Assembly: GCF_006345805.1 (NCBI RefSeq)
Contig: NC_042998.1
Location: 103,912,001 to 103,976,000, forward strand
Length of the DNA: 64,000 nt
Origin: Octopus sinensis
Lineage: Eukaryota
Direction of reading: 5' to 3'
Shown here in pieces: positions 1-64,000 of this stretch (positions within the stretch are counted from its first letter, which is position 1; the number at the start of each line of letters is the position of its first letter). The translations under genes were made by a program, and so were the position numbers. The notes under the pieces are model-generated. The model saw only the letters and a program-made list of their open reading frames with translations. It was not told the origin of the DNA and made no database searches.

Positions 1-57
1 GTACACTTATGTAACAATGTGTATGAATTTACCTAGGAATATCGCTGTCTTCTCTAT

Positions 58-97
58 GTACATACGTACATACATACATACATATATATGTATGTGA

Positions 98-132
<35 letters not shown>

Positions 133-193
133 CACACACGATCATATACACATATACATACACATATACATACACACAAATACACACACACAC

Positions 194-267
<74 letters not shown>

Positions 268-353
268 GTATATATCTATATATACGTGTTTCAGTCTGTG
301 TATGTGTGGATATGCATGTTGTGTATGCATGTATTGATACACAGGCACACACG

Positions 354-427
<74 letters not shown>

Positions 428-700
428 CACACACAAACTCACATCAGATAAACATATCATTTTGCTTCTGCTTGCAAGTTAGCATATTTGTACTTACCTA
501 TAAATATGTGTTTAAACATGCATATTTATCTCTTCAATATAAAATAATGCGTACGTGTATGTGTGAGAGAGTCTGTGTGTGTGTGTGTGAGTCTCTGCGC
601 ATGCGTGTGTGCTCCTGTGTGTGTATGTGTGTGTGTGTGCGTAAGTGCATGTGTGTGTGCGTGTGTTGTAGTGTTACAGTTGTTCAGATTCTGCTGTGCT
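58..700. repeat. Compound (TA)n/(CA)n/(TG)n microsatellite block
   Basis: Directly visible dinucleotide arrays; explains the low-complexity ORFs at 29-750. Confidence 0.95.
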
Positions 701-969
701 GGTTGTTTAATATATTTGTGATAATTTGCAATATTCATCCAATTTTATAAAACTAATCTTTCTCGTTGGTTAGTTTATCAAACATAATTTCATTTACTCA
801 TACAGGTAAAATCATCGCAAGTAATCGACATAAATTTGCATTTCAATTACGCGCACGCACACACACATACAACATATACACATGTATGTATCTATATACA
901 AAACTTCATAAATGCATTTAACGTATATTTATATATAAATGCGTGTACGTACGTACGTGCGTACGTAAG

Positions 970-1253
<284 letters not shown>

Positions 1254-1639
1254 GTTTGTGCTCAATCACTTTTTTACTAAAAGCCGTTATTGACCTGGAC
1301 CAGTACTGAGGCTTCGTTTTAAAGATTTTAGTCGACTATACAGAACTTCGAACAAAACCTTTTACTTACTTCAGAGTTATACGAAATATATATATTAGCC
1401 GTTTGGGTAAGAAGTGATTAGAGAATACAGCTGTTTCTGTTCGAATGTACCGGGTTTCAAAACAAGGTATATCCTTATCCAGTATGTCATTCTTTTTCAA
1501 GTAGTTAGGTTATGAACTGTGGAAATTGTGGTTGCTTTTCCTAGCGATTATGTACAGGTTCTTCGTGTTCATGCATTTAAAGTTGTTTGGTGTAGATGGA
1601 AAATGGCGACTTCTAATACTATCCATTCATTTCTACTCT

Positions 1640-2002
1640 TGTCACAAGGCCCGCAATTTTGGGGGAGGAGCCAGTCGATTACATCGACCCCATTACGCAA
1701 CTTGTACTTAATTTATCTACCCCGAAATGGTGAAATGCAAAGTCGACCTCGGCGGAATTTGAACTCAGAACGTAATGACAGACGGAATACCTATTTCTTT
1801 ACTACCCACAACGGGCTGAACACATAGAGAACAAACAAAGACAGACAAACGGATTAAGTCGATTATATCGACCCCAGTGCGTGCATAACTGATACTTATT
1901 AATCGACCCCGAAAGGATGAAAGGCAAAGTCGACCTCGGCGGAATTTGAACTCAGAACGCAGCGGCAGACGAAATACCGCTAAGCATTTCGCCCGGCGTG
2001 TA
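1640..2002 (-). mobile_element. tRNA-derived SINE family B (octopus OR/OK-type), two adjoining parts
   Basis: Core gcaaagtcgacctcggcggaatttgaactcagaacg occurs twice (about 1737 and 1924) and is the reverse complement of the core in the copies at 43555 and 48224. B-box-like GTTCAAATTC. Confidence 0.8.
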
Positions 2003-4086
2003 ATTCTATCCCTTCTAACGAAACCTGGACTCATTTTTGTACTTTAGGGCAATTGTTTATTGGAATGTTCTTTCACAAAAGCAGCTGAGACAGATTTTTG
2101 TTGTCCGAGTATATAACATTTTTAATATTATTATTTCTAAATAAAATTTTTCATCTATTGTGTATTTAATGGCTTCTTGTCCTAATTCAATGCTTAAAAT
2201 GTCACATCATTTATAATTAATTTCTCCTAATTAATTCACTTTCTCATTCTAATTAATTCATATTAGTTCGTATTCATGAAATTAATTCTCAGCAAACATA
2301 AGTGTGACACTTTAATGCATTAGATATACTGTAGAATAGCCTGATAGCTAGTGATTAAGTGACCACATATTTAGTTGTCCAACTCATATGTAATGAGGAT
2401 GAACTCTCCATTTGCCTCTCTCAAAACATTTATATAGCTTTATCTAACACGAAGAGACGATAGATGCACTTTGGTTTAAACGGTTATATGATCGACTTTT
2501 ATATGACATGTTGTTATTGTTGTTAATGTTTATTGGTATGGTCTATTGGAGTAAGAGCCATAGCCCACGTAAATATGCCGTGGTCGTTGGGATCGGCATT
2601 TGCTAATGTTTCTCTGAAATACTTATAACGGGAGAACAGCAGGAAATACACGGGATCAGAAAGGAGTTTATTGAGAACTAATTTCCTTGGGTGTAAGAGA
2701 TTAGTGATAAGATCTGTTGTTTAATCTATCTTAATTAATGTTAGAATTTGAGTGCACTACGTTACTATCTATCAGCTGAATGCCAAGTGAGCAATGAATC
2801 TATCTATAATCTTAATGTGATATTATTTAATTCCCTGCTACGAAACAGTGATTGATTTGATATTTGGTGAGCTACAATTGTTAGTATATTGCGGTTTTCC
2901 TAATATATATTAATATGTTAATCTTCGTAAGCTTTCTATATATTTAACAATACACATATAGACGCATATATATGTCAATAACAATAAATGGTAAATACAA
3001 TTGAGGAAATCTAAAAGACATTTGCGATCTGAAATTGCCTACTAAAATATTATCCTTACAATGTTGTTTCCTTGTAAAATCATATCTAAGTTACTGTCGC
3101 AGTGTATGGTATGATTCTCTAATATAAAATAAAAAGCATTCAATTTGTGAAAGAAGAATGTTATTTGAGATATATGCGGTAACTATTTTTCGCAGCTTGA
3201 GAGACGCTTATGGAATCAAACACATATTAATAGTAGTGTAAACTATGTACATACATTTACACACGCATACACACGCATACATACATATATATATTTATAT
3301 ATATATATATGCGCAGACATGCATATATATATATGTATGTATATATATATGTATATATATATATGTATGTATGTATATGTGTACAGATAGATAGATAGAT
3401 AGATAGATTTATCGCAGGGAATGGTAATATTAAGTCTGGGTACTCTGTCAAAAGACACAGTACGATAATTCCAAAATGAAATCTCTACTCTCTGTTCAAT
3501 GTCTTCTAAGCGAAAAGTTTAGGAGAAAGTATTCTGAAAAAAAAAAAATTAAGACTCACGCTTCAAATTATTTCTGATCATCTTTCTTTTACCTATCAAT
3601 GGGTATTTGGATATGGATACTCAAAGAGCGGTATGCGTGTTATGTAAGTTATAATTCAACGATGTAGAGTTATCTCCTCATCACATTTAATTAGTTTCTT
3701 TTAACTGTCTTTGAGTGCCTGAGCTATGACTAATGAGCCATTTATCATCTAACAGGAAGTAATTATCATGTGTGTATACGTGTAAGTGCGAGTGTGTATT
3801 AACATTTGTAAACGTATATTTCGAGGCATGAATATAGATTTACTCATTATTACAAACGGATTATGAAAGTATTTATTGCAAAATTAAGGATTGATTCATT
3901 GGAAAACATAGTGAACTTCACATTCACATTACAGAAAATATTATTCATATCTACGAAATACTTTAAAGTATTTAAAATTAAAATTTCAGTATCCAATAGT
4001 ATTAAATAAGAATCAGTGTCTTTGATTTACATGCTTTTAAAGTTCATGCTTGATTAGACGTGATCGAAATTTTATTTCGAGATTAT

Positions 4087-5358
4087 TTAATTCTTGCTCA
4101 TTATGGTGGCTTGCGGATAGTTTGTAACGATTTGTGTTGGTTGCATTCCTCCGTCTGATTCACTACCGGAGTCTCCACCACTTATGTTGCCTTGCTGGTC
4201 ACCGATACATGTTCTAGAACTGTGGATCTTTATGTGTTTACTAAGATGATCGCTCCGTGTAAATCGCCTATTGCACATAGGACATGTAAATCTCTTTTCG
4301 CCAGTATGAGTACGAAAATGGCGCTGAAGCTCATCAGATCTCGAGAATCTTTTCCCACAAAAGAGCCAGTTACAAACGAACGGACGCTCACCCGTATGCC
4401 AACGAAGATGAGCTTTCAAGTGTGAAGATTTGCTGTAAACTTTACCACATCCTGGTACATGACAATTGTGAATTAATGGTTTTTTCAAATGTTCTGTTGA
4501 TATTCCATGTTTGCTAAATTCTTGGCAATTAGGACATTCACAAATAGATCGGCTAGCTAACTGTCGACGATGTGAATGTGAGTATGTGCCTTCTAGGTTG
4601 TGTTTTCCGTTTAAGTAGGAACTAAGTGAGACGGGATATGAAACCTGATTGGACATATGCATCATGGCCGTTGAATGAGAAAATCCTGAGAAAAGCTGAT
4701 GACCTATTTGGTGACTTGATGAAAAATAAATGTCTGGAAATGTATTGACCAGCGAATCTAAGATTTGGTAATTTCTTGTTTGTTGATGACAGGGCAAATG
4801 GTTACCATAATTATTTGGTGTTACACAGTACCTATTTCCTCCGGAAGTTGCAATAACCTCTGCCGTACTGTACCAATTTTGAGAGGACTTGTGTAATTGG
4901 AGCCAAGTCGACTGCGATATACCAGCATTTATATCCACCGGCGTTTTCAAATCAGAAGTTGCATTACCAAATATCCCAAATGGCATTGTGTCAGGAACTC
5001 TCTTATAAACATTTTGTCCGTGGCAAATAGAATTCTGAGAAGATTTAGTGTCACTGTTTAAAACTGCTGCGTCATCCAACTTCAATGACCGGTTCGAATT
5101 CGCCACGGGCCCTGCTGTGGTACTAGTAAGAAATATTGAACTGAACATATTTTCGTAAGACGATGCTGCTGCAATAGCAGCTGCAGCAGCCGCTGCTGCT
5201 GTAGTTGTGGCAGCAGTTGCTGCAGCGGCACTGAGCGAATCGATGTCGGATGTTAGTGTAGAGGCATATTCTGATGTGGTTGTAGAACAAGTTTGTGAAG
5301 TGGGGGAAGATAAAAGAGCAGAGGTGTTATCTACACTGAGAGGAGATTGAAAGGACAT
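4087..5358 (-). CDS. Sp-family (Sp6-9/Sp8-Sp9-like) C2H2 zinc-finger transcription factor, 423 aa, uninterrupted ORF
   Basis: Buttonhead box CECPNCQE directly upstream of three Sp-type fingers: [87 protein letters not shown] in finger 2, CPxCNxRF..SDHLSKH in finger 3 and the acidic C-terminal SGSESD fit Sp6-9 better than Sp5 or Sp1-4. The N-terminus is Ser/Thr-rich with poly-Ala. In-frame stop at 5425-5427 upstream of the ATG. Confidence 0.93.
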
Positions 5359-6130
5359 ATTCGTCTGTTCTTTAAACTGTTTGATTGATCGACTGATTGA
5401 TTGACTGATTGATTGATGTAGTAATTACTGGACACTGAAACTACTTAATTATGGCGAATGGCGAGTTACAACAACTCTACTTTCTTAGACGATCAGAAGT
5501 AACAAAAAATTATAACTTTGTACAACTTAAAGGCAAAAATGTTACTCTTTTTTGTTCACATTACGTGTATTGTTTAAATCTTCCTTCTATTTATCATGTT
5601 GTGGGAATTGATCATTAGTAGTTCTTGTTCATAATGCTGTTGCTGTTATTGTTGTTATGGTTGTTGATGAGGTTCTTCTCGTTGTTACTGACATAGAGAA
5701 TGATAGGAGCTATACAGTTAGTAATATCGTCGATAGCTGCAAGCAAATTCAATTCAGCGCTGCTGCAGTAGACACTGTGGGATACTAAATGTCATATATT
5801 TCTGCTTTCGATTTCACATTTCTTACTGTTCTTGCTCTTACTGTTATTGTTCTTGCTGAAGTGTTTGTTGATGCGCGGTGTGCGTGTGTCTATGTCTATG
5901 TATTTGTGCGTATTCATATATATACACACACACATGAGTGCGTGTATGCAATTATGTATATATACATGTGTGTATGTGTGTGCGTGTGTGCGTGTGTGTG
6001 GGCGTATGAGAGTATGTATGGGTATGGTAGTGCGATGCGAATGTGTATGTGCGTGTTTGTATATGTGTGTGAATCTATGCGCGCGGTGTGTGTGTGTGTG
6101 TGTGTGCGTGTGTGTGCGCGTGTGTGTGTG

Positions 6131-6167
<37 letters not shown>

Positions 6168-6800
6168 GCTGCTCAAATAGCCGACTTGGAAACTATAAGC
6201 TGGTGTCCTAAATATTGTTCATAGAGTTAATGAGTTAAATTGGGTTGTTTTTTTTATCATTTACCGTTTACTATTATCATTGTGATACTATTGTTTTCTG
6301 TATCTTTTCCTGTATATATTTTGTGTTGTTTTACCGATTCACTCTTGTTATAGTCTTTGCCGTCGTATCTAACTTTGGCTTGATTCTCTAATACATTAAT
6401 TATAGAGTAATGTTATCCTTATTGCTACTCCTCTTCTACTATTAACGTCCATCAAAACTGGGATTACTTTCCTTGCTAGTGCTGGTGTTCTGGCGATGGC
6501 GATTAAATGGTTCCTTTTTCTTAAGTATTATGTTAGACATACATTTGTAAGTGTTGTTCATGTGAATGGAGATGCATCTCATGTCGGCGCTCTGACAGAT
6601 GCATTAACGTTATGAAGTTTGCTTCTTATTTTTCCTTATATCCAGAATGAAGATATACTGATTCCCTGCAAATTATAAAAAGAAAGAAAGAATTAACTAC
6701 ATACAGTACTGCATTATATGTATATATACACAGACATACACTTTCAATACAATACAATACAATACATATATACACACACGCGTACAAATATACATACATA

Positions 6801-6834
<34 letters not shown>

Positions 6835-7764
6835 GAATATAAGGGGACATATTCTATGCGTATGTTATTGAATACATGACTGAGTTCAAGCTTTCTTTTT
6901 TATATTTTAGATATATCGTATTTTCTTATTTGTTGTTTTCACCCTTGATTTGGGACAATATATTTCCCAAGCCCATATTCGACGTTTCCAGAGCTTCACA
7001 GTCGCATTTGTAATAATTGCATATATTTGATGTCTGTATTCTTTCTATACACTGATTGAATTCATGTTAACTCTCTCTCCAAAATCGTTTGAATACTAGT
7101 TTCAGGCATCGGTAGTCTTATGTATATTTTTGTGATGTATGTGCGTGTTAATTATGACATTACCTTGTTATAAGTGTATGGTTTCCATTATTTAATCTTC
7201 TCTATTTATTGTGTGGAAATTTATATAGTATATGAATATTTTCCTCATGTATTTTCCTACCTAATTTTGTTTTGTACTGTATGATGTAATACTGTACAAT
7301 AGCACTACGTTACAAATGGTGAGCATACGTGAGTTTGCTGTAATTGTCAGTCTGTAATTGTATTTAACTGCCCAGGTATTATACTAGCGTTGCAATCGCA
7401 ACGGTTAGTAATCGGTGCAACTGAAACATGTGTAGATCTATGTGAAGCTGTATATGTAAAAAGAATTAAATGTAAAACTTTGCCACTTTGGTATAATCCG
7501 TATTATTATCATTGTTTATATATATATATGACGAGAAAGAGAGATGGGGGAGCAGAATTATGCCGATAAACAAATTAGACATCAAATATATTAAATTTAT
7601 TAAATGCATCGAATACGAATTGTGTATATATGTATACATGCAAAACGAGGGAAAGCAAAAAGTGTAAACTTTCAGATAATGAATTTTTATGTATAAATAT
7701 ATTGACGTTTATATTGATAGGTCTAACTTACAGAGTATAAAGGAGGGTAAGAAAGTTGGTTTAA

Positions 7765-7890
7765 GTCCAACAGCTGTTTCTGAGGGCTCGACGATCCATA
7801 AAAATATTGGTAGATTTACTTCATCACAATATGCAATCATATAGATGCAATTAACATTGGATGAGACGAGCTTCCGTCATCAGGGTAGAG
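7765..7890 (-). ncRNA. Type-I hammerhead ribozyme-like motif with long stem II, partly degenerate
   Basis: Minus strand: acc-CTGATGA-cggaagctcgtctcatcca...tggatcgtcgagccctca-GAAA-CAGCTG-TT-ggac. Core intact, stem II arms gctcg/cgagc and atcca/tggat, palindromic stem III. Stem I only 2 bp. Confidence 0.55.
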
Positions 7891-7994
7891 AAGATTTTAT
7901 TTTTTAGACAGTCAAATTTGAATCTTTTGAGCACTACCACGTGTCTTCTATACGAAGAATCTCTGGATCTCGTGTGCAAACTATATATGTATAG

Positions 7995-8044
<50 letters not shown>

Positions 8045-9404
8045 CTCATTAAGAAATCTAATAACGTAATAGAAACAGATATATACTACAAGCCTAAGGA
8101 TTCCAAGCAATATCTTCCATTCAATTCATGCCACCCCAGACACACCAGAATAAATATCCCCTTCAACCTAGCAAAAAGGATATGTACTATAGTTTCTAAT
8201 GCAAGCACCGGAGACACACGACTACATGAACTAAAGAACACACTCATCACCAAGAACTATCCACCTTCACTAATTGACATATGCTTTCAACGTGCCCTTC
8301 CACTCAACATCCAGGAACTCAGACATCCCAAATTAAAGAAAAATTTACAACCAAAAGCCTTACCATACATTTCCACACACAACCCTCTCAACAATGAAAC
8401 CTTCGACACCATCCTCCAAAAAGGATCACAGAATGAACTTAATCCTCCAAACACACACCATCATAAAAAGCAAGAGACAGCCCAAATCTATGAAAAGTCT
8501 CTTAACACAAGCCCGAATACGCTCAACAACACAGAAGCCGTCAGTAAAAAAATGTGGAAGACCCAATTGTGGGATATGCGATTATCTAATTGAGGGATCA
8601 GAGTTCTGCTTCAAACAGGGACAACGTTTCACAGTGAAAAGCAACTTCACATGTGCTTCGGAGAACCTGATATACACACTAACCCGCTCTGGGCGTCAAG
8701 AGCAATACATAGGCCAAACAAAAAATAGTTTACGTGAAAGAATGGCCCTGCACAGATCCCAGATAAAAATTCCCCAAAACAGAAAAATAGCATTCAGCCA
8801 ACACATCGACATTTGTGTCAACAACAAAAATCCAAGCTTCAGAATTATTCCCCTCTAACAATTCAAGGACGATACAACCTGGAGCCAACGAATTAGTAAA
8901 GAAACTCTCTTTATTACAAAATGCAATCCCCTTCTAAACCCGTCTACGACAAATGACATATCCACCTCGGCCTTAGAATAACACAAATACACACGCAAAT
9001 ATTAAAAATGATACATTCAAGAGATTCTTCTTCTTCTTCTTCTTCTTCTTCTTCTTCTTCTTCTTCTTCTTCTTCTTCTTCTTCTTCTTCTTCTTCTTCT
9101 TCTTCTTCTCCCTTCTCCTTCCTAACTTTATCACTAATGCTCTTTAGAATATTCTATTAACAAAACATTCAAAAGAAATATTTTCATGAATTGAACAGGG
9201 ACTGCTACCAAACACTGACCATTCAAAATACTATTATCATGGCACTCCCAATTTATTATTATTCCCCTTCTCCCCCACCTCCTTCCTTTTTTTCTTCTTC
9301 TTCCCTACCAAGAATTCACAAGGACCTTGAACTCATAAGAGTAATCAAGAGAGACAGAGACAGGCAGAAACAAGGAAAATGCCACTTATATTTGAACACT
9401 ATTC

Positions 9405-9786
9405 TCTCTTTTACTCTTCCTCTTTTACTTGTTTCAGTCATTTGACTGCGGCCATGCTGGAGCACCGCCTTTAATCGAGCAACTTGACCCCGGGACTTAT
9501 TCTTTTGTAAGCCCAGTACTTATTCTATCGATCTCTTTTTACCGAACCGCTAAGTAACGGGGACATAAACACACCAACATCTGTTGTCAAGCAATGCTAG
9601 GGGGGAAAACACAGACACACAAAAACACACACGCATATATATATACATATATACGACGGGCTTCTTTCAGTTTCCGTCTACCAAATCCACTCACAAGGCT
9701 TTGGTCGGCCCGAGGCTATAGTAGAAGAACCCGGAATCATGTGGTTGGTAAGCAAGCTACTTACTACACAGCCACTCCTGCGCCTA
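9405..9786 (-). mobile_element. tRNA-derived SINE family A (octopus OR/OK-type)
   Basis: Reverse complement of the plus copy at 46222-46605 (ggtgctccagcatggccgcagtcaaatgactgaaacaagtaaaaga tail; gtggctgtgtagtaagtagcttgc head). Confidence 0.85.
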
Positions 9787-9850
9787 TACAAATATTCTTT
9801 TAAATAAACTTTTCTTTTAATTTTTTCTAAATTTAATTATTTAATTGTTA

Positions 9851-9886
9851 CAGTTGAAAAAGTCTCAATAACTGAAACCGGTACTG
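9851..9886 (+). ncRNA. Minimal type-I hammerhead ribozyme, U3-A8 core variant
   Basis: CAG-TTGAAAA-AGT-ctcaata-ACT-GAAA-CCGG-TA-CTG: stem I CAG/CTG, stem II AGT/ACT, palindromic stem III CCGG, GUA cleavage triplet. Lies at the 3' end of the PLE. Confidence 0.65.
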
Positions 9887-9967
9887 AAATGTTTTTTATA
9901 GAATTATTTTAGCATTTTCTATCTTGACTTTTTTTCCATATATATCAACTCGTGTGTTCCTTTTCAT

Positions 9968-10042
<75 letters not shown>

Positions 10043-10054
10043 ATATATGTATGT

Positions 10055-10107
<53 letters not shown>

Positions 10108-10162
10108 ATATATATAAGTGTGTATGTATATATATGTATATATATGAATATATATGTATATA

Positions 10163-10252
<90 letters not shown>

Positions 10253-10789
10253 CATATATGATACATATATACATACATAATTTCGGGTGTGAATGTATGA
10301 GTGTGTGAGGTAATTCCAGACTGTAGTCGTCGAACAAAAGTAGATTCCCAGGAGTTTTGCTCATCTCAATTATGTCCATGCCTTTCCTTTTTCCATGTTT
10401 AATTTTGTAACAGACATACTACTGGAGGTGAACTCTTGATAATGTTGTCCATAAATGTGGTCAATAACCGGAGGTTTAAAACAGTAAGAGGAACAAAAAT
10501 AAAAAAAAATGTTAAATGCTTAAAATTCAGATTTTAACTTTCTTTACTATATTTACTAAACACACTTAAGCAAGACAATAAGGTATACTGTTGTAAAGAT
10601 TGCTTTCTAGTTATTATTATAAGTATATTTGTAAACACATAATTAATAAAGATATTCAGAGTTGATTATGGATGGAAATATCAAAGGGAAGATTATTAAG
10701 TTTCATTTAAGCATAATGAGTACACGGTATGTGTTGGAAAGTTGAAAAATTATACAACCATATGTGCATACATATATACGTAAATATAT

Positions 10790-12120
<1,331 letters not shown>

Positions 12121-12130
12121 GTCTGTGAGC

Positions 12131-12210
<80 letters not shown>

Positions 12211-15200
12211 AATGTATGCAAATGAAAATGTAAGCATAATGTTGTACAGGCGAGCTGAAATATTTTTGTTTATATATAATTATTTTTGGCGAATAACTTT
12301 TCAGACTTTAATTAAATTTTCCCACTCACGAAGTCTGTTCATACATGATTTTAAATAAAGAAAACTTACTAAATGTTAAAACAGGGCTTTGAATATAATG
12401 CTTTGCATCATAGATACCTGTTTGTGGTGTAAGTCTCATGGCTAACTTATTGGCTACGAAGACATGGGTTTATAGTTGTCACGCATGTTTTATTTCGCTA
12501 ATTAATCCAGAGTGTCATCAACATAAAAATCGTTTGAAACGAAACATACCCTGGATCGACATATTCCAGATCCAGTCAGGCTGAAATTATTGAGCATGAT
12601 ATACAAACCATTGTTTTGATTCTCATCGTTTACATTGCACAAGAGGATTTGTTCTATATGATACTTTTCTTTTATTTAAAAGTTCGAAATGATAGACCAA
12701 TATATATATTGCTAAGCTAGGCAAAGATGACACTGTCTAGCTCTGTTTATATTTTCATGGGGCACAAAAAAATTGAGTTTTGGTTGTGTATTTTTTATGC
12801 TATGGTCTTATTAACAAACGGGCTCATACGTTGATGGCGATTCTTCTAGAAATAAGAGACACATTTCCCTAGCAGTGCATTTCTCTAGCAGTTCTTTCAT
12901 TAGTTCAATTATTCCTGAGAGAAGACCGTTTCAGTGACATTGTTAATTGTTATGGTTTAGTTACAGGATAGCATTAAATGACTAGATCTATGATCAAGGG
13001 CATCCACATCATGACCATACTGTCTTTCCTTAAGATCTAATTTAAAATAAATTTATCGGTTTAGTACTAGTGAGTGGAACGAACTCATATAGACTCGAAT
13101 TATAAATGAATAAGTAAATTTGGGGCAACTTGAAAGTGTTGTTTCGTCCCAATTCTGACGTGAGTATACCTATGTTCAAGGACATTCTAGCCTTGTCCAT
13201 CTCATCCTTATTCTTTATCCTTCTTTCATGATGGCAGGCCAGCGTTCCAAAAGATGTAGCTGTTGTTTCTAGAAGATCAAGAGTCTACGTAGTTACACCC
13301 ATTGTTTCGTTGGTTGTTCATTTTTGACTGCTATAGACATTACATTCTATATTTTCATCATGAGCAATCAGGGTTACCTGACATTTCTCAAACTGGAAAT
13401 ATTCGTATCTATGATTTAACCACCTTGTCTACTACAATATAGTACGAAATTGCTACGAAGCTTATAAAATTTTATGTAACTATTGCCTTAATGAATACAG
13501 AAAAGAAATGATATCAACATTAGGTTAGTAAGAGTTACTGCAACAGAATATTTTTAAGTTTTATGTATGCGACATTTATTTATTTATTTTATGTAATATA
13601 TTTAACTTCATTTGAGTCATCCATTAAGTGACTGTTGTTTACAATAACTACTGTTAGGATATAATAATAAATTCTGTTTTATGGAGTCTGAAAATAATAT
13701 CATTCTAAAATAACATACATGTATAACTTCAATAATGTTTGCTATAGAAATACAGCAAGGAAGAACTATTAAATAGTCAAGAATTATTAACATGAAAGAA
13801 TATTATCACATCTAGTCAAGGTTGATAAAAATATAGAAACTTTACAACGCTGTTCAAATGATTTTCTTGGAAAACCGATTATTAATTTGACTTAATTTCA
13901 TCAAAAATCTAGACAGGCTCTTAACTGATCTCATTCTAATATCGTTCATGGCATTTTCGAGATTATTCATAATGACAATGAGGAAAACAAAGTGTTAATG
14001 GAATATGTATACGCTGCATACAAAGTATTAGCGAAAGAATTTGAAATATTTATGTGCAAATAATTACTAAAGCTTCATTTCTATATATTTGGCTGTGATA
14101 TAAAGTGCTGTACTCATATAATGTAGAAAGCAAAAAGCATTTCATTGTTTTCATATATATAATAAATAGGACATTGCCTTTTACATACATATTTCATCCA
14201 TTTGAAAGTCTTTTCATAAATTCAGCTTTAAATTTAACCACTTCAATGCTTTCTTGTATTTTTCATTGGTTGCAAGCTCCCATACTGTTGGATATTGAAA
14301 TAATTATTTTAAAAATCGTACGTAAATGCAAACATATATAAATCCTTATATACACTTAAATTTGAATATAAATCCACACATTCCTTTTAAATTTACAAAC
14401 AAAAGAATATCAAAACAATTCCTTTTCTGTTTTTCCGTTTTGCAAGCAAATATATAATTTACTTGTAAATTAAAAAAATAAAACATTTTACATCAAAATA
14501 TCACTAACAATTTAATAACATGCATTTTGTTGCTAATCGATTATCTGCCACTAGCTGTTGATTTTGTTCTTCATTCTCTCACAATTCTCTCAAAAATATG
14601 AAATCTTCTGGCTATACCTTATGTTGAAGTTTGCTTAATATAATGCAAGTTATGAATCGATAAACGGTAATTTTTTTTTATTTCCTATTTTGTCTTTTTG
14701 CTTTCCTCTATCAATAACATATATATTTATTTTCTATAAATTTTCAAATGACTATTCACAGAGAAAATTCATTTGTCAGGTATTTTTTTGAATTTTTTTA
14801 CTACGTAACCACGAATGTATAAACAGGTATACGTGTTAAAAATCATACACGAGCGCGCATGCACTCACACATACACACACATATACACACACATACACAC
14901 GTACACGCAGCCACACGTATACACACTCACTCACTCTCTCACTCACATACATACATACGCACATACAGACATATTATACCACATTCAAAGATAGAAGAAC
15001 GCATAAACACACGTGTACAGATTGAGAGAGAGAAATTAATAAATAAATGAAGAGATAGAACCACGACACAACCGTATACATATATATGTGTGTGTATGCA
15101 TGCGTGTATGTAAATATGTTTATATGCATGGAAGTATGCATTTATGTACGTAAGTATGTATATGTATATAAAATTCACACACATACACATATACGCGTAT

Positions 15201-15523
15201 CTCTGAGTAGCGGTAGTGTGATTATATAGAGAAAATAGGCCCTTGTATATACGTTGAGAGTATAGTTTTTATGTTTGTAAGCATGAACATATATATGCAT
15301 ATTCTTTGTTGATTTCTCCTAGCAGACCACAAGTTATGCTCAGTTTGACTGCATTAATGGGGACACCAAAAAGAAGAAAACACGAGATGATCGGTCCAAG
15401 AGCCCATGGCGCTTTCAATATTCCAGACACATCGAAACCATAAGCCCCAGGGGGATAAAAATGAAAATAACGGCGATGAACTGACACCGATGGCAGAGGC
15501 TTGCTGATTTATCATTATTATCA

Positions 15524-15895
15524 TTATTCCTCCGCCTTACCGAAGGCGGAGATATTATTTACAGTCGTGTTTGTTTGTTTGTCTGTGGACAAGATATCTC
15601 AAGAACCGCTGAATGGATTCGGATGAAACTTTCAGGGATCTCTGGCCTCGTGACTGGTACGAACTGATAAGTTTTTGGTATCAATCCGGTGCCGGACAAA
15701 GAAACCTGGCTTATTTTTCGTTTTTTTTTTTTTTACTTAATTTTTGTGAGCGGTCGGGTTCATTTTTAGTATTCTCGTTTGTGAGAGCAGACGAGTTTAT
15801 TTCAGATATTCTCATTTCAAATATCATCTCTGGCTAATCGTTGAGAGGACATTGGTGTTGCCTTGGCGGAGGTTTGCACTCTCCGAGTGCTCTTG
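15524..15895 (+). mobile_element. HINE/DINE-1-like non-autonomous Helentron-type element
   Basis: 5' subterminal repeat cctccgcc with nearby inverted aaggcggag, (GTTT)n microsatellite, 3' inverted copy ggcggagg (15865-15872), then stem-loop gcactc-tcc-gagtgc. Confidence 0.7.
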
Positions 15896-16039
15896 ATACT
15901 ATATATGTTATTTCTCACAGATCTCGATCTCACTCTAGTTAATTCTGTGAAAGCGGACAGCGGCCAGTTGACAAAAGTTTCGCTGGGTTTATCAGGGTCT
16001 CTTTCCACGAATTATAAGAGTTGATACATAAATGTTAAG

Positions 16040-16510
16040 TATCTTGGAAGATACTCAACACCAAAATACCAAACTCCAAATCCTCGCTGTGTCTTAATAG
16101 AACAATCTTTTGCGCATGCTTTACTACCCTCATGTCAATTCGAATTTCTTCGACATATTTGCCAAATTCAGTTGCTGGTCCTCCGAGTGCCCTTACAACT
16201 ATTGGGATGACAGTCAATCTCTTCTTTGCCCACAACCTTGCAATTTCATTATCTTCTTCTTCTTCTTCTTCTTCTTCTTCTTCTTCTTCTTCTGCTCCTA
16301 CTACTTTTCCCTTTTATCCACTTCAGCAACGTCTGGTCTTCGGGCATCTATTAAAGAGTCCCTTTGGACTGCAAAATACCATAAGATTTTATATTCATTA
16401 TTCTCTGTAACGCCTTCTGGTTCATGTTCGTACCCATTTCTTGTTCTTCCAAGACCGTACCTTTCACATAATCTCCAGTGAACAAACTTAGACACTTTAT
16501 CGTGCCTTCT
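16040..16510 (-). mobile_element. Degenerate RLE-type non-LTR retrotransposon fragment (R4/Dong-like)
   Basis: RHD..SKFVHWRLCERYGL..YEHEPEGVTENNEYKILW..DARRPD, then VIPIVVRALG. Interrupted by (TTC)n. Confidence 0.75.
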
Positions 16511-16599
16511 TTTGTATTCCTTTCGTGCCCCTTTTGCATTCCTTGTTATTCAAACTATTATTTTGACTTGGCTCAGGTTTGCTCTTATTTCTAGTAGAA

Positions 16600-16880
16600 A
16601 TTATGTGGGTAGCGGATTACTACCTGTAACCTTAATTATCAACAGGTTTTCAGCTGTCTTTCAAGTGCTTAGAACCCTCCTGATAATCCTTGGTGTCCCT
16701 AAGAAGCAAACTTTCTGTGGGAGATCTACCGAGCATTCTATTTTAATCTCCTTCGGCCATTTGTCTATAACTTGGCTCACTGTTCCCAACGCACCAATTA
16801 TCATAGACATGACCTTTACTGTTCGCATATTCTAATTTCTTCCTATTTCAAATTTTAAGACATTGTATTCTTTTTGTTGT
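16600..16880 (-). mobile_element. Degenerate RLE-type non-LTR 3' fragment
   Basis: Minus-strand reading VKVMSMIIGALGTVSQV...LLRDTKDYQEGS resembles the C-terminal P.VIGALG..V motif of the neighbouring fragments. Confidence 0.5.
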
Positions 16881-17144
16881 GTGTTTTCTTCCTCTTTCTT
16901 TGCGATCCTAGAATCAAACGTCGTGCCTTTGTTTCTTATATTCTTCCTGTGCCAACTTGGGGGATTTTGTTACAATGTGTGCCACTGCCTCGTTCTAATT
17001 TCCACAGGCTCTACATTTTTCTGACACATTTCCTCCATATATATTTATTCGCGAGTCGTTTGTTTTTTATCTCTTGATTTTGTGTTGCTACAATTAGGCT
17101 TTGTTTCTTTTTATAATTGCCCCTTATTTAACCAAGCCCACGAT

Positions 17145-17158
17145 TTCTTCTTCTTCTT

Positions 17159-17189
<31 letters not shown>

Positions 17190-17233
17190 TTATTATTATT
17201 TATTATTATTATTATTATTATATTATTATATTA

Positions 17234-17264
<31 letters not shown>

Positions 17265-17292
17265 TATTATTATATCATTATTATTATTGTTA

Positions 17293-17350
<58 letters not shown>

Positions 17351-17355
17351 CATTA
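17145..17355. repeat. (TTC)n followed by long (TTA)n array
   Basis: Directly visible. Confidence 0.95.
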
Positions 17356-17559
17356 AAATCTCGGAATGGATCATTCTTTCCACATTGTCATGTCGTCTTT
17401 TGTATTCACGTTGTGCCAGTTTCTAGCATTCTCTGACGATGTACCATATTGTTATTATTATTGTTATTGTTTTACTTCTCAGAACGTTCGGTCTTGTTTG
17501 TACTAGTAGATGCTGCGAGGCCGGACCGCAGCCTGCCGCCAGAGGTCTCACAGAGTCTT

Positions 17560-18205
17560 TTTCAGCACATCATAAATTTTGATATTTGGTTGTTAATTAT
17601 CGTGGGAGACATTCAACATCCAAGTACCAGTCTCAAAAATCCTAGCTGTCCTCAGCAGAGTAGTTTTTAGACTTGCTCTGCTCTCATGTCAATTTCGATT
17701 TCTTTGATATATTCTCGAATTTGGTCGTCAGTGCTCCGAGTGCCTCTTAACTACTGGAATGACAGACGCTCTCTTCATACTCCAGATTCTTGCAATTTCG
17801 TCTTTTAATAGTCTCTACTTTCCAATTTTTTCAACTTCATTGTCACCTATGCGTATATCTCCAGGTATTGCAATATTTATGATATTCGTTTCCTTTCTTC
17901 CCTTATCTATCACAACAATATCTGATCTCCGAGCCTCAATTAGGGAGTCACATTGCATTGTAAAATCCCATAGTATCTATGTTCCTTGTTCTCGGTGACC
18001 CTGATTCATGTTCGTACCATTTCCGCACTGTGTTCAGGCCGTACTTTTCACAAAGCCAAAGGACGAACTTAGCCACGTTATCATGCCTCCTTTTACAGAG
18101 CTTTTCAGCTAGCTTGCTATACTCGCTCGCAATAGGTAAGATTACTTCGTTTTTTCTGCCACACACCCTACAAAGGGGCGATTTCCTGCTTTTATCTATT
18201 TGGAT
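17560..18205 (-). mobile_element. Degenerate RLE-type non-LTR retrotransposon fragment (zinc knuckle + restriction-like endonuclease)
   Basis: SPLCRVCG...KRRHDNVAKF...WYEHE, then ILWDFTMQCDSLIEARRSDIVVIDK..IAIPGD; stops and frameshifts present. Confidence 0.8.
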
Positions 18206-18274
18206 CTTGGTGTAATTAGTTCTGAACTTGTTCCTGGCCGCTGCATGTCAACGCCTCAGTGCATCCTTTCAGAA

Positions 18275-19355
18275 AAATTTTTAATTATTATAGATCTTCC
18301 ACCGAGGAGAGTGCCGGTTCCCAACAAAGATACAAGGCTCCGTCTCTCGGACGTAGTTAACACAGACAAATACACATTTGGAGCTTGAGAAAGTCTTGCA
18401 TATTTTTACTGTTTCACTCATAGATTGGACTTGTAATGTACGAATCAGCCAGTCATTTTCTCTTTCTGAAAATCCCAGTTTATTCAGATTTTCCTTTAAG
18501 CATTTACTAACAAAACCTAGTGCTTCAATTATTATTCGTATAAATATAAGTTCATTGTCTGGATATAGAAACTGAAAGTCTCGAAGTAGCTGTCCATAGA
18601 TATCCTCTTTTTCATTAATTCTCAAAGAGATATTATATTTTCAGGGCAGCTAACATCCATGATAGTACATGCCTTTGCCCCTCTGTCCCAAACAACAATA
18701 TCCGGCCTGTAATATTTACATTTGACAGAAGCTTTGCTGAAAATATTCCACCAATATTGCTTGAGTTGGTGTTTATGAATGTATCTCATAATAGAGGGAT
18801 TTTCTAAGTTTATTTCTGGACAGTCTTTTTTGCGGATGGCATAGTAAACTCTTTAGCAAGTACATCGTGCCGCTTTGGGAGGTAATACCATGACGACACT
18901 TGAGAACAGCTGCTAATCACATGGGTAATGTCTTCACAGAAACATGATATAGCTTACATATGCGGCGCAACTTGGGATTACAAGAGCGTCACTGTCTCTC
19001 TTGTTCACCAGGAACTTTGCGGCAATCTCTTGTTCCTGGATTGCAAACGCATAGCCTTCAAAGTGTGATGTAATGGTCTTTTGTCTAAGAGATGCTGCGC
19101 TTCGTGTCAATTCTACTGTCTTCAAGATTTTAGGCAATATTCCCATGTATGGTCGTTTTGTATGCTCAGTGCTTTCCATCCAGGTCTTCTCTGAGGTAAG
19201 AAAGCCCAACTGTTTTGAGGCTGAATAGGAAGAGGGTGTTTCTTGAGGAGTTGACTGCCTACGCGTATAATGTTGCTCACTTCACTTTTCAGGGCTGCAT
19301 TAATATATTTATTTTTGCTGCTGTTGTTTAGCAGGTGGTGCCTGAGTGATACCAT
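18275..19355 (-). mobile_element. 5'-truncated RLE-type non-LTR retrotransposon, second family, with 3' UTR
   Basis: TITSHFEGYAFAIQEQEI...HVISSCS..YYLPKRHDVLAK...YRPDIVVWDR..IMDVSCP...EKEDIYGQLLR...LQVQS. 3' UTR (ggagccttg...aaccgg) is shared with the copy at 34240-34780. Confidence 0.85.
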
Positions 19356-19767
19356 ACAGTAGTTTGTATGTAGGAATGTATGTGTGCATGTATGTATAAT
19401 GCAAGCAGCTGCGGATTCGAACTTGAATCTCTCTGATTATAGTTCTACTCGACGTGGGCTGCTCTGAGTTTCAGCAACAATAACAACTACGATAAAATCA
19501 CAGGTGATCACTGAAAAGAGAAAAGACACAAGGTAATGAATTGTGTCATTACTTTAGATTGTCTGACATTTTTCAGAAGCAGTTTTTTGTACTGTCAGAG
19601 GTCAAAACTTGAGGTGACTGTCAAATTCTTTTCGGTGTATGATTACCTAGTCATAGTCTTAGGCTTCTTCTTGCATTGTGAGATGCAGACTACTACTACT
19701 ACTACTACTACTGCTACTACCGCTACTAATACTACTACTACTACTACAGTACCTGCTGCTGCTGCTG

Positions 19768-19807
<40 letters not shown>

Positions 19808-22800
19808 CACTACTACTACTACTACTACTACTAATAATAATAATAATAATATAATAATAATAATTATCCTTTCTATTGGACGCGCAAAGTCTCAGATTTA
19901 GGGGAAAGGATTAAAGCGATTACATCGACCCCAGTGCGTAACTGGCATTTATTCAATTGACCCCTAAAGGATTAAAAGCAAAGTCGACCTCAGAAGATAA
20001 ATTGTTTTGCACTATTTGGTTATGATCCATTTCGTTCTTTCGTTGAGTTCAAATCTCAGGAAGGTCGAATTTGTCTTTAATAATTTCATAGTAAATAGAA
20101 TAAGGAACCGGAGTTAATACAATCTTGTATATGTATCTCCCCACATTTTAAGTCTTGTACCTTTGTAAGAAATTAATGTTAATTGATTAAAAGTAAAGAT
20201 TTAAAGTAATGCGATTATAATGATTAAAAGTAATGTAAAAATCATATTCCTATTTAATTTTACTAGTTTAGACAACGCATCTATCAGTAATATTATTAGG
20301 ATCATTCATCCGCCTAGAGATCACCTTAGAAATTTAGTTTATTTTCCAATTACGTAGATCCCTATACTTGAGAATGCAGGAACAAAACTTCCATCGAACT
20401 ATAATATATTACTTGTTTAGTTTTCGTTGTTCGTGTTGCTTTAATCTTGCCAGTAATGGTAAGATTAAAGCAAGACCAGAATATTATATGAATCGAAAAA
20501 CACTGTAGAGGTTTTGAGCATAAGGTCCTTGTACTTTAAATAACAATATATATCAATTTAGTTATTTTAACTCTAATACTAAAACAAAGCATTATTCCTA
20601 ATTATATTTCATGTAATTTACTCATCCATATCAATTTGCTTGGCTTGCTGTGTATGTTATTTGATATTTGCGTTCACATTTTAATCTACGCATATTCTCA
20701 TAATGATGTTTATTCAAACATATCAAATACAATTATTGATGTTACACTTTTATAAGAAATCCAGTGAACATTGTCCTTATATTCCATCAAAGGAGAATTA
20801 CAGCTCAAGCGTTTCGTCGCGATTCCTAAGATATTTTCAAAGAATTGTGTTATCAATTTTCAGTGTTTCGTATGTGTTTCTCACAGATAGCAATCCAAGA
20901 TTCCCAAAACCCTTGATGTTTGGTTGATTTTAGAAATAACAGAAAGAATTAATATAGCCAGGAAAATATAATTTCATCATAAATGTTGTTCCTACTCCAT
21001 TTGACTGATTTTCAAATCATTATGTACTTAGAAAGCATTGCTGTAGGCAAGTTTCTTATTGAAGTTCAGCTATAGGTTAAGAGGAAAAAACCGCTACAAC
21101 ATATGTAATTCACGAAATACGTGGTTTTAAACAGAAAGTGTAGACATAACTAAAGATTATCTCATTTAAAAATACAAATGGCAAAAAATACAAGAAAATA
21201 AATGAAAGGAATGATACCAAAATAAGAAATAAAAATTGAATATGAAAGTGCGAATATAAACTAAAAGCGAATGAAAGAAAGTATATAATAGATAAAATTA
21301 TAGGAATAAAAAGTTCGAATGAAAAACTGAAATGATTAAGTAAAGGAAGGAAAGAAAAGGGAAAGTAGAGCGATAGATAATTTGAAAGGAGAGAATGAAA
21401 GGAATATTCGGTGAATCGAAAAGGAAAAGAACTAACAAAAGTTATAAAAATATATAAGCAAAGATTTTAAACAATAGAAGAAAGAAAACAGATATGTGTA
21501 AAGCATTGCAATTCATAAATAAATGCCCTGCACTTAGAGACGGTACACGTAGGCGAAAAGGAGTGGAGAGTGAAAGTGAGAAGGAAAAGAGAGGAGAAAT
21601 ACAAAGGGAAAAGGATGAGAATAAGAGACAGAAAGAAGGTTCAGAAATTGAGAGAGGGGTAAAGAATACCTACGAAGGAAAATAACGTTGGTGTTAATCA
21701 TATAATTTTCCGATTGCCTTGAAATAAATACGTGCCCAGTATATGCAAGCAATGGATATTATGTAGATTTTAAAACAGAAACGTGGGTATTTGAGTGTAA
21801 TTTCATTTCTGGGACGCGAAGACAAGAAAGCAAAGAGGCAAACATGTTCAATATTCAAAGATCGCCAGTATTTACAATGGTAGTGACATAAAATTATTAA
21901 CGATCATTGTTCACTTATGTAAATGTATCATATTTCACTGCTGCTACAAAGCGTGCGCAAAACGGAATTGACAGATCCAATAGAACATCAAATAAAATGA
22001 TTTACGCTACTCGTTTCGGTTGTCTAATTTCAAATCCCGCCGAAATCCGCTTTGTCTCTTTGCCTTTCGGTGTCAATAGCATTTCTGTTCAAGCCATCTT
22101 ATTTCCTTCGATTGTATTTGTGATTCGAAGGGCCTTATTAGTCACACTGTGTCACGCTGATTTAGCTTGATAATTTCTGGCTCTGTCTCCAGACTGTGCC
22201 TGAATGGGCCAACCATATCGCATAGTGTCACCCTGGTTCAGGCTAGATTTGCGTTAATGGTACAGATGTCTGAGGAATAATCTGCCACTTACCTGGTAAT
22301 TTTACAAAACGAAATTCAATTGGTTAAACAACTGGGTGCTCATTGTCGGAAAACGACGAAGAAGTCACACACTTTTTACTACGCAGACCAAAGATAAACA
22401 TCACGTGAGTCAAACATAATTGCAATTCAGCTTAGTAGAGTTAGTTAACACACAATGATGACGTCATATCCTTATGTCCGTATGGCGTAGACAAACAATA
22501 AAATAAGATTAGCTATGCTGACTTAGCCTGAATAAATTTAATAGGTCATGGAAACACCCAGTATTAGGTTAGTTAAAGTTGTTTGTTTTATATTATTTTT
22601 ATCTATAAATTTATTTCACACAGTAAGCAATCACTTCGTAAGAATACTTTCGAAAACAAACAAGCGAGCTTCTAAGCAAGGACGTTCGATTTTCGAAAAC
22701 TAGCTGCCTATTTCCCCTCAATCCACATAAAATCAGTATTAAAAATGTACTCATTTGAAAAAGTAGTCCTTGATATCGACATAAATATGTTTATGGCATT

Positions 22801-23288
22801 GTCTCGGTTGCAACATTTTTCATCATAGTTCTACTTAGTCATGCTGGGCATGGGCTAAAGAGCAACAACTTAATAAAAATTTATAATATATCAGAATTTT
22901 TTTTTTAATTGCTTTAATGACAGGTGAGTTGTCAGAATCTTTACACCGTCGGACTAACTTCCGTGCATTATTTCTGCAAGCTTTCCGCACCAAAATCAGG
23001 TTTGCTTTTTCATCCTTTAATGGTCGTGAAACTAAAGGACTAGTTACGTATTAAAGTCGATATGATCGATTATTTCTGGCCCTAAATTTTCTGACCTGAC
23101 GTCGATGTGAGAAATTATTATTCTTAAAAGACTATTTTTACAATTATACTACTTATTCATACACACAAACACACTGTCACATACATAAACATGGGTACAA
23201 ACATAAAAAACAGTATGCCTAAATAACTGGAGCTTCGTGGCAGCGACAACATATATATGTATATGTGTGTGTGCGTGTGTGTCTGTAT

Positions 23289-23332
<44 letters not shown>

Positions 23333-23386
23333 TTATTTATATGTATATTTATATATACACACATATATATGCACAAACACACACAC

Positions 23387-23454
<68 letters not shown>

Positions 23455-24119
23455 AGGTGTACACGAAGTACGATCGTTGCTAGAAATAGCAGCCGGTACG
23501 TTTGCGGCGCTATGTAGAGCTTCACTGAATATTTACAGGTAGAGATGTGTGCAGGCGTTGAATATGAGGAAAATTCTGTCTTACTCTACGGAATCCGTAC
23601 TCTACGGAAATACTGCAGTTTCAAATTCTTCAGATCACGTGCGTGAGTGCGAATCTGATTGGGTATCGTCAGTTGAGTCTTTCATGAGCGAGCAAATTTT
23701 AAAATATCTACTACATTTCTGCCTGTTTACTCGGCTCATAGCCCCAGTCATAGTCGGAACCAAGATCAGGGATAAAACATGCACGAAAATATAAATATTA
23801 TTAAATATAAATATCCAGCAAGAATAACGCGGCACATATGAAGGATTATAGATATATAAAGCAGGTGAACACGAGGTGCTAGAAATAGCTACGTTTATGG
23901 TGCTGTGTAGAGCTTTACTGAATATTTACAGGCAGAGATGTGTACGGGCGGTGAATAGAGGACAAATCTGTCATACCTCTCCGGAGACCGTTAGAAGAAT
24001 AAAGAATAACTCAATACATCTATAGTGCTTTATTGTTGCTGGATATTAATATATATATTTTTATGCATACACACACACACACACACACACATTATATATA
24101 TATATATATATATATCTTT

Positions 24120-24430
24120 TTTTTATCCTTTACCTGCTTCAGTCATTAGAATGCAGCTATGCTGGAGCACCGGCTTGAATCGACACCAGTACCGTTTAGT
24201 CTCGTACTTATTCTATCGGGCTCTTTTGCCGAACCGCTAAGTTACGGGGACGTAAACACACCAATACCGGTTGTCAAGTGGTGATGGAGGACAAACACAG
24301 TTACAAACATATAGATTCGCATATATACATATATATATATATGACGGGCTTGTTTCAGTTTCCGTCTATACAAATCCACTCACAAGGCTTTGTTCGGCCC
24401 GAGGCTATAGTAGAAAACACTTGCCCAAGA
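24120..24430 (-). mobile_element. SINE family A, head missing
   Basis: Matches the body of the 9405-9786 copy (gccgaaccgctaagttacggggacgtaaacacacc; aaatccactcacaaggctttg). Confidence 0.8.
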
Positions 24431-24538
24431 AAATATCTGCAACTTAATGTGGATGCATTGTTAGAACTCCGAATACTTCGGCATTTGCTCTGAGAGATCT
24501 TGTCATGTAAACTCACGTTGCTTAAATGCAAACACATA

Positions 24539-25753
24539 CAAGGGTTGGAAAAAATATTGGAAACACCTAGCATGATAGTATCATAGTTTTGAAATATTTA
24601 TAAAACCGTCAAAAGCTTGTTTACTTTAATGTTTTTTGATTTATTATTAGTGTTGCTTAATATGTTTCGCTAAAATTGCGGTTTCTGTTCAGATATCATC
24701 AGAAGATAATTAGAATTCATTAAAATGGCAGATCTATCGGACTTTCAACGATATCAAATTGTTGGTGCTCGTATGGCAGGCGCTAGCGTAACGAAAAGAG
24801 CCGAAATGTTTAATGTATCAAGAAGTACTGTCTCGAATGTTATGTCAGCCTTTGAGAAAGAGTGAAAACCTCCTTGTCGAAATAAATCTCCGAAAGAAAT
24901 CCAAAATTTCAGTTCGGGACCGTCGGATTCTTACACGAATTGTTAGAAAGAATCACAAAATTACAGCTCTCGAAATTACTGCACAGCTTAACGATCATCT
25001 CGAGAACCTACGTTCCACAAAACCTGTTCACCGGGAGCTGCACAAAACCAGATTCCACGGGAGGGCTGCAATCAGGAAACCACTACTTTCAAAACAAACG
25101 TTGCAAAGTGTTTAGAGTGGAGTAAAAACCTGCAGAATTGGTCCATAGAGTAGTTGAAGAATATTATTTTCTCGGACGAGTCATCTTCACCTTATTTCCG
25201 ACCACCGGCCGAGTATATGTGTGGAGACAGCCAAAGAAAGCATTTAACCCAGACTGCCTTCTTCCAACTGTTAAACATGGAGGAGGATCTGCGATGATCG
25301 GGGTGGGGTTATATCTTGGAAATCCGCCGGTCTAATGGTTTCCCTTCATGGCAGAATTAATAGTCAAGACTATTTAAGCATTTTATCTGATCAAATTCAT
25401 CCTATGGTTGCGGAACTGTTTCCGGAGAGAAACACAATCTTTCAGAATGATAATGCACCAGTTCACACAGCTAAAGCCACTACAGTCCCCAGATCTCAAT
25501 ATTATTGAACATTTATGGCGCAGTTTAGAAAAACAAGTAAGGCGTTGATATCCTCCACCATCATCACTACAAGAACTGGAGACTGTTTTAGCTGAAGAAT
25601 GGACAAAAATTCCTTTGGAAACAATTCAAAATGTGTACGAGTCCATATCTCGCAGAATTCAAGCTTCAATTACTGCCAAAGGCTGTCCTACCCCATATTA
25701 AAATGAATTTGTATGAAAATTTAAGGTGTTTCCGTTATTTTGTCCAACCCCTG
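24539..25753 (+). mobile_element. Tc1/mariner DNA transposon, near full length, inactivated
   Basis: ~30-bp TIRs: left caagggttggaaaaaatattggaaacacct, right (reverse complement) caggggttggacaaaataacggaaacacct. TA on both flanks (24537-38, 25754-55). Transposase remnants inside. Confidence 0.92.
24725..25701 (+). pseudogene. Tc1-type DDE transposase pseudogene
   Basis: MADLSDFQRYQIVGARMAGASVTKRAEMFNVSRSTVS (paired-like HTH), HGRAAIRKPLLS, IFSDESSF, PTVKHGGGS, FQNDNAPVH and SPDLNIIEHLW. Contains stops, frameshifts and a deletion between the second D and SPDLN. Confidence 0.88.
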
Positions 25754-28700
25754 TATATCGTAGCAGACGAGAATTGTCTGAAATGGGTGTCGGAACAACG
25801 AAATGACGTGATTTCAGTATACAATTGTAGGTACCTGGTTACCGCAAACCAGCCTAATCTCACTACCAATGATATATAGAATAAGAATATATTTCAGACA
25901 CTGTTATTATACACATTGTTGGCAAACAGCAAACAGCTTATTAAAAATTAAATATATTAGCAACAGAAGCAGTATTAATACGAAGAGACAATCTTTATAT
26001 CTAACTAAACGTGGGTGTAAGATTCGTACGTCTACATGAGAGGAACTCTGTGTTCGAATGCCGCTATGTTAGGCCATCTAACAATACTTCCACATTACGT
26101 TGGATATAAAGGTTGCTTTTGGAATTAACGCTGCTCCGGTTGCTAGTATTTAGTTTTTAATAATACTGCTGACTATCTGCGACATCCTTGTCTGAAAAAA
26201 CACTGTTTCTCTATATATCGTAGGCAATGAGATTTAGTGATTTGTAGTGAACGGGCACCTACCACCGAAGAAGCAGAATATGCTGAAATAATGTGATGCT
26301 TGTATCTGTACCCATCCCAACCAACTCTTATCGGCTACTATATATGTGGCTGCTTTGAAGCACCGTGCGTCCATATGAGAGGAACTGTATACTGCTTCCA
26401 TCTCAAATATTTATATAAGTTATATATTATGATAATGTAACTCGGCTTGGTCATAATGGTACCAATAACCAATAACATTTTTCAAATGCCTCTGAGTAAG
26501 ATATAAAATGTACTAGCACTCAATTCTGTGTGCACAGTACCTTATAGCAGAAACAGCTGTAAAGAAATTGATTATACAATCCCTGATTTGATTGGTTATT
26601 GTTATGCTGTCATTAATACGTGTGTGAAAAAGTGGTAGAGAAAAAGAACAATAGAGTGAGAGAGACAGACATAGAAAGACATCGTATTCGCATGCACTAT
26701 GATTCCCTAATGATTTTTCTCTTTCGAGTTGTACAAACAGAGGGCCGAAAGATTGAAAAACACTACTGTCGCCAATGGGATTTGAACTCGGTACGCAGAA
26801 TTACAGAACTGAGGAACACTTAATTTCTCATTCATCTTAATATAGGGGAAAAAATTAGTATAAATAAACAAGATGAAGGTCTTGTTTCCCAGTTGACGTA
26901 CAAGAAAATCGACTTAGCTTTAAACAGGACATAAAACCAAGATTCATAATAAGTCCCACATCTTCAAAGTCTAAAAGACGATGCCATAAACTCTTGTATA
27001 AAGCAGATGATGTCTTCATTTTCACCTATTCATCAATCATTCATAAACCGGCGAGAAATAAATGATAAATCAAATAGAAAACAATGGGTAATAAACTTTT
27101 ATTGGAGGGGCGTCTCTTTCTCTCAACGTTTATTATTTCAGTTGGATTGTTTGAATGAAGATTAACATAAAAATGGAGCTCTAAATAAGAATGATTAAGG
27201 AAACAAAAAATAAATAAATAAACAAGATGAAGGTCTTGTTTTTCCCTTGATAGGTTAACTGATTATGTAAACGGGTACTTGATTTCATGAGCTACAGTAT
27301 TTGTTTGGAATTGGAAAATATGAGCTAATGATATTCGTAATGTTTAGCAACTTAAAAAACTTCAAAGAATAATCAACAAAACAAAACTTTAATATTTCAT
27401 CTTTAATGGGATTAATTTGAAGGCCATTTAAAGACCATGCTGTAAAATACTATTATGACTTTTAGTTGTAAAGAGAATTTATTCATGGTTAGCGGAGTTG
27501 AAGTTGTCACGGCAACTGTAATGGATATGGCTATTGCAAATAGTACTTGCGGAGTAATAAAACAGCGCTTCATAAAATAGTTCATAACAGCAGAATATAG
27601 CATAAAAATTATTAGTGTTTTTGTGGTTAAATACTTGTAACTTTCATGAGATTTCCGTTATAATTATTGACATTTAGTGAAGTTAATTAGTACATCTGTT
27701 GACATTTAGGTAGCATCTAACGACTTGCCTTATCAGTAAGAGAATTATTAATATTTTTTATCAGATTTCATGGTTGAAGCAATACAGTACCAGACTAAAT
27801 GCCTTACAGTAATTAGTTTTAATCTTCTAAGTATTGAGTTTAACTCTCCCTAAGTATCGATTAATGAATTTAATTGAATGGTATAACTATTTCGTAGCAG
27901 TATTGATCACATTTTTATATTAATTGATCGCACAAAAATACTTCTAAAATGTGATACATGTGTTTATAAATATGCGTAATCAGTAGAATATATTAAGCCT
28001 GGCGTAGTAGTATTTGTATAATATAATATTATACAAATATGTACCCGTTACAAACAAACAAGCAAGAAACAGAGTGAGATATCTTGTATATTTTTCCAAT
28101 AAAGCTAGAATGGTTAACTTTGAATTTGACTAATATATACAGTACAATATCAAAATGCAATAAACAATTATAGCTACGGTGGTTATGATCAGTTAAAGCT
28201 TCAGTAGTTAGATCTGATCGAATTTCAAAGATCTCCCATTGAGTGTTTATCAAGTATTACGTTTATTATTGATTAATACTAGGTTGACTCTAGCAAAAAG
28301 GACTTATGTTTCCAATGCTTGATACACGTGCACATCATTAATCAATATGTTTTGTTTTGCTTGGCGGTAGTATGTAACTCAAGGGTGATTTGGCTGCTCT
28401 TTCTAGCAGATCGGTTCATCACATTGAAACTCCGCTGTTTTATAAACGTCCCTTCACTGTCATGTTAGTGTTGGTTTGATAGATACGCAGTGTTTGTTAT
28501 CATTGTTAAAATAAATATTTCCAAACGTTAAAGCGTTTATCGTTTATTATTTCAAAGCATCACAACCAAGGCAGATTTTTTAAAATTTTGCATTTCATTG
28601 TTATACTTAGTACTTGTAATAAACTACTTCAGAATCCGTTACAAGTCAGATGAATGAATCAGAGAAGAAATTTCGTTGCAAGTCACATCGGTTCTAAAGA

Positions 28701-28877
28701 TATGATCAGTATCACTTACATGACAACAAAATGCCCCACAAATTTATAAAAGCTAAAATACTATAATACAATTAAAATCTAACCGGATGATAATTTCTAG
28801 TGAAATCCATTAACAAAACATTTTATATCAAGACGTTTAGTACAAATGTGATACGGAAATATAAATATATACACATA

Positions 28878-29330
28878 TAGGCACTGGGGTGGTAAGAAGC
28901 TTTCTTCTTAACCACATAGTTCCGGGTTCAGTCCTATAGCGTGGCACCCTGGGCAAGTGTCTTCTACTTTAGCCTCGGGCCCTTGTGAATGGATTTGATA
29001 GACGGAAACTGAAAGAAGCCTGTCGTATATCTATCTATCAATCTGTCTGTCTGTCTGTTTATCTATCTATATGTATGTATGTGTATGTGTGTGTGCATGT
29101 GTATATTTGCCTGTGAGTCGGTGTTTGTTCCGCCCCCACTATCACTTAACAACCAATACTGGTGTGTTTACGTCCCCGTAACTTAGCGGTTCAGCATAAG
29201 GCACCGATAGAATAAATACTTGGCTTATAAAGGATAAATCCTGGGATTGATTTGTTCGACTAAAACACCTTAAGTTGGTGCTCCAGCATGGCCGCAATCA
29301 AATGACTGAAGTAAAAAGAATAAAAAGACA
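28878..29330 (+). mobile_element. SINE family A
   Basis: tRNA-like head (gtggtaagaagc...ccgggttcagtcc), central microsatellite, tail ggtgctccagcatggccgcaatcaaatgactgaag. Confidence 0.85.
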
Positions 29331-32300
29331 GAAAGAATATAAATTTCGAGCTACCAGTTTAACCACTTACCTGTCTAACGCATTTTCATAAATTTCTCCT
29401 AAACGCACATGCTTATTTCCACATTTTTCCACACTTATTTCCACACACTTGCTTCATATGTTCGAGTAATATAATTTTTTTTTTTCAATGAATCCCAAGT
29501 TACTCTAGAGGTTGAAGAAATTGGGAATGCGTTCCATATATACTGCATGAACACCAGAAAAATATGTCCTGTTTATCACGTGATGCACAGGCAAAGGGTT
29601 ACTGCCTTAATCAGAGGAGAAAAAAAACAATGCCCCAGACCTGTTTCTATATATTCTGAGACTATAAGACGAAGTTATCCTCAAAGTAAAGGCCATGCTC
29701 CAATGTTAGCAATATGCACTGTGGTAGTGTTAAGCCAGACGATGGCTTGAGTCAACTAGTCAAGAAGAGAAATGCTTCCTTGATAGGTTTCCACACATAT
29801 TCCTACTACTAACAAATTTCGCTAACAATACTTTGGTCGACTAGAGGCTGTAGTAGAAGAAACGTGTCTTGCAATGTAATAGAACTGAAAGTAAAACTAA
29901 ATTTGGCGAAGTGAATTCTTAACTACAAAGCCATGCATATTTTCATGCAGTTTAGGACTCAGATACCATTAAAATTGATGCGTTCGTGACATTCCTTTCG
30001 ATAAAATACCTGCAAAGAATATGTTTGGGTTATTAACAGGTCAAATGTTATTCCATATATTTGTGACTGTTCGCCATATATATCATGAAAGAAGAAATGA
30101 GTTGGTGTCTTTTACTTCTCTGCTAAAGTCTCAAATATAATAAATTCTACGTCGACTTCAGATACTCTATCTCATACCTATTTTCTTTTAACTTTACAAT
30201 CTGCTGATTACCACAAGCTTACCGATTCTAATAACAATCCTTATGTTTGTGTATGGACAATCTATATAGCTACCTATCACAGAAAATTTGTGAATACAAT
30301 AGGGTTGCAGACTAGATGATTGATGCAAAACTTTTAAGCTGAGTAGGTTCCAACTGCTTTCTTTGGACATTATCAACTTGCTTATCTAATACTCTCATCA
30401 AACTATCCAAAATATTGAATATGAATCAGAACAAGTGACCGAATAAATTATCTAATTATCTTTGTATTGGCACTTAGACACTGAGATGCTTGAAACCTCT
30501 GACTTAGAATGACACTCCTTATTTTGACATTAGAACAATCACTATCTTTAAATCGTGGAAAATTGTAACTCTAGTTATCAGAAAGTCTGGAGAAAAAACG
30601 TAATTATTATCCAGAAATGTGAAAGAGTTCAGATGCACCAAGGCTCAGTTTTATGACTTAATACATATTGTAGTAATGATAATAATTATATTAGCAAAAG
30701 GACTGCGTGATTGAATTTATTTCTTAACTATTCGTTGGACAACGTTTCAGACAAGATGCATGGAATCTGTACAACCAGATTTTACTATATTGAAAGTATT
30801 TATTAACTGAATAATTATGAATATTGAAGCATGTAAATACGAGGAAATAAAATGATTGTGATAGATGGAATATAATATTAATAAGTTGATGATTTCGATA
30901 TAAACGAGGAAAAAAGCAGTCTTCTTATTTTTCTTTTTATATATATTACCAGACGGTCTTCAAACCAATTAAGTTCTATATTTGAGCGCAGCGTTTCAAT
31001 ATTCTTTACTTTCCTCGAATCCGACTTACCTGTCTTACCTGTCTTACCTCAAATCTTACCTCGAATCTGACTTACACACCATTGTAGTTTCCATTCCCAA
31101 GAAGATCAATCCTTTTGATCTTGCCTATCGTCATCATATTGTTCTTTCCTCGTACTTCTTTGCACGGAAGCAAAACGATGCTCAAACGTACTTAGAACAA
31201 ACACAGATACCACATCTAGCCAACAGGAAACAGTAATATTGAAATACAAACAATATATTTCATTAACCGTGAGCTCTGCTAGCCCTACCTGTGCCACAGT
31301 CATTCCGTATAATTTCGCTATATAATAAATAGAACGCAAAAACGGTGCGCAACGCATCATAACAGGTTGTATTAATCTTTAGTGAACTGCCTTCTAGATG
31401 AAAAAAGAAAAAATCTAAGTCACAACAAGATTTTAAAAATCCATATACAGGCTATTATGGTATTGCACCGGTTTGCAACTATAGAATATGGCGCACTGGG
31501 CCATACTTTACGCTTGCCAACCACCAAGCATCATGCAAGGACTTTTTTGACATGGACACCAAAATAGCGTTTAGAAAGTACTGCTTCAAGAATACCTTGC
31601 GCTGAACATTTTCGAAAAATCTCAAATGTAGTACACGATGACCACTTGGAGAAATGTAGCAAAAACAGCTATCGATCAAATATACTGGCGGAAACTTACT
31701 GACTGGCATCTCCCAACATAACAAAACATATAGCTAAAAGAATGTGATAGTCACGACTGCCATGCCTTGAACTATAGGTCTGCTTCATCTGAGTTGGATA
31801 AAAACGACACTAGAACGACACTATCATTATCGTCAATGTTAATATTAACATTCCATCAAAAACTTTGATTCTTTTCCCTTCTTATGGTCAACATTACAGT
31901 TTAAATAGTAGAGCAAACCTTTAATCAAAGTCTTTCCACGTGTGTCCTTCCAGAATATTTACATATTTATAGATACATTGTCTCATGTGCTCTCCATTTA
32001 TTGACAAGTTAAGATGTGATTTAAGGGAGATTTGGCGTTATGGATTTGTTGCAGTGATCTGCAACTTCAGGCTAATAAAATACTGGTGGAGTATCAACGG
32101 CGATTCTTCTTACTATCTCGAAGCCGTCTATATTGTGCTGCGTGAAAGCAATGAAAATCATTCTCCGAACTACTTCCTTCAGATACGGATAAAGATTAAG
32201 AAAATAGGAGTAACCGCTTTTCATCGAAAATGGAAAACGAAAAAGAGAAAAAAAAACAGAAATGATTTTCAAATGGAACTGTCCAAGAACTGATTACAGC

Positions 32301-33175
32301 GTAACACAGCAGGAAAGGAAAAATTAAAGAGAAACCTTTATTTTTACTACTTGACTAGTTAAAAAATGTGAAATATATTTAACTGCTAGCATGTCCCTAA
32401 TTGACACACAGCAGTTGTAATGTTTTGTGTTTTTCAAATTATTAAATTAGCCTGCTATATCATGAGTGATAGCCATGTTCATTATTACAGACAGAGTTAA
32501 ATATTGAGACAGTTGTGGTAAAAGCAAGAGTCTGTTGCGGTCACTCTATCTAACAAATTGAAATTTCTCATTTGATCATTGTCAGTGCCTGAAATATGAT
32601 AATAAAAATGTCTGTGGTGATTGCAGCTATTATAGATAGGTTAGAGAAAGTGAGAAAAAATACTTCCCCACCACAGAACAATAAAACAAATCAAAAACAA
32701 GTATGCGTAGGGAAGACAGTAAAAGGGAATTCTTCTCATTGACGTTAGACACGTGGCCGCCTATTAAAAGAGTTTTCATCTGCACTATATTAGAATCACA
32801 AGCCTGTTCGATCCGGGCTGACCTGGGGCTAAACAACAATACAACAACTACAGCAGTGACAACAACAACACCAACAAGAGCAAATGCTCGAATCTGCATT
32901 CTATTAGTATCCTGCAGAGTTGAAACGAAGCATGTGTGACGATCACTATAGCGTTTTATATCTCATTATCAGGTCATATATACACGCGCGCACACACACC
33001 TATGCACACACATACACATACACACACATACACACACAAAGAATCAAACCAACACTAAACACACATGCACTATACAACACGCATGTACTTGCACTCATTT
33101 TAATGAGTATATGTATATGTCTGTTCGTGTGTGTGTGTGTGGTGAATGTATATATATGTATATATATATAAATAC

Positions 33176-33349
<174 letters not shown>

Positions 33350-34134
33350 ATATATCATATATTATATATATATATATATGAGAGAGAGAAAGAGGGAGAG
33401 AAACGAGGAGGAGAGAGAGAAAGTACATACGCACACGCATATACATGCATACACACACACACACGTGATATATGTGAATGTCAGTTTATGTGTGCTTGTC
33501 TATGTGAGCGGAGCAATGACCAAATCATTGAGATAAGGGGCTGCTGGCTCGTGTGTCATGAGTTATTAATTAGCGTTGCATTGTGTCCCTCGTGTCAAAT
33601 CACTTAACTTCCTTGTTCAGCTGCTTAACTACTGCCAATCATATGACGCTGCTCTCTCCTGGACACAACTAAAAGGTTAGTGAGCAATACATGTTTCCCA
33701 TTAACTGTCTAGCCTTTCTGAAGAGGGTGATGTGCCATCGTCTAGCAATACTGGTGAAATATATAGGTGTTTACATACATAAAAAAAAACATAGATACAT
33801 ACATACCCACCACGTTTACTTACACATAGGTTTCTATGTGTGTGTATGTATATGTGTGAGTGCGTGTTTCTGTATGCATGTGTGAGTGTGCGTTTGGTAT
33901 GACTACACTTGAATGTGTGATCTTTACCAACAGAATTGGCTTTTACAAATATTTAATCTCCTCTCAGTCTCGGGAAAACAGTATAAATATGAAAGGCAAC
34001 ACAAAATGGAGGAAAAATAAAATATGATTTTATACAATGTCATTCCCTAACGATTATCTCATCCGCAAACATCACACACATATGCACAGAAAAATATTAC
34101 ACACACACACATACACACACACATACATACATAC

Positions 34135-34192
<58 letters not shown>

Positions 34193-34193
34193 C

Positions 34194-34224
<31 letters not shown>

Positions 34225-34239
34225 TGTATGTATGTATGT

Positions 34240-34780
34240 ATTCAGTTTTATTTCAAGATTTCTTGCCAATAGAGAAAGAACCGGTTTCTAAACTAGATGC
34301 AAGGCTCCTTCATTGGAATTTCAACATCAACAACAGGGTATATATGCATGTATGTATGTATGTATGTATGTATGTATGTATGTATGTATGTATGTATGTA
34401 TGTATGTACGTACGTATGTATGTATGTATTCTTATGCATATAGTTGCATATGTAGATATGCACATATATATTCAAATGATAAACTTCTGGAAAGTTTAAC
34501 AATTTTTACACTTCCAGTGATGGATTGGATCTGCAATCTTCGAATTAGCTTTCTCCTTTCTGGTTTTGAGAAGCCTAATTTCTCAAGATTGGTATTTAGG
34601 CAGTGTGTTACATATCCCAGGGTCCCAATAATTACAGGTATATAAGTGAACTTGTAATTTGGATAGAGCAAACTCTGATTTCTCAATAGTTCAGGATAGG
34701 TTTTCTCTTTTTCACTGATCTTCAGCTTTACGTTAACATCCACTGGGTAGATAATTTCCAGAACAGTGTACAGTTTCTCG
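34240..34780 (-). mobile_element. 5'-truncated RLE-type non-LTR 3' end inserted in (TATG)n
   Basis: ORF 34432-34743 (EKEKTYPELLR..YIPVIIGTLG..NLEKLGFS..LIRRLQIQSITGSVKI) is homologous to ORF 18281-18625. The 3' end (aataaaactgaa, minus strand) abuts (CATA)n. Confidence 0.85.
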
Positions 34781-35044
34781 CGAATGTATGTATTTATGTA
34801 TGTATTTATGTATGTATGTATGTATGCATGTATGTATGTATGTATGTATATATATATGTATGTATGAACGAATGTATGTATGTATGTATGTATGTAGGTA
34901 GGTAGGTATGTATATGAAAGTTTGAGTTATGTGGTTGTCGGTTTATTTTAAACTGTATAATACACAGGTGTAAATACTCTGTATATACATCTATATATAG
35001 TATCTGCCTAGAAAGATTAAGAGTAATTGATAATTCATGTAGAG

Positions 35045-35296
35045 CAGTGTTTCTCCACCATTTATTTTAACTACAGGGCCCTTTGGTTCCTATTTTACTC
35101 AGATGGCACTTTATAGCTACTGCATACTTTAAAAAATCATATTTTTGTGATTAAATATTATTAGGAGTTTTATACAAAGAATTGTTAAATATTTTGTGAA
35201 CTGTAGTAGTATAACAAATTTATTGCAGACAAATTTTAGCAACAAAATCTAATATGGACCCCTAAGGGACATATTGACCCCGGTTGAGAACCACTG
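35045..35296. mobile_element. hAT (Charlie/MER5-like) MITE
   Basis: 15-bp TIRs CAGTGTTTCTCCACC / GGTTGAGAACCACTG; degenerate 8-bp flanks atgtagag / atctatac. Confidence 0.7.
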
Positions 35297-35662
35297 ATCT
35301 ATACTAAGAATTGTCAAAAATTCCCCACAATCTACAACTTATAAGCGCATTATTTTTAAGGGTTTCTGTAAACCGGATAGTCTGATTGGAATATTACAAC
35401 GCATTCTAGGCAGCTATTTATACTAAACAATTACTCTTTTGTTAAATATGTCTTGTTGCAATAGTATTCTGCACTGTTGTATATATCTATATTTTAGCTA
35501 TTGCTATATATAGCAGACAGAGTAAAGGTTACAGTGACTCTGCCGCAGAGAATAATTTTGAAGCACAAAACCAATAACGGTCCTGGCAACTATTTCTCTC
35601 TGTACTCCGTCACAAGCACATCCAGACACACGCACACATACACACGCACACACACACACACG

Positions 35663-35725
<63 letters not shown>

Positions 35726-35734
35726 CGTCATGAC

Positions 35735-36112
35735 ACTCCGTCGGTGATGACGACGAAGGTTCCACTTGATTCGATCAACGGAACAGCCCACTCGTGAAAT
35801 TAACGTGCAAGTGGCTGAGCACTCCACAGACACGTGTACCCTTAACGTAGTTCTAGGGAAGATTCAGCGTGACACAGAGTGTGACAAGGCTGGCCCTTTG
35901 AAATACAGGTACAACAGAAACAGGAGGAAAGAGTGCGAGAAACTTGTCGTGAAGGAATACAGCAGGGTTCGCCACCAGCCCTTGCCGGAGCCTTGTGGAG
36001 CTTTAGATGTTTCCGCTCAATAAGCAGTCACAACGCCCGGTCTGAGAATCGTAACAGCGATCCTATGTGCGCGAGTCCGCTGCCTTAACCACTGGGCCAT
36101 TGCGCCTCCACT
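35735..36112 (-). mobile_element. tRNA-derived SINE family C (Ceph-SINE-like)
   Basis: Minus-strand head gtggaggcgcaaTGGCCCAGTGGttaagg...GTTACGATTCtc (A/B boxes). Body homologous to 37029-37345. Confidence 0.8.
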
Positions 36113-37028
36113 ATACATATGTATACACATATATACATACAAATACAGAGTAAATTATGCAAATTGTCGCTGTCTATTACATAACGGCATTACATGAGCT
36201 AATCAATAACATTAGCTAAAATCTCGATATAAAGGATACCATAGAAAACAAATTCATCAGATGGGTATTTTGTGATCGAATTAGCGGCCGAGGATGCGTG
36301 GTAAAATACAAATTGTTCTATGGCCTCAAATCTAGTAGGCTTATAAAGTGGGGAATTTACAAGAGTTTTTAGAGAAGATGATCTTAATCTGTCTAGAAAG
36401 ACACTATATATACAGGTAGTATATTTTCATATGTGATATACAGTGTAAAGTAAAATGTGTGTGTGTATGTATGCATGTATGTATATATGTATGTATGTAT
36501 GCATAAATATAATTGTCATTAAAGGTGATTAAGGTGTTACGAAACACCGATTTTGTCTGAGAATTCTCAATACTGCCGTCAGTTTCCGCAGTTTCTGTTA
36601 CCTCGTCAATTAATCCCGCTCGATTGTTCGGCTTCTGGATCCGCTTCGTTATTGCTATTTATATTTTCGTCACCCAAATTATTGGATGATTTAGCGATTT
36701 GCTAATGCGTATACATAAAATGAATATAAACAGCAGCTTGATATTCTTTCACTTAAAAGGAGAATTATAATTGTCACTAAATGTGATTAAGGTGTTAGGA
36801 AAATCTACATTGCTAGAAATAAGAGCTAATGCGCTCTAATGCTGTAGTTTGCACATAAATGACAACATATACATTAACAGAGACCATAATCGTACGGAAA
36901 ATACCGATCGAGAATTCTTAATACTGACGTAGTTCCGGCAATTTCCGTTGCCTCATCAATTAAGCCCGCTCGATTTTTCGGCGTCTTCTGAACATATACA
37001 TACACATATACTATATGCTAACATATTT

Positions 37029-37345
37029 GTGAAGGTGCGTAGCTTAGTGGTTAGGGTATTTAGCTTGCGATCTCAACGTTGTGAGTTCGATACCTGGTGA
37101 CGCGTTGTGTCCTTGGCTAGGATTCTATTTCACGTCGCTACACTTCACTCAAGTGCCAAAAATGTGTAGTACCTGTATTTCAAAGGACCAGCCTCGTCAC
37201 ATTTTGTGTGTAACAAGGCTGAAACTCCTTGAGAACTGCGTTAAGTGCATGCGTGTCTGTGGAATGCTGATACTCTTGCACGTTAAGTTCACGTGGACCA
37301 AATTTCAGTTGGACCAAATGGAGAACTTGTCGTAACCGACGTAGT
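37029..37345 (+). mobile_element. SINE family C, older copy
   Basis: A box tagcttagtgg, B box gagttcgatacc. Body gtacctgtatttcaaagg..ccagcc..gtcaca..cttgcacgttaa is the reverse complement of 35735-35910. Confidence 0.8.
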
Positions 37346-37365
37346 TCCACACTTTTATACACATA

Positions 37366-37741
37366 CTAGCAGTATCGCCCGGCGTTGCTCGGGTTTGTAA
37401 GGGAAATAATTATATAAGCATTTTTAGAGATGTAAAGTATAATAGCCATCTCAATATGGCTAACCACAAAGGGGGAGGGGTGTTACTGTAGCTTTTTACG
37501 TTCTGAGATTTAATAATAAATTTTAGAGAGTTACTTCCCTTATATATGTCAAAAATGGATTAAAAATGGGAAAAATTGATGGTAAATTTTTTTTTAATCG
37601 TAGACTCATCGTAGACGGTTTCGATATGAATCACGACTATAAGATACCCGGTTTTGGTTAAACTGCACCGCAAAATGTGGGAGTAGTTAGGAATCTAAAT
37701 CGTAGGAGACAGACACACAACCTCACTTTTATATATAAAGA
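37366..37741 (-). mobile_element. Non-autonomous Helitron
   Basis: Minus strand starts TC, ends with hairpin cccgagcaacgccggg then CTAG, and sits between A and T with no TSD. Confidence 0.8.
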
Positions 37742-37899
37742 TTTCCTCTATTTACATAATATTGAGGTCTCTTTCTTTCTTTTGTTATCTTACTGTTTTT
37801 ACCAATATACATATATATATATAAATATATATATAGTTACAGAGATGTACTTGCATAGCAAGTGACTTGATCTGAGATCGTGTGCTGGAACGAAAACAG

Positions 37900-38159
37900 T
37901 TGCAGCGTTGAAGGTGTTTATAAGCCATTTAAGAAACACACAAAAACCGTAAGATTCACTTCAACATTTAAATTTAATTTGTCAAAATATTTTCGTCGCT
38001 TTGAGACCGCGACCTGTTAGCACGATATTTTTTGTCAGTGAACAGGTCGCAGTCTCAAAGCGACGAAAATATTTTGGCAAATTAAATTTAAATGTTGAAG
38101 TGAATGTAACGGTTTTTGTGTGTTTCTTAAATGGCTTACAAACACCTTCCACGCTGCAA
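37900..38159. repeat. Long inverted repeat (arms 37900-38018 and 38041-38159, 22-nt spacer), PLE pLTR-like
   Basis: ~119-bp arms are reverse complements with a handful of mismatches; (TA)n on both outer sides. Confidence 0.92.
38031..38081 (+). ncRNA. Minimal type-I hammerhead ribozyme, G3-C8 core variant
   Basis: TTTGTCA-GTGAACA-G-GTCGC-agtctcaaa-GCGAC-GAAA-ATAT-TT-TGGCAAA: 7-bp stem I (one G-U), 5-bp stem II, palindromic stem III (AATATT). Confidence 0.72.
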
Positions 38160-38234
38160 TATATATATACACACATATATATATATGTATGTATGTATGT
38201 ATGTGTGTATATGTGTATGCATGTATGTGTGTGT

Positions 38235-38458
38235 GTGTGCGTGTCTGTGCTTGTGATTGTCCTCCACCACTGCTTGACAACGAATGTTGGTTTGTTTACA
38301 TCCCTGTCACCTAGTGGTTTGACAAAGGAAACAGATAGAATAAGTACAATGCTTACAAAAATAAAACTGGAGTTGATTCATTAAAGTACAATTCTTCAAG
38401 GCATTGCCCCAGCATGGCCACAGACCAATGGCTGGAAAAAGCAGAAGAATAAAAGAAT
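38235..38458 (+). mobile_element. SINE family A, 3' half
   Basis: gcttgacaac...gatagaataagtac...ccagcatggccacag..aagaataaaag. Confidence 0.7.
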
Positions 38459-38524
38459 ACATTCTCTGCTTTGGTCTTATGTTCAAGGCATGAGAAAGCT
38501 TGAGTTTACATGAGAAGGCCTAAC

Positions 38525-38786
38525 AGACCTGGTAGAAACAGCAGCCAAATCTCCCTCAAATCACACCTTACTGTCTTATGTATGTATATATATATGAGCC
38601 AATGAGGGGGACCTCTACATGGTAGCTAGACCTGGTAGAAATAGGAGCCAAATTTCCCCCAAATCACACCTTACTGTCTTATCTATGTATGTATGTATGA
38701 GCCTATGTGGGAGACCCCTACATGGCAGATAGACATGGTAGAAATAGCAGCCAAATCTCCCTCAAATCACACCTTACTGTCTTATC
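38525..38786 (+). repeat. Three tandem copies of a ~105-bp unit
   Basis: agacctggtagaaa.agcagccaaatctccctcaaatcacaccttactgtcttat at about 38526, 38627 and 38731. Confidence 0.85.
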
Positions 38787-38850
38787 TTTCTGCTACTTGG
38801 ATATAGGTCTTATATTCATCGTAAAAAACTTTCCTGTCACACACTCACGC

Positions 38851-38888
<38 letters not shown>

Positions 38889-38900
38889 CCTCACACACAC

Positions 38901-38936
<36 letters not shown>

Positions 38937-39723
38937 CACACACGCACGTTAGCTTACAATTTTATTTATATATTTGCGTGTCTATGTGTGGAAAAAGGAA
39001 GTGGGAGGCAGAGTGAAAGAATCACTCACTACAGTAAGTGAATTACTTTCATTTTATTCGTTGCCCACTGTGTGTGTGCGTTTGCGTGTGGTGTAAACCA
39101 GACTAAGAAAAGCATTTGACACACACACCAGAATGTGAGTTTTCTGTAAATTTTGCTTAATTGGAGTTTAAATTTTAAAAACTGGACCTGGCATGACGCG
39201 ATGCATTGTACTCTTAAAAATGCTAGGTAAATTGTAATTGAAGAAATCCTATATTGTAGATTTGTATAACTCCCAAAGGGAGGCAGATAAAATCTGCCTT
39301 TTATAATAAGAGATATACACAATTACTATGGCTGTATGCACCTATCTCCACTATCCAGCAAGAATATTGAGTGCTAATTTGAACTGAAATCTTACCAGCC
39401 TTATGCAGGAATACAACACAAATATACGAGTAAATATATACATCTACACATGGAATTGCATGAATATGTGCATACAATTAGATAGAAAGAAAGAGAGAGA
39501 GAGAGCGTTCTGTTGTATGCAAGCTGTAAGTTATTGCATGCATATTTAAATATTGTGAGAGTCATCCGTTATAAAAACCAGTAATATTTGATAAAAGCCA
39601 ACCGCGTATATATTTTGCTGGTTTTACTATCTGTCATCCGATGCAGTAACATTTCTTGAGTTTTAGGTACCTTTAAGAGTCCATTTCCTTGCAACCATTC
39701 CGTGAACTAAATTCAAAATTCCA

Positions 39724-39790
<67 letters not shown>

Positions 39791-39797
39791 ATATATA

Positions 39798-39880
<83 letters not shown>

Positions 39881-39914
39881 ATATATATATATATATATAA
39901 TATATATATATATA

Positions 39915-39948
<34 letters not shown>

Positions 39949-42126
39949 AAGTATGGTTGTTAATTCACGTGGTTGAATATACAAGGATAAAGAAAAGATG
40001 AATAAACACATTTGTTTTACACGACTAAAAAAATACTAGAATCCTCATAGCAAAAGTATTATACAATATTATACAAAATATGTTATGTAAATACATAAAT
40101 GCATAAATATGATTTATTATTTAAAAGCAAACGTGACTAACAGTATCATTAGGACGTCGGACGAAACACCTTGTGTGTTTCTTCCAGATCTTCGTGTTCT
40201 GAGTTCAAATTACATCTTTCATCCCTCCGGGATCTATAAAATAAAGAGTAATATTTAAGTACTGGGGTCGATTTAATCGACTAACACCTTTCCCCAAATC
40301 TCAGGTTTTCCAGAGCCAAGATTACGAATAATTATTACTTAAAATGTCGAGTCGCACTTAAAGCTCATTCTTTAGGTTCTTTTGCACCAGAACCCTGGCA
40401 CAATTACCTGTTAATTCTCCTTCAAGCAAGATTATGATTTTGGACAGCAATGGAAAAAATAAAAAAAAAGAGGAAAGGCTATTTTTCTGATTCCGAGATA
40501 TAGTGAATTATTAAAAATGAGATGTATGAATAATGGTTTCAAACTATTTAAAACTATCTGTATAGAGCCCCCGTCGCTTTCGGCGATGAGCCTTGCAGTT
40601 ATTCGTTAAAAATGAGATCATTTACTTATTGTATTAACAGATACGGAGCCGTGGATTGTACAGATACGTCTAACTTCGGGCAGAATCAGCATGACACAAA
40701 AAAGTGCAAAGCTGGAATTTTGAATAACAGATACAATTTATCCGATGGGCTCCCATACACTGTTAAAAGACATATGTCTAAGGCGCCTTGCTGTGGAATC
40801 GAATATGGGATTTTATCATTACGAAGTGAATTTCGTAATCACTTGACCATGCCTACGGTCATATCATACGCATGCTCACATACTTACAAATAGACACAAG
40901 TGCGTACACACGTAAGTTTTCAAATAATATAATGTGTGTGACCCTGAGTATATTTTGGATAAAGCATCCACTACCGTTCGCATGTGTGTGTGTGTCTTGT
41001 CGCTCTTTCTCTGTCCTCTCTCCCCCTCTCTCTATGTATGTATGTATGTATATGTGTGTGTGTGTTTGTGTGTGTATGTGTGTATGTATATATATATATA
41101 TATATTATATATATATATATATATTAATATTAAAACCACTCCGAAAGACAAACATATATATAAAGCGAGTCGACACATCAAAGTGGCAGCTGAATGTTAC
41201 TACTGGTTTAACCCCAGGTAGATTTTTCACCAACTGGTTATTGATGCAATATTTATATATATTGAAAGAGAGGAGAAACGGCGAAAGAATTACGAAGAGA
41301 TATAATGGTAATTCGTGTGTACACATTACAGAGGAAGAGAGGGAAAGAAAGAAAGAAAGAAAGGAGGGAAGGAAGAAACAAAGAAAGAAAGAAAGGAGGA
41401 AAGAAAGAAAGAGAGAGGGAGGAGAACGAAGCGGAGAAAGAAAGAAAGAAGAAAGAAAGAAAGAGAGAGGGAGGGAGGAGAACGAAGCGGAGAAAGAAGA
41501 AAATTTACCAAAGTTTGTCTTTCGGAGTGGTTTTAACATTAATCTCGCTTAATAAGGAAGTAATCGACCTCTGTTTCAGAGAATCACTTCCTTTGAATCT
41601 CTGATCACCTTATGCCCCTGGTACTTCCAGCTGCGGAGGTTTTGGTTATGGCAATAGATTTGTTAAATGAGTATGGAAGACTGACACGGTTTCGTTGTGA
41701 GTGTGCCGTGTAACGTAGACAAAGACATATCCATAATATAATAGCCTCAAACTAAGCTAATAGCTTCACAAAACTAATGGGTTAATTTTTCTCAAATTGC
41801 ACCGCAAATTAAACACTCCGAATAGATTTAATCATTGTTATTCTGCGTTCTCTCGCTCCCTCTCTACCTCTCACTCTCTCGCTTATTCGCTCGCTCTTTA
41901 CTTCTCCACCTCCCTTTCTCAATCACAGACAGAAAAACGTGTCATCCACACTTTACCTAACTTGCTGAAGGCACACGCCCGATGCACATCCTGCCGCGAA
42001 TACTGGAGTTCAGATGCTGTGGGATGGTACGATTGCGATGTGCCCGTGTTTAACAAACCTCTATCCTCTCTTTTCCTCCCACACTCTCTCTCTCTTTCCT
42101 CCCTCCTCTCCTCTTTCTCACTCCCC

Positions 42127-42158
<32 letters not shown>

Positions 42159-42291
42159 CTAGCAGTATGTGTATACACACACACACATATATATATGTAT
42201 GTATACACACACACTCACATATATATACTTATATGTATATTTATATATGCGTATATATATATATATATATATGGTATACGTACATGTACAT

Positions 42292-42338
<47 letters not shown>

Positions 42339-42344
42339 ATATAT

Positions 42345-42379
<35 letters not shown>

Positions 42380-42441
42380 GTATATATATATTATATGTGT
42401 GTATATATATATATGTGTGTGTGTGTATATATGTATATATA

Positions 42442-42482
<41 letters not shown>

Positions 42483-43554
42483 TAATATATATATATATAT
42501 ACACTCGTGTATCTAGGTATGTATATATTTGAGTATTAGGTTTCGTTGGGGTGGATGTCTTCAAGTTTTCCTGGATGTCACAGCTCCAAGGGTTCGATTA
42601 CAATCGCATGTACGCAACTGTCAAAGCAATTTGATAATTACGTCGAGATAATTGCAAATAAGTGTGTCACTCTCATTATTTCAACGGAAACTCACACGCA
42701 CATATAAAGAGCGACACATACCGTAGACGAACACATACTCACTCGCACACACATACACACACACATGCACACACACACACACAAACCCATATATAATAGT
42801 CCTTTTACATACACTCTCACTAAAATATATATTTTAGCTACTCTTTCTCCTTCTTCTCTCTTTCTCTCTGTCTGTCTCTCTGTTTGTCTATTTCACTCTC
42901 CTTATTCTTCTTTTTCTTCTTCTTCTTCTTCTTCTTCTTCTTCTTCTTCTTCTTCTTCTTCTTCTTCTTCTTCTTCTTCTTCTTCTTCTTCTTCTTCTTG
43001 TTCTTCTTCTTCTTCTTCTTCTCTCTATTAATATTACTTAAAAAGACATAAAGATACTATTCACTCCCTCATATATGTGTGAGTGTGTGTCTGTGTGTAC
43101 GTTTGAGGGTTTGCGTGTGCGTGTGTGTGTGAGACTGCTTGTGTGTGTGTGTGTGTGTGTATGTGTGTGAATGTTTCTGTGTATATGTGTGTGTATGAAA
43201 GAAAGAGAGTGAAGGTTTAGGACCAAGCAAACGGTATTTGTACCGATTGTTTTTTGTTCTGAGTTCAAATCATGCTGTTATTCGACTTAATCCATCGTGC
43301 AGTTTAACACCGCTACTTGAACCCCATTTGACTTCAGAGGAGTCCGCTCTTTTCCAAGAATTTGAGGCAGGTCTCTGATTTGAGGATACATTTCTCTCTC
43401 TTTCACGTGTTTCTTCGAGAGTCCCTTCACTCTCTCCTATCATTGTCTCTCTCTTCTCTCGCTCCCTCTTTCTCTCTCTCTCCCTCTCTCTCTCGCTGTC
43501 TCTCTTCCTCTCCATCTCTCTCCGCTGCATTCAGTTCCATTTCACCTTCGAAAG

Positions 43555-43755
43555 ACGGTGAGATGGTAGCATCGTAAGGACTCGGGCAAAATGCTTAGCG
43601 GTGCTTCGTCCATCTTTTTTACATTCTGAGTTCAAATTCCGTTGAGGTCGACTTTGACTTTTATCCTTTCGGGGTCGATTATATAATTACCAGTTGAGGA
43701 CTGGGTTACCCCTCCCCTGAAATTGCTGGTCTTGTGCCAAAATTTGATACCAATA
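43555..43755 (+). mobile_element. SINE family B
   Basis: ttctgagttcaaattccgttgaggtcgactttgacttttatcctttcggggtcg; further weaker copies near 19880 (minus), 40150, 46935, 57430 and 59790. Confidence 0.75.
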
Positions 43756-44657
43756 GTTCAGCTTCGAAATGTCATTTTATGCCAGTTAAAGAGGTTAGTA
43801 TTAAATAAAAACATCAGGTCACACATTTTGGGAGATGTGATAGACTATATCTTATAGATTTAGTACATAAATGATATGTTTTTTTATTGACTCAGAAAGC
43901 GTTAAAGGCAAGAAATGCCTTTGTAGAATTCCGATTATATTACTGCTTATATTGCGACTGCAACTACTCGTAATAATTGGGTACAAGTGCAACAACTTTA
44001 GGAGGCTAAGTCATATTTGACAGGTAATTTGTTTTATCGTCTCCAAAATGATGAAAACCCAAATCGTTCTCAAAGAATAATTTAAACCCAGGCTGCAAAA
44101 ACTGGGACAAATATCTCAAAGCAGTTTTTTCAACTCTCTAACGTTAGTGCCATTACGCCGACTTTAAATTTTCCTAATTTTCTTCACAGTCAGTCGGTAC
44201 CATCAAAACCTGTACTTGACAGGTTCTTTACTTTTACAATCACACTGGTTTAAAGGGTGTTGTCGACCTTGGCGTAACTTGGGCATTAAATGCTAATTAC
44301 CAAAAGTAACACTGCAAAGTAATTTTGTGCTTCCTATTGCTCTAATGATTCTCTGCCCTTATTATAATAATTCAGCGTCATTATTATAATTATTGTTAAG
44401 GCGAGTGCAAAGAAACTTTGTTCACCTCAACCGCTACTTGAATCCCATTTGACTTCAGAGGAGTCCGCTCTTTTCCAAGAATTTCAGGCAGTAGTAGGAT
44501 TATACGTATTTCCAGGTTTGTGTATGGGCTTCTGTCGTGTGTGAATAGATTACAGGGAAAATTTTGGAGTCAACAAGTTGGACATTTATTTTCAATCACT
44601 ACAATTGTTTCCAAGCAATGTAGTTCTCAAATACATATATACATAATGCATACATAC

Positions 44658-44709
<52 letters not shown>

Positions 44710-44717
44710 ATATATGA

Positions 44718-45405
44718 TGTAAGAAGCTTGCTTCCAACCACATGATTCTGGGTTCAGTTCCACTGCGTGGCATCTTGGGCAAGTGACTTTTACTATACGC
44801 TCGAGCCGACCACAGCTTTGTGAGTTGATATTTAGTACACGGAAACTGAAAGGAGCCCGTCATATATCTATCTCTCTATCTTAAAGGTCTAGAGACAAAC
44901 ACTTTCCTCTCTGGTGAATCTCTCATCAACTTCTTCAAGTATCACTTGAAGAGGAAGGCGAGAGTTGAGAAGGAAGTTTTGTCTAGTGAATATTTCAAAA
45001 AAAGAATGGTGAATCTAGCAAGGATGTCACGTGTGATTGACGAAGCCACCTTGAGCATAATCCTATGGACCACAAACAAAAGAAAGGAAAAAAGAGCGTC
45101 ACTTACTGTAATGCGTTTTTTTTTGCATGACATTATTGCCAGGGTTACCGTGGTAATTTCTGTAAGCTTTTCTTTCAAGGGATAAACCTAATCTGTTTCC
45201 CCTTTTTACATCATGACATTTCTGTGATACACGATCCCTATTAATCGGCTTTTTTTTTTTACTTTTAACGATCCTTTTTGATCAAATTTCTACCCACTTT
45301 TCCTTTTTTCTTTTTTTTCCTTCTCTTCCCCACAAGAAAAGCTCTACCTTGTATTTTGTCCCCTCTGTGTTCAGCCCAATGTGGCCATTAAAGAAACATA
45401 TCTAT

Positions 45406-45476
<71 letters not shown>

Positions 45477-45489
45477 GTGTGCGTGCGTG

Positions 45490-45528
<39 letters not shown>

Positions 45529-45715
45529 ATGTATGCATTTGTGTGTCTGTGTTTGTCCTCCCTACCATCGCTTGACAAGTGATTTTGGTGTGTTTACGGT
45601 CATGTAGCTTGGCGGTTCACCAAAATGAGACCGATAGAATAAGTACTAGGGTTACGAAGAATAAGTCTTGGAGTCGATTTGCTTAACTAAAAGGCGGTGC
45701 TAAATGACTGACATA
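44718..45715 (+). mobile_element. SINE family A split by a LINE insertion (5' half 44718-44865, 3' half 45465-45715)
   Basis: Head and core end at cccgtcatatatc; the body resumes after (CT)n with tttgtgtgtctgtgtttgtcc..gcttgacaa..gatagaataagtactagg. Confidence 0.75.
44881..45400 (+). mobile_element. 3' end of a non-LTR retrotransposon (probably L1/Tx1-like ORF2 C-terminus + 3' UTR)
   Basis: Reads LKGLETNTFLSGESLINFFKYHLKRKARVEKEVLSSEYFKKRMVNLARM, followed by a pyrimidine-rich UTR and a tail ending attaaagaaac at (CT)n. Clade assignment is from recollection of similar C-termini, not from a diagnostic motif. Confidence 0.55.
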
Positions 45716-45779
45716 AGTATCTCTATCTAAGTCATTCCTCAGGATGCCCATAAGAATAAAAGCATATATATATATATAC

Positions 45780-45810
<31 letters not shown>

Positions 45811-45904
45811 TGTATGTATGTATGTATGTATGTATGTATGTATGTACATTTCGTTTTGGGATTTGGTTTGCAAGATTCTTTATCTGAGTTTGCGTGCTGA
45901 AGCA

Positions 45905-46173
45905 TATTTTGTCGTGTCTGGGGAGTCATTTTCTTTTAGTGCCTTATTAGTTAAAAAATCTCACCGGTAAAGTTTCCCCTCCTTTACTTATTTATTTTTG
46001 CAAAAATTTTCGTTGCGTCTTGCAACCTTTTCAATATTTTTTCGATAGTCAATAGTCAACAACTATTGAAAAGGTTGCAAAAGGCAACGAAAATTTTAGG
46101 AAGCTAAAATGAGTGGAAACTTTACCGGTGTGATAATACGGCATTAAAAAGAATGACTCGCCCCAGACACAAC

Positions 46174-46178
<5 letters not shown>
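45905..46178. repeat. Imperfect long inverted repeat (arms about 45905-46036 and 46064-46178), PLE pLTR-like
   Basis: ttgtcgtgtctgggg..caccggtaaagtttcc..ttttcgttgc..tgcaaccttttcaata is mirrored by tattgaaaaggttgca..gcaacgaaaa..ggaaactttaccggtg..ccccagacacaacaa. Confidence 0.88.
46063..46099 (+). ncRNA. Minimal type-I hammerhead ribozyme, U3-A8 core variant; second copy on minus strand at about 46000-46037
   Basis: CTA-TTGAAAA-G-GTTGC-aaaag-GCAAC-GAAA-AT-TT-TAG: stem I CTA/TAG, 5-bp stem II, AATT palindrome as stem III. Confidence 0.65.
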
Positions 46179-46221
<43 letters not shown>

Positions 46222-46222
<1 letters not shown>

Positions 46223-46605
46223 GGTGCAGGAGTGGCTGTGTGGTAAGTAGCTTGCTTTCAAACCACATGGTCCTGGGTTCAGTCCTACAGTGTCTTCTAC
46301 TATAGCTTTGGGCCGACCAAAGCCTTGTGAGTGCACTTGGTAGACGGAAACTGGAAGAAGCCTGTCTTATATGTATATATATGTATAGGTATGTGTGTGT
46401 ATATGTGTGTCTGTCCCCCCAATGTCGCTTAATAACCGATGCTGGTGTGTTTATGTCCCCGTAACTTAGCGGTTCGTTAAAAGCGACCGATAGAATAAGT
46501 ACTAGGGTTACAAAGAATAAGCTCTGGGGTCGATTTGGCAGACTAAAGGCGGTGCTCCAGCATGGTCGCAGTCAAATGACTGAAACAAGTAGAAGAGTAA
46601 AAGAG
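46222..46605 (+). mobile_element. SINE family A, near complete
   Basis: A box TGGCTGTGTGG, B box GGTTCAGTCC, core, central microsatellite, tail aaatgactgaaacaagtagaagagtaaaagag. Confidence 0.88.
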
Positions 46606-47211
46606 AGTATAATATATATATATGTGAGTAGATGAAACAAAGGCGAATGAAGAAGGGGAATTTTCCTTGTATTGTATGTCCTGCACTCTATTTTTTCGTT
46701 GTTTAAGAAAAATGTCCATTTCCTTGGTTTTGTGTTTATGTTTTCGTTTCTCATTGTGTTCGATGAAATTCTGTGAGTCAAATTTTCATAGTTTGAGCCG
46801 CCAATTTTCTACCGTTTTACATTCAGAGTTACCTCATCAGTATATTCATTAATTGTTAAAACAACAGACAAGAGATGTTCCTGCTTTTTCTAGTAGATCT
46901 AACGACTTGTAGAAGCACAATCATTGTTTCGTAATGGCACGGCATTTCTTCGACTTCGTTAAGTTCAGAGTTCAAATCCATCGAAGTCAAATCTGCCCTT
47001 CATCCATTCCGACTCGCTGAAATAAAGTAGGATACAGGTACTACGGTCGATGTCATCGACTAATCTTCATCACGCTAGAAATTGCTGGCTTGTCCCAAAA
47101 TTTGCAAAGTGCCTTGCTCAAGAACACAATACAGAGCCCGGGATGGGAATCGTACTCATTGCCCCATGAATGAACCATGCACTTTCACACATACGCACAC
47201 ACACAAACACA

Positions 47212-47321
<110 letters not shown>

Positions 47322-47465
47322 AAAACCGTATTAAGGTAAAACTTGAGATGGTAAGCCATTTGAGACATTCTTAAGAATATTTAACCGCGTTTTCTTATGT
47401 TCTTTTACGTTGAAATGTATTCGAGCAATACATTAAACATTCTATTATCTCCAAATTGCGTAGTG

Positions 47466-47534
<69 letters not shown>

Positions 47535-48223
47535 TAGGTGGTGGTGCTGACGTCGTTGGTGTTATTAATTAGCGTTGACTAATCACTAAATGTGTTCTTG
47601 TAATAAATCGTGCCATTTTCAGTCATAATCTACCTCGGAATAATTTTCAGATGTGTTATATTCAAGCGTATGTTATATATTTTGAAGGAAATTTGACTGT
47701 TAGTTATAGCAGGTAGACATTTATCTCATATAATTTTAGTATGTGTGTTAAAAAGGATTTTTCTTCTTTAATGATTATTCAAAATGGATATGGCGTAATA
47801 ATTTATATCTTCGGTGCTTCACGAATGTGGTCTGCAGAAGGAAGGAAGTTATCCCTAAACGAGAAACCTAACCCAAATCCTTGCATCGGAATGATGTCTA
47901 AAAAGCTGCAAAGATTTAATTATGATGTTAAACTCGACGACGGATTCGGTTTGCCACACAATTTTTGGATCCCATTGAGTTGCTGATAAAATGCTTGTGT
48001 TTGTAGCACTTAGTTATGTACTTTTAAGGTTTTCTTTTTTTCTTACAGAGTTGTCAATGAAATAGTGACCAAAAGCAATGTACAGGGGACGGCTTCAACG
48101 ACTAAACACTATTTCTGAAACATATATCTTGTCTGGAGAGTAATTTAGCAAATATCTATATTATTTTACGTCAGGTAACGGGCAGTGAATGACAGGGTTG
48201 GCAGAAAGATTACAATTCTGCGA

Positions 48224-48403
48224 GTTGGCAGAAATGTTACCTTCTGAGTTCAAATTCCGCCGAGGTCGATTTTGCCTTTCATCCTTTCGGGGTCGATAAA
48301 ATAAAGTATCAGTTACGCACTGGGGTCGATGTAATCGGCTTAATCCTTTTGTCTGTTCTTGTTTGTTCCCTCTGTGTTTAGCCCCTTGTGGGCAATAAAG
48401 AAA
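48224..48403 (+). mobile_element. SINE family B with LINE-like tail
   Basis: ctgagttcaaattccgccgaggtcgattttgcctttcatcctttcggggtcg...ccctctgtgtttagccccttgtgggcaataaagaaa. Confidence 0.82.
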
Positions 48404-49837
48404 GATTAGGTTACACTACCAGCAAAATATTTTGCCCTATTTAGTCACGCCACTCTATGTTCTGAGTTCAAATATTACCGAGATCACCTTGACCCTACAT
48501 CATTTCTACAGTCGATAAAATATATACCCGTCATGTAATGGCGTCATCTATACTCTGTACACTAAAACCCTTGTGCATATTCTTTCATTTGTTACTGATC
48601 TGAAGCACTTATCCAATGAAATCGACACGAAAGCATATTTTAAATCTGGTAAATACAATATAGTCTATTTTTGTCATGCCGCTAAGTTTCAGGTAGGTAA
48701 ACAAACCAAAAGCCGGTAAACAAACCAAAAACCAAACACAAATATACAATAATACACACTCACACACACACAAACAAACAAACAAACATACGCATACACA
48801 TATGCACACACAAACACACATACAAATTCACACATACGCATGCAAACATGATGTGCTTTTGAAGTTTCTGTTTTCCAATTCATTCTCTGGGCACTAGTTG
48901 GCCCAAAGCTGTGGTAGAAGACATTTACCTAATGTGCTGCGGACAGTGAGGCCGAACCTGAAACAATATGCTTGGAAATCCATCTTCTTAACCACACAGA
49001 CATACATACATGTTTCTATGTTTAAAAACCATAACTTTTGTCCAAACAAAAAGCTGTCAATTTTAATATATCGCTTTAAAAGACGAGACATAACATGTAA
49101 AAAAAGATAGATTTTAACTCATTCACATATGAAAACTATTTAAAATTTGTTAATGCACATGTCAAAACAGAGATAGATCCAACTAATTTTAAGTCCATCA
49201 ATATCATCATTGTCGTCAATTATAATTCCACTAACATCTATGATGATATATGTTAATACGAGATCTACTACAGAACTTCAATAGCATTTCGTTCAATAGA
49301 CCACTGAAGGATGAAAGGAAAAGTTGACCTTGGCAGGATTTTGAATCATTACATTAAAGAGTAATAACTAGACACTGTAATGAATTTGCCCGACATCCTA
49401 CAGATTCTCTAAAGCACCAATATGATTATCCATTCATGTTTACAACCATAAAATAGTATTTGGTTTTGTTGTTGATTTTTTTTTCTACATTTTATGAACA
49501 GTTGTAATCAATAAAGAAGTGTATAGAATCAAAGGGAAAGTATATTAGACGACTTTTATGGATATGTGGCTTTTAAAATTAACAATATGTTAGGAAACGT
49601 ATGTTTCGTCATTACAGTTAAACACACATACTGTGTGCGTGTAGACACACACACACACACACACACACACAAGCACTCTGTCACACACACAAACACATAT
49701 ACAGGCACATAAACGCATTTATATATAAGCTGGATATGCATGATACATATGTATGCATTAAATAAGTATACACATATGCACAAACGGACATGCATATATA
49801 TATGTGTGTGTGTGTACGTGTGCATGAGTGTATCTCA

Positions 49838-49921
<84 letters not shown>

Positions 49922-50812
49922 TACATACATACATGCATATATATATATATATATACAGGCATATGTATGCACATATATGCATACATATGCATGTATGTGC
50001 TTTTAAACTGGAAAATTCATGACGTTGATGATGATGATGATGATGTTGATAGAGGAGAAAGGGGAGTGGCGTAGGAGAAGGAGGACGAGGAGGATGAGGA
50101 CGACGACGACGACAACGTTGAGGACGGTAATTAATTTCAACATAATTACATTCAAAGCCATACTCGGATGCCATGACCACCATGCACTGATGACGATAAG
50201 GACGACGACGATTACCACCATCACCAACACCACTATCATCATCATCATCATCATCATCTTCTTCATCATAATCAGTGTCATCTTTTTCTTCCGTATAATA
50301 TTATCATTAGCTTCATCAACATCATTAGCACCATTGTTTGATATATTAGTGCTAGTGTGTTGAGGAAGGGAGGGATTAAAGGAAAGGTGAGAGAGTATGA
50401 TGGGAGGGGTGTTGCACGTGTCTGCTTGTACGACTGATTTAAATAGATGTGAAAATTCAGGAATTATAAAAGTCAGTGATATTTTAATCAGGAATGATGT
50501 CAAAGAGATGCTAATTCAATATCGTAATTTCAAAATGAATGTATCTGTGTGTAAAAACAGTAACATGACGGACAAGTGTGTGTGAATACATACACTATAT
50601 ATATATATATATAATATTATATATAGATATATATATATATATTACGTAACTTAACTAGTCAACAACATTGCACCGTTTATCTACATACACACACATACGA
50701 AAGCATGTATGCATATGTGTATATAAATACATATATATATATGTCTGTCTGTCTGTATGTATATATATATTGCGTATGTACACATATATATACATATATG
50801 TATGTATGTATG

Positions 50813-50861
<49 letters not shown>

Positions 50862-51055
50862 TGTATGTATGTATGTATGTATGTATGTATGTATGTATGT
50901 ATGTATATACGTGAGTGTGGTGTGTTTGTGCAAACGTATACATGTGTACAAACATTAACAAAATGATGTTTGGAATAAAATAACCTACCTCTTCATATGT
51001 ATATATATATATATATACATACATATGCATATATATATATATATATACATACATA

Positions 51056-51094
<39 letters not shown>

Positions 51095-52053
51095 TATGCA
51101 TATACATATATATATTATATATGTTATAATTATATATGTATATTATATATATATTATACATATATATATGTATACACTCACACATTTATATATATACATG
51201 GATGGACGGATGAATGGATGTCTATATATGTCTGTGCATATAAATATAAATACCTATACATATATTTATTGATATGTGTATGTATACAAATATATACGTT
51301 CACATATCAATAAACATATATGCATATATATACCTACACATATATACATTTATGTGCATATACTTTCACCTATAGAATTAAAAACATATACATACGTTTC
51401 ACAGAAACTAACATGATGAAACAGGTAATATAATGCATATATTCATACATACCAGTAGTTGAGGATTCAAATCCAGTTACTCAAGTGACAATCAGTACGG
51501 ACACTCAACTGGTCAGTAATGCACAAGGCGTCTATGCCAGTCCATACATATTTCCTTTGTGGATATATAATAATGCTGAAGGCGGAAACCTAATGCATTT
51601 GTGTTTGTGGAGAGAAGTGTGCATTTTTGTCTATATCATTATGTGCACGCATGTGTGTATATGCGTGTGTTTGCCTGTTTGCATGAGTGTGAGAATGCGT
51701 GTGCCTGTTTTATTATAAGCAGATTTCTTGTAAGTCGTCATGTACTTTCCGTTCGATATAATTTTTTTTGAAATTCCTATTATTCGTATGGAACGTTTAA
51801 TCTGATTTTTAGATAATCATCTATTTTTACATATTAAATGTTTAATACAAACACATATATGTTGTATAACGTCTTCACGCTTTCTCTCTCTTTTTTATTC
51901 TGGTTTTTTTTTTCTTTTTTTTTTTTGATAAATTTCTACTTTTCTACCTCCACCCCTTTTGCAAACACTGTATTATTTATTATATATATTTCGTTCTGTG
52001 TACGACAGGCCCGCGGTCGTAATAATAAAGAATTTATTATTATTATTATTGTG

Positions 52054-52117
<64 letters not shown>

Positions 52118-52199
52118 TATTATTATTACTAACGGCTGTTGTTGCTCGTGTTGTAATTGTTGCTATGAATATTACTGCTGTATTTGTTTGTTGTAGTAT

Positions 52200-52236
<37 letters not shown>

Positions 52237-52476
52237 TCTGGTTAGTTGTTGTGGATGCTGTTGCAGTGTGCAGAATGGTTCAGCACTTAGTGCCGTGGAC
52301 TGTGTCGATGTAAACGTAGAAATGATTCTTTCTTGTGTCGTGGACTGGTCGTGCCCGATAGCCTTTTTTTTTCTTTTTTTTTTCACATAGCTGTCCTGCT
52401 GTCCTGCTGTTTCTGCTGTCCTTACAGCAATTTTATCACATCTTATTATTTATTCCCCCCGTCATATCTTATATAT

Positions 52477-52525
<49 letters not shown>

Positions 52526-53186
52526 TTTCTTTTTGTCTTTTTACAATGTGTGAAACGAAAACCTATACAATCTCTTCCTCATTCACTTTCCATTCTATGT
52601 AATAACACATTTCAATGGATTTATCTCCTTTTCTCTTTTCTTTTTCCTTTTTTTTTAAAATTGTCACCCTTTCTCTTCTCTCTATAATTCTACATCACTC
52701 TCTCTCTCTCTCTCTCTCTCTCTTATTCTCTCACCCTTTTTCCTATAATACTTCTGCAGTCCGTTCTTCTCTCTCAACAAATTTAACTCTTTCTCTCTTG
52801 CCTACGTCATACTCTCTTTCCCCATACCTCAGCTATTTTTATATGATTACTTTATTTTCCTCCATTGTATTTGCTTTCCTTTTTCTCACCGTCCATTACC
52901 CAACCCAAGCACTTACCCTCTTCTCCTAATAGTACTTATCCCGTGATTACCTTATTCCACTTTTGCTCTCGCTCTACCCTCTTCTTGTCTTCTTCATCTA
53001 TCTGCAATTTTCTTCTTACTTCTTGCCCTTTGCTTCTCTTTCCTACCATTAATATCATTTTACTCCAACACACTTAAAGCATACAACCATACACAACACA
53101 CACTACATACACAACACATTCATACATAAATTCGTTCATATATGCACACGTACGCGAAAAATAGACACATGAATATAATATATAAG

Positions 53187-53229
<43 letters not shown>

Positions 53230-53238
53230 GTGTGCGTG

Positions 53239-53281
<43 letters not shown>

Positions 53282-53412
53282 TTGTCAGAGAATCGCCATC
53301 TCTTCAACTGTGCAAAAACATACAATACAACAACAAAATAATAATGCAGTCACCACCATCATTACAGCTCCAGCCAATGGTGAGTCCACCCCGCCATTGC
53401 TAACACTGGTTA

Positions 53413-53637
53413 GGAAGAGAAGAAGGAAGAAGAAGAAGAAAGAAGAAGAGAAGAAGAAGAAGAAGAAGAAGAAGAAGAAGAAGAAGAAGAAGAAGAGAAG
53501 GAGAAGAAGAAGAAGAAGAAGAAGAAGAAGAAGAAGAGAAGAAGAGAAGAAGAAGAAGAAGAAGAAGAAGAAGAAGAAGAAGAAGAAGAAGAAGAAGAAG
53601 AAGAAGAAGAAGAAGAAGAAGAAGAAGAAGAAGAAAC
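53413..53637. repeat. (GAA)n homopurine tract, ~220 bp
   Basis: Directly visible; source of the poly-K/R ORF 53142-53648. Confidence 0.95.
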
Positions 53638-54024
53638 TTCCTTGTTAACACCAATATCTCAGCGAGTTTCACTCCTATTAAACTTCTCAGATTTACATGA
53701 AGTTCCGAAACTTACAATAGCAGCAACATCAGCAACAACTAACACTAACAATGCAACCATAGCAACAACAACAACAACAACAATGGCTACAATGGCCTCG
53801 ATGAAGACGACAACGACGCAAATAATGATGATGATGCCGTCGATATAGAAAACAACAAAAAAAAAGGTCTATAACACCTATGTGCATACTAAAAGAATTC
53901 TCATTAGTGAACCTACCAAAATCATTTCTGCTACTGGAGAGCAATTCTAAAACCAGTAATACCGTGCTGTTCACTATCACCACGTAACAACAACAACAAC
54001 AACAGCATCAGTATATCAGCAATT

Positions 54025-54069
<45 letters not shown>

Positions 54070-54309
54070 ATTAATGCACATCTACTATTCTTAAAGATAG
54101 AATCGAATCAAATACGTTATGTATGAGAGTCAATAATATATATATACTTGAAATGCGATACACACAGAACTTATGCCTATTCATAGATATAAGGTATACA
54201 TATACATGTATCCACACATACACACACACTCACACATATATATGCATGTGCGTGTATGTACACATATATATCTATAATATATACATATATCTTAAATGCA
54301 TATATAAAT

Positions 54310-54349
<40 letters not shown>

Positions 54350-54531
54350 TTCATATATAAATATTCATTTATATATAAATAAATATGCATACATATATAT
54401 AAGCACATATATGCATATGTATATCAATACACAGTTATATGGACACGCACACAGATACACACCATGGATGTGGACTTATATAAGCACACTAAGAGATTTC
54501 CATATGCCCTTCTCTCTCTTTGCTTAACTGC

Positions 54532-54562
<31 letters not shown>

Positions 54563-56809
54563 ACTCACTTACTCACAGACATACACTCTCTATCCCCCTC
54601 TCTCGCCCTCATTCTCTCTGACTCTTACGTCTTATCCTCATTCTCAGTCTCTTGCTCCATTTTTGACTCCACTCTCCTTGATTTCGCCTTTCTGCTTCTT
54701 CTCAATTTTTCTGCTCTTATACATCTACGTCGCCTTCCGCTCTCCTCGCCCTTCACCCCTCACCTACACCTGTAATGATATGGTACTTAAACAGACACAC
54801 GCATGCAGTAAGTGATAGACATAAGGCGTAGCCATCTTTCATTAGCGAGGCATTCATAACAGCAGACAATACCGATAGTTTTTCGGTCCTGTAACCCACT
54901 ATCATCGTGAAAATTACCAATCTCCTCTTTCCACAGTGAGACGTCCACCGTTTTCTTTTCCTCTGTATCCGTTTTTCTTTCCCCTACTACGTCAAGATAC
55001 AGTAACGTCCCATTAAATATCTTTCCAACCTTGTAAATGATTCTTTTTTCTTATTCTATGCTTCTCATGCTTTTATTCCTTTTTTTTTTCAGTTTTGTCT
55101 CCTCTCTTCTGTATCCATAACTACCAGAGTCAAGCTTAACCAATCAGATGCCTATCCAATTTTCTAAGTAACCCTGACAATATAGTTCTACAGATATATT
55201 TGTATAAATTTTTCACTGGTATGTATACATCATTCATATTATACGTAGTTTCAGTTATAGAATATTCTACAGAGTAACAAATATATATATTTCCCCTTTT
55301 TTATATTCCTTTATTAATACGTATGTATATATGTATGCCTACATTTATACTTATATGTATATATGTATACTTGTCTTATTAAATTAAATTATTTCTGCAT
55401 ACACACAAATATTTGGGCATATGTACATATTTACATACATTTTATATACATACATATATGTGTGTGTGAGTGAGTTTGTATGCATGCATTGCATATTGGA
55501 AACGGAATGCTTTGTGTTTATATTTGGATCCGTAATATCCTCATACAGTAATACTGAGATTAATTGTACTAACATATCAGTCGCTCGAGAACTGGAATGG
55601 GAAGTAGAAAATTACCAGATAATGACCAAGAGAAAGCATTTTCAGCTTTCTCCTGGATATAGTACATGACATTAAAGAAACTTCAAATTTAAAAACTTAG
55701 AAAAATATCCTCAGCAAATAACAATATTAAATAATTGTTTCCATGTTTGAAGTTGTTCCATCGGTAACAACGTTGGTGCAGTGGCTGCATAGCTAACAAA
55801 CGTGTGTGCGTGTTGACAAAATAAACCCTGGATTTTCCTTGGCAACATCAGTGTTTTTCGTCAGTTCTGGAAAGATCGATGTTTTCCGAAGAGTAAGAAA
55901 TTTCTGTGACTTCTGGTCGTCAGACGATAATGAGAAAATCTCCATCTGCACACTTTACGCAAAATATAGTATGTACAGGCGTACGAACATACATGCAAAA
56001 ATATACATTCATACACCAATATACACCTTCCAGTGTAAATATTTGCATACACACATGCACACTTATTAAAATATCGCCAATATATTTGAAAAGAACCGTA
56101 AAGAGGAAGTTGAGTGAAGGTAACTTCGACTAAATTAAAGTGGTAGGCATTTCAAAGACTTAGACTCAGTTATGCTCCTGTTCTGTTTTCCTTATCGCTA
56201 GTGGTCTTGTACGAGTCTCCTACTGCTCTCTTAGAATGCAGATAAATTCATTAGAATCAATATTCTTAATAGGGAAAATAATTCGTTATATTAATAAAAA
56301 GAAAATATTTATGAAATTTAACTAAAATTATTTCCTGCAGGCATTACAGCTGACAGACAATTAGGAAAAAACCCTGATAAATATGAGCCAAATGGGATTG
56401 GAAATTATGAAATTAATGCGAATTAACCCGGGTGAATGATATCAAACATTATAAACCCGAGAAACCGAAGCTCTCAGTATCTCTTTCTTTTCTTCCCTTT
56501 ATTTTTTTACATGCAGCAATTAGTGATTATATTTTGTACAGAATATTAACAAAAATAAACTTTTAAAGTTTAAAGCTTATAACTTAGAAACAATTCATAG
56601 AAAATGATTGCTAGATGTTGTAGTAGAATAGCTGTGATTGTTGTTGATTTGCTGTAGATCAATTAGAGAAATAAAAGACTAGCTTATCTTATTAAATATT
56701 TACTAATTTAAAAGTTAGGTGTGCTTGAACAGACTTTGACTGATAAAACTAACAGATAATAGAACCGCAGAGATATGTGCGTGTGTGAACGTGCGTATGT
56801 ATTTAAGTA

Positions 56810-57180
56810 CTAGCAGTATCGCCCGGCGTTGCTCAGGTTTGTAAGGGAAATAACTATAAAGCATTTTTAGAGAGTTATAGCCAAAAAATAGCAAAAAAAT
56901 TATGGTAAATTTTTTTTAGTTAAAAAAGGTGGAGTTGCGTCCCCTAGACAGTTTGCGGTTTGTGTTTCTGATTCTCGACCCCATGTCGAATTTATCAATT
57001 TTTTTCAGAACTGGGGGAACTTTTCAAAATTTTCGCTGCGTTAGTTTTGAATTATGACATTGGGCTATGTGTGTGTCAAGTTTCATCAGAATCGGTTGAA
57101 AGCCGTGGTCAGGGTGAGGGTACAACCTGACAGACACACAGAAACACGCACAGACAAACTGCCGTTTATATAGAGAGAGA
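56810..57180 (-). mobile_element. Non-autonomous Helitron
   Basis: Same ~65-bp 3' terminus (hairpin + CTAG) as 37366-37741; the 5' end starts TC on the minus strand; A|T insertion site. Confidence 0.8.
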
Positions 57181-60100
57181 TATACAGATTTATCTTTCAT
57201 ATATGTTAGAGTGCTTCAGTCAAGGGAAATATATGTTCATTGAATTATGGCATAATTTTTTCCGTCTACCCAATTTCACTCGCACAATCTCTACGAGGCC
57301 CTCGTAAAAGCAATTTGTTCAAGAGGCATCGAGTTCGAGAGCCCAATAATAATGATTTCAATGGTCACACCCTTTGGGAAGAAGTGATATATTCAGCAAT
57401 ATCCAATCCCGAGTCCCACCGTCGTCGGCGAGTTGGAGGAGTTGTTAGAGCATCGTAGAGAATACCTTGCGATAATCATCCGGCTTTCTTCACTCTGAGT
57501 ATAAATCCTGCTGATGTGTACTTTGTCATCCTTTCCGAGTAGATCAATCGAGCGGCAGTCCAAAATTGTGGTTTAACGGAATTCTAGGATCGTTGAAAGA
57601 AATAACTTGCGGTACCTTCTGGGTATTTTCGTATTTCAAACTCAAATTCTGCCTAAGCGAACTGGTTATGGTTAATCACGCGACAACGGAAGCGCTCTAC
57701 CCTAACAACAATTGGGTAGATGGAGAGCAACACAAATAGTCCAACAAAGACATGCCGAGGTTTCATGTAGCAATGGGTTGGATCGAAGACGGCTGAATAG
57801 GAGAATAATACTTGACTGACACTTATTTTATTGCTTCAAGAATGATGAAGGACAAACTCGGATACGATGAAATATGAACTAAGTGCATAATATACCACAA
57901 TACACTGTGTCAGATACCTCCCAACAAGCAAACTTAGAAGTAATAACATTTCGGTAATGCTTCGAATTTAATTGCAAAAAATTAGTAAAAAGTTTTTATA
58001 AAGCCAATAAGGGAACCATTTTGTGGTTATTCAAACTTTTAGAAACAGTAGACACTTTCAACTTACATTATATCGTCTTAGAAAAAAAAAACGGTGTGAA
58101 TAATTTTCTCTTCGATGCAACCTGAGTATGGGGAAAAACAAGATGCTCATGGTTGGAATTACTTCCCTCTGTGGTATATCGATCAAGGGCTGAGAGGAAC
58201 GTGTCAGAAGTAATTAAAAAGTTATTTATTACGCAGAAGCTACAATAAATCAAATGAAACTGTTTTATTGGTCTCAGATTCAATAGCTACTTTCAATTTT
58301 GCAGTTCATGCCAAATTATCAATTATATTTAATTAAAGGTTTTCGAAATATACGGAATGCGTTTGAAAGTTTTGATGTAGTTACATTGTAGTAACTCATG
58401 AAATTGTAATAATTTCATTAAATGAACAATAAAATATTATAAGACATTATTCAGTTACAATTACAAATAGATTTTAAAATGTTGTGCCTATAGCGGAGAA
58501 TGTGAATCAACAACATACAAGGCTGCTCAGCTTGCTAGAAGTAACAACCAAGTACCTGAGCAAGAAGCTCATAATTGTAAGTTCAATACACTAGCAAATA
58601 CGTGTGTGTGCGTGTATTTGTGTGTGTGAGTATGTGTGTGTTTGTGTGCATGCGCGTGTCTGCATTTATGTGTGTGTGTGTGCATGTGCGCGCGAGTGTG
58701 TGTTTGTGTGTGTGTTTGTGCATGTGTGAATGCGCGTAGGTTTCAACGTAGTTTCTGTTTCACAAATTTCAATTAAATTATTTTAGCCGACATGCAATTA
58801 CGATAAAAATAACACCTGTCCAATGTGCTTTGTAGTGGAATTAAACCCAGAAACGCAAAATTGTGTAATAGATTCCTTAATTATCAAAGTAACGTGACTG
58901 TCCATATTGAATAATGTTCTTTAAAACCTTGAATTTGTTTCTGCTTTTCATCTAAACGTATAACATGTTGTCTAATTTCTTTCTATTACATTCTCATCAA
59001 ATCGCCGTCTCTTTTCGATAAACTTCAGTATGTTCTATCAACACCACAAAATCCATGAAATGGTATGAGTCATGTCAAATAAACTCACCCAGCAATTGAA
59101 AGTGATAGGGGTCAGTTTGAAGAAACTAGAATGTAACTCTGACAACCATATTATTTATCCTCTCTACGCGTACAAACTGCGACACGGTACAAACTTACAT
59201 GCCCTAGAGGCTGAGAATGACTTTTAAGTGATAATATTCATACCAAAATTATAACTGAACCTTTCTCTTAATAACTGCTACTCTGCTCGCTGGATCTACT
59301 CCACAATCTAATCAATTGTGGATATTCTCTCAGGCGAGAGAACATTGGAGACCACGAAGTCGTCTAGTTAAGATGACAATTTTCTGTCTTGTCCATTATT
59401 TACTATTCTTTTATTTGAAGAATTGTATCATTGGAAAAGCAGGCTGAATGCATTCCGTTGAAATTAGTCAAGATATCCACGTCAAGTAGAATTCGACAAT
59501 AACATTCTACAAAATACATCAATTTTTTTCAAATGTTCGATGTCGTAAAGTATCTTTCAATGCTTTCAATTAAGAAGACTTTTCACATTGACAGAAAACC
59601 AATAAAATACTGACGTTTCCATTGGAAATTGTCGACTTCAAATTAGAGAACAAGTTCCGCATACAAACACTATTAATCCTTATGGAAATATAAGTCTGTT
59701 TGCTCGTGGAACAAGTGTACATTTATGAAAACTGACTCTAATCACTTTTTCTACAAATTTATAAACACATTGCTTATAATATTCATATAAAGATGGCAGA
59801 TTGATAGAATCCTCAAAGCGTCGGAAAATGAATCTTGCAATATTTACTTTAGTTCCTTACATTCCACGGCCAAATTCCGCCGAGGTCAACTTTGTTTTTT
59901 ATTCTTTTCGATAGATTTCAGTATCAGTCAGATATTGGAATTGATGTTATTGACCAAACCTTCCCCTCAAAATTGTAGGAATGGGCAAAAATCAGAATCA
60001 TTCATGATATTGATTTCAAGACGAAGCGTCAGCAGAGGCTTGTAGATTGAGCGATTATGTCAAGGTTCCCTCACTGGCTGGTTTAAATGTGTTATAGTAA

Positions 60101-60435
60101 GTAAACGTGGAAACGATGTTCTTGAAGAAGGAATAGCTATTAGTTTTTGGTGTTGATCAGTTAGTTATGAGTGAATAAAAAGGCTTCTGGTTACGATGGT
60201 GGCTGTATTCATGTTACATAGTAGATTAAGCCAGGTGAAATCTGTCCTTGCTTTTCTATGATCTAGGTGGAATTCTTGTTGACTAGCTGTTCGCTAGACA
60301 CGTTTTAGAATAAGGCACCGTTTTATTTATCTTTGACTGTTCAATCTTTCCCTGACAAAGGACAAAGTGAATTGTTCAACAGCTACATGTGCGTATGTAT
60401 GTGTGTGTGTGCGCGCACGAGTGTGCTTGTGTGTG

Positions 60436-60487
<52 letters not shown>

Positions 60488-60701
60488 ATAAGAGATAATG
60501 GTGTCATAGAGACCCAAAGGTGTCAGGTAATGCTGAATAAGTGCTATAGACAGACCATAGTTAAGTTCCAGATTCGGTAATATTGCGAATAAAGGGTTCA
60601 ACATTGGTTCTATGTCAGCGTGTGTATGTAAGAATTTATTTCGTAATAAGATGAAAAAAAAACCAAGGCTGTATAAATATTAGAGCATTTATAGATAGAA
60701 G

Positions 60702-60749
60702 GTCTTACAGCTGTTTCTGGGATATTAATAATATCCCTTCATCGGAGAC
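60702..60749 (-). ncRNA. Minimal type-I hammerhead ribozyme (U4C core variant)
   Basis: Minus strand: GTCT-CCGATGA-A-GGGATATT-att-AATATCCC-A-GAAA-CAGCTG-TA-AGAC. 4-bp stem I, 8-bp stem II, palindromic stem III, GUA site. Confidence 0.72.
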
Positions 60750-61043
60750 GGTGTGAGAGAAAAATTAAGTCATAGTTAGTTTCGATGTGATACAAAATAG
60801 AGAGTGAGGTGGAGGAAAGAAAATAGATGTAAGATATGTATGGATATTGAAGTTGCAAATCCATTTTATAGGCATAATGGTATATATGCAATATTCCAAT
60901 AGCCTTTGAGTAAAATCCAAAAGTCCAACAGAGTCGCACTGTTTCCGTTGAATTAGGTACTTAAATTCAGATTTTGAATTCCATTATTAATGTAAACATG
61001 TTTTAAAAAAATAGTTGTATCCTTATGTTTGAAGTTTATGCGG

Positions 61044-61128
61044 TAATCTGACGAGAACGATTTCTTTTAAATTGATGTAATGTTTTCATTAATCAATTAA
61101 AGGAATCGCTTGAAACAGCTGTAATGAA
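61044..61128 (+). ncRNA. Type-I hammerhead-like motif with long stem II and weak stem I
   Basis: CTGACGA (61048-54), hairpin cgattt..aattgat / atcaatt..aatcg, then GAAACAGCTGTA (61112-23). Confidence 0.55.
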
Positions 61129-61294
61129 TTGACACTTGTACATCTTTGTTACTTATGAATATCTATTTATATAACAAATTAAAAGGGGTGGCTTACTAGC
61201 AAGTAGAACCTAAAGGCAAAAGTGATAAAAGTTTATCGTCACTACTGTTGACCCCGACATATCATAATAATGTTTACAAATCTATTTCTGCCGT

Positions 61295-61348
<54 letters not shown>

Positions 61349-61361
61349 TACTTACACAAAC

Positions 61362-61403
<42 letters not shown>

Positions 61404-61439
61404 TTCATGTATATAAGTATTTCACTCATATTCGCGTAT

Positions 61440-61500
61440 TTGCCGCTGAAGAGGGGAAAATTTCTTATTAATTAACCCCGAAATTGGACCAATACGGTAA
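61440..61500 (+). ncRNA. Canonical-core type-I hammerhead ribozyme
   Basis: TTGCCG-CTGAAGA-GGGG-(19 nt)-CCCC-GAAA-TTGG-A-CCAA-TA-CGGTAA. 6-bp stem I, 4-bp G-C stem II, quasi-palindromic stem III; predicted cleavage after 61494 (AUA). Confidence 0.82.
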
Positions 61501-62170
61501 TAATGAATTTTTTAGAAATTTCTATCGGTTTGTTTCGAGACGCATAAATTATAATTATTGAAAAGTTTTGTCTTTTTTTCGGTATATTTGGCATTAGAAT
61601 TTTTCTTTTGCCCTTATCTTGTAAATATACATATATAAATGTACATATGTGTGTGTGTCTGTATATTCTTGTTTAGCAAGAAATGCATTGCTAGTGGCGC
61701 CGACATTTTGACCAAATAAACCTTTATTAGACTATTGCTGCATTTAAGTTAATCTTAGTTTCCTATTATGCCTGTTGAGATGAATTTTTTCCGGGTCTGT
61801 GGGCTTCTGTTGAATGTTAATTAAGGTGTAGGGTAGATTGTGATGCAGTAGAATTGTGAAGAAATTTTTATTAAATAAATTTAGTGTCTTGCTATTGTTC
61901 CGAATATATTCATGCGTGTAGAACTGTGAAGACAGCTGTGTGTATTTAGGCGTGCCAGCTTCAGGTCATGCGCTTGTCTTTCATGGTTCACACACACAAG
62001 TACACATATGTGTGTGAGTGCATGACATACACACACTCACGCACACACACATATATATATACGTACATACATTACATATATTTCATATATAAATATGCGT
62101 GTGTGTTTCATACATACATACATACATACATACATACATACATACATACATACATACATACATACATACA

Positions 62171-62202
<32 letters not shown>

Positions 62203-62569
62203 AATACACACACACACGCACACATATATATATATGTTTATGAATGTATGTAAGCTTTCCTGAACTGGCGACATGCATTACATACTCAATGTGTCAAGGT
62301 ACGTTGCTGGTAATCTGTTGCGATAAAAGCTGATATACAAGCATACTCTATGCTAATGCCTCACTCGTTGGCCTATTTAATTAATTCCTAGGAAGCAATT
62401 TATATTTGATTGTCTTAATTGCACTCAACCATACACTAGTATGAATCAAAATCCATGAAAAGGTTTTATATTTGGCATTTGTTAATCGAAATTCTTTGCT
62501 ATCTTATTTGGCGTCATACAACTAATGTTCTCATGTAACTGTAACTATAATGTACCAATCTATATATTC

Positions 62570-62912
62570 TTTATTCTTTTTATTTTTATTTGTTTTAGTC
62601 ATTTTACTGCTGCCATGCTAGAGCACTGCTTTCAGTCGAGCAAATCGACCTCTTAGCTTATTCTTTGTAAGCCTAGTACGTATTCTGTCGGTCTCTTTTG
62701 CCGAACGGTCAAGTTACGGGGACGGACACACATTAGTATCGGTTGTCAAGCGATGTTGGGGGGACAAACGCAGACAAACAAACATATGCATACACATGCA
62801 TATGCATACATATATGTATATACGATGGGCTTCTTTTCGTTTCTGCCTACCAAATCCACTAACAAGGTTTTGGTCGGCCCGAGCCTATAGTAGAAGACAC
62901 TTACCCAAGATG
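62570..62912 (-). mobile_element. SINE family A
   Basis: ttagtcattttactgctgccatgctagagcac...ccaaatccactaacaagg..ggtcggcccgag..tagtagaagacactt matches the other copies. Confidence 0.8.
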
Positions 62913-63476
62913 CAACTTAAATTGAGAACATGTCATTATATTAACCAAAAGATCTTGCTATGTCTGCGTTTGAGTATAAATATATACGGCCCCGGATATG
63001 AATGCATGAATAAGTGTGTTGTACTGTGTGTATGTGTTTGTGTGCGTGTGTTTATGTGTAGGTGTCTGCGTACGCGCGTGTGTGTGTGCGTATTTGTGAA
63101 CGTGTGTACGCTCCTCTGGATTTTGTTGCATAAGTTTTAAATCTATCGTTTTCTGGAGCAGATCCGTTAAGTGATGGGGATATAAGCAAGCCAAAACCAT
63201 TTGTCAAGTGTTAATGAAGAACTAGCACAATCACACATATACACTCGTGTGCACGTGAATACACACAAACTGGTGCACACACACACACACACACACATAT
63301 GTATATATATACATATATATATATATATATAATATATAATATATATATATATATAATATATATATATATATAAGTAGCTTGCTTACCAACCACAAGAAAC
63401 CATCCGTATAAGAGGTTTAAATATCGTCGAAGTGACTACATACACGCACACACATACATATGTATATATGTCTGTG

Positions 63477-63514
<38 letters not shown>

Positions 63515-63537
63515 TAGATAGATAGATAGATAGATAG

Positions 63538-63604
<67 letters not shown>

Positions 63605-63808
63605 CAGACATACAGATAGATAGGTAGTTAGATAGATACATACATAGATAGTTGAGAAAAGAGATGAGATAGAAAGAAACGATTGTCTTATGAAGCTAAT
63701 TTTTGTTTTGTTACTGCGCTGCATTCCACTGACGCTTCGGTCAAAAGCATGCGCGCATTGAGTTCTACACCAGGTTATTAGCATCGCAATGCCTTTGCTA
63801 AATATACA

Positions 63809-63930
<122 letters not shown>

Positions 63931-64000
63931 ATATATTTTTGTGTATATATGTATATATATATAGAGAGAGAGACACAGAGACAGAGACACATAGACAGTC

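What the first reader, a model, noticed from the sequence alone, without database searches (positions are those of the whole stretch)
45848..46178. Sister family of the 38-kb element with U3-A8 core and compensatory stem II change
Seen: same architecture as 37826-38160 (longer inverted left arm, short spacer, HHR at the centre, (TA)n on the right) and a similar outer segment (gcaagattctttatctgagtttgcgtgctgaag vs gcaagtgacttgatctgagatcgtgtgctggaa). The HHRs differ by paired changes: G3-C8 vs U3-A8, stem II GTCGC/GCGAC vs GTTGC/GCAAC, and palindrome AATATT vs AATT. Both keep the extra G after A9, and TTGAAAA is present in both arms. Inference: two independent compensatory substitutions between homologous families are the best in-window evidence for a selected RNA structure.
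Basis: partly seen in the sequence, partly recalled or inferred. Interest (0 to 1): 0.75.

Follow-up and report, generated by a model that had tools for sequence, protein, structure and literature searches.

The report
Penelope retrotransposon ends with hammerhead ribozymes
This 330-base palindrome is two head-to-head copies of the front end of a Penelope-like retrotransposon, carrying a predicted minimal hammerhead ribozyme whose base pairs are swapped in matched fashion in sister families, and it was likely made when both cut ends of the target DNA each primed reverse transcription.

Summary
Observation confirmed. 45848-46178 (family A) and 37836-38160 (family B) are inverted pseudo-LTR (pLTR) plus tail insertions of two sister Penelope-like retrotransposons (PLEs) with the Neptune/Nematis zinc-finger linker. 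The A arm follows a GIY-YIG ORF in 26 of 30 loci, and both families were found attached to RT-endonuclease ORFs (proteins 49-53% identical). The shared 'outer segment' is the tail: it encodes the protein's first codons, which explains the resemblance. A third sister family has C3-G8. Across the three families five hammerhead pairs change, always to another Watson-Crick pair. U3-A8, the extra nucleotide after A9 and opposite-strand pairs are published; cleavage is untested, family A's stem I is only 3 bp, and the palindrome's own transcript would bury the ribozyme. The B copy is a passenger in a 1.95-kb Helitron-like carrier. Most interesting: each palindrome has its own junction and ~12-bp target duplication, arms stop at a shared 5' edge often with an extra G, and 2 of 26 B insertions join arms of different subfamilies. 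This favours double priming on sense RNAs over fold-back. New member of a known kind.

The parts
45848..45903 (-). Tail of family A: extension present on one arm only; roughly codons 9-28 of the PLE ORF, read on the minus strand
   Evidence: reads in frame into the RT-endonuclease ORF in locus L205
45904..46042 (-). Left arm: pLTR of family A in minus orientation, start codon at 45929 (frame disturbed in this copy), hammerhead N3 at 46034
   Evidence: left arm plus tail 168 of 192 identical to the pLTR of L205
46043..46057 (.). Copy-specific junction between the two arms
   Evidence: junctions differ from copy to copy
46058..46178 (+). Right arm: tailless pLTR of family A, start codon at 46153; carries a deletion private to this copy
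   Evidence: 106 of 124 identical to the pLTR of L205; deletion pattern found once in the genome
46063..46099 (+). Minimal type I hammerhead motif: stem I 46063-65/46097-99, core 46066-72 (U3-A8), extra G 46073, stem II 46074-78/46084-88, GAAA 46089-92, palindrome 46092-95, predicted cleavage after 46096
   Evidence: cleavage not tested
45781..45846 (.). (TATG)n left flank; target duplication cannot be resolved in this copy
46175..46222 (.). (TA)n right flank (target microsatellite)
37836..38160 (.). Family B inverted pLTR plus tail (tail 37836-37899, arms 37900-38018 and 38041-38159, G3-C8 hammerhead N3 at 38038); 37928-37836 on the minus strand reads as the 31 N-terminal residues of the family B ORF
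   Evidence: 164 of 181 identical to the pLTR of full-length locus L412
37366..39313 (-). Non-autonomous Helitron-like carrier that amplified the B copy as a passenger (5' TC, 3' hairpin and CTAG, between A and T)
   Evidence: 29 of 29 other top hits share the flanks; ends; the Helitron hallmarks are recalled

Best explanation
The element is an abortive insertion of a Neptune/Nematis-type Penelope-like retrotransposon, made of two head-to-head copies of its pseudo-LTR, which holds a predicted minimal hammerhead and the first codons of the RT-endonuclease gene, and it was likely formed by both nicked target strands each priming reverse transcription. Shown: the arm is the pLTR of RT-GIY-YIG elements; the tail is coding; every insertion has its own junction and a ~12-bp target duplication; arm 3' ends fall at two fixed sites about 55 nt apart; the hammerhead pairs co-vary across three sister families. 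Inferred: the element's RNA starts at a capped A 13 nt upstream of the hammerhead core; the protein makes a ~12-nt staggered cut in AT-rich DNA; one end primes at the tail end and the other at the arm end; both cDNAs run toward the RNA 5' end, often stop early, and are joined head to head by end joining. The ribozyme would act only in the master's RNA (as a trans or tandem dimer, probably protein-assisted); the templates of these inserts were uncleaved. The palindrome in the window is most likely dead on arrival. Odds: PLE pLTR identity 0.97; hammerhead-shaped fold selected in the masters 0.9; double priming on sense RNA 0.65; real self-cleavage by family A 0.45.
For: Linkage: A arm on the same strand 388-959 nt after the GIY-YIG ORF in 26 of 30 loci (25 of 29 without the seed), against 1 of 20 mixed GIY-YIG loci. 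L205 is a partial tandem whose tail reads into the ORF and matches the N-terminus of RT-endonuclease protein P0019 (E 6e-10); the tail-to-ORF junction recurs in 20 of 30 loci found with the downstream peptide. L412 is pLTR-ORF-pLTR for family B. Linker CX3-4CxxC in A, B and F. Tail peptides: frame +1/+1 is best of 36 frame pairs, 0 of 2000 shuffles reach it, codon-position identity 14/18/8 of 22 for A-B and 21/22/14 of 26 for A-F. Insertion anatomy in 70 loci chosen only by the tail: 43 inverted; duplication of 8 nt or more in 23 of 28 non-microsatellite cases against 5% by chance; tailless arm reaches further 5' in 28, tailed arm in 7, equal in 8; 19 of 113 arm ends at -14 to -10. Extra G at that edge in 24 of 40 arms where the genome has C or T. 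Two of 26 B insertions have arms of different subfamilies. Both strands are cut and extended from two internal start sites in vitro for an anole PLE (PMC11167929).
Against: No activity or expression data. Stem I of A is 3 bp, with first-pair probability 0.23-0.53 and a competing hairpin over the core in one of two copies folded (both A copies); its AAUU palindrome duplex is +2.2 kcal/mol. Four B pLTRs attached to ORFs have a mismatched G3-G8 (three share a deletion and may be one event). Family F has C at position 9 and a non-palindromic stem III. B-F codon-position pattern is flat (13/15/12 of 22). A strict in-frame motif across the tail end was found in only 5 of 30 loci. Pfam RVT_1 did not hit the A-family fragments; RT identity rests on motifs and BLAST to RVT_1-positive PLE proteins (E 3e-7 to 5e-9). 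Mixed arms are rare and could come from later gene conversion; the extra G could be favoured by junction microhomology; primer-template microhomology was modest (13 of 23 and 8 of 17 with 2 nt or more, no null computed). Only 16 of 70 tail flanks are (TA)n.
Confidence: 0.9

Rival explanations
1. Same PLE origin, but the palindrome forms by fold-back self-priming of one strand (on an antisense template, as proposed for rotifer PLEs), not by two priming events.
For: Proposed from junction palindromes in PMC3846280 (passages). Arms of one insertion are usually of the same subfamily (20 of 26 differ at one diagnostic column or none). Several junctions carry short duplications of the leader.
Against: Folding back a tail-primed cDNA needs the tailed arm to reach at least as far 5'; the tailless arm reaches further in 28 of 43. 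Two B insertions have arms differing at 5 and 6 of 9 linked columns. The shared 5' edge with an extra G fits a capped sense RNA. Either arm can be kilobases long (L199, L215).
Confidence: 0.25
2. The hammerhead-shaped fold is kept in the masters as a protein-binding, promoter or translation element and cleaves little or not at all.
For: 3-bp stem I in A, C9 in F, G3-G8 in some B copies. Inserts keep sequence on both sides of the predicted cut. In the anole PLE, ribozyme mutants did not affect insertion in vitro and no reads began or ended at the cut (PMC11167929).
Against: The 3-8 pair, a tertiary pair of the catalytic core, stays Watson-Crick in three different states, and the invariant core letters are kept. 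The anole ribozyme cleaves when protein is added and the C3G/G8C double mutant is partly active.
Confidence: 0.35
3. The palindrome is itself a self-propagating non-autonomous unit (MITE, foldback element or retrozyme) copied whole.
For: Thousands of candidates (3424 for A, 2369 for B); the top B hits are 99% identical including the junction.
Against: The identical B copies ride in a 1.95-kb carrier (29 of 29). Independent A and B copies have different junctions and arm lengths. No tandem head-to-tail repeat here.
Confidence: 0.03

Closest known systems
EN+ Penelope-like elements of the Neptune/Nematis type; inverted pLTR plus tail as in Adineta vaga Pen2a_Av (PMC3846280) and Fig. 2 of PMC8557442
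   Same: RT plus C-terminal GIY-YIG, CX2-5CxxC linker, direct and inverted pLTRs, tail on one end, pLTR plus tail covering the first codons, ~10-bp-scale target duplication, partial tandems
   Different: Tail ~55-60 nt rather than 30-40; most copies are body-less palindromes; not placed against named Neptune or Nematis references
Minimal type I hammerheads of metazoan PLEs (Cervera and de la Pena 2014, PMC4209133)
   Same: U3-A8 variant, unpaired nucleotide between 9 and 10.1, G10.1-C11.1, palindromic stem III, opposite-strand pairs 100-700 bp apart
   Different: G3-C8 in family B was not seen in the parts read; stem I of A is 3 bp against the 4-5 bp described (2 bp in D. virilis)
PAc/Poseidon from Anolis carolinensis (PMC11167929)
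   Same: Two internal RT start sites that delimit the tail, inside the ORF start; uncleaved RNA as template; AT-rich target
   Different: Poseidon clade lacks the linker finger; ORF starts inside the ribozyme there, 52-98 nt after it here; the passages read do not derive inverted pLTRs from double priming
Non-LTR retrozymes (bioRxiv 10.64898/2026.07.22.740005)
   Same: Non-coding pLTR-derived sequence with a type I hammerhead
   Different: Retrozymes are head-to-tail tandems; this is a head-to-head pair with one sense ribozyme per strand

Membership tests
EN+ Penelope-like element | ORF with RT and C-terminal GIY-YIG endonuclease linked to the repeat | tested here: met
   In partner loci, not in the window: 26 of 30; Pfam GIY-YIG E 1.5e-6; L205, L412. 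RVT_1 itself did not hit the A fragments
EN+ Penelope-like element | pLTRs in direct or inverted orientation, inverted 5'-truncated copy | tested here: met
   L199, L201, L215 inverted; L205, L412 direct; 43 of 70 inverted
EN+ Penelope-like element | Tail on one end only; pLTR plus tail includes the first codons | tested here: met
   Arm ends +123 to +135 in 39 of 43, tail end about +185; in-frame continuation
EN+ Penelope-like element | Target site duplication | tested here: met
   23 of 28 with 8 nt or more, 5% by chance; 12 nt in 11 of 23; not resolvable at the window copy
EN+ Penelope-like element | Spliceosomal intron (optional feature) | not tested
   No RNA reads laid
Neptune or Nematis clade | CX2-5CxxC finger between RT and endonuclease | tested here: met
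   Present in A, B, F, absent in the two other octopus PLE proteins used; definition from PMC8557442
Neptune or Nematis clade | (TA)n insertion bias | tested here: inconclusive
   16 of 70 tail flanks are (TA)n; no genomic background computed
Neptune or Nematis clade | RT phylogeny with named references, to tell Neptune from Nematis | not tested
   Tree has no named reference elements
Minimal PLE hammerhead | Core boxes with a Watson-Crick 3-8 pair, extra nucleotide after 9, G10.1-C11.1 | tested here: met
   U-A in 112 of 129 A arms, G-C in 100 of 104 B arms
Minimal PLE hammerhead | Palindromic 15-16 segment | tested here: met
   AATT in A, AATATT in B; central A-A mismatch in F
Minimal PLE hammerhead | Helix I of 4-5 bp | tested here: inconclusive
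   7 bp in B, 3 bp in A; a 2-bp helix I is described for D. virilis
Minimal PLE hammerhead | Self-cleavage as a dimer | not testable with these tools
   Needs an in vitro assay
Non-LTR retrozyme | Head-to-tail tandem units each with a hammerhead | tested here: not met
   Head-to-head pair in the window; a 331-bp tandem of the A pLTR exists elsewhere (L407)
MITE or foldback DNA transposon | Fixed unit with terminal inverted repeats copied whole | tested here: not met
   Asymmetric ends and copy-specific junctions

The most novel reading that the evidence does not exclude
Thousands of octopus pLTR palindromes record how Penelope-like elements build their inverted ends in vivo: a dimeric RNP holding two capped, uncleaved sense RNAs primes cDNA from both ends of a 12-nt staggered cut, one at each internal start site, and the two cDNAs are joined head to head; mixed-subfamily arms are the direct trace of two templates. 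The three sister families also give a natural C-G / U-A / G-C series at the hammerhead 3-8 pair, with G3-C8 as a natural core.
Probability: 0.5. Interest if true: 0.62.

Novelty: new member of a known kind. Interest (0 to 1): 0.38.

Why it matters
As a class this is known: PLE pseudo-LTRs with minimal hammerheads. It matters in two ways. How PLEs form inverted repeats is called unresolved in PMC8557442, and antisense self-priming was the proposal in PMC3846280; these abundant short inserts make that testable by counting alone and currently favour double priming. And three sister families with C-G, U-A and G-C at the 3-8 pair are a ready natural series for asking whether PLE hammerheads really cleave and whether the element's protein is needed. 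It also warns annotators that such palindromes are not MITEs or host RNA genes.

Tried and rejected
Rfam at gathering threshold: no match. Reading the 99%-identical B hits as a young PLE burst: rejected, they are passengers of one carrier. First labelling that carrier a Helentron/HINE (notebook, passages): replaced by Helitron-type ends on the minus strand. A 450-nt sequence after the tail in two loci as the ORF continuation: rejected, it is another repeat; 8 of 30 of its copies have A directly upstream and none has an A-type ORF. The window's right arm as a second subfamily: rejected, its deletion is unique. First GIY-YIG hits with 780-aa ORFs: other PLE families, 23-27% identical to A. Searching B flanks for an endonuclease within 1.5 kb found none of its own family in 78 loci; its 3' UTR is ~1.1 kb and the partner was found by protein instead. 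Primer-target microhomology: not convincing. The pair count (100% paired, 0 of 500 shuffles) is not used as evidence: rows were picked for an intact motif and stand for three families. Sequencing runs: no RNA holder listed; no reads were laid, so expression and RNA ends remain open. R-scape and other cephalopod genomes were not available. Earlier scan notes: none. Lunse et al. 2017 (PMC5785218) is not held.

Full report
Observation. The two elements resemble each other beyond chance (score 74, 0 of 1000 dinucleotide shuffles; outer segments 34, 0 of 1000), but only in the hammerhead and the outer segment; the stretch between them does not align (330 of 1000 shuffles score as well). Rfam finds nothing at gathering threshold. 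The host is inferred to be an octopus: 2.72-Gb assembly, and an Octopus vulgaris protein is 92% identical to a related element.

Copy number and independence. Family A (this finding) has 3424 first-look candidates and 2224 exact matches to a 29-nt tail pattern. Its copies have unrelated flanks and different central junctions. The window copy is old: its right arm is 15% from the column majorities against a median of 5.7% for 129 arms, and a right-arm deletion is unique in the genome. The 38-kb copy is different: 29 of 29 other top hits share about 1.95 kb of flank, whose ends read A|TC ... hairpin-CTAG|T on the minus strand, the Helitron signature as I recall it. So its 99% identity reflects the carrier. 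Independent B insertions do exist (48 loci by tail patterns; 30 by a leader pattern).

What it is. A Pfam GIY-YIG search of the genome gave one locus of 20 with an A arm behind the endonuclease. Searching with that protein, 26 of 30 loci (25 of 29 without the seed) have the A arm on the same strand 388-959 nt after the ORF. Longer loci show RT-endonuclease bodies ending in pLTR plus tail with an inverted tailless pLTR at the other end (L199, L201, L215). L205 is a partial tandem in which the tail reads in frame into the ORF and aligns with the N-termini of three unrelated-source RT-endonuclease proteins (E 6e-10, 3e-8, 1e-5); DNA across that junction recurs in 20 of 30 loci found with the downstream peptide (these include the seed, one family F locus and two overlapping loci), though a strict in-frame motif survived in only 5 of 30. 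The same search led to family B's partner: L412 is pLTR, a 608-codon frame starting with the B tail peptide, a second 475-codon frame with the endonuclease, a ~1.1-kb 3' UTR and a tailless pLTR. A and B proteins are 49-53% identical. A third family, F, was noticed by protein homology (57% to A); 13 of 30 F loci carry their own endonuclease within 1.5 kb. All three have the CX3-4CxxC linker that marks Neptune and Nematis (PMC8557442). They group in a tree at 89/99, below the tool's strong-support line, and no named references were included. Pfam RVT_1 did not hit the A fragments.

The outer segment is the PLE tail and is coding. Frame +1/+1 is the best of 36 frame pairs in all three comparisons, with 0 of 2000 shuffles reaching it; codon-position identity is 14/18/8 of 22 (A-B), 21/22/14 of 26 (A-F) and a flat 13/15/12 of 22 (B-F). 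That pLTR plus tail covers the first 22 codons is already described for a rotifer element (PMC3846280).

The hammerhead. On 129 A, 104 B and 38 F distinct arms the majority pairs are: 3-8 U-A, G-C, C-G; 10.3-11.3 U-A, C-G, C-G; 10.4-11.4 G-C, G-C, A-U; 2.2-1.2 U-A, C-G, C-G; 2.3-1.3 C-G, U-A, C-G. Five of the nine pairs compared (3-8, five of stem II, three of stem I) vary and all stay Watson-Crick; A and B differ by four double changes, not two. F is an out-of-sample check because it was found by protein. This is three families, not a formal statistic, and stems were partly defined by complementarity. A descriptor scan of 1.38 Mb of fetched DNA gave 143 sites, 138 with a Watson-Crick 3-8 pair, dominated by A and B, with three further families. 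Against activity: stem I of A is 3 bp and competes with a hairpin over the core; the AAUU duplex is +2.2 kcal/mol; F has C at position 9; four ORF-linked B pLTRs have G3-G8, three probably from one event. A transcript through the window palindrome folds into one long hairpin (-134.5 kcal/mol, z -14.8) that buries the motif, and carries only one sense ribozyme. U3-A8, the extra nucleotide after 9, palindromic stem III and opposite-strand pairs are in Cervera and de la Pena 2014; natural U3-A8 also in PMC3088659. An engineered C3G/G8C double mutant is partly active (PMC11167929). Searches for a natural G3-C8 core and for octopus hammerheads listed none, but the most relevant paper (Lunse 2017) is not held and I opened no supplements, so I do not claim it is new.

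How the palindrome forms. In 70 A loci chosen only by the exact tail pattern (the first 70 of 2224, all on contig 1; biased to tailed, younger copies), 43 have an inverted tailless arm (two with spacers over 300 nt may be separate events). Tailless arms end at +123 to +135 in 39 of 43, the tail near +185. Target duplications of 8 nt or more occur in 23 of 28 cases without microsatellite flanks (5% by chance; 15 cases set aside), 12 nt being commonest. Of 113 arm 5' ends, 19 lie at -14 to -10, none at -15 to -23, 4 at -24 to -40 and 13 run on into the 3' UTR; the rest are truncated further in. The tailless arm reaches further 5' in 28, the tailed arm in 7, equal in 8, which simple fold-back of a tail-primed cDNA cannot give. 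In both families the edge is an A after a pyrimidine, and arms that stop there have a G in front in 24 of 40 cases (8 of 12, 2 of 2, 5 of 12, 9 of 14; p 4e-8 against 0.2 and 4e-4 against 0.33). I read this as a copied cap; that reading is recalled from other retrotransposons, my search gave no paper that I read, and junction microhomology or a splice acceptor (B has a branch-point-like and pyrimidine-rich stretch there) are alternatives. Arms of one insertion mostly share subfamily variants (20 of 26 B loci differ at one column or none of 9), but L273 and L276 differ at 5 and 6; both lie in (TA)n, so no duplication confirms them as single events. The A data are uninformative on this (9 unbiased loci) or biased (6 of 29 top hits). 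Together with the in vitro result that an anole PLE cuts and extends both strands from two internal sites, double priming is the best reading (0.65); fold-back remains the rival (0.25).

Papers seen: PMC4209133 parts 1-2 of 4; PMC11167929 parts 1-2 of 4 plus passages; bioRxiv 2026.07.22.740005 part 1 of 5; passages only of PMC8557442, PMC3846280, PMC13282606, PMC6765202, PMC3088659, PMC4067079. Unseen supplements may list mollusc hammerheads or G3-C8 cores.

Verdict. Real, correctly observed, and a new member of a known kind: inverted pLTR plus tail of sister Neptune/Nematis-type PLEs with minimal hammerheads. Interest 0.38, mostly for the mechanistic record in the junctions and the natural 3-8 series.

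Noticed in passing
window 37366-39313 (-): Non-autonomous Helitron-like element of ~1.95 kb, ~96% identical between copies, carrying the family B palindrome, a SINE-like piece and a 103-bp tandem repeat as passengers.
   Followed up: partly
L116 7150-7380; L409, L418, L420: Third sister family F with C3-G8 core, C at position 9, variable extra nucleotide and non-palindromic stem III; youngest of the three (median 1.9% from column majorities); its 5' edge lies further upstream than in A and B.
   Followed up: partly
L407/L408 (G000:C2 near 192.75 Mb): Three head-to-tail copies of the family A pLTR, tail and ORF start with a 331-bp period: a retrozyme-like array in which hammerheads could pair in cis.
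   Followed up: no
L103 1174-4874, L107, L118: A young PLE family without the linker finger has a 479-aa upstream ORF with no clear Pfam match overlapping a 781-aa RT-GIY-YIG ORF; two-ORF organisation is unusual for this type as far as I recall.
   Followed up: no
L086, L100, L101 near 6020, L164 near 2029: Further minimal hammerhead families: U3-A8 with ACATGT palindrome, C3-G8 with ACTCGAGT, C3-G8 with extra A and ACGT; at least one also sits in a palindromic insert.
   Followed up: no
L413, L414, L416, L428: Family B pLTRs attached to ORFs with a mismatched G3-G8 core.
   Followed up: partly
L320-L351: A ~600-bp repeat (1051 candidates) in which one family A insertion recurs at the same point in 8 of 30 copies: a second case of a pLTR amplified as a passenger.
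   Followed up: partly
window 45540-45740 and 46220-46600: The A copy is flanked by two copies of a common SINE-like repeat that recurs in many loci; not classified.
   Followed up: no
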